Assembly (NCBI GenBank): GCA_018646105.1
Contig: JABGVJ010000050.1
Coordinates: forward strand, 1-48,046
From: a bacterium
GTDB lineage: Bacteria > Margulisbacteria > Marinamargulisbacteria > JABGVJ01
DNA length: 48,046 nt
Reading direction: 5' to 3'
How positions within the stretch are numbered: position 1 is the stretch's first letter; the number at the start of each line of letters is the position of its first letter. The translations under genes were made by a program, and so were the position numbers. Positions 1 through 48,046 of this stretch are shown piece after piece. A model generated the notes under the pieces. That model saw only the letters and a program-made list of their open reading frames with translations. It had not been told where the DNA came from and searched no databases.

Positions 1-157
1 CATCGATTTTTTATGGTGTTTTATCATTCCCCCATAATACGATTGATTTCTTTTAAAATATGGTCTATATCCTGAAAAGGTTTGGGGAAAGCATGTTCAA
101 TCTCTAGCTTTTTTGCACCTACAATGATTTTGGTACATGCGCTGATCTTCTTTTAAG

Positions 158-245
158 CCTCACCCCCTTTGTCTCTCAGTCACGCCTAACACTCACCCCC
201 TCGCACTTCGTGCTGTCCCCCTCTCTATTCTATAGAGGGGGACTC
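158..245. repeat. GC-rich double-hairpin dispersed repeat, copy R1
   Basis: Contains cctcaccccc (158-167), hairpin gcac-ttc-gtgc (203-213) and hairpin ccccctct/agaggggg (217-241). Positions 187-241 match the reverse complement of 42002-42060. Confidence 0.85.
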
Positions 246-604
246 TAATTCCATCGCTTGTCATGCTGAACTTGTTTCAGCATCTGTGTTGTTATTTTAC
301 TTACCCCTGGTAGGGGCATTAATCAAAGACTTGCGTCTTTGCGGTCTGGTCATCTTTTTTCTTTGCCAAAGCTCAAAGAAAAAAGAAGCAAAAAAGAAAA
401 AGCTTTTTAATGCGGCATAACTCGCTACGGTAATTCGTGATAGCCGCTTCGGTTCAGCCAAGCATCTAGCTACTTCTATTGATTTTTCTGTATGGATGCT
501 CGGCTTCTCTCTCAGCTCTTTCACGAATTAGCCTCCACTCAAACAAATGCCGCGGTAGGTTAGTTTTTCAAGCTATGCACCTATATATAGAAGGGGTAAA
601 TGTA

Positions 605-836
605 ATGAACCAAAAAAAAAGTACCAGAATACATCAGAAAAAATATCCGAAAAATAGGGTTTAAAATAGCAAAATTGCGGTTAGCTAAAAAATTGAGTCG
701 TAAAAAATTGGCTTATAGTATTGGTATGGCTAAAAGTTATTTGGGGTACATTGAAAAAGGGCAGTCTAATCCAACCATAGAAACGCTATATTTGATAGCT
801 GGAGGGTTAGGATGTGAAGTTAAGGATTTATTGTAA
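605..836 (+). pseudogene. XRE-family helix-turn-helix regulator with its reading frame split by an A9 homopolymer
   Basis: ATG at 605 follows a Shine-Dalgarno-like gaagggg (590-596). It reads MNQKK and then runs out of frame to a stop at 664. The +1 frame from 609 to the TAA at 834-836 reads ..KIGFKIAKLRLAKKLSRKKLAYSIGMAKSYLGYIEKGQSNPTIETLYLIAGGLGCEVKDLL, a textbook Cro/C1-type HTH, but it has no ATG of its own before the middle of the HTH. The two frames meet in the run of nine A at 612-620. Confidence 0.6.
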
Positions 837-984
837 TTAGGTTTTGGTTCCGGGAGTTCTTTAGCGGTTAATTCCTAGGTGTTTTATATTGATTTACAAT
901 GAATTCAATGAAGCTTAGGTTAGAAAATATTTTTTTTAAGAAATATCAACAAATCAATGGCAAAGTTTTCAATGTGGGGTTCGG

Positions 985-1275
985 TTAGTTTTGAAATAGT
1001 ATTGCCTCCGTATTTAATTCTGTCTTTAGACAATTATTATATTCATCAAAAATGTCCTTTAGCGTATTTAAAATAAGCTTTTCCTTTTCGTCTTCTGTTT
1101 CAGAACAAGTTAACGTTATACTTTTATCGTCATCAATCGCTTTTGTTAATCTTTCTATAAGTGCTGTAAAGTCAATATCATCTACATATTTTAAAACAAT
1201 ATCGTCACCTAATCCTGATATAGTTATGGCACTGTTAGCTCTATTTATAGTTGCCTCACATTTCGTGTTTATCAT
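985..1275 (-). CDS. Small acidic hypothetical protein (96 aa), operonic with the PHP-ATPase gene
   Basis: ORF of 96 aa. Its ATG (1275-1273) lies 8 nt after the TAA (1286-1284) of the upstream 799-aa gene, and a ggaaagg SD-like sequence sits inside the upstream 3' end. D/E-rich (DD, DDID, DDD, ETEDEKE). I recognise no motif. Confidence 0.6.
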   Translation of the reverse strand: MINTKCEATINRANSAITISGLGDDIVLKYVDDIDFTALIERLTKAIDDDKSITLTCSETEDEKEKLILNTLKDIFDEYNNCLKTELNTEAILFQN

Positions 1276-1283
1276 TTTTTATT

Positions 1284-3683
1284 TTACCTTTCCTTTAATA
1301 TTCTTTCTATGTTGTATTTTTTCGATCGTTTATCGAATATATACTCGCCACCGTCTAAAATACCACATATCTTTTTTTGAGCATGTTTATCTTCTAAAAC
1401 AATTTGTTTATAGGATATTTGATTTTCATTGTTTTCAGCTAGGATAATGCATTCTGCATCTCCATATACAACAATAGAGGGATTGTGTGTAACTAAAAAT
1501 ATTTGTTTCTGAAATTTAATATCTCTAAAAATATCTACTAATTTTTCAGTAATAAATTGGTTTCCTAAATTATCTTCTGGTTGGTCTATAAATATCAAAT
1601 TAGTGGTGGTTTTTTTTAATATTATTTCTACATACTTTTCTGAATTAAAACCAGGGCTATTATTTTTAGAAGTGCTGCCATCTTCGTATTTTAAGAAATC
1701 CGTAGGTTTATCTAAATAGCTCTCCAAATCTTTAATCAACGAATTGATCTTTTTAGATAAATTATTTGGTTGATTATTAGGAAGATTTTTTATTTTTATT
1801 TTTCCGTTTAACAGATATATCAAATTTAGATAAATGCTTTTCTGAGTATCTGAGTTACTTATTCCTTCAAGTATAATTTGTTTTAAATCATCTTCTTTTT
1901 CTATTTCTAAAACGAGCTTGGTTTGTTCATCTAACTCAATTTCTTTTTGTAATGAGTAATCAAAATTTTCTAATGCTTGACTTTTTAATCTTAAAATTTT
2001 CATTTTTACGAAAGTATCTTTTGCTTTTCCTATTAAAAGCTTTATCTCTTCTTGTGCCGCATGCTTTTGTCGTGCGTTTATGTTTAATGAGTCAGTTCTA
2101 ATTTTTAGTTTTGCATTAATTGAGGTTACTAAATTGATTTTCTTAGTGTTTTTTTCTTTTTTACTACTAATTAAAAACAGTTTTTTTTGAAGAAGTGTTT
2201 TAAATTCATTAATAATTCTAACTTCATCATCACTAAGTTCCAAAATTTTCTTTTGATTTATGCTCAGCAAGTTACTTTCTAAGTTACTAATTGAGTCCCT
2301 TAGAGCATCTAAATTGCGATCGAGATCATTGAATTTTTCACATAATTTATCATAATCAAACTTTAATATGAATTCCTTACTCAATATTTTATCGATAGTG
2401 CCCTTATGTAAATGATATTTTGTGCCTTCTACCGTTTCATATACATTTTTATAAGCATCGTTGAGTTCATTAATAACAAGATGCATTTGATCTTTATGTT
2501 TTCTGAATTTCTTTGTGAGTTGTTTGTATTCTTCAGCTTTATCTGACTTTTTGGCTAAATCTTCAAGTTTATTGTTTTCAAAATAATTAATAATATCACC
2601 TTGATTTATATATATTAAATCAGAGGTTATTGAAGTTACAGATTTATATTCCAGGTCATGTTTAGATTTAATTAGAACTTTGGTTTTATCTATTATATTG
2701 TCATATTTATCATCACTTTTGAGCTTATCAATTTTTTTACTAAATAAATTCATTAATAAACTTTTTCCACTTGACCGTCCCCCAATAATCACATTCATAT
2801 GAGGACTAAATTTTAATTCACAAAATTCTAAAATCTTGTGTTTGTCTATCTTTAACTTTTCTATAACATTATTTTGATGACCTATTTCTTCATATTCCTT
2901 AGACGATTTTATTCTTGAACGAGGATCAATAAATGCTAATCTTAAAGTATCATAAGATTTACTTCCTTTAATATAATAAAAATTATGTTCTTTACAATCG
3001 GGGTCTCCTTTATGCGTAAATGGATATTTTAATATATTGTGATTATCGGAAAACTCTATATAAGCAACATCATTTTTTGCTTTGAAAGAGTCTTGAAGCA
3101 TACCATCAAAACCTTCATTGTATTTCTGCTTAGCTTTTTCTGGCACTTTTTCTAAAGCACTTGGCATTAGCAATATCATTTTTTGAGCATCCTCTGTATT
3201 GCCTTTGTAACCAGCAACAATGCTTTTTTTATTCCCAGCATGGGGAATAAAGAAAAAATCATCATCAGGAAATAATTCTATTATTTCCTTAATTGTTAAC
3301 TTTCTATTTTTGAAAGTTAAGTGTTTTTCTCTATATTTATTGTCAAACTTTGCGCTTATTTCTTCGGCTTTGTCATATGTTGAATAATTAAAAACAAGTA
3401 ATGAATGATATCTTTTTCCATCTTTATCAATATCTAGTTCAACACCAACTAAAAGTAATGGGTCAGCTTCTGAATTATGATTTTCATAGTATTTTTTATA
3501 TGCCTCTAAATTGATAATATTATGGTCTGTTAAGGAAAAAATTTTAACTTCAGTTCTAGTTAATTTTTCATGCAAAGTATAAACAGAAAAATCGCCTTTA
3601 TAGTCATTATCTTTTGTTTTCTTTGAATAATCAGTATGTATATGAAGATCTATTTTTAACCATTCTGAATATTTTTTACTCAT
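1284..3683 (-). CDS. PHP-domain phosphoesterase fused to a Rad50/SMC-like ABC ATPase with a long coiled-coil insert
   Basis: The N-terminal ~260 aa carry the full PHP motif set: DLHIHTD (HxH), LTDHN (DH), GVELD (E), YHSLL (H), IPHAG (H), FSDNHN (DxH). Walker A is IIGGRSSGKS at aa 299-308. About 390 aa of K/E/L/N-rich heptad-like sequence follow. Walker B/D-loop is LIFIDQPEDNL at aa ~696 and the H-loop is FLVTHNPS. A possible signature-like NNSPGFNSEKY lies upstream of Walker B. Confidence 0.85.
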   Translation of the reverse strand: MSKKYSEWLKIDLHIHTDYSKKTKDNDYKGDFSVYTLHEKLTRTEVKIFSLTDHNIINLEAYKKYYENHNSEADPLLLVGVELDIDKDGKRYHSLLVFNYSTYDKAEEISAKFDNKYREKHLTFKNRKLTIKEIIELFPDDDFFFIPHAGNKKSIVAGYKGNTEDAQKMILLMPSALEKVPEKAKQKYNEGFDGMLQDSFKAKNDVAYIEFSDNHNILKYPFTHKGDPDCKEHNFYYIKGSKSYDTLRLAFIDPRSRIKSSKEYEEIGHQNNVIEKLKIDKHKILEFCELKFSPHMNVIIGGRSSGKSLLMNLFSKKIDKLKSDDKYDNIIDKTKVLIKSKHDLEYKSVTSITSDLIYINQGDIINYFENNKLEDLAKKSDKAEEYKQLTKKFRKHKDQMHLVINELNDAYKNVYETVEGTKYHLHKGTIDKILSKEFILKFDYDKLCEKFNDLDRNLDALRDSISNLESNLLSINQKKILELSDDEVRIINEFKTLLQKKLFLISSKKEKNTKKINLVTSINAKLKIRTDSLNINARQKHAAQEEIKLLIGKAKDTFVKMKILRLKSQALENFDYSLQKEIELDEQTKLVLEIEKEDDLKQIILEGISNSDTQKSIYLNLIYLLNGKIKIKNLPNNQPNNLSKKINSLIKDLESYLDKPTDFLKYEDGSTSKNNSPGFNSEKYVEIILKKTTTNLIFIDQPEDNLGNQFITEKLVDIFRDIKFQKQIFLVTHNPSIVVYGDAECIILAENNENQISYKQIVLEDKHAQKKICGILDGGEYIFDKRSKKYNIERILKER

Positions 3684-3825
3684 ATTTTATCATCACTTCC
3701 CCACTCATCAATTTCGGCAATAATGTATCACGGAGTTTTTGAAGGTGTTGGTATTGTCGTAACTGGCAATACCGCTGTTTTCTGACTTACCTTCTAAGTG
3801 CTCCTGCAATCGCTTGCCATTATAT

Positions 3826-4230
3826 TTATTTTTCATTCAACAATGGCTCTTCTTTTGCAAATGTTGCGCCACAATGACCACACACTTCTGCCTCACCATC
3901 AATGGATGTCCTGCATTTAGAACATTTATAAATATCAGAACAAGTCACCGCGCTTAGGAGGCCGGCTATTAACCAGCCAATTCCAAAAGTAAAGCAACTC
4001 GTTACAATGGCACCGGCTAAAAAGAGTACACCTGCCCCCGTTTTACCTTGCACAAATTGTCCTACGCCAGGAATAAAAAAAGATATTATCATTACAAAAC
4101 AACCAGCAGATTCTTTTATTTTTTTAGCAGAATTTTCCGTAGCCTTGTTTTCGTTTAACAGTTCACCGCAATGTTTACACTTTATGGCTTTTTCCTGAAT
4201 TTCCTCAGCGCAGTAAGGACAGTTTTTCAT
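3826..4230 (-). CDS. Membrane protein with N- and C-terminal zinc ribbons flanking a TM2-like hydrophobic core
   Basis: N-terminal CPYC..x13..CKHC and C-terminal CSKC..x11..CGHC cysteine pairs. The central segment FFIPGVGQFVQGKTGAGVLFLAGAIVTSCFTFGIGWLIAGLL looks like two TM helices of the TM2-domain type. Same strand as the PHP-ATPase gene and 142 bp upstream of it. Confidence 0.75.
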   Translation of the reverse strand: MKNCPYCAEEIQEKAIKCKHCGELLNENKATENSAKKIKESAGCFVMIISFFIPGVGQFVQGKTGAGVLFLAGAIVTSCFTFGIGWLIAGLLSAVTCSDIYKCSKCRTSIDGEAEVCGHCGATFAKEEPLLNEK

Positions 4231-4352
4231 GATTTACTCCTTTTCTAGTCTTATATATCTTCCACGATTATATACCAAACCTCCTCGCAATAAAATCCCC
4301 AGTTTTTCTTATTTTTATGCTTAATCCAGATATCTGTCTAAAACGATCTACC

Positions 4353-4476
4353 GGCACATTGAAAGCGAAAATCGACGAGCAAGAGAACGACACTTTAAAT
4401 TTTCATGTCTGAGCGTAGCGAGTTTGAAAATTTAAAGCGAGTGAACGCAGTGAGGACTATTTAAGCTTTCAGTGCC
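4353..4476. repeat. 124-nt nested inverted-repeat element (MITE-like or a structured RNA)
   Basis: Outer arms are ggcacattgaaagc (4353-66) and gctttcagtgcc (4465-76), with a 2-nt bulge. Inner arms are a perfect 13 bp: ctttaaattttca (4393-4405) and tgaaaatttaaag (4425-37). Confidence 0.7.
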
Positions 4477-4674
4477 AATAAGCCAAGGAAGGTTTGCAAA
4501 AGGAAACCTAGCGGCTTTAGCTTGGTTTCCTTTTGATAAGATCGCAAAGGACGCAGGCCTTTGCATTAACACCATCGCTGGTAACGATTACCTTTTACTG
4601 GAATGCAGACACAGATTCCGTCAGTGACAGGGTTACGGTACCTTAACCTATTTCAAATTTTTTACAGAAAAAGT

Positions 4675-4722
4675 GTCACCATAGTGACAGTTATGCTCAA
4701 GGAGATTGTCACTATAGTGACA
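4675..4722. promoter_or_regulatory. Two copies of a GTCAC-N4-GTGAC palindrome (putative operator pair) upstream of the 4851 ORF
   Basis: tgtcaccatagtgaca (4674-4689) and the perfect 16-bp palindrome tgtcactatagtgaca (4707-4722). Their centres are 33 bp apart. A related gtcagtgac lies at 4620-4628. A tataat box at 4753-4758 lies just downstream. Confidence 0.55.
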
Positions 4723-4850
4723 TTTTCACTAACCATCTCGGCTATTTTTCGCTATAATGAAATCACAGATTGACACTGATCAATAACGCAGTATGGCTAT
4801 TTTGGGGTAATTCCAAGTATATATACTTGAAAGAATAGAGGGGAAAACAA

Positions 4851-6011
4851 ATGCAAACTGAAGAGCAAAATTCTGTTACCCAAATTCAAGATATACAAGA
4901 AATAGCTAACAAGCCGGTTATTAAGGCTGAGGATGTTGCGTTTGGAATAGAAAAAAAAAATCTATCTAGCCTAATTTTTTTCTTAGAAAATCAAACATCT
5001 AATAGCTGCCTTTATTTCACACCTGATTTACACGATTTCTACCATGATTTCAAACATAAAATAAATAAAAATAAAATAATTTATGATATTAATAAATATA
5101 AAAACGAAATATTTAAGCATAAATTTTTATTAAAAAATATTTTCTGTGTTTTAGATTTTTCTGGATTTGAAAAATATGAAGATTCTGTTACGTACGATTT
5201 TTATGGGGCCTTGAAAAAAAGAAGTAAATTTAATTGTGTTTTAACTATTTTAAAAAATATTAATAACTTATTAGCAGAAAATGGCAATATAAAACTGTTT
5301 ATTTTAAATAAAAATCCTAAAATCAATATAATAAAACTATTTTTAAATTGTGCTTATTTTGACAATATTGTAATTAATAAAAATATTATTATAGCTCAAA
5401 AAAAAAGCTTCGAAAATTACACATTTGATCATGGCAATTTAACATTTAAAGAAACAATTAATATTGAAGACGTAAAAAAAATTCAAAATTTTGCTAAACT
5501 GTTATTTAAGGAAAATAATTTTGATATTTCAATAGATAGTTTATTTACCCCAAATTCGAGCTTTTATTATTGCTATAGAACTGATACTGAGGAGATAGTG
5601 AATTTCATGAGGTATACTTGGTATCTGCCAAAATATCCGATGCCTTGTATGTTGGCTCAAAAGAAAGATTCTCAAGAACACATAAAACTTTGGAATTCTG
5701 AGAAAAAACTTTACGGGGAAATTTTTGCGCCTTTTAATAAAAAATTATCGGCAGTAAAAGCTTATAAAGAATTTGTTAAAAATCTTTTGCAATATTGCTT
5801 AAACAACAATATATATAAAGTATATACAACTTATAATATTAAAGATTTGTTAAGTGGAATTGTATTCAATAAATATTTTGGTTTTGAAAAATCTGATATA
5901 AGTTTAATATACGGTGATTTTAAGAATACTTGGGCTTTGATTAAAGGAGAGCCAAAATTAATGGAGCCTATTCTAAATAAATTTATTGGGATAAAAGAAA
6001 GGATTTTTTGA
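4851..6011 (+). CDS. Hypothetical protein (386 aa), extremely AT-rich, coupled to the downstream sensor kinase
   Basis: Long uninterrupted ORF in very AT-rich DNA, where random stops are frequent. aggggaaaac lies upstream of the ATG. Its stop (6009-6011) lies 2 nt before the kinase ATG at 6014 and overlaps the TTG at 6008. Only weak, degenerate resemblances: VLDFSGFEKY...LLAENGNIKLFI is methyltransferase-fold-like and the C-terminal ..YFGFEK is GNAT-like. Neither is convincing. Confidence 0.6.
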   Translation: MQTEEQNSVTQIQDIQEIANKPVIKAEDVAFGIEKKNLSSLIFFLENQTSNSCLYFTPDLHDFYHDFKHKINKNKIIYDINKYKNEIFKHKFLLKNIFCVLDFSGFEKYEDSVTYDFYGALKKRSKFNCVLTILKNINNLLAENGNIKLFILNKNPKINIIKLFLNCAYFDNIVINKNIIIAQKKSFENYTFDHGNLTFKETINIEDVKKIQNFAKLLFKENNFDISIDSLFTPNSSFYYCYRTDTEEIVNFMRYTWYLPKYPMPCMLAQKKDSQEHIKLWNSEKKLYGEIFAPFNKKLSAVKAYKEFVKNLLQYCLNNNIYKVYTTYNIKDLLSGIVFNKYFGFEKSDISLIYGDFKNTWALIKGEPKLMEPILNKFIGIKERIF

Positions 6012-6013
6012 AA

Positions 6014-8113
6014 ATGGATATATTATATTCTTCCTCCATGTTATTTACTGCTATATTTAGTTTGGTTTTTTCTTTAGGAATTTATTTTAAAGGAAAAAAC
6101 AAGGTAATTAATAACACAGCCATATTCTTCTTTTTCACAATATTTATTTGGGCTTTAGGACGAGCTTTTATGGATATTTGTTCTACAAAGCAACTAGCTC
6201 TGTTTTTCCTTAAATTTTCTTATAGTGGCTCTGTATGGATGCCCTTAGCCTTTCTGTTATTTTGTTGGGCTATATTAGAAAAAAAGTTTAATAAACCCTT
6301 AGTTTTTATCTTGAGTTTGATTTCTTTTGTATTATTTATTTTAAATTTCTATGGTTATATTGTGATAGATTTACAGCCCAAATTAAACTTTCAATTTTAT
6401 GATGTTCCTGGGGGATATGCTTTTGAGTTTTTTTCTAATTATTACTCTCTTATTTTAGCTTATGCTTTTATAGAGCTTATTATAGGTATCATTAAAAACC
6501 AAGGACAAAAAAAAATTCAAATAATCTATTTACTAATAGCCTCTTTAATTGGTTTTGTACCATCATTTACAACCTTTCCCCTCGTTAAGGATATTCCCTT
6601 ATATCCTTTCGGGGTTCCTATAATCGCTTTTTATACTTTTATACTGGCTTTTGGGATCATTAAATATGAACTTGCAGATATTACCTTAATAATTAATAGA
6701 ATTTTAGCTTATTTTTTTGTTCTAATTTTTATAATACCAACTGTTTTAGTACCCCTTTATCTACCTATAAATTTTAGCCTTAAAACAATTATCGTTTGTT
6801 TCGTCACAATTTTTTGGGCTTTCGCAACTATTCCTTGCCATAAATTTTTAATAACTAAGGCCAAACGCAAATTTATCAAAGGCTACTACGACCCTGACGC
6901 TCCATTCAATATCATCTCTAAAAAACTAGCTAAGGAAAATGACCGAACAAAAATATTTAACATTATGGCTCAAGTGCTAGATAAACAAATGCAGTTTGAA
7001 AAAATCGCCGTTCTCTTAGCTGTCAGAACCAAGGATAAAATAAGTAAATATGTGTTCATAGAAAAAGAGCCAGAAACAAACAACACCCTAAATGAAGAAA
7101 CTTTAGAGCAAAATCACTCTGTTATCCAATTTTTGACTAAACAAATTAAACCTTTTTTTCTTAATCAAAAAGACCTGAAAACGGAAAATAAAGTGGCTAA
7201 ATTCTTCACCCATTATGACTTTCCTAAAAACACTTTTTGCTTACCCTTTGTTTCAGTCGATGGTTTAGAAGGAATGATTATCCTGGGTGAAAGAAGTTGC
7301 GGAATCATCCTAAAGCAAAAAGAATTGGATATCTTTGATACCATCATCAGTCATGTATCTGCGCTGCTGTATAAGTACACGTCTGTGGAAAAAGTTAGAA
7401 AAGAGTTTGAATCCAGTCAGAAACAACTCTTTGAAGAAAAAGAACAAAGAATAAGAGCGGAAAAAATCGCGTCTTTAGTGCGGACTACGCAGGAATGTCA
7501 GCATGAGATTAGGACACCGGTAGCTGCAATAAAATTATGGCTAAATGGATTATCGGAACATCCATCAACAAACGAAATTGAAGAATTTAGGAAAGTGGCA
7601 ATAAAGCATATCAATAGATTATTATATGTGGTAGATGCTAGTCTAAGTTTAGCTACTAATAAAAAAAAGCAACTGGAAAAAGTAAATATTAATGAGGTCA
7701 TAGAAGAAGCAACTACATTAATTCCTCCCTATGGTTATCATTTAGCAAAAAAATTAGAAGAAGTACCTTTAATCTTAGGCGTGAAGGCAGAATTGGTTAG
7801 TGTTTTCTTAAACTTTCTTAACAATGCTAAAAAAGCGATGCAAAAAAATGGAGGAACTTTGACCATTAAAAGCTTTTTTGATGAGAATAGTAAATATGTA
7901 ATTATCAAAGTTACTGATACTGGTGTAGGTATAGCGCCGGAAAACCTGGAAAGAATCTGGGAGCCATATTTTACCACAGACAAAACTTATGGGCATGGCT
8001 TGGGATTGAGTATTATACATCAGATTGTTCAGAGCTATAAAGGTATTGTCCAAGTAGAAAGTGTTTTGAAAAAAGGTACGACTTTTACTTTAAAATTCCC
8101 GGCGGAGAGATAA
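6014..8113 (+). CDS. Sensor histidine kinase with a polytopic N-terminal membrane sensor domain
   Basis: About 8 hydrophobic helices in the first ~280 aa, then a linker or GAF-like region. H-box is ECQHEIRTPVAAI. ATP-binding motifs are FLNNAKKAM (N box), DTGVGI (G1) and GHGLGLSI (G2). ATG at 6014 preferred over the TTG at 6008. Confidence 0.85.
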   Translation: MDILYSSSMLFTAIFSLVFSLGIYFKGKNKVINNTAIFFFFTIFIWALGRAFMDICSTKQLALFFLKFSYSGSVWMPLAFLLFCWAILEKKFNKPLVFILSLISFVLFILNFYGYIVIDLQPKLNFQFYDVPGGYAFEFFSNYYSLILAYAFIELIIGIIKNQGQKKIQIIYLLIASLIGFVPSFTTFPLVKDIPLYPFGVPIIAFYTFILAFGIIKYELADITLIINRILAYFFVLIFIIPTVLVPLYLPINFSLKTIIVCFVTIFWAFATIPCHKFLITKAKRKFIKGYYDPDAPFNIISKKLAKENDRTKIFNIMAQVLDKQMQFEKIAVLLAVRTKDKISKYVFIEKEPETNNTLNEETLEQNHSVIQFLTKQIKPFFLNQKDLKTENKVAKFFTHYDFPKNTFCLPFVSVDGLEGMIILGERSCGIILKQKELDIFDTIISHVSALLYKYTSVEKVRKEFESSQKQLFEEKEQRIRAEKIASLVRTTQECQHEIRTPVAAIKLWLNGLSEHPSTNEIEEFRKVAIKHINRLLYVVDASLSLATNKKKQLEKVNINEVIEEATTLIPPYGYHLAKKLEEVPLILGVKAELVSVFLNFLNNAKKAMQKNGGTLTIKSFFDENSKYVIIKVTDTGVGIAPENLERIWEPYFTTDKTYGHGLGLSIIHQIVQSYKGIVQVESVLKKGTTFTLKFPAER

Positions 8114-8115
8114 AC

Positions 8116-8526
8116 TTATTTTTCAAGAATTTCTTTTAAGGTGTCTTCTAATTGTGCTTTTGATATAGGCTTTATCAGAGTTGCTATATTTTGTTCTATC
8201 TCATTTTCATAGGCAGTAATATATACAACTGGAATATGTTTTAGAAAAAAATTTTTATGCTCGATCTTTTTTAATCTTTTAAGAAATTGAGTTCCATCCA
8301 TTTTCGGCATCCGCTGATCTAAACAAATACATTTTATATTGTTAGGACCTAAACCAAAAAAACGTTGATGTTTTTTTACTAACTTTAAGGCTTCGAAACC
8401 ATTTTCGGCGATAATAGCATGATAATTATTCTTTTTTTTATCTTTTATTTTGTTTATGATGCGAACAAAAATTTTCCCCAAATCAGGCTCGTCTTCAACT
8501 ACTAAAACTAATTTTTCTGTGTTCAT
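8116..8526 (-). CDS. Stand-alone response-regulator receiver domain (CheY-like)
   Basis: LVLVVEDEPD acidic pocket, CLDQRMPKMDG phospho-acceptor Asp motif, VVYITAY and K in LIKPIS. No output domain. Convergent with the kinase, with stops 2 nt apart. Confidence 0.85.
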   Translation of the reverse strand: MNTEKLVLVVEDEPDLGKIFVRIINKIKDKKKNNYHAIIAENGFEALKLVKKHQRFFGLGPNNIKCICLDQRMPKMDGTQFLKRLKKIEHKNFFLKHIPVVYITAYENEIEQNIATLIKPISKAQLEDTLKEILEK

Positions 8527-8657
8527 TTTTTTACTCCTAAAAATATTAGAAAACTATATTATTATTATAAAGCTTTTCTAACTTATTTAAAAAATAAAGA
8601 ATATTAAAGCGAGCCCTTCTTTTTCTGGAACACCCCTTTTATGCTTAAACCAAATAA

Positions 8658-10103
8658 TTATGGAGCCGCTTCCAACCAAGCCTTTTCTATAATCTCGTCA
8701 GGAATAGGTTTAATAAAACCTTTATTTTCCATTAAATCCTGTATTTGTCTTATTAATTCAATATCGTGTTTTGCCCGTGCAAACACCTCTTTAGAAGTTA
8801 TTTTTTTTCGCGCTACCCCGTCTTTTTGAGCTTGCTCAGCCACTGCCGCAGCCACCGTGGGTACCAGTTCCCAATCTGCCATTGTAGGCATTATATTGTC
8901 CGCGCTCAAATCCTGATCCTTAATATAGTTCGCAATCGCCCTAGACGCAGCTATCGCCATAGCATCCGTTATTTTACGTGCTCGTACCAATAAAGTCCCC
9001 TTCAAAATCCCCGGAAAACCCAAAGAATTATTTACCTGATTTGGAAAATCACTTCTTCCCGTTGCTACAATATATGCACCGGCTGCCTTAGCTGCATAAG
9101 GATAAATTTCCGGTACCGGATTAGCACACGCAAACACAATTGCTTTTTGTCCCATCAAACTTATCCATTCCGGTTTAATCGTATCTGGTCCCGGCTTTGA
9201 CAAGGCAATCAAAACATCAGCTCCTTTTAAAGCCTCTTCAATCTTATTTATTTTTTGTGGATTAGTTTTTTGACAAATTTCCCATTGTTTATACAATCTA
9301 GTATCTTGCGCAAACTCCTGTCGATCCACATGCAATCCGCCTTTACTATTTAAAACAATCATATTTTTAGGATTACCACCAATCTGCCAAATCAAATTAA
9401 TTACCGAAGTATTAGCCGCACCCACCCCAAAAAAAACCATTTTGACATCTTCTATCTTTTTTTCAGTCAGTTTCAAAGCGTTCAGCAAGCCCGCCAAAGT
9501 CACACAAGCTGTTCCCTGCGCATCATCATGCCAAACTGGAATCTCACTTTCTTCTCTAAGGGTATCTAATACTTGATAACAATTCGGTGAAGATATATCT
9601 TCCAAATTAATAGCGCCAAAACTAGGCGCACACATTTTAACAAAATCTATTAGTTTACTTGCTGTAGGTTGGCCCTGCTCATCTTTACTATTCACACAAA
9701 GCGCTGTCGCATCTACCCCCCCTAAAAATTTCATTAACAAAGCTTTACCTTCCATTACCCCCAAACCACCTGGCGGCGTACAATCCCCGTCCCCCAAAAC
9801 TCTCGTAGAATCACTGACCACCGCTACTGAATTATGTCTATTGGATAACGAAAAAGATAATTCATTGTTTTCCCTAATCGCTCTGGATACCGAAGCCACG
9901 CCCGGCGTATACCAAATACTAAAAAGTAAAGGATGCCGCAAAGAAACTTTGGGCATAACCATCATCTTACCCTCATAAAAAGCGTGTGTTAATAAAGCTA
10001 ACTTCTGCAAAAACCTAGTTTGCGTCTCTGCCTTTTGTTTAGCTGTTATATCCAATTTCTCTAAATTATCCAATTTTTCTTGAATCATATTTTTTAAAAG
10101 CAT
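8658..10103 (-). CDS. NAD(P)-dependent malic enzyme
   Basis: WYTPGVASVSRAI, VVSDSTRVLGDGD, GVMEGKALLMKF, INLEDISSPNCY, WHDDAQGTA and FFGVGAANTS are the characteristic short malic-enzyme motifs. Start moved to the ATG at 10103, which is preceded by gagagggaag (SD). Confidence 0.9.
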   Translation of the reverse strand: MLLKNMIQEKLDNLEKLDITAKQKAETQTRFLQKLALLTHAFYEGKMMVMPKVSLRHPLLFSIWYTPGVASVSRAIRENNELSFSLSNRHNSVAVVSDSTRVLGDGDCTPPGGLGVMEGKALLMKFLGGVDATALCVNSKDEQGQPTASKLIDFVKMCAPSFGAINLEDISSPNCYQVLDTLREESEIPVWHDDAQGTACVTLAGLLNALKLTEKKIEDVKMVFFGVGAANTSVINLIWQIGGNPKNMIVLNSKGGLHVDRQEFAQDTRLYKQWEICQKTNPQKINKIEEALKGADVLIALSKPGPDTIKPEWISLMGQKAIVFACANPVPEIYPYAAKAAGAYIVATGRSDFPNQVNNSLGFPGILKGTLLVRARKITDAMAIAASRAIANYIKDQDLSADNIMPTMADWELVPTVAAAVAEQAQKDGVARKKITSKEVFARAKHDIELIRQIQDLMENKGFIKPIPDEIIEKAWLEAAP

Positions 10104-10116
10104 TTTCTTCCCTCTC

Positions 10117-11094
10117 TTAACCTTTTTTAATTTTCCCAAAAAACTTTAATACCTGAAATAAAAAGGGAACTCTTTGTAATAAACCACAACTTGAAAAAAA
10201 ACTATATTTATACAAATTACGTGACCACTGCAAATTTTTCAAATAAAACTCTTGATCCCCTCGCAACCAACATTTATACGCTACGGAAAGCGCCGCCTTC
10301 GCCTTTTTTTTCTGATACACTAACCTATCTGCTGCTGTTACCTCTACCTTTTCCAATACCTGATCCAAAATCGCAAACGAAGTTGGTATGGTCACTGCGG
10401 TTTCATACAAACAACTACCTTGCCCGCTATGCATACGATAAATCGTTAAAGGCTTCATAATAATACCCAATTTATAGCCATGCAACAAAATATTAATCCA
10501 CATTTCCGTATCCTGGTTCAAAGCATATTTTTCCGTAAAAAACCCCACTTCTGGCCAAAGCTTTTTTCTAGCCATAAAACTAGGACAAATAAAAAAATTA
10601 TTATATTTCAATAAAGTAGGTAAATAAAACTGCAAATCCCCCATTACCATATCTTCGTCATATAATGGCAATTCTGCTAAAAAAAGATTTTTAGGCTGTT
10701 TAAGCTGCTCTCCTCTTTTTATTTTCATCAAAGTAAACACGCCTGCCAATTCCGGATACTTCAACAATTTAGCTATTTCCGTCGCCACCATTTCCGGTTC
10801 ATAAACATCATCAGCATGGTATAAAGCTACATAATCAGCCTTAGCAGCTCTAATCAAACGATTACAATTTTCGGCAAACTCCTTATTCTCCTTGTTTTTT
10901 AATAATCTTATTCTTTTATCTTGTCGCTGCAACTTTTCAACTATGGCCACACTATTATCTGTCGAACAATTATCAGAAACCAAAATTTCCAGATTCTTAT
11001 ATGTTTGTTTCATTAATGAAACTAAAACTTCTTCCAAATATCGAGCCCCATTATAATTAGGGATACCTACGGTTACCAAAATATCTTGAGCCAT
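10117..11094 (-). CDS. Family 2 glycosyltransferase
   Basis: VTVGIPNYNGARYLEEVLVSLMKQTYKNLEILVSDNCSTDNS, then YHADDVY (DxD-like). The ATG at 11094 overlaps the upstream TGA by 1 nt (TGATG). The ORF-track start at 11115 is also possible. Confidence 0.85.
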   Translation of the reverse strand: MAQDILVTVGIPNYNGARYLEEVLVSLMKQTYKNLEILVSDNCSTDNSVAIVEKLQRQDKRIRLLKNKENKEFAENCNRLIRAAKADYVALYHADDVYEPEMVATEIAKLLKYPELAGVFTLMKIKRGEQLKQPKNLFLAELPLYDEDMVMGDLQFYLPTLLKYNNFFICPSFMARKKLWPEVGFFTEKYALNQDTEMWINILLHGYKLGIIMKPLTIYRMHSGQGSCLYETAVTIPTSFAILDQVLEKVEVTAADRLVYQKKKAKAALSVAYKCWLRGDQEFYLKNLQWSRNLYKYSFFSSCGLLQRVPFLFQVLKFFGKIKKG

Positions 11095-11801
11095 CAATAT
11101 ATAGTCACCTCCCAAGAAATCAAATCCGCGCCTGCCGGAACATTTTCTTCTTCAAACTCATTTTCACTTTGTCCGGAAATTTTATTTTCCAAAACTATCG
11201 TTTCCGTACTTTGTTCCAATATCTCACCTGTACTTTTATCCGCTATCACCAAATTAACAAAAATATAATCACCTACTTCAGACAAATCATTCAACCCAAA
11301 ACTCATTAAAAAAACCTTGCCTGAAGTAGCGTTCGTTGGACTAAAACTTATCTTATCCACATAATTAAAATGCGCATCTTCATCAGTATCAGCCGCAAAC
11401 TTGTCTCCGGAATTACATAAATACAAACTAGCATTTTGATACCTTATATAGTCTGACCAAGTAGAAAAATATAAACTGTAATAATATTCAATCCCTACCC
11501 CTAAAGAAACCGCATCCACAATATTCTCATTATATAATTGGCCAGGAAAAGGCAAATAATCGCCGGTATAAGGTATCAAAGGATCCACACTATTAGAAAA
11601 AATAACATAATATACATATCTACCCGTATCCACACTTTCTCTAAACTGAGCCTGTATTTGTATATTTTCTCCTCTATATGGCCGCTCGACTACCGTACGC
11701 GCACAACCACTCACCATAATCAACAACCCAATTAAAACCGCCTTAAAAAAAATATCAGGCTTTCCTCGCCAGACTCTAAAAACGATTCTCAGCTTTGTCA
11801 T
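11094..11801 (-). CDS. Predicted lipoprotein of unknown function, immediately downstream of lptD
   Basis: N-terminal basic region, then a hydrophobic helix ending in the lipobox-like IMVSGC. Overlaps the 3' end of lptD by 26 nt. No other motif recognised. Confidence 0.6.
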   Translation of the reverse strand: MTKLRIVFRVWRGKPDIFFKAVLIGLLIMVSGCARTVVERPYRGENIQIQAQFRESVDTGRYVYYVIFSNSVDPLIPYTGDYLPFPGQLYNENIVDAVSLGVGIEYYYSLYFSTWSDYIRYQNASLYLCNSGDKFAADTDEDAHFNYVDKISFSPTNATSGKVFLMSFGLNDLSEVGDYIFVNLVIADKSTGEILEQSTETIVLENKISGQSENEFEEENVPAGADLISWEVTIY

Positions 11802-14121
11802 CTAATACCCCTTCCAATTTCAAGGACTCTCGATCATTCGTCACTAAACCTAAAGTATCGTTTTCAAACGCATTAATCGAAAACACTACCCGAAACTCAT
11901 GCAAAATATTACTATATACCAATTTCAGTTTTCGACAATGTAAATCCTTCACTGCCACCAAAGAATCCAAAGAATATATTTGGTTAAAGGGATTATATCT
12001 AAACTGAGCTGTTAGTTCCCACTTATCTTCCCAAGTATTTCCAGTTAATAAATATATCTTATTGCTTAAAGATTCTAATTTTGTCTCATTTATATTATAT
12101 TTTAAATAAAAATTCAAATTAACCCTACTATTAGGTTTAATATTAAGCGAACTAATCAAAGGATAAAAAACATCAGTTGCCGTTCTCCTGTTTTCAAAAA
12201 ACTTATACCCTGTTTTCAAATTCAACTTAGTTTTAAGATTCAAAAAATACCATTGTATCTCTGTTTTATAATCATCTTTTTGTTTATTTAACAAATCATA
12301 CCCCATTGAATTGTGCCACACCGTATCAAAAGTATACCATTGACGATCATCGGCTCCTTTAATCGTCCAAATCAATTTTTCCTGCACCTGCTCTAAAACC
12401 AATCCCGTTTTAGTAAAACTATCAAAAAAGAAAGGGGAATTACCATCCGCGTATTTTTTTTGATAATCTGTCTCTATCCTTACCCCCTGCCAAGGAAAAA
12501 ATTTGTATAAAATTTGTTGATCTACCGTATAAGATTGATCTCCAGTTTCATAAAGATACTGAGCATAACCAAATTTAGTTTGTAGTTTCGAAAAAGGTAA
12601 ATCAACAGACCAGCCCAAATTATGTTTGCTCATATATCGGTTATTTGCAAAAAACCTTCCTATACTTGCCCCGGGCAACAAATACGATTCCTGAAATCTA
12701 CCCGCACCCACAATGCTTTGCCACCAAAAACCCTCATATTTCACTTTTTTCAGGCTTAAAGTAATTTCCGGTATTTTCCGTAAAAAATTATTTGTTCTCT
12801 CCTCATTTACTAAATCAAAAAAATACCTAAAATTAACCGTCAACTTACCAATATCCACCAATTGTTTTTTCAAAACCGTATCTGTCATCAAATACGTTAA
12901 ACGCGTATCATCGCTCAAATCAGTCTGGCTTTCATAATTAAACTTATTAGACATCTCTACATCTATAGGTAACAACATATACTGTTGCACCAAAATTTCA
13001 GCCGCTTCTTTAGTTTTATAATCCCGCTTCTGATACTTTACTTGCCAATCTTTCTTTTTAGCTTTTTGAGAAGCATATTTAATAGTTAATCCTTTAACCT
13101 GCTGTGCGAAATTCTGATTTTCTACTACACTCCCCCAATATTTAAGATCATTTGTTTTATATGTCAAAGAAAGAGATTTATCCAAACGCTCTTTTCTAGC
13201 CCCTGAAACCAAATATCCATCAACATCTTTATAACTATGCCGCAAACTAAAATCATCACTAAAATCTATCTGTTGATCCCATTGCCAAATTCTACTATAT
13301 CTACCTGTATCTCTTTCCGGTACCCCATAATATAATAAAAAACCTTGATACTGATCATTTACTACATAATTTTGTTTTATTCCCAGACCCGTCCCTTTTT
13401 TCTCCAGCCAATCCCAATACAATTTGCCATAAAAATATTCATTATAAAAATAATCCCAAGCTGTACGTACAAACCAGCCTTCTACCGCATTTTTACCAAT
13501 TAAAGGCATCAAAAAAGACATTCTACGTCGTGTTAAATCATAGTTATATACTGGTATCCAAAAATAAAACGGGATATTAAAAATAGGATTATAAAAAATA
13601 TTATTAAAACCTACGATACGTTTTTCTTTATAATAAATAAAATTATCAGACCATAAATAATAATGTTCCGGTGTTAAATCACAAGTAGTCAGGTATCCGT
13701 CATGCCCATTCACCACGTCTCCTGTATCCGTCACTTCTTTGGCTTTAAGATAAAGATGCCCTTTTCCTACCTTCTCCAATTTTACAGTAGCCCTTAAATC
13801 TTCTAGTTTAGTCACCTTTTTGGTCAAATCAAGTTCTACCAATTTTGCTTGATACGTCTTTTCATTTTGCCACATCTCTACATTTTGACCTTTAGCCCAC
13901 ACCATATTTTTCTGCAAATCATATTGCAAAACATCTGATTCCAGCTTCAAATCCGCGTATTTAAAAACCACATTACCGGAAGCTTCCATATACTGGCCGT
14001 CTTCTTTATAATGCATTTTATCCGCTTTCACTCTAGCTACGTCTTCTGCAAACATCAAAAAAAAAGGGGAAAATAAAATCAAAAAAACTAATCCGTAAAT
14101 ACTCTTCATTTGATTAGTCAC
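11776..14121 (-). CDS. lptD: LPS-assembly outer-membrane protein LptD (OstA family)
   Basis: Signal peptide, then an OstA-like N-terminal domain (ADKMHYKEDGQYMEASGNVVFKYADLKLESDVLQYDLQKNMVWAKGNV). This is followed by ~600 aa rich in alternating aromatic/polar beta-strand sequence, with a C-terminal aromatic residue (..ENRF). Confidence 0.8.
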   Translation of the reverse strand: MTNQMKSIYGLVFLILFSPFFLMFAEDVARVKADKMHYKEDGQYMEASGNVVFKYADLKLESDVLQYDLQKNMVWAKGQNVEMWQNEKTYQAKLVELDLTKKVTKLEDLRATVKLEKVGKGHLYLKAKEVTDTGDVVNGHDGYLTTCDLTPEHYYLWSDNFIYYKEKRIVGFNNIFYNPIFNIPFYFWIPVYNYDLTRRRMSFLMPLIGKNAVEGWFVRTAWDYFYNEYFYGKLYWDWLEKKGTGLGIKQNYVVNDQYQGFLLYYGVPERDTGRYSRIWQWDQQIDFSDDFSLRHSYKDVDGYLVSGARKERLDKSLSLTYKTNDLKYWGSVVENQNFAQQVKGLTIKYASQKAKKKDWQVKYQKRDYKTKEAAEILVQQYMLLPIDVEMSNKFNYESQTDLSDDTRLTYLMTDTVLKKQLVDIGKLTVNFRYFFDLVNEERTNNFLRKIPEITLSLKKVKYEGFWWQSIVGAGRFQESYLLPGASIGRFFANNRYMSKHNLGWSVDLPFSKLQTKFGYAQYLYETGDQSYTVDQQILYKFFPWQGVRIETDYQKKYADGNSPFFFDSFTKTGLVLEQVQEKLIWTIKGADDRQWYTFDTVWHNSMGYDLLNKQKDDYKTEIQWYFLNLKTKLNLKTGYKFFENRRTATDVFYPLISSLNIKPNSRVNLNFYLKYNINETKLESLSNKIYLLTGNTWEDKWELTAQFRYNPFNQIYSLDSLVAVKDLHCRKLKLVYSNILHEFRVVFSINAFENDTLGLVTNDRESLKLEGVLDDKAENRF

Positions 14122-16567
14122 TTACCAAAATCAAACTATTTTTAATCCAATCTACAAATCCAAAAGATTCCCTCTTGAGATAATTCATTCTTCTTTGGAT
14201 AAGATAAAAAGTATTTTCGGCTTCTGCAGCTTTCTGCCAACAATAAAAAGCCTTAATAATATCATGTTGTTTAAAATGCACATCCCCTAAATTCAGATGC
14301 GCCAAATAATTATCTTTATTCAAATCCAAACATTTTTTAAAATGCTCTTTTGCTTTATCCAAATCACTTCGTTTCATTTCCAGTAAACCTGTCAATAAAT
14401 ACAATAAATCCAGTTTTTTATCTAAAAACTTCACCCGATCCAAATACTTTTGCGCTTCCTCATAATTTTTTCGCGAAATATAAAGTAAAGCCAAATTACA
14501 ATGCGCGGTCACAAAAGTAGGGTCCAACTGAACAGCTAAAAGAAATTCCTCTTCTGCTGATTTAAAATTTTGCTGCAACATATACTCTACACCTTGATTA
14601 TTATGCGGATGAGCAAAACTAATATTTTGCCAATTCTTCTTTTTCCTCAAAAGTTTTTCTGCTTCTTTACTTTTCACAATCAACAAAGACAAACTTTCAT
14701 CTTCTAGCATATTACCGCAGGCCGCCAAAGACTTACCACTAAGATCCAAAAAACTTTCCTGTTTAAATTTAGTTACTAAATTTTTAATATTAGGGAAATT
14801 AATATCCTGCATCATCACAGTTTCCAAAACTTTTACTGCCTCTGCAATATTACCCATATTAATATAATTCATCGCCAACAAATATCTCGTCATATTCGCC
14901 AACGAAAGTTCCTTTTCCGTCAAATTAGCCAAAACCGCCAAAAATTTCTCAATCGCCAAATCAAACCGATTTAATTCAAAAAAACAACGTCCAATCAAAA
15001 TCTGTGCTCTTACTTTCAAATCTTCTTTTTCATTTATTTGCTGGAAATTTTCTAAAGCTCTATAAATATCCCCTCTTCTTAAACATAATAAGCCCAATTC
15101 AAAACGAGATTTATCTTTATCAATTTCTTTTTTACTTGGCTCTTCTTTTTTAGCAATTTCTCTTAAACAAACATCTTGCTGTAATTCTTTAATTTGAATA
15201 TGTAATTCCCAAGAATGCTTATAATGCTTCAAAGCCTCAAATAACACATCCATAGCCTTCGAATATCTATCTGTTTTTTTCAATATTTCTACCTGCAAAA
15301 AACGTCCGGGTAAATCAAAATCTGTCTGCCAAAGCTTAGTGCTTTCCTCCAAACTTTTCTCCAAATCACCATGCGCGAAATAAGCTTTACTTAACACATA
15401 TTGCGCATAATTTTTCGTCTCTATAGAATTTTCCAAGCAATAAAGCGTTTTCTCTTTTAAAATCTCAAATTCTTCCTTATTTTCATCTACCAAAATCGTT
15501 AAATTATCCAAGGCTTTTCGATATTTTACTTTTTTAATATAAATATCTGTCAAAAGCATCAAAGCTAAAATCTGTTTCGGAAACTTTTCTAAAATTTTGT
15601 ATAGTATGTCAATTAATCGGTCTAACTCCAAATAATTTTGCTGGAAAACTTTCTGCAAATTCGCAACTGATTCCGTATACTGATCTGTTTCATACAAAGC
15701 CACCGCTAAACCCAACAATATTTCCGCTGTATCCGGATATAGAGCTAAAGCATCTTTATATATTTTCACTATTACAGAAGCTTGGGTATGGTCTATCCTT
15801 AAAATATCTTCTAAATATTTTACAATCGCTAATGGCTTCCGGTATTTGATACAAATATTCACCAAAATATATCTGATCTTGATATTCTGTGAATCTAACC
15901 GCAACAATTTTTCACACCCGCTCAAAGCCGCTTCTAAATGCGAAATAGATAACCCCACCAGTTGTTCGTACATCAAAGCTGCTTTTTCGTATTCTTCGAT
16001 CTTAGGATACAATTCTGCCAAAACTTTATAGGCGGTCACTCTCTGTGGAAAATACTTGATAATTTTTTGATATAAAACAATGTTTTTTTCCACATTATTT
16101 TCTTCCATATAAATTTTAGCTAATAAATCTAAAACTACCGGGTCCAAAATATCTTTATAAAAAACATCTTCAAATATCTCTTTAATTCCCTCTGCTAAAG
16201 GCTCTTTATAATAAACTTTACTTAACAAGAAAAAAGCAGGCGCAAAATCACTCTCTATATCTAATAATTCTTCCAGTTCACAAACCGTGTCTTTATAATA
16301 ATCTGCTGTAAAATAAACTTGCGCAATTAAATAACGTAATTTCAAATCATCTAATCTACCCAAAAGCTTTTTATATAAGCTAATCAAAATATCCGGAGCC
16401 ATTTCCGGCTTTCTATCTACTAACAGCTTCAATCTTTCAAAAGCCTGTTCATATTCTCCACGATTAACCAAAATCATGCCTTCTTGTTGCAGATTCTCAA
16501 CTACATTTGGTTTTGTGTTTTTAATCACTGTTGAAATCATACTCTCCAACCTTTTTTCTACTGCCAA
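14114..16567 (-). CDS. Tetratricopeptide-repeat (TPR) protein
   Basis: 817 aa with many 34-aa helical repeats of A/Y/L pattern, for example YLLAMNYINMGNIAEAVKVLETV, AHCNLALLYISRKNYEEAQKYLDRV and AHLNLGDVHFKQHDIIKAFYCWQKA. Overlaps the lptD start by 8 nt. Confidence 0.8.
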   Translation of the reverse strand: MAVEKRLESMISTVIKNTKPNVVENLQQEGMILVNRGEYEQAFERLKLLVDRKPEMAPDILISLYKKLLGRLDDLKLRYLIAQVYFTADYYKDTVCELEELLDIESDFAPAFFLLSKVYYKEPLAEGIKEIFEDVFYKDILDPVVLDLLAKIYMEENNVEKNIVLYQKIIKYFPQRVTAYKVLAELYPKIEEYEKAALMYEQLVGLSISHLEAALSGCEKLLRLDSQNIKIRYILVNICIKYRKPLAIVKYLEDILRIDHTQASVIVKIYKDALALYPDTAEILLGLAVALYETDQYTESVANLQKVFQQNYLELDRLIDILYKILEKFPKQILALMLLTDIYIKKVKYRKALDNLTILVDENKEEFEILKEKTLYCLENSIETKNYAQYVLSKAYFAHGDLEKSLEESTKLWQTDFDLPGRFLQVEILKKTDRYSKAMDVLFEALKHYKHSWELHIQIKELQQDVCLREIAKKEEPSKKEIDKDKSRFELGLLCLRRGDIYRALENFQQINEKEDLKVRAQILIGRCFFELNRFDLAIEKFLAVLANLTEKELSLANMTRYLLAMNYINMGNIAEAVKVLETVMMQDINFPNIKNLVTKFKQESFLDLSGKSLAACGNMLEDESLSLLIVKSKEAEKLLRKKKNWQNISFAHPHNNQGVEYMLQQNFKSAEEEFLLAVQLDPTFVTAHCNLALLYISRKNYEEAQKYLDRVKFLDKKLDLLYLLTGLLEMKRSDLDKAKEHFKKCLDLNKDNYLAHLNLGDVHFKQHDIIKAFYCWQKAAEAENTFYLIQRRMNYLKRESFGFVDWIKNSLILVSD

Positions 16568-16573
16568 ATTTTT

Positions 16574-17674
16574 TTAATTAAATAAACTCTTATATAAGAT
16601 AATAATCGATCCCAAGATAAAATAAAATATATTAGGTAACCAAGCTGCCCAAAAAGGATGCAACATATCACCTCTACCTAAAGAACGAAAAAGAGCTACC
16701 AAAAAAAACCAAAACCCAACGGAAAGAACCGCTAAACAAATAGCCAGAACTACGCCCCACCAATCTTTCCCTGATTTCACAAACAAAAAACAATAGGCAA
16801 TTCCAATAATCGCAAAGATAAAACTAGCGGCTGGAATACTTTTTTTCATATAATATTCAACTTGCAAAGCTCTCGTCCCTCTCCCTCCGATTGCTAGCAC
16901 ATCTATTTTTTTCTTTAATTCTCCCGAACTCATTTCTCTTGGAGTTTTTGTATTACTATAAAAAGAACGCACATCTCTTTTTAAATTAAGATTTAAACGC
17001 GCAAAACCACTTGTAAATTCAGCTTTCCCCTCTTTATTAAACTCATAAATCATACCATCAAATAAAACCCATCTTTGCTGATTCCAAGTCGCTTTTTGTG
17101 CTGAAATAATACGCGGAAAATCGCCTATAATTTCATAAACTAAAATATCTTTCATAACATTAGCCTGGATATCAAGTTTGTTAATATAAAAAAAGCGATT
17201 TACATCATCTTTAAAAAAAACATTTTCAGCAATATCTGGAGCAGGAACCTTTTTAACTGCGGTTTTAATCAACCGATCCGAAACATGATTAGTCCAAGGT
17301 ACAATCGTCTCATTAATAAAAAAACATAAAAAAACCACTATAATGGTAATCAATAAAAGCGGTCTTACTATTCTAAAAAAACTCACCCCTGAAGATCGTA
17401 ATACAGTCAATTCATTATCTTTAGCCATACGCACCAAAAGCAACATCATAGAAAACAACACTGCCATTGGAAAAAAAAGCACCATTATTGCTGGAATTTT
17501 ATAAATCAGAAGACGAAAAACTACGCTTCCTTCCACGCCTGAATTCACAAACAGATCAACTAACGTAAAAAGGATATCCACCAGACCTACAATCACAAAA
17601 CCGCCTACGGCCAATAAAAAAGGCCCAAGGAAGTCAAGGATTAAATATCGATCTAAAATAAATCTTCTAGCCAC
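16574..17674 (-). CDS. LPS export ABC permease, LptF/LptG (YjgP/YjgQ) family
   Basis: The N-terminus ILDRYLILDFLGPFLLAVGGFVIVGLV is typical. Three TM helices, a periplasmic beta-jellyroll-sized insert, then three more TM helices. Confidence 0.85.
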   Translation of the reverse strand: MARRFILDRYLILDFLGPFLLAVGGFVIVGLVDILFTLVDLFVNSGVEGSVVFRLLIYKIPAIMVLFFPMAVLFSMMLLLVRMAKDNELTVLRSSGVSFFRIVRPLLLITIIVVFLCFFINETIVPWTNHVSDRLIKTAVKKVPAPDIAENVFFKDDVNRFFYINKLDIQANVMKDILVYEIIGDFPRIISAQKATWNQQRWVLFDGMIYEFNKEGKAEFTSGFARLNLNLKRDVRSFYSNTKTPREMSSGELKKKIDVLAIGGRGTRALQVEYYMKKSIPAASFIFAIIGIAYCFLFVKSGKDWWGVVLAICLAVLSVGFWFFLVALFRSLGRGDMLHPFWAAWLPNIFYFILGSIIILYKSLFN

Positions 17675-17689
17675 AAATTTTTTAAGAAA

Positions 17690-17890
17690 TCAATAAAGTT
17701 CGTTCGCTTTTTGCTGTAATCTAGCTCTTTTTTTCGCTGCTTTCAGCTTTCTCTTTTTAACATCAGAAGGCTTTTCAAAAAATTCTCTTTTCTTATATTC
17801 CAGTAACGTACCTTCTCTTTTAATATCTTTTTTAAATCTACGCAACATAGAATCAATTGATTCTCCTGGACGTCTTTCTTGCTTTACCAT
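17690..17890 (-). CDS. rpsU: 30S ribosomal protein bS21
   Basis: [47 protein letters not shown] matches the bS21 pattern. A strong aggagg lies upstream. Confidence 0.9.
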
Positions 17891-17914
17891 AATTATATTT
17901 CCTCCTCTATCTTT

Positions 17915-18247
17915 TTAACCTGGGGGCCAATTAAACTCTCGGCCTCCTAATATATGAAAATGAAGATGTTCTACACTTTGCCCGGCTTTTTCACCTGTAT
18001 TATTTACTATTCTAAAACCCATCTTCTCTAAATCCAAATCTAAAGCTATCTTTTTAAGCACCTGCATCATCTTTCCCGCTAAAATCTCATCCAATTCCAA
18101 AACATTACTTAAATGCTTTTTAGAAATTACTAAAACATGGACTGGGGCTTGAGGCGCTATATCTTTAAACGCTAAAATATTAGCATCTTCATAAACTTTA
18201 TCACAAGGAATTTTTCCTGCGACAATTTCACAAAATATACAAGACAC
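17915..18247 (-). CDS. HIT-family (histidine triad) nucleotide hydrolase
   Basis: CIFCEI...AFKDI.PQAPVHVLVISKKH...QSVEHLHFHILGG, the canonical HxHxHxx triad. Confidence 0.9.
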   Translation of the reverse strand: MSCIFCEIVAGKIPCDKVYEDANILAFKDIAPQAPVHVLVISKKHLSNVLELDEILAGKMMQVLKKIALDLDLEKMGFRIVNNTGEKAGQSVEHLHFHILGGREFNWPPG

Positions 18248-18272
18248 TCTAAACCCCCTTTCCTTTTATAAA

Positions 18273-19016
18273 TTAAATCTTAAAAAAATCCGCATTTTCT
18301 TCATACAAATTTTCCGTATTCTTTTTTATATCCAATTTCCCATCAATATAATTCTCTTTTTCATAATCCAGACAACACTTCAATTTACCACATTGCCCAC
18401 TTAATTTATGCATATTTAAAACTAAATTTTGACTTTTAGCTAATTTTACCGAAATAGTTTTTGTCCTATCTAAAAACCCGGAACAACAAAATGGCAATCC
18501 ACAATTCCCAATACCGTTTAAAACTTTTGCCAACCCTCTATCTCCAACTTCACGCATTTCCGCCTTACAATGCATCTCAAAACTAAACTTATTCGTAAAA
18601 TCATTTAATTTAAAACTCTTTTTTTGTTTTTTAGATTCCATTTTTTGATAATAAAAATAAATCTGACTTCTATCAAAAATCAACTCTAAATCTCTGATTC
18701 TAATAGGTAATTCCAATTTTTCAATTAATAACCTTGCATGTTTTTTATATTTTCGTTGATCTGCCACCATCCTTTGCAAGGATCGCAAATCTTCCTCTGT
18801 AGCTATTCTCAAAATCTTTTTAATAGTAACCTTATTTCTCTGTTGTCTTCTATTTTTACAAGCGCAAAGATTCAAACCTGCATAAGCATATTCAATACCA
18901 CGCGTAGTTTCTACAATCAAAAGATCTCCTATCTTCACCTTGAACTCGGGATGAAAACTCACTTTCGATTTATAGCGTTTAGCTCCCACAAAATATATCA
19001 AATCCGTATTATTCAT
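18273..19016 (-). CDS. ricT: PSP1-domain protein (YaaT/RicT-like)
   Basis: PSP1-type sequence with a C-terminal cysteine cluster (GNCGLPFCCSGFL, GQCGKLKCCLDYE). The position directly after holB with a 4-nt overlap is the classic holB-yaaT arrangement. Confidence 0.8.
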   Translation of the reverse strand: MNNTDLIYFVGAKRYKSKVSFHPEFKVKIGDLLIVETTRGIEYAYAGLNLCACKNRRQQRNKVTIKKILRIATEEDLRSLQRMVADQRKYKKHARLLIEKLELPIRIRDLELIFDRSQIYFYYQKMESKKQKKSFKLNDFTNKFSFEMHCKAEMREVGDRGLAKVLNGIGNCGLPFCCSGFLDRTKTISVKLAKSQNLVLNMHKLSGQCGKLKCCLDYEKENYIDGKLDIKKNTENLYEENADFFKI

Positions 19017-19879
19017 AATTTTAAAAACAAACTTTCCAAATTTAATTTCAAATTAATATTATACTTTAATTTCGCCATATTTTCGATTATCATTTCTATG
19101 TTCTCTTGATCTTTAACTGATACCTCTTCTATTTTCCGAAAAATAGACTTAAGCCACAAGTTAAAATACAACTCAATCTGCTGTTTACTATACAAAGCTA
19201 GTTTATGTGCATAACCCAACCTGGAAAACTTATCCAAAGCCCTAAACTCGTCATAAGTTATATACTCATCAAGCTCTGGTAAAACATCTGTTTCCAAAAA
19301 ACATTTCAATAAAAAATCATCATTCAGACATTTTTCTAACCAAGCTGCTGTTTCTTCTTTAGGTTTACTAGCCAAATAACCTTTTAACTCTTGATTTGAA
19401 ATTGATACTAAATCTATTTTTTGACATCTTGATTTAATAGTAGTCAAAACATCTTTTTCATTGTGCGTTAATAAAATAAAAGTAACTCCTTTTAGAGGTT
19501 CTTCTAAAGTTTTCAAAAAAGCATTTGCCGCTTCCCTTGTAAAATTCTGCACATTATTAATCACTACAAATAAATAGTTGGCTATCGCTGGCCCATATTT
19601 TACAAAATCTTGAATCTCTCTAATCTTTTCAATTTTAATTTTTCCTTCTATATCCAAAAGATAATAATCAACCGCTTTTTTCTGTGACACAGTTTCACAA
19701 TTCACACATTTATAACAAGGGCTATCCGTAAAATGAGTACAATTAACGCCCAATACAAAATACTCTGCACTCTTTTTCAAAAAAGAGCCTATCGGCCCAC
19801 TAAACAAATAAGCATTAGCTATACGTTTATGGTTAATGAGACCATTTAATAGCTTTAAATTTCTCTTCGCTAGTAACAT
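19013..19879 (-). CDS. holB: DNA polymerase III delta-prime subunit
   Basis: RIANAYLFSGP, zinc-module-like CYKCVNC, NAFLKTLEEP and TIKSRCQ sensor motifs. Confidence 0.8.
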   Translation of the reverse strand: MLLAKRNLKLLNGLINHKRIANAYLFSGPIGSFLKKSAEYFVLGVNCTHFTDSPCYKCVNCETVSQKKAVDYYLLDIEGKIKIEKIREIQDFVKYGPAIANYLFVVINNVQNFTREAANAFLKTLEEPLKGVTFILLTHNEKDVLTTIKSRCQKIDLVSISNQELKGYLASKPKEETAAWLEKCLNDDFLLKCFLETDVLPELDEYITYDEFRALDKFSRLGYAHKLALYSKQQIELYFNLWLKSIFRKIEEVSVKDQENIEMIIENMAKLKYNINLKLNLESLFLKL

Positions 19880-19926
19880 AATAAAGTGATTATAACATAG
19901 ACTAAGCTACAAGGCAGCCCGCATAC

Positions 19927-21903
19927 TTACTCATAACGCAAAGCTTCAATAGTATTCAATCTAGCTGCTTGCCTAGCTGGCCAAAGACCAAACACCAATC
20001 CAATTACAATTGAAAAAGAAGTCGCTAAAATTATTGAAAAAAACGAAATTGTCGTAGCCCATCCCGCTAAAACAGATAAAAGAATAGCTATCCCTCCCCC
20101 TAATAACACCCCAAAAAAACCGCCACATACCGTCATTAAAATCGCTTCAATCAAAAATTGCATCAAAATATCTTTCTTACGCGCGCCAATCGCTTTTCGC
20201 AAACCTATCTCACTCGTTCTTTCTGTCACCGATACCAACATAATATTCATAATACCTATTCCGCCTACCAAAAGCGCAATCGCAGCGATAGAACCCAGTA
20301 ACCAAGTCAACGTCCGAATCGTAGTTTGTAAAGTTTCCTGAATTTCCGACATATCCATAATCCTAAAAGCATCTTTATCCTCTTCATCCAAATTATGCCT
20401 CTTATAAATAACTCTCTTGATACCTTCCTTAGCCTGTTCAATCAATTCCGGACTTTTTACTTCCGCATCAATCGTATCTACATAATCTTTACCTAACAAT
20501 CTATACATCGCTGTACTTATCGGCACAATCACCAAATCATCTTGATCTCGCCACATCGACGATCCTTTTTGCGGCAAAACTCCAATTACCAAAAAATTTA
20601 TCCTATTAACCTTCACTATTGAACCCACCGGATTACTTTCACCAAAAAGTTCCAGAGCTATTGTGGCGCCCAAAAGTACCACCTTCTCTCTTCTTTGCAT
20701 TTCCATTTTATTGAAAAACCTACCTACCAACGGCACACTAGCTCTCATATCTTCATATTCAACTCCAGTACCTAATACCGAAGTATTCCAATTTTTATTG
20801 CCATAAACTATCTGTGCGCGTCCATAAACCGTTGGCGAAACCCTTTTAATACTAGACAACTTCGCTATTGCCTGTGCATCTTGCAAAGTAAATCTACTCA
20901 CCAAACTAGAACTACGTGCCACTCCGCTCACTCTTCTTGGCGCAGGTCTAATAGTCAAAAGATTAGACCCTAACGAAGTTAAACTTTTAGAAATAGAATC
21001 ACTAGCTCCTTGTCCCAAAGCTAACATCGCTATCACGGCTGCCACCCCAATCAAAATACCCAAAATCGAAAGAAACGATCTCATCTTATGCAGAAAAATA
21101 GCTTGCACAGCCTGCTTTAAATGATCCCAAAATTCTGCTCTACTTACTTTTAAAGTTTTTTCTTTTAAAGCTGCTTCCATATTTTTTTTAGCTACAGATT
21201 CACTCTCTCCAGCTTTTAAAGCCCTATCTTTTTTATCAATTCTTTTATCCTCTACAATTTTGCCATCCCGCATTCTGACAATTCGTTTAGCATATTTTGC
21301 TATTTCTTCTTCATGCGTTACCATCACAATCGTCATTCCATTTTGATTCAATTTACTTAAAATCGTCATTATCTCGGTTTCACTTTTAGTATCTAAATTT
21401 CCAGTAGGTTCATCTGCCAACAAAATCAAAGGTTCATTTACCAAAGCCCTGGCAATCGCTACACGTTGCTGTTCTCCTCCACTTAATTCATTTGGTGCAT
21501 TAGCCAATTTATGGGAAAGCCCCACCTCTGCTAATTTGCTTAAAACAACTTCTTTCAAATGTTTTTTGCCCGCATAAATTAAAGGTAATTTCACGTTCTC
21601 CTGAGCAGACATTCTAGATAATAAATAAAATTGTTGAAAAACAAATCCGACAAAATGATTTCTTAAAATAGTTAAATCTTTTTCTTTTAATTCTCTAACC
21701 TGTTTATCCAAAAACTTATAATCCCCACCATCAGGCACATCCAAAAGACCTAAAATATGTAGTAATGTGGATTTACCAGACCCAGACGGTCCCATAATCG
21801 CCAAAAACTCTCCTGGCGCCACTTTCAAGCTAACACCTTGTAAAGCCTCAAAAGCCATTTTCCCGTTTCTATAAGTTTTTCGAATATTTTTTATTTCAAT
21901 CAT
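19927..21903 (-). CDS. macB: MacB-type ABC transporter, fused ATPase and permease
   Basis: [12 protein letters not shown] (Walker A), [15 protein letters not shown] (signature), [12 protein letters not shown] (Walker B). Then a TM helix, a large periplasmic domain and a C-terminal FtsX-type 3-TM bundle. Confidence 0.9.
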
Positions 21904-22865
21904 TTTTTACGATTATTTTTACGTTTAGGCATAAAAAAGCTACGTTGGTCATCCCCGTTTTGTAACAAATACGGTTTATCTACAATCATTACCGTATCTT
22001 TATCCGTAATCCCTTCTAAAATCTCTACTTTATCATCGTTTGCCAAACCCAATTTCACCGACTGTTTATGCAAATCAACACCTTTTTGAATATAAACAAA
22101 AGTAACTTCATTATCAAATTGCAACGCTTTTCTTGGTATCACCAAAACATTTTTTTTGTTTTCCACCATAATTTCCACATTAGCATTCATCCCAGAACGA
22201 AAAACTTCCGGTACTCTTTCCGGCATAATCGACACCTCATAAACCGTCACATTATTGATCACAATCGCTTCATAAGAAATCTGCGTTACTTTACCTTCAA
22301 TTTCAATTTCCGGATAAGCATCCAATGCTATCTTTGCTTTTTGCGTTAATTCTACTTTCCCAATATCGGTTTCATCTACCTGCGCCTTCACGATCAGTTT
22401 ATCTGCTAACACCAAAATTTCACTACTCGTATTTACCGTTTGTCCCGGATCCGCGTTTCTCACAATCACCTTTCCTTTTACCGGTGCCAGCAAAGGCGTA
22501 GCTTTATAAACATTAGACCAATATCGTACTTTTTCTTTACCTTGAGTTTTTGCAGTATCCAATAAAGCAGCTCTTTCCGTAGAGCTCATCCACGCCAAAG
22601 GTTGCCCTTCTCTCACCATATCTCCTTCTTCTACTAAAACAACATCCAGACGCCCACTAATTGGCGGCATAACCCTAACCCTATTCTGTGGCGCCACAAT
22701 ACCAATCGTCTCCACAAATTTTTTAAAATCCTGCCGCTCAATTTTTATTTCCTGATACTCATTTACTTCTTGCTGATTACGCGTACCTTTAAACCAAAAC
22801 ACGCTCGCTACTAAAATCACTAAAATAAAAATACTTATTAAAAATACCCATTTCTTACCCTTCAT
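21900..22865 (-). CDS. Efflux periplasmic adaptor (HlyD/MacA family)
   Basis: N-terminal anchor, a lipoyl-like segment (GRLDVVLVEEGDMVREGQPLAWM) and beta-barrel domains. 4-nt overlap with macB. Confidence 0.8.
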   Translation of the reverse strand: MKGKKWVFLISIFILVILVASVFWFKGTRNQQEVNEYQEIKIERQDFKKFVETIGIVAPQNRVRVMPPISGRLDVVLVEEGDMVREGQPLAWMSSTERAALLDTAKTQGKEKVRYWSNVYKATPLLAPVKGKVIVRNADPGQTVNTSSEILVLADKLIVKAQVDETDIGKVELTQKAKIALDAYPEIEIEGKVTQISYEAIVINNVTVYEVSIMPERVPEVFRSGMNANVEIMVENKKNVLVIPRKALQFDNEVTFVYIQKGVDLHKQSVKLGLANDDKVEILEGITDKDTVMIVDKPYLLQNGDDQRSFFMPKRKNNRKK

Positions 22866-24117
22866 CCAAAATACCTCCTTTTGCTTGTATAAAAGCTGCT
22901 TTCGCTAACCATACATTAGCTTTAACTTCTAAATAAACTTTTTTAGCTTGCGCCAAATCATCTTCAATAATCGTCCAGTTATCAAAAGTAAGTAAACCGG
23001 TAGAATACTGCGCATCTGCTATTTTTGCTCTTTCTTTTGTCGCCCTTAAATATTTACCCTGCACCTCAAGTTGATCCAATCTATTATTCAATTTTACCCA
23101 GGTTTCCATTAAGGTATAAAATACACTTTCCTTAGCTTTTTTTTCTTCTATTAAAACCTGGTTTAAAACTGACTTTGTTTTATCTAAACTAGCTTTTTTA
23201 GAATCTCCATCATATAAAGAAAGCGAGCCACTCAATCCTACTGACCAGCTATTACTTGCCGAAGCATCAGCATAAGATCGGCCCAAGCTAGTATTAGCAT
23301 TAATCCTTGGTCCATAATTCGCTTCCGCTGCTTTCACATCCTGTTCCGCTGCTTCCCTTTTAAAGACTAATTCTTGCACGTCCGCATTTCTATTTACCAA
23401 TTCCTTGAAATTTCCTTTTTCTTCTTTTATCTTTCGAATCTCAAAATTTTCTTTAACCATAGTTATAACTATGTCGTCTTTCCCCATAATATCCGCCAGT
23501 TTTTTTTGTAATAACCAAAGATTTCTGCGGGCTACAACCACTTCATATTCAGCTCTAGCCAAATTTGCTTGTGCCGTCAAAACCGCACCTTTATGCTCTC
23601 TACCTGCTTTATAACGCAACTCCACTAATTCCAAATTTTTCTGTCTACGCTCACTAATTTCTTTAGCTATTTCTCGTAATTTTTGTTCTTTCCATAAATT
23701 AATAAAAGCCGTACGCAATCTAAATCGAACCACCGCTTCAGTTGACCTATAAGACAACTGACTCGCTTTATACCGTTTCGCACTTGCTTCCAAATTATAT
23801 TGCGTTTTCAAACCATCATATATCAATTTTTGCCCGGAAACACTCACACTATAATTATCTGCACCACTATTAGTCGAACTCCCCGCTCGTCTAGCCGTTA
23901 CACTACTACTTACTTGAAAAGCCTTAGTACTATCTAAAATTTTAAAATTTTCCTGCGCTTGAACTATCTTTTCCTGAGCTAAAACCAAATCCGGATTATG
24001 TTTTTCAGCCAATTCTATACAATCTGGCCAACTAAACACCTGAGCGGCATTAATCCCAAGAGTCAAAAACAACAAACAAATTATCAGCATCAATTGCCGC
24101 ATACTCATCTTCATCAT
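22855..24117 (-). CDS. TolC-family outer-membrane efflux protein
   Basis: Signal peptide, then two internal repeats of the coiled-coil/beta pattern (..LELVELRYKAGREHKGAVLTAQANLARAEYEVV.. and ..AKIADAQYSTGLLTFDNWTIIEDDLAQAK..). First gene of the tolC-macA-macB operon. Confidence 0.8.
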   Translation of the reverse strand: MMKMSMRQLMLIICLLFLTLGINAAQVFSWPDCIELAEKHNPDLVLAQEKIVQAQENFKILDSTKAFQVSSSVTARRAGSSTNSGADNYSVSVSGQKLIYDGLKTQYNLEASAKRYKASQLSYRSTEAVVRFRLRTAFINLWKEQKLREIAKEISERRQKNLELVELRYKAGREHKGAVLTAQANLARAEYEVVVARRNLWLLQKKLADIMGKDDIVITMVKENFEIRKIKEEKGNFKELVNRNADVQELVFKREAAEQDVKAAEANYGPRINANTSLGRSYADASASNSWSVGLSGSLSLYDGDSKKASLDKTKSVLNQVLIEEKKAKESVFYTLMETWVKLNNRLDQLEVQGKYLRATKERAKIADAQYSTGLLTFDNWTIIEDDLAQAKKVYLEVKANVWLAKAAFIQAKGGILDEG

Positions 24118-24189
24118 TACTCCTCACCTAAAACAACTTTTTCTCAGATATTATACAACCAGTTAAAAAAAATACCCCCAAAATAAAAA

Positions 24190-24957
24190 CTATTTTAAAA
24201 ACCGCTCAAAAAAATCAGGCCACACTCTCAACAAAAACCCATAAAAATTAGCAGCTACCCCTGTCCGCCAAGGTACATAAGCACTTCTTTTTTTCTTTGT
24301 AATTGCCTTATAAATCAAATCTGCCGCTTTTTCTGCCGTAATTAAAAATGGTTTAAATTTAATATGTTCCACCATAGGAGTATCCACATACCCAGGCCTG
24401 ATATCTGTAATATAAATCTTAGGCTGAATTCTTTTTAATTTCAATCTCAACCCTTTCATATAATTCATCACAAACGCTTTTGAGGCCGGATAAGCACTAG
24501 ATGAACCATGATACAAAAAAGCCGCGACTGAAGAAATTCCCACAATATGACCATTACCTTTTTTACAAAAATATTCAGCCGCTGCCGTCATCATAGCTAC
24601 AAAACCTAACACATTTACCTCAATAACTTTTCTATCTATCTGCCAGCTAGGTCTAGTACTAGAAAGCCCAACCCCTGCACAAATCACCACCAAATCAACT
24701 TCCCCCATCTCTGCAACCAATTCCTTAAACAACTGCTGAGCCTCTTCTGTCTTGGCCACATCCATCTCCTTGATAGAAACCACAACACCACCAGCATCTA
24801 CACCAGGCTGTATAAGCGCACGCTGCAATTCTTGCAGCAAGCCCCCTCTTCTTCCCGTCAATCCCAGGGCATACCCTTCGCGCGCCAATTTAAATGCCAA
24901 AGCCTTACCTATCCCAGAAGTAGCCCCAATAATAATCGCTTTTTTAAATTTCATCAC
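24190..24957 (-). CDS. Short-chain dehydrogenase/reductase (SDR)
   Basis: IIGATSGIGKALA (TGxxxGxG), NVLG, and the catalytic YPASK (YxxxK). Confidence 0.9.
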   Translation of the reverse strand: MMKFKKAIIIGATSGIGKALAFKLAREGYALGLTGRRGGLLQELQRALIQPGVDAGGVVVSIKEMDVAKTEEAQQLFKELVAEMGEVDLVVICAGVGLSSTRPSWQIDRKVIEVNVLGFVAMMTAAAEYFCKKGNGHIVGISSVAAFLYHGSSSAYPASKAFVMNYMKGLRLKLKRIQPKIYITDIRPGYVDTPMVEHIKFKPFLITAEKAADLIYKAITKKKRSAYVPWRTGVAANFYGFLLRVWPDFFERFLK

Positions 24958-25014
24958 TCTCCCCTTAAATCAACATTTTCTCACACTAAACACTTTGCTA
25001 TACTATTATATATT

Positions 25015-25608
25015 ATGCTAAATAATCTATTTTTTAAAACCAGCTTCTTATTTTTAGGTGCCTATTTATTAGGTTCTATTTCTTTTGCTCTCATTATCAG
25101 TCGTTTCAAAAAAACAGACCTCACCAAAATTGGGTCCGGCAATCTTGGAGCTACCAATGTTTATCGTGCCTTAGGACTCAAATATGCAATTTTAGTTTTC
25201 TTTCTAGATGCCTGCAAAGGCTATTTACCTACTTTAATCGCTATCAAATTGATCAATATCCCGATCCTAAATTTAGGCATTGGCATAGGCGCCATCCTAG
25301 GGCATTCTCTACCTATCTTTAATAAATTCAAAGGCGGAAAAAGCGTAGCGACCAGCCTAGGAGTTTTATTTGCGATTGCACCCAAAATTTTTATTATTCT
25401 TTTTCCTTTGGGTATTATTATTATTTATTTCACAAAACTAGTTGCCTTAGCTACTTTAATAGGTTGTTTTCTAGCACCTATTCTTTTATATCTTTTTCAT
25501 TATCCTACAGAATACATTCTTTTTATTACTTGCATCAGTATTTTTATTATTTATCGTCACAAAAAAAATCTCATTCGCCTCTTTCAAGGCAAAGAAAACA
25601 AAGTCTAA
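25015..25608 (+). CDS. plsY: Glycerol-3-phosphate acyltransferase PlsY
   Basis: LGSISFALIISR..DLTKIGSGNLGATNVYRALG...DACKGYLP...LGHSLPIFNKFKGGKSVATSLG. Start trimmed to the ATG at 25015, because the ORF-track start at 24832 overlaps the SDR gene. Confidence 0.85.
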   Translation: MLNNLFFKTSFLFLGAYLLGSISFALIISRFKKTDLTKIGSGNLGATNVYRALGLKYAILVFFLDACKGYLPTLIAIKLINIPILNLGIGIGAILGHSLPIFNKFKGGKSVATSLGVLFAIAPKIFIILFPLGIIIIYFTKLVALATLIGCFLAPILLYLFHYPTEYILFITCISIFIIYRHKKNLIRLFQGKENKV

Positions 25609-25610
25609 AC

Positions 25611-27062
25611 ATGTCTAAATTAAATTATAAAACTATCTTGCCTTTACTCCGAGTATGCGGCGATATCCTACTAATCCCGCTTATCTTTATTTTAGCCTAC
25701 AGTATTAAATTTAAAATAGGCTGGATCTCTCAAAAAATCTTTTCTTTAAACTATGGCCAAATATATCAGCATGCCCAAATTGAACCATACCTAAAATTTC
25801 TAGGTATTATTACCATTTTATGGCTTATTGCTTTTTATTTTGCGGGTATGTACAAAAATTTTACCGGACTCATGCCCGAAATAGACGAATTTCTAGCTAT
25901 CTTCAAAGGCATCACCATCAGCGCCATCGAAACCGCAGCCTTAACCATTATTTTTACAGACTTCCCCGCTTCTAAATCAGTTATTCTATACGCGTGGCTT
26001 TTAGGGCTTGTTTTTTATTCTATACATAGATTTATCTTTAAAAAAATAGAAATTCATTTTATTAAAAAAGACAATTCTTTAGAAAAAGTCTTAATCATTG
26101 GAGCTAATCATTTTGGCCAGGACATAGCAGAAAAAATAATTCTCTGCCCTACCTATAAAATGAAATATATTGGTACATTAGATCTCTCTACTCCTAAAAA
26201 CCTACACTTCCATTTACAAAAAAAATTCAATTACTTAGGATCTCTAAATGACTACAAAAAAATTATTCAACAAAAACACATCAACACCATCTTTTTAACC
26301 ATTTCTGATCAAAACCCCAAATTCACAGAAAAGCTTACTCTTTATTGTGTCCAACACAATGTCAAATTAAAGATCATTACTGGCTTATCGCAAATTCTAC
26401 AAATAACCATGCAAATCGAAAACTTTGACGGACTTACCTTCAACTCTATCAGTCTAGCGAAAAAAACAAACTTTAATCGATTTTTAAAAAGATGCGTGGA
26501 TATTAGCGGCTCATTATTCCTTTTAGTACTACTTCTTCCGCTTTTTATTTTAATTGCAGCCATAATTAAAATCACCTCTCCTTTTGGGCCCATCTTTTAT
26601 TTTCAAAAAAGAATAACTTTAAATAATAAAACATTTCAAATGATCAAATTCAGAACCATGATTCCAGATGCCGAAACCAGTACCGGCCCTGTTTTTACCC
26701 AAAAAAATAAAGAAAATCGTTATATTAAATGCGGTCATTTTTTAAGAAGCTCTTCTCTAGATGAACTACCTCAACTTTTTAATATCTTAAAAGGAGAATT
26801 AAGTCTCGTCGGTCCCAGACCAGAAAGACCTTATTTTATACAAAAATTCAATCAACAAAGCCCCTATTACAACCTCAGACACGTTGTCAAAGGAGGCCTA
26901 ACCGGGTTAGCCCAAATCAACGGCCGCGACTACCTTACACATAAACCAATGCATAAACTAAAATATGACTTGTATTACATCAAAAACTGGTCGTTACTTT
27001 TAGATATAAAAATTATCTTGAAAACTATTTTAATAGTATTTACAAAAGAAGAAGCATATTAA
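25611..27062 (+). CDS. Polyprenyl-phosphate glycosyl-1-phosphate transferase (bacterial sugar transferase, WbaP/EpsL-like)
   Basis: N-terminal TM bundle, a Rossmann-like linker (VLIIGANHFGQ) and the C-terminal catalytic domain KRCVDISGSLFLL...GPIFYFQKRITLNNKTFQMIKFRTM...DELPQLFNILKGELSLVGPRPERP. Start set to the ATG at 25611. Confidence 0.85.
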   Translation: MSKLNYKTILPLLRVCGDILLIPLIFILAYSIKFKIGWISQKIFSLNYGQIYQHAQIEPYLKFLGIITILWLIAFYFAGMYKNFTGLMPEIDEFLAIFKGITISAIETAALTIIFTDFPASKSVILYAWLLGLVFYSIHRFIFKKIEIHFIKKDNSLEKVLIIGANHFGQDIAEKIILCPTYKMKYIGTLDLSTPKNLHFHLQKKFNYLGSLNDYKKIIQQKHINTIFLTISDQNPKFTEKLTLYCVQHNVKLKIITGLSQILQITMQIENFDGLTFNSISLAKKTNFNRFLKRCVDISGSLFLLVLLLPLFILIAAIIKITSPFGPIFYFQKRITLNNKTFQMIKFRTMIPDAETSTGPVFTQKNKENRYIKCGHFLRSSSLDELPQLFNILKGELSLVGPRPERPYFIQKFNQQSPYYNLRHVVKGGLTGLAQINGRDYLTHKPMHKLKYDLYYIKNWSLLLDIKIILKTILIVFTKEEAY

Positions 27063-27063
27063 A

Positions 27064-29832
27064 ATGTCTCCAAAAATTCTATTATTCGGCGGCACCTTTG
27101 ATCCTTTGCACAATGGACACCTGGCCATTCTCAACCAAACCCAAAAACATCAATCCTTTCACAAAATCATCATTATTCCTTCGTATACCCCTCCACTCAA
27201 AAATCAAAGTCTTGCATCTGCCAACGACCGGCTAAACATGTTGAAACTGTTTTGCCAGCGTCACCCCAATCATGAACTTCTAGACTTTGAAATTCAAAAA
27301 AAAGGTATTTCCTACAGTATAGACACCATCAATCATGTACAAAACATGTACCCCAATCATGAACTATACTTTTTAATCGGATCCGACAATTTTTTTATGT
27401 TTCATCAATGGCACAACTATTCCAAAATTCTTCAAAAAACTAAACTTATCATTATCAACCGCACCAAAATTAAAAAAGAAATTTATTTTCAAGCGAAGCG
27501 CGAGTCGCGCAAATTTTTAAATTTGCATGACAGAGTGAGCGCCGAAAAGAAAGGTTTAAATACCCTTTATCTAAATTATCATCAAAAATATTTATCCACT
27601 TTTCCTTTATCTCAATTTATTTTTCTTGATATCCAACCCATTCCCATCTCTTCTACTGATATCCGTCAAAAAGTAGCGCACCATCAAAACATATCCAGTT
27701 TAGTCCCTCCCTATATTGCTCAATATATCCTAAACCATCAGTTATATCAGACTACGTCCTCCCCACTCATCCTTGGCGTCACAGGACAAGCTGGGTCTGG
27801 CAAAAGTACCGCCGCTCAAATATTGCAATCCGCCTACCCCTTTACCATCATAGATTTAGACCAAATCGGTCATCACGTATTAACCAACCCAAAAATCAAA
27901 GCCAAACTCATCCATCAATTTGGTCCGCAAATATTAGACAAAGATCAAAATATTGATCGTACCAAACTAGGTTCTTTGGTCTTTAATAACCCTCATAACC
28001 TCAAATTTTTAAATAAACTAGTACATCCTCAAATCAAAAAACAAACTCTAAACATCCTTTATCGTTCAAAAAAACATCCTTACTTAATCGTTGGTGCCCT
28101 CCTCCAAAAAATAGGGTTAAAAAAATATTGCCATTATATTCTTAATATTGAAGCGCCTGATCAAAAAATAAAAAATATCAGTCCGCAAAAATACCAAATC
28201 ACAAAATTACAAAAAAATAAAAAAGCTTATCAACAACAAGCAAATCACACCCTGCAAAACTCCTTTAATTCAAGTTTTGAAACCGCGTGTTTAAAACAAC
28301 TTAGCTCCATCCTCAAAAAACCTCTACCTAGCAAACTTTTTTCTTTGCCCAATCTTTCAGCTACACTTGTATCCGCAGTTTTAGCCGCACTCATTTTTCA
28401 ATACCCTTATTTCTATCCGGCATTATATATTTTCTTTATTCCTATCCTCTTTCGTCTTGAAAAAAATCCGCCTAAAAACAACTTTTTCTTAGGTCTAATT
28501 TTTGGATTTATTTTTATGAGTATCTTTCACTCCTGGTTATTAGCTTTAAAAGGTTTTGCGCCGCTTCCTATACTTTGTTTAGCTTGGATTTTACTCTCAT
28601 TATATTTAAGTTTCTTTTATGCGGGTATTTTTGCTTTTTATTCCTATATATCTCAAAAAATACAAACTATCTCCAAATCCAAAAAATCGTTTTTCTTCAA
28701 CCAAGCCAAACTTACTGCTAGTTATTTACTTTTACCTTTCATCTGGTCAATTGGGGAACTTTGTAAAACATTTGGAATTTTAGGCAGTCCTGGTGGCGTA
28801 CTAGGTTATGCTCAAACTATCCATCCCCTAGCCTTGCAGCCGGCTGTTCTTTTCAGCGTATTCGGTCTTTCGTTTATGATTATGCTGATCAATTTCTGTT
28901 TATACAAATTACTTAAAAACATATTTTCTTCTCCTATGATTTCCAAAAAAGCTGTTTTCACTCTTATCTCAGTCCTAATCTTTATAATCATAGCTACCTA
29001 TAGTTTTGGTCATTATCGTTTAAGTCATAAAACACTTCCTTTTATTACCTCGCGCTGGTCGCCTCCTCCCACACAAATATATTCTGCCACTAGCAAAATA
29101 GATATCAGTCTCATTCAAGGAAACCATACTCAAAAATACAAAATGAATTCTCAAAATTGGAACCAAATACGCCAAAATTATCTACACCTAACCAAAAAAG
29201 TAGCGCCATTCTCAACTTTGATCATCTGGCCCGAAACTTTTCTCCCTAGCTTAAATTTAGAAAATAAACCTTTTATAAAAAAATTACAAAAAATAAGCAA
29301 CCAATACAACTCCTACATTCTTTTTGGTACCCCTATTTATCAAAACCAAAAATACTATAATGCCGCCGCTATCATGACGCCTCACGGCCTAGCCAAAACT
29401 ATCTATCAAAAACAACGTCTAATGCCTTTTGGTGAATACTTACCTCTAAAATCCTTTTTCGATTTTCTCCATCTTCGCCTACTATCATCTTCGGAATTTA
29501 GTACGCCAAAAAAAAGAACGCTACTTACCATTAACCAGCTCAAACTAGGCCTAGGTATTTGTCTAGAATCCGTCTATCCTCAATATTTTAAATATGATAC
29601 CCAGCAAGGAGCTCAGCTACTAATCGTTCTTGCCAATAATGCCTGGTTTGGTTCATCTTCAGCCGCGCGTAAACATTTACAAATCAGCATCCTTCGCGCT
29701 GTAGAAAACAACAAACCCTTAATCCAAATAGCCAATACCGGACTATCGGCTATCATTGATGCTCAAGGAAAAATCCTCAACAACCCCGTTCTTAATCAAA
29801 GAAAAATTATCTACGCTACTTTTTTCTACTAA
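27064..29832 (+). CDS. nadD/coaE/lnt: Single 922-aa ORF fusing NadD (nicotinate-nucleotide adenylyltransferase), CoaE (dephospho-CoA kinase) and Lnt (apolipoprotein N-acyltransferase)
   Basis: NadD: LFGGTFDPLHNGHL and ISSTDIR. CoaE: ILGVTGQAGSGKST, DLDQIGH, VHPQI. Lnt: a multi-TM N-terminal part, then a CN-hydrolase domain with IIWPET, YQKQRLMPFGEYLP, LGICLESVYP and ANNAWFG. There is no in-frame stop, and no ATG near either domain junction. Confidence 0.8.
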   Translation: MSPKILLFGGTFDPLHNGHLAILNQTQKHQSFHKIIIIPSYTPPLKNQSLASANDRLNMLKLFCQRHPNHELLDFEIQKKGISYSIDTINHVQNMYPNHELYFLIGSDNFFMFHQWHNYSKILQKTKLIIINRTKIKKEIYFQAKRESRKFLNLHDRVSAEKKGLNTLYLNYHQKYLSTFPLSQFIFLDIQPIPISSTDIRQKVAHHQNISSLVPPYIAQYILNHQLYQTTSSPLILGVTGQAGSGKSTAAQILQSAYPFTIIDLDQIGHHVLTNPKIKAKLIHQFGPQILDKDQNIDRTKLGSLVFNNPHNLKFLNKLVHPQIKKQTLNILYRSKKHPYLIVGALLQKIGLKKYCHYILNIEAPDQKIKNISPQKYQITKLQKNKKAYQQQANHTLQNSFNSSFETACLKQLSSILKKPLPSKLFSLPNLSATLVSAVLAALIFQYPYFYPALYIFFIPILFRLEKNPPKNNFFLGLIFGFIFMSIFHSWLLALKGFAPLPILCLAWILLSLYLSFFYAGIFAFYSYISQKIQTISKSKKSFFFNQAKLTASYLLLPFIWSIGELCKTFGILGSPGGVLGYAQTIHPLALQPAVLFSVFGLSFMIMLINFCLYKLLKNIFSSPMISKKAVFTLISVLIFIIIATYSFGHYRLSHKTLPFITSRWSPPPTQIYSATSKIDISLIQGNHTQKYKMNSQNWNQIRQNYLHLTKKVAPFSTLIIWPETFLPSLNLENKPFIKKLQKISNQYNSYILFGTPIYQNQKYYNAAAIMTPHGLAKTIYQKQRLMPFGEYLPLKSFFDFLHLRLLSSSEFSTPKKRTLLTINQLKLGLGICLESVYPQYFKYDTQQGAQLLIVLANNAWFGSSSAARKHLQISILRAVENNKPLIQIANTGLSAIIDAQGKILNNPVLNQRKIIYATFFY
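27498..27526. repeat. Two abutting perfect palindromes inside the nadD-domain coding sequence
   Basis: gcgcga-g-tcgcgc (27498-27510) and gcaaattt-tt-aaatttgc (27509-27526). They are locally GC-rich and encode RESRKFLNL. Confidence 0.7.
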
Positions 29833-30785
29833 TATTTCTGCAAAACCGCCGTGACTTCTTGTCTATTATGAAACAAATTACGCATACCGATAATGCGGTA
29901 CTCACTTGCTAAGATTTTTTTAACTTTTCCTATTTTCTGTTTCACTTTAATATGAGGTAATTTTAAAGTCATGACAGCGACACCACTATTTTCCGTCAAC
30001 AAATCAGCCGCTTCTCGCATAATATAGGCTGATTCTATGGCCTCCATTTTCATATCATTTAAAATCACTTCAAAACAGGATTTCTTTTCTACAGCCAAAT
30101 ATTCCTGAATAATTTCTTTATAATGCACAATATTTTCATTTTCTATCAACCGTGAATCCAAATTAGCTGGATCCACCGCCACCACTTGCAACCCTTTTTG
30201 CGCCAAAATACGACTCCATCCGCCTGGTGCCGCCCCTATATCCAAAACATTACCTTGTGTCGGCAACTGCAAAATTCCCAGATCCATCAATTCCAACAAC
30301 TTAAATTCTGCTCTGGATATCTGTTCTTTTTCCACAGCAAAATGACAAGCCCCTCCAGCCCAGGAACTCAAATTTTCTGAAGCCAAAGAAACTCCCAAAT
30401 ACAATTCTTCGTTTTTCACTATCCCAGATACTATCTGGACTGGATTTTTAATTTGTAAAACAAACCCCTTACCAACCAAATAATCCTGCAAAAAACCACG
30501 TAATTCCGAGCTTTTATCTCCTCGTAACTGTATTGAAAAACTTTTTTCCTTACTCAATAAACGCGTCAATTCAGCTAATACTGCAAATAACTGCTGTTTA
30601 TCTTTCTGGCCCGCTAAATCAACTTTAAATTGAAAAGGACAAACATGCCTAATAAAAATAGGGGGGCTAAGTTTAAAAAATGTTTCCAATTCTTTAAAAG
30701 AACCCGTAATTTCAATCAAAAACACACCATTCCAAAATTCCGATATAATTCTAACAAAATTTTTGTATTGACCGACTTCTGACAA
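29829..30785 (-). CDS. FtsJ/RlmM-like SAM-dependent RNA 2'-O-methyltransferase with a THUMP-like N-terminal domain
   Basis: ISRAEFKLLELMDL....GNVLDIGAAPGGWSRILAQKGLQVVAVDPANL matches the RlmM/FtsJ SAM-binding pattern, followed by NDMK. Confidence 0.75.
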   Translation of the reverse strand: MSEVGQYKNFVRIISEFWNGVFLIEITGSFKELETFFKLSPPIFIRHVCPFQFKVDLAGQKDKQQLFAVLAELTRLLSKEKSFSIQLRGDKSSELRGFLQDYLVGKGFVLQIKNPVQIVSGIVKNEELYLGVSLASENLSSWAGGACHFAVEKEQISRAEFKLLELMDLGILQLPTQGNVLDIGAAPGGWSRILAQKGLQVVAVDPANLDSRLIENENIVHYKEIIQEYLAVEKKSCFEVILNDMKMEAIESAYIMREAADLLTENSGVAVMTLKLPHIKVKQKIGKVKKILASEYRIIGMRNLFHNRQEVTAVLQKY

Positions 30786-30832
30786 AGCCTCTTCTGTAAA
30801 TTTTTCTGAACATGTTATACTTATAAAAATTT

Positions 30833-32872
30833 TTATCTCCTCGCCTGTTTTATTTTTGTTGAAATAAACTTTGTCATTTCTTCTTCTTGTAAATAATCAT
30901 CCAAATTTCTCTGCATCCGAGCTACCCAATTACTCTCTTGTTCTACGCCAGGCATATTCATACGTTTATCCGGTTCACCGTACCAAACCGCTAGCATTTC
31001 CCAAAAAGGCAGTAACACAAATATAGAATTCACATCATAAATATCCGCAAAAATCCTTTGCAAATCTTTCTTACGTAGCTTTTCCGGATAAGTAACTTCT
31101 CCCAAATATTCTCTAAAAAATCTATTTTTAACTTCAATACTTGTACTTTCTTCTGTCCACCATTGTTGTACCGTAGATGTATCATGGGTACCCAAAGTCA
31201 AAATCGCCAGCTTGCGTTGCTGCTCTTTCTTAAAACTAGCATCCCATCTCAAAACAGACAGTCCCGGAATACCTAATTCCTCCAACACTTCCGGAACATA
31301 ATCATCCACCAAACCCAAATCTTCTCCACATAACAACAAATTTGTCTTAGTTAAAAGTTCCTTTAAAAAATCTGTTCCCGTGTTACGCCACACCTCCCAA
31401 CTTTCCACTTTCTTTTTATTTAACAAATTATCCAAATTTTGGCGAACCCCTGCCTCCAAATTAAGATATTGCCAAGTATCTTTCCCATAAAAAGTAAAAG
31501 CATAAGCCTCTGCCACATCCAAATAAGGAACAATCATATTCTGTAACCTTCGTCTTTGTAAATTAATACAACTTACTTCGTCTTTGCTAAATCCATCCTC
31601 TAATAATTTTTCAGTAAAACCATCTTCATTTTCTTCCAAATTCTGTTCCTGCGACCAACCAATCTTTCGGTCCTTTTCTACCCAAATCGCCCAGCCTTTA
31701 GCTACCAATCTAGCGGCCAATTCTTCCAAATAATGTTTATCTGTCACAAATCCTTCTTTACCACAAAATCTTTGAGGATCTGTAATACCACATGTCTTTA
31801 ATTCTTTTTCAGTCAAATAATAATATTCTTTACCTTTAACTTGTTCATAAAAAAAACCTTGATTAGCAATATTCCCTCGCTTTTTAGACCAAATAAAAAG
31901 TCTAAACATTCCTAATATATGGTCAATGCGAACTAAATCCATATATTTTTCCGCAAATTTAAATTTAGCTATAAAATAATCTTTAGCCTTAGGTTGTTCC
32001 CAATTCAAAGGAGGCATACCCCAGGCCTGTCCCGCTTTTGCAAACATATCCGGAGGTGCTCCCGCACCAAAATCCAACAAAAAACAATCTTGCTGACTCC
32101 AAACATCCGCACTATCCTGACTAACCAATAAAGGAACGTCTCCCTCCAAAAAAACCTTTTTAGTTTGGGCATATACCCGTACCCGCTCCAACTGTTCTAA
32201 AGCTTCCATTTGTAAAAAAATAAAAAAATCAACTTCAAATTTATTTTCCTTATAAAAAACTTTTAATCGTTCTACACTATAATCTCGCAACTCTTGATCC
32301 TGCCAATCCTGCCAAGCTATATCCTTATTTTCTTTTTTAAGAACCATAAATAAAGCATACGGCAGTACCCAAGCATGTTCTTTTTTAAAAAATTCTAAAT
32401 CTTTAGCTATTTTCTTTTGCACACATTTGTATATCATTTGTAAAATAACGAGTTTATTTTTTCTTACCTCCACATAATGTACAATTTCTTTTTTCTCCCA
32501 TTTATACGCCTTTTCTAGCAATTCTCCTATTTTGTATCTATACGCTGCCAACAAATCTTCTTTGTATTTTCCCAATACATCTTTAATCGCTATATATACT
32601 GGATTCAAGGCAAAGCCACTCATTGCGGCATAAGGCCATAAATTCCTTTCGCCACTATCATTAAGCGGCAAAATCTGCACAATAGTCTCCGCTCTTTTAT
32701 ACGCGAAATCTATATAAAGCCGTAAATCCGCAAAATCACCAATGCCCAGGCTTGCTCTACTACGCAAAAACGAAACAGGCACTATAGTACCTGCTCTTTT
32801 GCCTAAACCTAGCTTTTCCCAGCTTTTTTTACTTGGAGTATTTAATAGAAAAACATCCGTTTGTTTTTTCAT
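30833..32872 (-). CDS. malQ: 4-alpha-glucanotransferase (amylomaltase, GH77), long form
   Basis: KRAGTIVPVSFLRS..SLGIGDF, QILPLND, SPYAAMSGFALNPVYI, VRIDHILG, LCGEDLG and LGTHDT are GH77 signature motifs. Start trimmed to MKKQTDVF (ATG at 32872) because the ORF-track extension runs through a tRNA gene. Confidence 0.85.
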   Translation of the reverse strand: MKKQTDVFLLNTPSKKSWEKLGLGKRAGTIVPVSFLRSRASLGIGDFADLRLYIDFAYKRAETIVQILPLNDSGERNLWPYAAMSGFALNPVYIAIKDVLGKYKEDLLAAYRYKIGELLEKAYKWEKKEIVHYVEVRKNKLVILQMIYKCVQKKIAKDLEFFKKEHAWVLPYALFMVLKKENKDIAWQDWQDQELRDYSVERLKVFYKENKFEVDFFIFLQMEALEQLERVRVYAQTKKVFLEGDVPLLVSQDSADVWSQQDCFLLDFGAGAPPDMFAKAGQAWGMPPLNWEQPKAKDYFIAKFKFAEKYMDLVRIDHILGMFRLFIWSKKRGNIANQGFFYEQVKGKEYYYLTEKELKTCGITDPQRFCGKEGFVTDKHYLEELAARLVAKGWAIWVEKDRKIGWSQEQNLEENEDGFTEKLLEDGFSKDEVSCINLQRRRLQNMIVPYLDVAEAYAFTFYGKDTWQYLNLEAGVRQNLDNLLNKKKVESWEVWRNTGTDFLKELLTKTNLLLCGEDLGLVDDYVPEVLEELGIPGLSVLRWDASFKKEQQRKLAILTLGTHDTSTVQQWWTEESTSIEVKNRFFREYLGEVTYPEKLRKKDLQRIFADIYDVNSIFVLLPFWEMLAVWYGEPDKRMNMPGVEQESNWVARMQRNLDDYLQEEEMTKFISTKIKQARR

Positions 32873-32884
32873 GAAGCTCTTTTT

Positions 32885-32958
32885 TGGAGGCGGCACCCAG
32901 ATTCGAACTGGGGATAGCGGTTTTGCAGACCACGGCCTTACCACTTGGCTATGCCGCC
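32885..32958 (-). tRNA. tRNA-Cys (anticodon GCA), CCA encoded
   Basis: The reverse complement reads GGCGGCA-TA-GCC-AAGTGGTAA-GGC-C-GTGGT-CTGCAAA-ACCGC-TATC-CCCAG-TTCGAAT-CTGGG-TGCCGCC-T-CCA. It has a perfect 7-bp acceptor, 5-bp anticodon and T stems, a GTTCGAAT T-loop, anticodon GCA and the U73 discriminator typical of tRNA-Cys. Confidence 0.9.
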
Positions 32959-33182
32959 CGAAAGTAAAGAATTGAAATTTAATTATATACACAAGCTTTC
33001 AGAAACTCAACTCTCACTCACATTATACTTGTCTAAAAAAACATATAATAATAAAATTAAAAAAAGGTTATAATCTATATACATCGACCGAAACGAAAAA
33101 TGGATTTAAAATTTCTAGTTTTTATTTTGGTTCGAGTATAAAGAAATATAATCAATTAAAAGATCTTGGAAGGAGCCCCACC

Positions 33183-33848
33183 TTGAACAAACAAAATAAT
33201 ATCTTAGATGATGAATTAGAATATAACGACGGTTTAGGAGATATGCTTAGAGAAAAAGAATCCCACGAGTTTAGCTGGACTAAAACCATGACTACCAGTT
33301 TAGCCATTCTTGTAATTGTTTTATTAGTCCTTATTCTTATTTTTAGTTTAGGTAAAAAAGCCTTCTTCTCTTCAGAAGACCAAAAACAGCCTATTACTCA
33401 AACAGCTACAATAACTTACTCTGAAATAATAGAAGAGGAAGAAACGCTTCCTACCAAGGAAGAAATTCAACAAGAAATCAGCGAAATCAAATCATCTTTA
33501 GAAAGCATTCAAGCCGAAGAAGAAAAACCAACTAAAGCTATAGTTATGGCCCCTACACAAGCTATCAAAACAACAACTCCCGCCAAAAAAACTGTAGCAG
33601 CAGTACCTCAAAAAGCTATTTATAAAGTTATTGCCGGTACTTTTAGTGATTACAAAAATGCCAAAACTTTTCAAAAACAATTAGCCAAAAAACAAATTAG
33701 CTCATTCATCCGCAACTCTAATCTTAAAAATAAAAAACTATATCAAGTACAAATTGGCGCTTTCAAAACTTACCAACAGGCTTCACAACACATTAAAACT
33801 ATCAAAAGAAAAGGGTTTTCCAGCTATATTATAAAAAGCGGCACCTGA
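33183..33848 (+). CDS. SPOR-domain (peptidoglycan-binding) membrane protein
   Basis: TTG start 7 nt after ggaaggag. One TM helix, an E/K/T-rich linker, and a C-terminal SPOR pattern YKVIAGTFSDYKNAKTFQKQL...YQVQIGAFKTYQQASQHIKTIKRKGFSSYII. Confidence 0.8.
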   Translation: MNKQNNILDDELEYNDGLGDMLREKESHEFSWTKTMTTSLAILVIVLLVLILIFSLGKKAFFSSEDQKQPITQTATITYSEIIEEEETLPTKEEIQQEISEIKSSLESIQAEEEKPTKAIVMAPTQAIKTTTPAKKTVAAVPQKAIYKVIAGTFSDYKNAKTFQKQLAKKQISSFIRNSNLKNKKLYQVQIGAFKTYQQASQHIKTIKRKGFSSYIIKSGT

Positions 33849-33856
33849 CCCAATTA

Positions 33857-34438
33857 ATGCCGAAACCTAAAAGAAAAATTTTTTTAGCTTCTGGATCTCC
33901 CAGAAGAACCGAAATTTTAAAAAAACTTAATATACAACATACCGTTATCAAAAACATTGTTGAAGAAGAAAAAATAGATCCCTTATACCTAAAAAAAAGT
34001 TTGCGTGCTCTGGCTTTTCAAAAAGCCTATCTTTCGCAAAAAAATTATCAGGGCCTAATTATTGGCGTGGATACAATAGTCTCCCTCAACCATAATATAC
34101 TAGGCAAACCCGCTAACCTTTCTGAAGCTCAACAATATTTACATTTTCTATCCCAAAAAACGCATCAAGTTATTTCCGGGATCTGCGTTTACGACAGTAT
34201 CTCTCACACCAAAACTTGTCGCACCGAAACCACCCACGTTACTTTCAAAAAACTTTCCACTCCAGAAATTCAAAACTATTGCCAACAGTATCATGTTTTA
34301 GATAAAGCCGGTGGTTACGCTATTCAAGATTGCCAATCATTTTTTATTTCTAAAATAAAAGGCTCTTTTTACAATGTCATGGGATTACCCGTAACCAGCT
34401 TATTAAATATCTTAAAAAACTATGCTATTATAAGCTGA
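33857..34438 (+). CDS. maf: Maf-family nucleoside-triphosphate pyrophosphatase
   Basis: IFLASGSPRRTEILKKL, GVDTIV, KAGGYAIQ and YNVMGLP motifs. Confidence 0.85.
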   Translation: MPKPKRKIFLASGSPRRTEILKKLNIQHTVIKNIVEEEKIDPLYLKKSLRALAFQKAYLSQKNYQGLIIGVDTIVSLNHNILGKPANLSEAQQYLHFLSQKTHQVISGICVYDSISHTKTCRTETTHVTFKKLSTPEIQNYCQQYHVLDKAGGYAIQDCQSFFISKIKGSFYNVMGLPVTSLLNILKNYAIIS

Positions 34439-34517
34439 ATTCGAGTATATCAAAAATCAAAATCAAAAACTTGTCATAAAACAACAGTTTTGTACCAGGT
34501 TCAAAAGGCAAACATAA

Positions 34518-35576
34518 ATGAAATTTTTAAATAAAATGCTTAGCAAATTCACCAAAGATATTGGCATCGATCTAGGAACCGCAAACACCGTAGTCTTTGT
34601 ACATAATGAAGGTATCGTTTTTCGTGAACCCTCCGTCGTAGCTCTAGACAAAAAAACCGGTGAGGTAATGGCCATTGGAAGAGAAGCACATAACATGGTA
34701 GGCCGTACGCCTGGCAATATCATTGCTGTCCGCCCTATGAAAGACGGAGTTATCGCCGACTTTACCATCACTGAAAAAATGATTCGCTCCTTTATTCAAA
34801 AAGTTATTAAAGGCTCTAGAATTTTTAAACCACGCATACTTATCGGCATTCCCTGGGGCATTACCGAAGTTGAAAAAAGAGCTGTTATTGATGCGGCTAT
34901 GCAAGCAGGCGCTAAAACCGTTTTTCTTATCGAAGAACCCATGGCCGCCGCTATCGGAGCTGGTTTACCCATAGTAGATCCTAAAGGTTATATGGTCATT
35001 GACATTGGTGGCGGCACTACTGAAGTAGCCGTAATTTCACTAGGCGGCATTGTCGAATGCAAATCCGTACGCGTTGCGGGCGATGAATTTAATGAAGCTA
35101 TTATCGCGCACTGCCGCAAAAACTATAATCTTTTAATCGGCGAAAGAATGTCTGAAAAAGTAAAAATAGAACTAGGATCAGCCTATCCTTTAGACGAAGA
35201 AAAAGAGCTTAGCGTCAAAGGAAGAGATCTACTAACTGGTATGCCAAAAAACTTTACCCTGTCATCCGCTGAAATCAGAGACGCTCTCGTTGAACCACTT
35301 TACACTATTATTGAAGCATTACGCACCACCCTAGAAAAAACTCCGCCAGAGCTTTCCGCCGATATCATGGATAACGGTATTTTACTTACTGGTGGAGGTT
35401 CCCTACTGTATGGATTAGATCAACGCTTAAAAGAAGAAACCGGCATTCCCGTGCATCGTGCCGAAGACCCTCTTTCCTCAGTTGCCTTAGGTACGGGCCA
35501 AATTTTAGAAGAAATTGATACGCTTTTACCTGTAATCAGTTCTACTATTACTAATCTATTGCCAGTAAATCTTTAG
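34518..35576 (+). CDS. mreB: Rod-shape-determining protein MreB
   Basis: DIGIDLGTANTVVF, RPMKDGVIADF, EPMAAAIGAGLP, VIDIGGGTTEVAVISLGGIV and GILLTGGGSLL. Confidence 0.95.
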   Translation: MKFLNKMLSKFTKDIGIDLGTANTVVFVHNEGIVFREPSVVALDKKTGEVMAIGREAHNMVGRTPGNIIAVRPMKDGVIADFTITEKMIRSFIQKVIKGSRIFKPRILIGIPWGITEVEKRAVIDAAMQAGAKTVFLIEEPMAAAIGAGLPIVDPKGYMVIDIGGGTTEVAVISLGGIVECKSVRVAGDEFNEAIIAHCRKNYNLLIGERMSEKVKIELGSAYPLDEEKELSVKGRDLLTGMPKNFTLSSAEIRDALVEPLYTIIEALRTTLEKTPPELSADIMDNGILLTGGGSLLYGLDQRLKEETGIPVHRAEDPLSSVALGTGQILEEIDTLLPVISSTITNLLPVNL

Positions 35577-37253
35577 TTCTTTCATTCGTTCAAGAATATA
35601 TTTACGATAATTAAAATTACATTTTTCTGCGTTTTCTTTACCAGCTGAAAAAATCAAAATTTTACGCAAAATATCTTTTTCCTTTTGCGCAATAAAATTA
35701 TCCATCTTTTTATCAGAATCTGAAATCTTTTTCACATAACCAATAATATTAGTCCAATATGGAGACAAAAATTCATAAGTACGCTCATGTACAAAACCAT
35801 CATTTTTCTTGAAAAGATTAAGACAGATTTCTTTTAACTCTTTATAATTTTTTTCTTTTCCCGCTAACGTATATTTAGCTCCCGTAGCCATACCTTTCAA
35901 AGCTTGCATATCTAAAACCAAAAGATGACATAATTTTTCAAAAAATGTTTTTTTCGGCTTTTTCGCATAGTTTTTCTCAAATTCCAGGTCTTGCTCTAAC
36001 CGTCCAAAATCAATACTTTGATCTGCTTTAACATACTTCAATAAAACCAAAGCCATTAATTCAGAATATATGTACATATACTTATCTTCCGTATCAAAAA
36101 ACCAAGTATCTGACATATAAATATAATACATCCTGGTTGCTCTGTTCAGATCTTTTTTAGCTATTTTACACATATTATAAATAGGTCCACACAACTTATT
36201 ATGTGAAGGCGCAAAATCTGCCATAAATTCCAAAAGTGCCGTATAAATATTCTCTCCATAGATACGCGTCGCTTCCGCAATAGTTGCATCTTCTGCTGAC
36301 AAAATATCATGTTGCACCAACCCGTGACCCAATTCATGATACAAAATTGTTTCTCCCATATCTTTCACAAATTTATCTTCTATCGCCATCAATTCCTGCT
36401 CGCTTTTCACGCCAAACAAAGACAACGCCTTAAATTTGATACCTTCCGAAATAGCTCTTTTTGAACTGCCTCGAATATCATCTTTTTCCATTTCATCATA
36501 CCTAAAACAATGCAACCATTTTTGCGTAAAAATGGTTTTCAAAGATTCCAATCTAATATACACTGATCGATGCCCAATAATAGCAGCCATAGACATCACA
36601 TTATTTGGCGTACGAATATCTTCTTTCTCCAGATAAATAACATCATAACCACCAATAAATTTTTCCTTACCTTCTCCTAAAATAAATTCCTGTTCAGAGC
36701 CATAAAACCCGCCCTGGAAAAACTTTTTAGACCCTAAAAATTTTATAATTTTATTTAATTCTTCTACTTTATAAGAATTAAATTTTTTACCTAAAATATC
36801 AAAAAAATAATTTTTAAATTTAGCTTGCGCAGTCGGCAAAGTCATTTCTCTCATCTCCAAGCTTTGCATATTAGTTTCCAAAACTTGCAAAAACTTTAAA
36901 GCGTCTTCCTGAGAAATAGGGTTTTCCGGAGCTATTTTCAACAAATTCCGACAAAAAGCTGTTTTTACTTGTTGTTCACCGGCATCACTCCAATTACCCG
37001 ATAATTCCATAATACGATAAATCAAATGTGCCATATAAAAAACCTGATCATGCAACCTTGTTTCAACCTGGCAAACCAATTTTTCCAAATCTTTTACCAC
37101 ATACGTATAGTCTTGCTTAGTCAAATAATCAGCTAAAGTTTTATATTTATTATTTATGCCCTTATCAAAAATAATCTCTACCAGTTCCTGATTCAGATTA
37201 TGTTTCTCATCAAAAATAGGCATGCTTTTTTTCTTTTTTTTCTTTAAAATCAT
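35556..37253 (-). CDS. Cytoplasmic HExxH-motif protein, putative zinc metallopeptidase, otherwise uncharacterised
   Basis: ILYHELGHGLVQHD, with a candidate third ligand about 30 aa downstream (ALLEFMADF). No signal peptide or TM helix. The start may be the MPIFDEK ATG at 37223 rather than 37253 (MILKKKKKKS). Confidence 0.7.
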   Translation of the reverse strand: MILKKKKKKSMPIFDEKHNLNQELVEIIFDKGINNKYKTLADYLTKQDYTYVVKDLEKLVCQVETRLHDQVFYMAHLIYRIMELSGNWSDAGEQQVKTAFCRNLLKIAPENPISQEDALKFLQVLETNMQSLEMREMTLPTAQAKFKNYFFDILGKKFNSYKVEELNKIIKFLGSKKFFQGGFYGSEQEFILGEGKEKFIGGYDVIYLEKEDIRTPNNVMSMAAIIGHRSVYIRLESLKTIFTQKWLHCFRYDEMEKDDIRGSSKRAISEGIKFKALSLFGVKSEQELMAIEDKFVKDMGETILYHELGHGLVQHDILSAEDATIAEATRIYGENIYTALLEFMADFAPSHNKLCGPIYNMCKIAKKDLNRATRMYYIYMSDTWFFDTEDKYMYIYSELMALVLLKYVKADQSIDFGRLEQDLEFEKNYAKKPKKTFFEKLCHLLVLDMQALKGMATGAKYTLAGKEKNYKELKEICLNLFKKNDGFVHERTYEFLSPYWTNIIGYVKKISDSDKKMDNFIAQKEKDILRKILIFSAGKENAEKCNFNYRKYILERMKELKIYWQ

Positions 37254-37342
37254 TTTTTATTCCTTTTCATTTCCGTATAAACCAAAATCTCTAATTTTTT
37301 TTACTCTACCATATTAATACTTTTTTTAAAATAATTGTCTCC

Positions 37343-37417
37343 CCCCCTCTCCCGACTACGGCCTTCCTGAGAAGTTTGATACCCCCTTAACGGGAGAGGG
37401 GGCTAGGGGGTGAGGGC
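37343..37417. repeat. GC-rich hairpin repeat, copy R3 (12-bp stem plus a tagggggtgagg tail)
   Basis: ccccctctcccg (37343-54) pairs perfectly with cgggagaggggg (37391-402). Followed by ctagggggtgagggc. Lies between the mutL stop and the start of the HExxH gene. Confidence 0.8.
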
Positions 37418-37433
37418 ACTCCTAAATTAACAT

Positions 37434-39158
37434 CTACCGTCGCAAAAACAATTTTTCTAAATCAGGTTTACTAATCTTAATAAATATCGGCCGACCATGT
37501 GGACACGTGAAATTACTAGGTGCTGCCTGAAAATCCGCAATCAATTGACCAACTTCTTCCGGTTTCATTTTCTTGCCAGCTTTAATCGCCGCTCTACAAG
37601 CCATTCGCTGTAACTTATCTTTTTGCTCTCTCAAAATATCATCTTCCTGCACATCTTTACCTGTTTTCAATTCTTCCAAAACCTTTAAAACCCATTCACC
37701 TGCATTCAAACTCAAAAAATCTACTGGCACTTGCCTGATCACCAACTGATTTCTACCAAACGATTCTATATCTATATCCAAAAAAGCAAACACTTCTTTA
37801 TATTGATCAAAAAGTTCTATTTCCAGTTCCGTCAAATCCACCACTTCTGCCAATAAAAGCGGTTGTTGCGCCCTATTACTTTTACTATTTTCTTTAAATT
37901 TTTCATACAATATTCTTTCATGCGCAGCATGCTGATCTAAAATCCAAATACCTTCTACGCCTTTAACAACCAAATAATTTTCAAAAATCTGGAAATATGT
38001 GTATTTCTTATTTTCCTGCGGCACATCCTGATCAGCAAACATCTTTGGCGCTGACCAAGACCTAGTATCTTCCGTCCGCGACAAACTACCTTGTGCTGAT
38101 TGCGCCATATTTTCTTTTACATAAAATTTTGGGTTTATACTATCTTGAGTTACTTTAAATTGGTCTAAAGCCGACGAAGTTCTAAATTTGTTTTTCAGGC
38201 TTTCTCTTACTGCTTTATACATCAAAGTCGTGTTTAAAAATTTAACTTCTTGTTTTTGCGGATGAATATTAATATCCAATAAATCCGGAGCCAAACAAAT
38301 ATCCAGCAACACTAAAGGAAACCGCCCGCTAGAAATATAATCTTTATAGCTATCCGCCACTGCTTTTCGCAATACCGCGCTTTTAATAATACGCTTATTT
38401 ACAGAAAAAAATTGTTTGTTTCTAGTATTAAAGGTTAAATTCGGCGCTGACACCCATCCTTTAAGCTTACATCCTTCATACTCTTCATCAATCCTCAAAA
38501 CTTTATCTTTTAAATTTTTACCAAAAAAAGCATACAACAAAATTTCCTGCGTGTTCAAACCATGACTATTCAAAATTTCCTTGCCATCATTATAAAGCAC
38601 CATATTTTTTTCCGGATAAATCAAGGCATATCTTTGCATCACTTCATAAATATAAGAAAATTCCGTTGTATCAGTTTTTAAATATTTACGCCGTACCGGC
38701 ACCTTTAAAAACAAATCTTGTACTTTTACCGTTGTACCTACCTGATGACTAACCAATTCAATCTGCGATACATAATCCTCCAAAGCTTCTATCCGATACC
38801 CTTCAGCATCTTTGGTTCTAGAAATAATTTCCAGTTTAGCCACATGCCCAATACTGGACAAAGCTTCTCCTCTAAACCCCATAGAAAAAACCTGGTAAAT
38901 ATCTTCTAACTTTTGAATCTTAGAAGTGGCATGTCGTCGCGGTGCTAATAGCAAATCTTCCTTCTCTATGCCCTGCCCGTCATCTGTTACCAAAATAAGC
39001 TTTTTACCGCCATTTTCAATTCTTACCACGATGTTCTGAGCACCAGCATCCAAACTGTTTTCCACTAATTCTTTCACAATGGAAACCGGTCTTTCTATCA
39101 CTTCACCAGCGGCTATTTTGTTAATCGTAACCTCATCCAAAAGCTTGATTTTTGGCAT
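37434..39158 (-). CDS. mutL: DNA mismatch repair protein MutL (endonuclease-type)
   Basis: N-terminal GHKL ATPase (IAAGEVIERP, ELVENSLDAGA, DDGQGI, GFRGEAL). C-terminal DQHAAHERILYE endonuclease motif, ACR and CPHGRP zinc motifs. Confidence 0.9.
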   Translation of the reverse strand: MPKIKLLDEVTINKIAAGEVIERPVSIVKELVENSLDAGAQNIVVRIENGGKKLILVTDDGQGIEKEDLLLAPRRHATSKIQKLEDIYQVFSMGFRGEALSSIGHVAKLEIISRTKDAEGYRIEALEDYVSQIELVSHQVGTTVKVQDLFLKVPVRRKYLKTDTTEFSYIYEVMQRYALIYPEKNMVLYNDGKEILNSHGLNTQEILLYAFFGKNLKDKVLRIDEEYEGCKLKGWVSAPNLTFNTRNKQFFSVNKRIIKSAVLRKAVADSYKDYISSGRFPLVLLDICLAPDLLDINIHPQKQEVKFLNTTLMYKAVRESLKNKFRTSSALDQFKVTQDSINPKFYVKENMAQSAQGSLSRTEDTRSWSAPKMFADQDVPQENKKYTYFQIFENYLVVKGVEGIWILDQHAAHERILYEKFKENSKSNRAQQPLLLAEVVDLTELEIELFDQYKEVFAFLDIDIESFGRNQLVIRQVPVDFLSLNAGEWVLKVLEELKTGKDVQEDDILREQKDKLQRMACRAAIKAGKKMKPEEVGQLIADFQAAPSNFTCPHGRPIFIKISKPDLEKLFLRR

Positions 39159-39161
39159 GTC

Positions 39162-39863
39162 TTACCCTTTAACTATCCTTTTTTCACCGGTATAAATATT
39201 AAACCTTTTTTTCCTAGCAAATCCCACCAAAGTAATATCTTTTTCTTGCGCCAAAGCCGCCGCTTGAGCCGTAACCCCGGTTCTAGACACAATTATTTTC
39301 AGCTTCAAAACCCCTGCTTTAGCCACGACTTCACTCGTGATTTTTCCTGAGGAAATCAAAATCAACGCTTCAATTTGCTTTTTTTGCTCCAAAAAACAAA
39401 GACCCGCCACCTTATCGATCGCACTTAACCTATTAATATCTTCTGCAAAAAACAAAATCTCCTTTTTCGTAGCTATTGCCGCGCGATGAGCAATACCTGT
39501 ATCCATATACAAAATACTTTTCTCATTAAATTTAGCCAGCAACCTAATCACATCAATATTTGTTACTCTGAGATCAACGTCTTCTGTCTTCGTTACTTCC
39601 ATAGCCTTTGCCTTCGTACAAACTTCCACTGTTCCCAAACTTAGTTTACACGTTTCCAGATCATCATTTTGTTCATCTATATATCCCATAGATACTAAAT
39701 AACCAATCGCCATCTCTTTAACCAAAGCAGGCATTGCTATCAAATCCATTATTTTTTTCTGATTTAAAACAACTTCAACCTTTGTTTCTAAAGCTAATTG
39801 ATCATTTTGTTTTTTAAATTCTCTATCTGTAACATTTAAAATTCTAACGCTTTTTTTCCACAT
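39162..39863 (-). CDS. fdhD: FdhD-family sulfurtransferase (formate dehydrogenase accessory protein)
   Basis: The C-terminal ISSGKITSEVVAKAGVLKLKIIVSRTGVTAQAAALAQEKDITLVGFARKKRFNIYTG matches the FdhD pattern. No formate dehydrogenase gene is in the window. Confidence 0.75.
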   Translation of the reverse strand: MWKKSVRILNVTDREFKKQNDQLALETKVEVVLNQKKIMDLIAMPALVKEMAIGYLVSMGYIDEQNDDLETCKLSLGTVEVCTKAKAMEVTKTEDVDLRVTNIDVIRLLAKFNEKSILYMDTGIAHRAAIATKKEILFFAEDINRLSAIDKVAGLCFLEQKKQIEALILISSGKITSEVVAKAGVLKLKIIVSRTGVTAQAAALAQEKDITLVGFARKKRFNIYTGEKRIVKG

Positions 39864-39887
39864 AAATTTCTCGTACTACTACTTCCC

Positions 39888-40793
39888 TTATTTGATTTCC
39901 AAAATTACCAAACTCACATCATCACTTAAAGAACCACAATCACAAAACTTTTTTACTTCCGCAAAAATATTACTAATAGCTTTTTCTACAGTTTCTTCTT
40001 GGTTTGCTAAAATCAATTTTTGAAATTTTTCCAAACCAAAAAAGTTTTTTTGTTTATTTCTAGCTTCTACGATCCCATCTGTATAAAAATAAACCCGATC
40101 CCCTTTAACTAATGGTTTTTGTTTTTCCTCATACTGCTCATCTTCAAACATCCCCAAAAAAGCCCCATCTGCATTCAACTCTTCGATCACGCCATCTTTA
40201 TGTACCAACAAAGGTGCCGGGTGCCCCCCTTTAGCATAATACAAAACTTTTGTGTTCAAATTAAAACTAGCATAAAAAACCGTTACAAACGGAACTTCCG
40301 AATTTTCGATATAACCCAAAATATCATTATTAGCATAGCGCAAAACTTCTGCCGGCGATTTTAATCGTCTACCAAGTTCACTAATAATACCCGCGGAAAG
40401 AGCCATTACCAAAGAAGATGAAACCCCATGTCCTGCCACATCACCCAAAATAATATCCAAATACTCATCTTGCTTATCCTCATAAGTCACAATTCCCGGA
40501 GTCTCTGTTTTTTGCATACAACTATCAAAATCTTCCGTCAAAAAACCATAAAAATCCCCGCCCATCACTTCTGCGGGCAAAAACTTTTTCGCTATTTTCA
40601 CACCTTTTATTCTAGGTAATTTTTTTTCCATCATTCTTTTCTGTACTTTATTAGCCATAGCTAATTCTTTAGCATATTTTTCTGCTAAAAATACAGCTTT
40701 TTGAAATTTTTTCGGCAACTCCTCAAAAGTCATCGCCGGTTTTTTCTTTTTTTTCTTCCACAAACAAAACATCGTTGTTACTCCCCTCTTCAA
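39888..40793 (-). CDS. PP2C/SpoIIE-family serine phosphatase
   Basis: GGDFYGF, ILGDVAGHGVSSSLVMA, YAKGGHPAPLL, FYTDGIVEA and DDVSLVILE. Start uncertain (alternative ATGs at 40772 and 40730). Confidence 0.8.
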   Translation of the reverse strand: MKRGVTTMFCLWKKKKKKPAMTFEELPKKFQKAVFLAEKYAKELAMANKVQKRMMEKKLPRIKGVKIAKKFLPAEVMGGDFYGFLTEDFDSCMQKTETPGIVTYEDKQDEYLDIILGDVAGHGVSSSLVMALSAGIISELGRRLKSPAEVLRYANNDILGYIENSEVPFVTVFYASFNLNTKVLYYAKGGHPAPLLVHKDGVIEELNADGAFLGMFEDEQYEEKQKPLVKGDRVYFYTDGIVEARNKQKNFFGLEKFQKLILANQEETVEKAISNIFAEVKKFCDCGSLSDDVSLVILEIK

Positions 40794-41782
40794 TAATCCA
40801 AAAACATCTTCTCTTTTACTTGCTGCAAGGTAATTGCCGCCGCTTCATACGCTCTACGTGTTCCTACCCTCAAAATCTCTTCCACTTCTTTCGGCCGCGC
40901 TTCATAATATCTACGTCGTTCTCTAATCGGGGTCAAATATTCTATAATATTTTTCGCCAATTCCTTTTTACACTGTACACAACCTCTATCCCCTTTTTTA
41001 CATTCTTCACTAATCCCCGTACAAACATCTTTACTAAAAAGTTTATGGTAATAAAACACACAACACACTTCCGGATGTCCGGCATCATTTAACCGTACCT
41101 TAGCCGGATCCGTAATTGCTTTCATTACTTTTTTGCTAATCGTTTCCGGCTCATCCCCCAAATCTATCGTATTATTCAATGACTTACTCATTTTAGCGCT
41201 ACCATCCAACCCTTTTAATCTCGGCACTTCGCCAATCTTCGGTTCTGGTTCCACTAAAATCGCGCCATAAATATGATTGAATTTTCGCACAATCTCTCTG
41301 GTTTGCTCAATCTGCGGCAACTGATCCTCTCCTACCGGCACCAAATGTGCTCCAAACACTGTAATGTCAGCTGCCTGGCTTATCGGATACCCCAAAAACC
41401 CATAAGTCACACTTTCTTTAAAAAGCTCTTTTTTCTGGGCAATCTCCTCTTTAACCGTAGGATTACGTTGCAGTCTGGCAATGGTTACTAAATTAGCATA
41501 AAAAATTGTTAATTCCGCAATTTGCGGAATCATGGATTGAATAAATATCGTAGATTTTTCAGGATCAATACCTACCGCCAAATTATCCATAGTTACCTGA
41601 TAAACATTGTCCCGCACTTTTTTAGGATCATTAAAATTATCAGTTAAAGCCTGTACATCTGCAATAATCACAAATGTATCGTATTCATCCTGCAAAGCCA
41701 CCCGATCCTTCAAAGCCCCAAAATAATGCCCCAAATGCAAAGGGCCCGTTGGTCTATCCCCAGTCAAAATTCTTTTTTTCAT
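40790..41782 (-). CDS. trpS: Tryptophan--tRNA ligase with a C-terminal cysteine cluster
   Basis: TGDRPTGPLHLGHYFGAL (HIGH-type), GEDQ and KMSKS. Cys at aa 240/241, 254, 261, 268 and 271. Confidence 0.95.
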   Translation of the reverse strand: MKKRILTGDRPTGPLHLGHYFGALKDRVALQDEYDTFVIIADVQALTDNFNDPKKVRDNVYQVTMDNLAVGIDPEKSTIFIQSMIPQIAELTIFYANLVTIARLQRNPTVKEEIAQKKELFKESVTYGFLGYPISQAADITVFGAHLVPVGEDQLPQIEQTREIVRKFNHIYGAILVEPEPKIGEVPRLKGLDGSAKMSKSLNNTIDLGDEPETISKKVMKAITDPAKVRLNDAGHPEVCCVFYYHKLFSKDVCTGISEECKKGDRGCVQCKKELAKNIIEYLTPIRERRRYYEARPKEVEEILRVGTRRAYEAAAITLQQVKEKMFLDY

Positions 41783-41858
41783 CTTCCACTACCCCTCTTT
41801 CAAAGCTTAGTATGCACTTTTTGTTTTAAGTTTCCTAACTCCCTAAGCTATCAAAATC

Positions 41859-41899
41859 CCCCCTCTACACTTGTGGAGAGGGGGTTAGGGGGTGAGGCC
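41859..41899. repeat. GC-rich hairpin repeat, copy R4
   Basis: ccccctct (41859-66) pairs with agaggggg (41877-84). The tail ttagggggtgaggcc is near-identical to the R3 tail (gagaggggg-N-tagggggtgagg). Confidence 0.8.
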
Positions 41900-41997
41900 T
41901 AAATCCCTGATCTATTACTCTCATAATTCTAGCAAAATAATCCTATTTAGGCTAAACTCATTATTAGATCAAGGTTAGTATACTCCTTTACCTTTCA

Positions 41998-42062
41998 ACT
42001 TCCCCCTCTATAGAATAGAGAGGGGGAGATGTCACGAAGTGACAGAGGGGGTGAGTGTTAAA
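41998..42062. repeat. GC-rich double-hairpin dispersed repeat, copy R2 (inverted relative to R1)
   Basis: ccccctct-atagaatag-agaggggg (42002-42026), gtcac-gaa-gtgac (42031-43), then gagggggtgagtgtta. The flanks are identical to R1 (16 nt and 25 nt). Confidence 0.85.
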
Positions 42063-42098
42063 CCAAAACGGATAATTTAATAGAAGGAGCTCATTCTA

Positions 42099-42563
42099 AT
42101 GAACAATGAAATGCAAAAAATCAGTCAGGAATTACAAGCGAGCATCTCGGAAAAAAAAAGAGAAAACAACCTATTACTCAAAACTACCTGTCAAAAACTA
42201 ATCCCCAATAAAAAAATAGAATTATATAACCAAAAAATAGCCACTTATTTTGCTGCAAAAAACTACTGTCCCAAAGAGTCTCTGGCTTGCAAAAACATGT
42301 TCCAAGAAATCCAAACCATCTCCAAAAACATTGCAAACTTTGTCCAGGAAATTACCCGTTACGAAAAAGCCATGTTAGACCATGCCCACCTCGAGCCACC
42401 GCACAGTATACCCCTCAAAGAAAAAAAAGCCGCCTCTTTCGCCCAATGCTCGCTCTGCAACGATTTTGCCGCCTTTGCTTCTTCTTTTAAAATCACCATT
42501 CATATTTTGGAACAAAAAAGAACTGAGCTCATCTGTCAGTATCTGGATAGCTGTAGCCTCTAA
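42099..42563 (+). CDS. Hypothetical Cys-containing protein (154 aa)
   Basis: ATG preceded by gaaggag at proper spacing. Followed by a 32-nt palindrome. No motif recognised. Confidence 0.55.
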   Translation: MNNEMQKISQELQASISEKKRENNLLLKTTCQKLIPNKKIELYNQKIATYFAAKNYCPKESLACKNMFQEIQTISKNIANFVQEITRYEKAMLDHAHLEPPHSIPLKEKKAASFAQCSLCNDFAAFASSFKITIHILEQKRTELICQYLDSCSL

Positions 42564-42574
42564 AATGTTTTCCC

Positions 42575-42606
42575 GGGTAGAGACGCGATTAATCGCATCT
42601 CTACCC
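42575..42606. other. 32-nt near-perfect palindrome downstream of the 154-aa ORF
   Basis: gggtagagacgcgatt/aatcgcatctctaccc has 16-bp arms with one mismatch and no spacer. No T-tract follows, so it is not a classical intrinsic terminator. Confidence 0.6.
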
Positions 42607-42639
42607 TAATCTGTGATTCAGACAAATGGTAAGTTCAAA

Positions 42640-42678
42640 CAAAAAAGCCTTTTTCTCATATGAGAAAAAGGCTTTTTT
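42640..42678. terminator. Bidirectional intrinsic terminator between convergent genes
   Basis: aaaaagcctttttctca-ta-tgagaaaaaggcttttt forms a 17-bp stem. It is flanked by an A-run on the left and a T-run on the right, so it reads as hairpin plus U-tract on both strands. Confidence 0.75.
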
Positions 42679-42699
42679 AAATTTAATTAAAACTATTAA

Positions 42700-42948
42700 T
42701 TAGAAGCTAGTTTTAAAACCGTCGCTCGACATCGGTGCTGTGCTATCTGCTGCTGCTGCTGCTTGTGCTTCAGTTTCAAAAACCATAATTGCGTTGTCAG
42801 GACCTTCAACCAAAAAAGTACCTGTTAATACATCTGCGCCCAACGGAGAAGCAGGATTTTGGTTATCAACCTGCCCAGCCACCGCTGCCGCATCATCAAC
42901 CTGATATACCTTAGAAGTCCCTATTTGACGTGCTCCATTTATTCTCAT
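42700..42948 (-). CDS. Small Ala/Gly/Asp-rich hypothetical protein (82 aa)
   Basis: aggagg lies 8 nt upstream of the ATG, and the gene ends at a bidirectional terminator. Visibly higher GC than its surroundings. Contains a (CTG)5 run at 42747-42763 that encodes the Ala run in QAAAAAD. Confidence 0.6.
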   Translation of the reverse strand: MRINGARQIGTSKVYQVDDAAAVAGQVDNQNPASPLGADVLTGTFLVEGPDNAIMVFETEAQAAAAADSTAPMSSDGFKTSF

Positions 42949-43253
42949 AATAATTTCCTCCTTTTTATTTTTTTCTTAAAATTTAATTCTATCTAATTAT
43001 CGTTAGGTCTCTTACCTTAATTTCACTATTTTATATTGATATTCTCTGTTTCGTCCCTCCCCCACTTTAAGCTTATCTTGATACCCTGTCTTCAAAAAAA
43101 ACCACAAGCTTATTTGTCCTTAATTTTACTATATTTTCCATATTTGTAAAGCCGTCTTTGTTTGAGCTTAGGCCCTCACCGCAGCATTTGTCTAAAACGC
43201 TTTACCGGCGCAAGTCTTTATCCCCCCGCTACACTTTGTTATAATATCCACAA

Positions 43254-45263
43254 ATGCAATTTAAAAATAAATACCTAACTTATTTCATATATTTCTTATT
43301 AGTTGTGGCTATCCTCGTTGCCGGTAATATAACGCTTCGTCGTTACCAATTTGAAAATCAAAACCATAAAATAGAAGTTATCCTATCTTATCAGGAACTA
43401 AATAAACTTGCTTTACTTAGCGGCCAGGAAAAACCAGAACTTTTTTCTACTCTAAAAAAACTAGGTATTACTTCTATAGCTTTAGAAGAAAACACCATTG
43501 CTGACTATGAAAACAACGGTGAGCTTACGATCCTCAAAGGCTCCGAAATCGTCAATAAACAAAGAATCGGCAAAGCCTACCGTTTCATTCTCACTCACCT
43601 CAGCGCCAATATCAATTTAAAACGCGACAAAAACAAATATTATCTGGTCATCGACCGCCAAAGCACTTATGACCGACTCAAAAATTTTCTTCAAGCCGAA
43701 CTTTTTGGCAATATACAACAAAATATTAAATGGAATATCCTAGAAGTTAGCGATACCCTGGAAGATTTCCAGCAAATTGGCCTGGGCATTTCCGAAGATG
43801 CCATCAAAGAAATAGAAAGTTTTGGATTTACCGTTATTCCCAGATTGAAAAATGCCAACCGTTTCAATGATTCCCTTTTAGAACTCAAATTCCTTACTCT
43901 AAGTAAAATCAAAAACCCTCATACCTTGATCTTCGCCGAAGACAGTGTTTTAGGGTATCCATTATCGCAAAACCTACAAAAAACCGCGCAAAAAATCAAA
44001 AACCTTAATCTTAATTTTGGTTATATTGAATTTGCCCATCAAAAAGGGTTTTCTCATCTTGCTTTAGAGCTACCTTCTTCCGTCCTCCGTGTCTTCAGTC
44101 TTTCAGAAAAACAAATGACCAACATTTCTGCCAAACAAGCTACTGAAAAATACTTGCGTGCCGCCAAAGAAAGAGGCTCTCGTATACTTTTCTTGCATCC
44201 TTTTTTCAATCATTATACTGGTCAAAACATTCTTGAATATAATCTAGAATATTTCCAATCTGTTCTCCAAGGTCTCAAAGAACTAGGGCTATCCCCTACT
44301 AGTATTACCAAACCCGCTATCCAAAACTACCAACCTGCTAATCAAGTAGAAATATTATTATTAAGCCTAGGCGTATTTGCGGCTTTGCTTATCCTTACCA
44401 ACTTATTTATACCGTTAACATCACTTCTCAAAATAGCCCTCGCTTTTGGCCTTTTCCTTACCGGGCTTATCTTTTGTTGGGTCTTTCAATATTTTAGTTT
44501 CTGGCACAATATCATGGCCCTTATTACAGCCAGCATTTTCCCGGCGTTAGCCATCATTTCCCAATTCCCAAAAACCTTTCCTCCCACACCAACCCTTAGT
44601 AAAAAAATATCTGGCCTTTTGTTTTATCTTTTAAAAATTACCGGCATCACCCTGCTCGGCTCCTTACTAATTACCGGACTATTATCCAAACCTGTTTTCC
44701 TGCTCAGCATCAAAAGCTTTAGCGGTGTCAAAATATCTTTTCTCAGTTCTTTAATCTTAGTAGCTCTTTACTTTTATCTCACTCCTGCTCGTATTTCTTC
44801 TTTTCTATATGTCTTCAAACGTTTGTTTTTCGCACCTGCACGCACAGGCCCTTTAACAGCCGCTTTTTTTCTTTTTATGTTTATTTTAATTTATATTATC
44901 CGTAGCGGAAATTATATCAATTTTGAAATTCCTTATTTTGAAGAATGGCTACGCAGCTCTTTAGAAAGAATTCTCTTAGTCCGGCCACGTACCAAAGAAT
45001 TTCTCATTGGTTATCCTTTTCTTATTTTCGGCTTTCTTTATGCTCAAAAAAATATCTTTGTTTCCAAAAACTGGCTTTGGTTTTTCAATAGTATCGGTAC
45101 CGTAGCTCTTGTTTCCCTAATCAATTCTTTTTGTCATTTACATACACCGCTACTCATTTCTTTTTACCGTAGCTTCCTAGGACTTGTTCTTGGAATTTTT
45201 ATTGGAACGCTATTACTTGGTTTCTTCTATGCTTTAAAACATTTTTCTAAAAAAAGCCACTAA
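43254..45263 (+). CDS. Large polytopic membrane protein: N-terminal anchor, ~340-aa soluble domain, C-terminal block of at least 8 TM helices
   Basis: Hydrophobicity pattern read from the translation. No catalytic motif recognised. Directly followed by rnc with a 4-nt gap. Confidence 0.75.
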   Translation: MQFKNKYLTYFIYFLLVVAILVAGNITLRRYQFENQNHKIEVILSYQELNKLALLSGQEKPELFSTLKKLGITSIALEENTIADYENNGELTILKGSEIVNKQRIGKAYRFILTHLSANINLKRDKNKYYLVIDRQSTYDRLKNFLQAELFGNIQQNIKWNILEVSDTLEDFQQIGLGISEDAIKEIESFGFTVIPRLKNANRFNDSLLELKFLTLSKIKNPHTLIFAEDSVLGYPLSQNLQKTAQKIKNLNLNFGYIEFAHQKGFSHLALELPSSVLRVFSLSEKQMTNISAKQATEKYLRAAKERGSRILFLHPFFNHYTGQNILEYNLEYFQSVLQGLKELGLSPTSITKPAIQNYQPANQVEILLLSLGVFAALLILTNLFIPLTSLLKIALAFGLFLTGLIFCWVFQYFSFWHNIMALITASIFPALAIISQFPKTFPPTPTLSKKISGLLFYLLKITGITLLGSLLITGLLSKPVFLLSIKSFSGVKISFLSSLILVALYFYLTPARISSFLYVFKRLFFAPARTGPLTAAFFLFMFILIYIIRSGNYINFEIPYFEEWLRSSLERILLVRPRTKEFLIGYPFLIFGFLYAQKNIFVSKNWLWFFNSIGTVALVSLINSFCHLHTPLLISFYRSFLGLVLGIFIGTLLLGFFYALKHFSKKSH

Positions 45264-45267
45264 ATTC

Positions 45268-45996
45268 ATGGACAATATACTTGATCATTTTAAACCTCAA
45301 ATTTCAAAAATAAAACAAAACCTTCAGCTTCAGTTTAAAAATAAAAAACTTCTTATGCAGGTTTTTACACATAGTTCCTACGCCAACCAAATCAAAAATC
45401 CTCAAATCCAAGATAATGAACGTTTAGAATTTTTTGGAGATGCTGTCTTAAAATTAATCGTGACTGAATATTTAATCAAAAAATATCCGGACCTGCCTGA
45501 AGGTGACCTTACTAAAATACGCGCTAGCATCATCTCAGACAAAAACCTGGCTAAACTTGCCCAAGAAATCAACTTAGGAGATTATCTTCTACTTTCGCAT
45601 AGCGAACAAAAAACAGGCGGCCGGCAAAAATCATCCAATCTAGCCAACACCATGGAAGCTTTACTTGGTGCTTACTATCTTGATCAAGGTTTAACAAAAG
45701 TAAAAAATTTCTTTTTCACTATTTTAGAACAATATCAAACTATCTCGCCCCACCCCATCTCCGATGCCAGATCCACCCTGCAGGAACTTTTACAAAAACA
45801 CAATCTACCAATGCCCACCTATACTGTTCTCAAAGAAGACGGTCCCGAACATCAAAAAACTTTTTACATCCAAGCTAGTATTTCTCTCAAAAATCAAACC
45901 ATCACCGCCACCGGATCTGAACTAAATAAAAAAGAAGCCGCGCGTATGGCCGCTCAAAAAATATTACAAATTATCCAAGAAAATCATCTAATTTAG
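45268..45996 (+). CDS. rnc: Ribonuclease III
   Basis: NERLEFFGDAVLKL signature, MEALLGAYYLD, and a C-terminal dsRBD (GPEHQKTF....GSELNKKEAARMAAQKIL). Confidence 0.9.
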   Translation: MDNILDHFKPQISKIKQNLQLQFKNKKLLMQVFTHSSYANQIKNPQIQDNERLEFFGDAVLKLIVTEYLIKKYPDLPEGDLTKIRASIISDKNLAKLAQEINLGDYLLLSHSEQKTGGRQKSSNLANTMEALLGAYYLDQGLTKVKNFFFTILEQYQTISPHPISDARSTLQELLQKHNLPMPTYTVLKEDGPEHQKTFYIQASISLKNQTITATGSELNKKEAARMAAQKILQIIQENHLI

Positions 45997-46417
45997 CAAT
46001 TCGTCTTGTATGTCGACCAGCTTCAAATTCACTATCCAGCCAAATATCTACCAATTTTTTAGCTAACTCTGCCTCCGTAGTTCTAGCGCCCAAACAAAGA
46101 ATATTAGCGTTATTATGTTGCTTCGCCATTTGTGCCGTAAACTCATTATGCACTAAAGCTGCTCGAATTTTTTTAAACCTATTTGCCATCATACTCATTC
46201 CAATACCTGTACCACAAACCAATATTCCTAGATGATCTTCCGCTTTTAAAACCTTTTTCACTACTTTTAAAGCATAATCAGGATAATCCACCGAAATCTC
46301 TTCCGGCACACCCATATCTTCGATTTCTATATCTTTTCTAGTTTGCTGTAAATATTGCTTTAACGTATTCCTCAATTCAAAACCACCATGATCTGATCCT
46401 AAAAAAATTTTCTGCAT
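45971..46417 (-). CDS. rpiB: Ribose-5-phosphate isomerase B
   Basis: [48 protein letters not shown] and RHTRRI. Confidence 0.9.
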
Positions 46418-46477
46418 TATTTATCTCCTTCCTTTTCATTGAACTTTTACTCTTTTTATATTATCTTAAAAAACATC

Positions 46478-47521
46478 ATGATAGAAGAAAATAAAAATGA
46501 AAATCGTTTCCTTTCTTCCCAAAAAAAAGTCGAAGATAAGAAGGAAACCAGTTTACGGCCCCAAAAACTTCACGAGTTTGTTGGTCAAAAAAAATCTAAA
46601 GAAAATTTCAAAATCTTTATTCAGGCTGCTCAAAAAAGAAAAGAAAGTCTGGAACATGTCCTACTTTATGGTCCTCCGGGACTAGGCAAAACCACCATTG
46701 CCAATATTATATCCCATGAAATGAACGTTAATATCAAAACCACGGCAGGTCCGGCTATTGAAAGACCTGGTGATTTAGCCGCAATTTTAACCAACCTAGA
46801 AGAAGGCGACATCCTTTTTATCGATGAAATCCATCGCCTCAACCGTTCTGTAGAAGAAATTCTTTATCCCGCTCTTGAAGATTTTAAATTAGATATTATC
46901 ATTGGCAAAGGACCTTCTGCTCGCTCTATTCGTTTAGATTTACCTGGCTTCACCCTCATCGGAGCTACTACCAGAGCAGGACTGCTAACCGCACCTTTAC
47001 GTGATCGTTTCGGTATTATTGAAAGACTGGAATATTACAACCTTCCCGAACTCAATCATATTATCCAAAGAACTTCTAAAATCCTTAATTTCGAAATAGA
47101 ATCAGATGCAGCTCTACAAATTGCAGGTCGGTCTCGCGGCACCCCACGTATCGCCAACCGTATCTTAAAAAGAGTTCGTGACTGGGCTGAAATCAAAAAC
47201 ACTAAGCTTATCAATAATGATATTGTCCAAGAAGCTTTTTCTGCTTTAAGTATAGATCCTCTAGGCCTAGATAAAATAGATCGTAAATATTTATTAACTA
47301 TTATCCAAAAATATAATGGTGGACCCGTAGGTATCGAAACTATTGCCGCCAGTATTTCCGAAGAAACCGATACTATTGAAGATCTTTACGAACCTTACCT
47401 ACTCCAGCTCGGATTCATAGAAAGAACACCACGTGGCCGCACAGCCACCAAAGCAGCTTATACTCATTTGAAAATACCAATACCACAAAAAATATTAACG
47501 CAACAAAACCAGCTCTTTTAA
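46478..47521 (+). CDS. ruvB: Holliday junction branch-migration helicase RuvB
   Basis: [60 protein letters not shown] and [10 protein letters not shown]. Start trimmed to the ATG at 46478. Confidence 0.95.
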
Positions 47522-47590
47522 ATTGCATTTTTCCGCTATTTAAGATACAATCTTCTTAACAAATTTAGGAAATAAGTTTCAAAAAAAAAT

Positions 47591-48046
47591 ATGGATATCA
47601 ACGAAAAAATTAACATTATCAAATCTTTTGCTGAAGAAATAGTTACAGAAGAAGATTTAATTGAACTTTTCAAAACCAAAAAAGAAATTATTGCCTATGA
47701 TGGCTTTGAGCCTTCCGGTCAAATTCATATTGCGCAAGGCTTGCTCAGAACCATCAACGTTAATCTTTTAACTTCTGTAGGCATCAAGTTTAAATTTTGG
47801 ATAGCTGACTGGTTTGCCATGCTCAACAACAAATTTAATGGCGATTTAGACAAAATCAAAATTGTAGGCCAATATTTTATTGAAGTCTGGAAAGCCTGCG
47901 GTATGGATCTTAGTAAAGTAGAATTTATCTGGGCTTCAGATTATATCAATAGCCATCCGGAATATTGGGCAACGGTACTCAAACTTTCTATGAACGCCAA
48001 TGTCAAAAGAGTGCTCAAATGTTCTCAAATCATGGGTCGTGAAGAA
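47591..48046 (+). CDS. tyrS: Tyrosine--tRNA ligase, archaeal/eukaryal type (5' partial, runs off the window)
   Basis: Not in the ORF track because no stop is reached. The translation MDINEKINIIKSFAEEIVTEEDLIELFKTKKEIIAYDGFEPSGQIHIAQG...FWIADWFAMLNNK... follows the archaeal/eukaryal TyrRS layout, for example the Methanocaldococcus pattern ..YIGFEPSGKIHLGH...LLADLHAYLN. Confidence 0.85.
   Translation, partial: MDINEKINIIKSFAEEIVTEEDLIELFKTKKEIIAYDGFEPSGQIHIAQGLLRTINVNLLTSVGIKFKFWIADWFAMLNNKFNGDLDKIKIVGQYFIEVWKACGMDLSKVEFIWASDYINSHPEYWATVLKLSMNANVKRVLKCSQIMGREE

Follow-up and report, generated by a model that had tools for sequence, protein, structure and literature searches.

The window analysed here, a 48,046-nucleotide stretch of the Marinamargulisbacteria contig JABGVJ010000050.1, encodes on its minus strand a cassette of two genes. 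The larger gene encodes a protein that combines a PHP phosphoesterase domain with an ABC-type ATPase, and the smaller gene, which starts 8 nt past the stop codon of the larger one, encodes a short acidic protein. The features of the cassette and the gene upstream of it are the following.

1284-3683, minus strand: large subunit, PHP-ABC ATPase, 799 aa, ATG start, stop codon included (open reading frame)
2874-3683, minus strand: PHP domain, approximately aa 1-270 (profiles, invariant ligands, structural model, match to RNase AM, 9etk)
2544-2864, minus strand: N-terminal half of the ABC head, aa 274-380, with Walker A and Q-loop (invariant columns, P-loop matches)
1968-2537, minus strand: helical or coiled-coil insert made up of four helices, aa 383-572 (secondary structure in the model)
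1287-1952, minus strand: C-terminal half of the ABC head, aa 578-799, with signature, Walker B, H-loop and basic end (invariant columns)
985-1275, minus strand: small subunit, 96-aa acidic protein with the tail ...NTEAILFQN (orthologue downstream of the large gene in all loci with adequate sequence)
3826-4230, same strand as the cassette: upstream zinc-ribbon gene, host-like GC content of 39.3%

An earlier sequence-only reading of this stretch described the large gene as much more AT-rich than the core genes and pointed to two neighbours without recognisable function. The compositional difference was borne out, with a GC content of 26.6% in the cassette against 35.1% in the rest of the window. 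As for the neighbours, the downstream gene appears to encode the second subunit, whereas the upstream zinc-ribbon gene is absent from the other loci; a role of the latter as a third component was ruled out because no homologue lies beside any other cassette and its GC content is host-like. The genes around the cassette are housekeeping ones (malic enzyme, glycosyltransferase, purD, folE and leuS), and neither a restriction-modification (R-M) gene nor any other recognisable defence gene was found beside it. The malic enzyme has its closest named homologues, at only 61-64% identity, in Bacteroidales MAGs and Margulisiibacteriota, and weak matches to Leptospira-named families were discounted as a sign of the host. 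No empty-site allele of the locus was found: the cassette is present in every related contig that spans the site. A scan of positions 1-6000 against Rfam detected no RNA family, and the numbers of promoters and terminators predicted by scanning were not above the shuffled expectation.

The fusion of a PHP phosphoesterase and a Rad50/SMC-like ABC ATPase in a single 799-aa polypeptide, as originally proposed, is upheld by the open reading frame, the invariant motifs, the TrlF profile, the structural model and the Foldseek matches. In an alignment of 44 homologues (47-68% identity), residues S6, D12, L13, H14 and H16 at the N-terminus are invariant, and this conservation supports the ATG start. 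The invariant residues of the PHP domain include H14 and H16 (HIHT), D53 and H54 (TDHN), E82 (GVE), H93 (YHS), H148 (PHAG), and D213, N214 and H215 (SDNHN). The full set of metal ligands (H14, H16, D53, H54, E82, H93, H148, D213 and H215) is intact, in agreement with the six motifs recognised in the sequence, and the phosphoesterase is predicted to be catalytically intact. Residues 150-209 of this domain are conserved, yet were modelled with low confidence. In the ATPase, both Walker motifs, A at G301-S308 (GGRSSGKS) and B at D700-D704 (IDQPED), are located where they had been placed and are invariant among the same homologues. The Q-loop (Q361), the ABC signature (S676-P677-G678) and the H-loop (H733), none of which was listed in the sequence-only reading, are invariant as well. 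The C-terminus consists of a conserved basic segment, GGxYxFxxRxKKYNI, and the sequence of the insert is poorly conserved. Proteins of this family are 790-810 aa long, and more than 650 full-length homologues (clusters at 90% identity) were detected.

Profile support for the two domains is weaker than the motifs suggest. The score of the Pfam PHP profile, 22.2 bits, lies under the gathering cut-off (26.4 bits), and the match to ABC_tran has E = 0.22, whereas the NCBIfam TrlF profile matched with E = 9.2e-71 and PF02811 and PF13304 are assigned to homologues; it is on the TrlF match, these precomputed Pfam assignments and the fold search that the PHP and ABC assignments are based. The AlphaFold model of the large subunit has an overall pLDDT of 81. 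The span of about 390 residues that separates the two Walker motifs, previously described as heptad-like throughout, does contain a coiled-coil insert, but in the model this amounts to only about 190 residues (aa 383-572), folded into four helices of 34-47 residues with pLDDT of 84-96; the remainder of the span belongs to the ABC head. The coiled coil is short, and a CxxC zinc hook or apex motif sought in the insert was not found. The insert is of RecF/RecN/AriA scale, not of Rad50 scale. Foldseek aligned the ATPase part with SMC, Rad50, RecF, RecN and AriA heads (probability 1.00, E = 1e-5 to 1e-8) and the PHP part with Vibrio cholerae RNase AM (9etk, E = 3.8e-5), which is the best match of the PHP half in both the structure search and the PDB sequence search. 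A search of PDB sequences with the single large-subunit protein gave no match, and in the profile search the matches were confined to short P-loop and Walker B segments of AriA, Rad50 and SMC3, with AriA as the top PDB sequence match of the ATPase part. The PADLOC models of PtuA and GajA align to the P-loop region. No Toprim match was detected in either cassette protein in Pfam, PADLOC or NCBIfam.

Three curated families share the PHP-ABC architecture. Ppl is a single-gene anti-phage protein of E. coli, described by Gao et al. in 2020. Like the large subunit, it is a single chain of approximately 800-900 aa in which an N-terminal PHP domain is fused to an ABC-type NTPase at the C-terminus, and both families occur in defence contexts. 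The resemblance to Ppl suggested earlier therefore stands at the level of general architecture, but membership in the Ppl family was ruled out by the score of NF042955 (47.8 bits against a cut-off of 1000) and by the conserved second gene. This profile aligns with residues 324-788 only (profile positions 409-880), and the PADLOC Ppl model PDLC02208 (42.1 bits) with residues 674-787 only (model positions 776-889); thus, the C-terminal ATPase segment aligns, whereas the PHP half has no match to any Ppl model. No Ppl structure was found in the PDB. The closest curated profiles are TrlF and Spaf_1101. TrlF (NF045780) scored 239.8 bits against a cut-off of 350, with residues 4-659 aligned to profile positions 1-680 of 944, and Spaf_1101 (NF045781) scored 99.1 bits against a cut-off of 475, its best stretch being only the C-terminal ~95 residues (698-791). 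Membership in both was ruled out on these scores and, in the case of TrlF, also because its members are longer and stand alone. Plasmid TrlF proteins are 25-38% identical to the large subunit in the PHP and C-terminal head regions (30-38% across residues ~660-794). They are 862-881 aa long and are encoded on plasmids of Listeria, Staphylococcus, Sulfitobacter and Citrobacter and on mobile elements beside toxin-antitoxin (TA) and DarTG-like genes; no small gene follows them directly, and the distance to the next annotated gene is ~210-420 nt. Fusion of the small protein into the longer TrlF proteins was ruled out by the lack of an HMM match. Searches of the accessible literature retrieved no relevant publication on TrlF and no publication on the clade of the large subunit. 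On sequence grounds, the large subunit belongs to a separate clade, so far without a name, within the PHP-ABC ATPase superfamily to which Ppl, TrlF and Spaf_1101 are also assigned.

More distantly, PARIS AriA, PtuA (Septu/retron-IA), Gabija GajA, Lamassu LmuB, Wadjet JetC, Rad50, RecN and RecF have the head fold and insert topology in common with the large subunit, and all conform to the same principle of a nuclease under the control of an SMC-like ATPase. However, the nuclease of the large subunit is a PHP domain fused in cis, whereas the comparison ATPases act with Toprim, HNH or Mre11 nucleases in trans, and the partner in the cassette is a ~100-aa acidic protein without a structural match, not a kleisin-like or Toprim protein. 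OLD, GajA and AriAB are characterised by a Toprim nuclease domain or partner, to which neither cassette protein has a match, and the similarity to GajA, PtuA and AriA is limited to the stretches around the P-loop and Walker B. The SbcCD and Mre11-Rad50 complexes are characterised by an Mre11-type (calcineurin-like) nuclease, a long coiled coil with a CxxC hook and a core-genome distribution, in contrast to the PHP nuclease, the ~190-aa insert without CxxC and the patchy distribution found here. The PHP half also matches subunit A of the multi-gene PADLOC candidate PDC-M49 (PDLC04680, E = 2e-11; PDLC04678, E = 4e-4), but this match is partial and low-scoring (41 bits to a 674-position model), and the small partner matches no PADLOC model.

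The view of the locus as a single-gene system did not hold, because the large gene is in all cases accompanied by a gene for a strongly acidic protein of ~100 aa, usually in translational coupling. An orthologue of the small gene lies directly downstream of the large gene in every family locus with enough sequence, the only exceptions, L049 and L059, both being cut by contig ends, and a small gene also adjoins a 30%-identical relative (L075). The open reading frame at 985-1275 thus appears to encode an integral second subunit, and gene linkage suggests that the two proteins interact physically. A four-way alignment of small proteins contains 16 invariant columns. The 201 cluster representatives (50% identity) are all standalone proteins, and their family has a strongly negative mean net charge of -15. 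Searches of Pfam, PADLOC and NCBIfam with the small protein identified no family. Its model, built on a database-derived alignment (pLDDT 86), consists of a compact bbb-a-b-a domain followed by a disordered acidic tail, and a PDB fold search with this subunit returned nothing significant (best E = 0.34).

The C-terminal tip (SSB-Ct) of SSB, the bacterial protein that binds single-stranded DNA, is the peptide at which ExoI, RecQ, PriA, RecO, the chi subunit, DnaG and other proteins dock. Its sequence is DDDIPF or DDDLPF (PMC5872125, PMC5531588), and about half of the small subunits resemble it in that their acidic disordered tail ends in D-D-[L/I]-P-F at the very C-terminus (PMC5872125, PMC5531588, PMC10018359). 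The motif [DE]x?[ILMV]PF terminates 73 of 150 non-redundant representatives (49%), as well as 21 of 53 and 29 of 46 proteins in other small-protein sets, whereas among 1,792 open reading frames of the same loci it occurs in five (0.3%), four of which encode SSB-like proteins. The motif is scattered across nearly all clades of the large-subunit tree. Small proteins of Bacteroidota and Ignavibacteria carry LPF, and those of Proteobacteria and PVC carry IPF; in the Bacteroidota loci, DDLPF also terminates the SSB-like proteins. The folded part has no structural match to SSB or to any other solved structure, its predicted fold being bbb-a-b-a rather than a five-stranded OB barrel. About half of the orthologues have lost the motif or carry a degenerate form of it. 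The latter include the protein in the window, which ends in ...EAILFQN, with its nearest relatives ending in EEIW or EEMW; the canonical tail is therefore not essential for the core function. With these differences in mind, we tentatively suggest that the small subunit could be a dedicated mimic of the SSB tip, acting as a decoy or an adaptor for the nuclease-ATPase, although we hold this to be somewhat less probable than not.

The family was found in 55 loci from 185,579 reference species, with a patchy distribution over about nine phyla (hosts belong to Campylobacterota, Desulfobacterota, Bacteroidota, Bacillota, Spirochaetota, Verrucomicrobiota, Fibrobacterota, Patescibacteria and Alphaproteobacteria). 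In 22 of the 55 loci (at least 40%), the cassette is embedded in a type I R-M operon, in the arrangement hsdM-hsdS-[cassette]-(0-2 genes)-hsdR or similar. The co-oriented position between hsdS and hsdR recurs in many unrelated phyla, and the gap between hsdS and the large gene is only 0-17 nt in nine loci (L004, L011, L012, L013, L017, L018, L027, L029 and L034). No hsd gene lies within 8 kb in at least 33 of the 55 loci, among them the window and all ten contigs from its own population. Other flanking genes encode AbiEi/AbiEii, Schlafen/AlbA_2, RhuM, Fic, DUF1016, XhoI R-M, PIN, Gp49/HTH and MobA/TraG proteins. The hsdS-hsdR slot is filled elsewhere by unrelated autonomous systems, namely, TgvAB, PrrC and Schlafen/AlbA genes, and experiments have validated embedding in a type I R-M operon as a predictor of defence (bioRxiv 10.1101/2024.01.29.577857; PMC11411939). 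The cassette is thus mobile across phyla, and its preferred sites are type I R-M operons and defence islands. A phage-borne origin was ruled out, as the phage and IMG/VR collections hold just distant relatives from the superfamily. The claim that the gene is accessory and defensive, not housekeeping, agrees with this distribution, and the universal syntenic core position that would be expected of a housekeeping gene was not observed.

Together, these observations suggest that positions 985-3683 probably harbour a horizontally acquired two-gene module, of the unnamed PHP-ABC clade, directed against phages or mobile DNA and operating by the mechanism outlined below. What points to defence is genomic context, and the function would follow from context or analogy; in particular, the sensing of DNA ends or foreign DNA proposed in the sequence-only reading may be extended to this family by analogy to Ppl and SbcCD. 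A review describes Ppl as a single-stranded DNA (ssDNA) 3'-5' exonuclease whose inhibition is due to NTPs bound at its PHP and NTPase domains (PMC12904381), and it is reported there, and in a paper citing Xu et al., Mol Cell 2026 (PMC13434339), to be switched on by NTP depletion together with 3'-OH ends. The ATPase of the large subunit could similarly be a gate that depends on nucleotides and DNA: the PHP nuclease would be kept off by nucleotide occupancy or by engagement of the heads driven by ATP, and free 3' ends or ssDNA specific to infection, NTP depletion, or both would switch it on, leading to degradation of phage nucleic acid. The small subunit would bind the large one as a regulator or adaptor, with its tail filling an SSB-tip-type pocket on the nuclease-ATPase until displaced by SSB-coated (phage) ssDNA; alternatively, the tail might link the complex to host SSB-client proteins or serve as bait for attackers of the SSB interactome. 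Because the tail in the window is degenerate, this step may be weakened or altered in that copy. Carrying over the Ppl mechanism is risky, given that the family falls below the Ppl, TrlF and Spaf_1101 cut-offs. Ppl acts alone whereas the large subunit always comes with a second gene, and no element like the SSB tip has been described for Ppl, in contrast to part of the small-subunit orthologues.

Other interpretations assign different roles to the same parts. In a TA-like or abortive-infection module, which overlaps with the defence reading but differs in the role of the small protein and its tail, the PHP-ATPase would be a toxic nuclease and the small acidic protein a labile antitoxin with LPF/IPF as its protease degron rather than as an imitation of SSB; shut-off of host expression by a phage would let the small protein decay, so that the nuclease kills or arrests the cell. 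The tight coupling of a small acidic protein with strongly negative charge downstream of a large enzyme fits this scenario, as do the TA and Abi genes that often neighbour the cassette. In classic type II TA pairs, however, the antitoxin gene usually precedes the toxin gene, the reverse of the order seen here, and half of the small-subunit orthologues lack the tail. With regard to the tail itself, the C-terminal LPF of SsbA suffices for degradation by ClpXP in some Streptococcus mutans strains, but ClpXP does not recognise LPF in E. coli, other streptococci and several S. mutans strains (PMC5143411), and LPF is therefore not a general degron. We consider this scenario unlikely, if the most plausible of the alternatives. 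The recurrent co-oriented insertion between hsdS and hsdR in unrelated phyla, often with gaps of a few bases, would also be compatible with an accessory subunit of type I R-M that needs the hsd genes and either finishes DNA translocated or cut by HsdR or modulates restriction, for example, in its alleviation. Such dependence is improbable given the loci, including the window, that have no hsd gene nearby, and the unrelated autonomous systems that use the same slot.

The nature of the substrate leaves room for a further variant. Because the PHP domain finds its top structural match in the exoribonuclease RNase AM, RNA is a possible substrate; the effector would then be an ATPase-gated exoribonuclease or a pAp/oligoribonucleotide phosphatase of the TrpH/RNase AM type, targeting RNA or a nucleotide signal. 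This would accord with the JGI annotation of one homologue as 'metal-dependent phosphoesterase TrpH' and with a phage Ro60-like protein that is reported to counter Ppl and hints at RNA (PMC11482910). We nevertheless give an RNA or nucleotide target a low probability, similar to that of dependence on hsd genes: the ATPase half belongs to the DNA-binding SMC/Rad50/RecF/RecN class, the tail resembling the SSB tip points to ssDNA transactions, and Ppl, the sole characterised relative, is an ssDNA exonuclease according to the review cited above (PMC12904381). Least probable by far is housekeeping repair, in which the protein would be a fused analogue of SbcCD/Mre11-Rad50 that processes chromosomal hairpins or breaks. 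The combination of a nuclease with a coiled-coil ABC ATPase, the Foldseek matches to Rad50 and RecN and the location of the window cassette among housekeeping genes are what one would expect of such a protein, but this reading is largely refuted by the extremely patchy distribution without a conserved chromosomal position; the frequent location within R-M operons and mobile elements, the GC content 8.5 points below that of the host, the short hook-less coiled coil and the PHP rather than Mre11-type nuclease also argue against it.

A probable defence module of this type has several implications. Fusions of PHP and ATPase domains are a thinly studied class of immunity proteins, with a mechanism reported just for E. 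coli Ppl, and the large sister clade delineated here is a two-gene unit that spans more than 650 clusters at 90% identity in about nine phyla and is one recurrent cargo of the hsdS-hsdR slot in type I R-M operons. The cassette is visible to PADLOC v2 and NCBIfam only through partial or sub-threshold matches; the rule of a large gene followed by a small one, along with the two alignments, provides a basis for detection models. SSB-tip mimicry, should it exist, would be a principle of sensing or recruitment that has no description among the anti-phage systems found in the literature, and on that reading the cassette would also be a new, widespread two-gene system, with at least 200 small-protein clusters at 50% identity, undetected as such by current defence catalogues. 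The tail offers a testable hypothesis on how a nuclease may be directed to ssDNA intermediates or restrained from attacking them, and so bears on how DNA-degrading defence systems might discriminate phage DNA from self.

The cassette consists of two adjacent genes on the reverse strand:

1284-3683, (-) strand, large subunit, 799 aa, beginning MSKKYSEWLKIDLHIHT: predicted PHP phosphoesterase fused to an SMC/Rad50-like ABC ATPase
985-1275, (-) strand, small subunit, 96 aa

Alignment of the large subunit with 43 homologues (47-68% identity) showed that the PHP ligands H14/H16, D53/H54, E82, H93, H148 and D213/N214/H215 are invariant, as are Walker A (G301-S308) and Walker B (D700-D704), so that every residue named for these motifs in the sequence-only reading holds up. 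The set of ABC ATPase motifs is complete because the Q-loop (Q361), the ABC signature (S676-P677-G678) and the H-loop (H733) are invariant as well. Generic profiles detect the two domains weakly (Pfam PHP, 22.2 bits, below the cut-off of 26.4; ABC_tran, E = 0.22); the assignment is secured by the match to the NCBIfam TrlF-family model (E = 9e-71), by precomputed PF02811 and PF13304 matches on homologues, and by the predicted structure. The AlphaFold model (mean pLDDT 81, pTM 0.63) matches the heads of SMC, cohesin/condensin, Rad50, RecF, RecN, AriA, JetC and retron-IA PtuA with a Foldseek probability of 1.00; for the N-terminal part, the match is to RNase AM (9etk), a PHP exoribonuclease. Judged from motif conservation, the PHP phosphoesterase is catalytically intact and joined to a complete SMC-like ABC ATPase.

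The model also bears on the earlier proposal of a Rad50/SbcC/RecN-like insert of about 390 residues between Walker A and Walker B. The helical insert comprises only residues 383-572, which form four helices of 34-47 residues, and the rest of this stretch belongs to the ABC head. The large subunit has no CxxC hook, and the suggested check by structure prediction yielded a helical insert but no zinc hook. As modelled, the topology is Rad50/RecN-like, on the scale of RecF, RecN or AriA. Two conserved segments that are modelled with low confidence, residues 150-209 and the basic C-terminal stretch 778-799, are candidate interaction surfaces; the latter is not partner-specific, being common to solo TrlF and Ppl.

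More than 650 full-length homologues of the large subunit were found at about 50% identity. All scores against curated families are below their cut-offs (TrlF, 239.8 bits against 350; Spaf_1101, 99.1 against 475; Ppl, 47.8 against 1000), and the PADLOC matches are partial only, namely, to the C-terminal 114 residues of Ppl, to PDC-M49A in the PHP half, and to PtuA/GajA at the P-loop. By sequence comparison, the large subunit is therefore a relative of TrlF, Spaf_1101 and Ppl but a member of none of these families. The Ppl-like architecture noted earlier is correct, whereas membership in Ppl is not. The plasmid proteins annotated as TrlF by PGAP are longer (862-881 aa) and stand alone, in contrast to the 799-aa large subunit and its partner; across the PHP and C-terminal head regions they are 25-38% identical to it; our literature search found nothing on TrlF. 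The cassette shares with Ppl the PHP-ABC ATPase architecture and, probably, its logic, but differs from Ppl, TrlF and Spaf_1101 in being a two-gene system.

At all homologous loci examined, only a few bases at most separate the start of the small gene from the stop codon of the large gene. The small-protein HMM matched directly downstream of the large gene in all family loci except L049 and L059, where the contigs end; single-gene status is therefore wrong. A small partner also adjoins a 30%-identical relative on an IMG/VR contig (L075). These genes, homologous to 985-1275, encode proteins with called lengths of about 60-137 aa, in most cases 90-120 aa. An exhaustive profile search yielded 201 cluster representatives at 50% identity; the 150 of the 201 that were listed all stand alone and are 87-142 aa long. 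The small protein matched no family in Pfam, NCBIfam or PADLOC, and a fold search of its confident model (pLDDT 86; bbb-a-b-a followed by a disordered tail) returned no significant PDB neighbour. Across the loci compared, gene content shows the small acidic protein to be an obligate partner of the large subunit. In the literature found, with incomplete coverage, there was no publication describing a small partner protein for a PHP-ABC ATPase.

Two same-strand neighbours had been singled out as unrecognised; the downstream one (985-1275) is integral to the module, and the upstream one irrelevant. The latter, a zinc-ribbon/TM gene (3826-4230), was rejected as a module component: it has no homologue near other cassettes, and its GC content is host-like (39.3% vs 26.6% for the cassette). 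Two more distant PHP-ATPase relatives on IMG/VR contigs (856 and 869 aa) are overlapped by downstream ORFs of about 107 aa (L076, 7776-8102; L078, 8496-8819). The small-partner profile gave no match to these ORFs, which could be strongly diverged partners or unrelated ones.

All small subunits are strongly acidic (mean net charge -15), with an acidic linker of low conservation at the C-terminal end. An exact C-terminal [DE]x?[ILMV]PF motif, most commonly DDLPF or DDIPF, terminates 21 of the 53 locus-derived and 29 of the 46 database-derived small subunits, as well as 73 of the 150 non-redundant representatives listed (of 201). Other ends are acidic-hydrophobic-aromatic, such as DEILF, DDLLF, DDDF, EIPY and EEIW. 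Only five of the 1,792 remaining ORFs of 80 aa or more in these loci carry the motif, namely, four SSB-like proteins of mobile elements and one unrelated membrane protein. The motif resembles the conserved C-terminal hexapeptide of SSB, DDDIPF, which docks many genome-maintenance proteins (PMC5872125, PMC10018359), and the DDDLPF tip of SsbA in Staphylococcus and Streptococcus (PMC5531588, PMC5143411). Because the motif is scattered across almost all clades of the large-subunit tree, the SSB-tip-like tail is probably ancestral and was repeatedly lost. IPF tails are found in proteobacterial and PVC loci, and LPF tails in loci of Bacteroidota and Ignavibacteria; this split is suggestive of a match to the host SSB, although it is confounded with cassette phylogeny. 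The tail of the small subunit in the window is degenerate and lacks the canonical motif, ending in ...NTEAILFQN, and its closest relatives end in EEIW or EEMW. We found no publication describing an SSB-tip-like motif in a defence protein within an incomplete literature coverage. Several Bacteroidota cassette loci also encode small SSB-like proteins ending in DDLPF or GDLPF (L023, 8765-9232; L025, 8750-9235; L024, 5522-5857; L037, 7237-7629), just upstream of the cassette in L023 and L025; these are probably mobile-element SSBs.

In the window, the cassette is flanked on one side by a histidine kinase/response regulator/malic enzyme block and on the other by glycosyltransferase/purD/folE/leuS, with no R-M system or other adjacent defence genes. 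All related metagenomic contigs covering the cassette (98-100% identity) have the same arrangement; the region is nevertheless variable, given that two related contigs diverge a short way upstream, at about 4540 and 4961 of the window. Promoter and terminator scans were uninformative. The description of the gene as sitting among repeats holds in part, as the downstream side of the cassette is flanked by short dispersed repeats: a sequence of about 56 nt (187-242) recurs at 42001-42060 with 88% identity, and a 264-nt element (305-568) recurs elsewhere in a related MAG contig (L067, 994-1257; 88%). These may represent a MITE/REP-like element.

Convergent with the cassette, rather than upstream of it, is an Xre-type HTH ORF (605-836, + strand) of 53 aa from a TTG at 675, without a canonical start or the first part of the HTH; an ATG at 605 opens another frame that stops at about 661, past A9 (612-620) and A6 (637-642) runs. 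This ORF resembles a regulator that a homopolymer frameshift has split; independent metagenomic contigs carry the identical sequence (L064, 100%), so a sequencing error is improbable. Two copies of a 16-bp palindrome (TGTCACCATAGTGACA and TGTCACTATAGTGACA), 33 nt apart (4670-4726), resemble an operator pair and lie in the 620-nt gap between the zinc-ribbon gene and a divergent 386-aa gene; a second hairpin is located at 4497-4535. The divergent gene (4851-6011, + strand; very low GC, 24%), with no Pfam family and a weak NCBIfam 'LBL_2463 family' match, runs 4 nt into the beginning of the gene for a 7TM-HisKA histidine kinase (6008-8113, + strand), and the pair is conserved in the host population. 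GC skew in 1-kb windows is unusually strong and uniformly negative from 9000 to 47000, nearly the whole window (about -0.3 to -0.47); over the first 9 kb, where the cassette is located, the skew is far less pronounced.

Scanning 185,579 species, each represented by one genome, gave 55 cassette loci, a very patchy distribution over Campylobacterota, Desulfobacterota, Bacteroidota, Bacillota, Spirochaetota, Verrucomicrobiota, Fibrobacterota, Patescibacteria, Alphaproteobacteria and others. Of these 55 loci, 22 have type I R-M genes no more than 8 kb from the cassette, a lower bound because several contigs are broken off. The order is almost always co-oriented hsdM-hsdS-[cassette]-(0-2 genes)-hsdR, often with hsdS and the large gene less than 20 nt apart; in L016, L020 and L021, three further HsdR-type proteins identified by Pfam scan complete the same arrangement. 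Flanks without hsd genes are enriched in AbiEi/AbiEii, Schlafen/AlbA_2-HATPase_c_4, RhuM, Fic, DUF1016, DUF4145, an XhoI R-M system, PIN and Gp49/HTH pairs, integrases and MobA/TraG. In repeated cases, genes lodged within type I R-M operons have turned out to be defence systems (TgvAB, PMC11411939; Payne et al., bioRxiv 10.1101/2024.01.29.577857). These surroundings show a mobile, defence-associated genomic lifestyle, and the defence role proposed earlier fits this context. A Schlafen/AlbA_2 + HATPase_c_4 + wHTH protein of about 500 aa, which also matches PADLOC pAgo-associated models, recurs in the hsdS-hsdR slot beside the cassette (L004, 10983-12488; L011, 13033-14526; four other loci).

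The patchy distribution contradicts a housekeeping repair role, which is very improbable. That the cassette is an accessory to type I R-M is unlikely, considering that most cassette loci lack hsd genes. Of similarly low probability is an RNA substrate for the effector, the reading favoured by RNase AM being the best PHP match of the large subunit. Somewhat less doubtful, if still unlikely, is a TA/Abi-like arrangement with the tail of the small subunit as a degron; LPF, however, is recognised as a degron by ClpXP solely in certain strains of S. mutans (PMC5143411).

The mechanism that we propose for the cassette builds on Ppl, reportedly an ssDNA 3'-5' exonuclease that NTPs inhibit by acting at each of its two domains and that becomes active on NTP depletion and with 3'-OH ends (PMC12904381; Xu et al. 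2026, via PMC13434339). By analogy, the ATPase would gate the PHP nuclease according to nucleotide state and the presence of DNA ends or ssDNA, and the small subunit, to judge from its tail, would regulate or target the enzyme via an SSB-tip-type interaction. The tail might serve in cis as a plug that SSB-coated ssDNA displaces; alternatively, it might link the complex in trans to SSB-client proteins.
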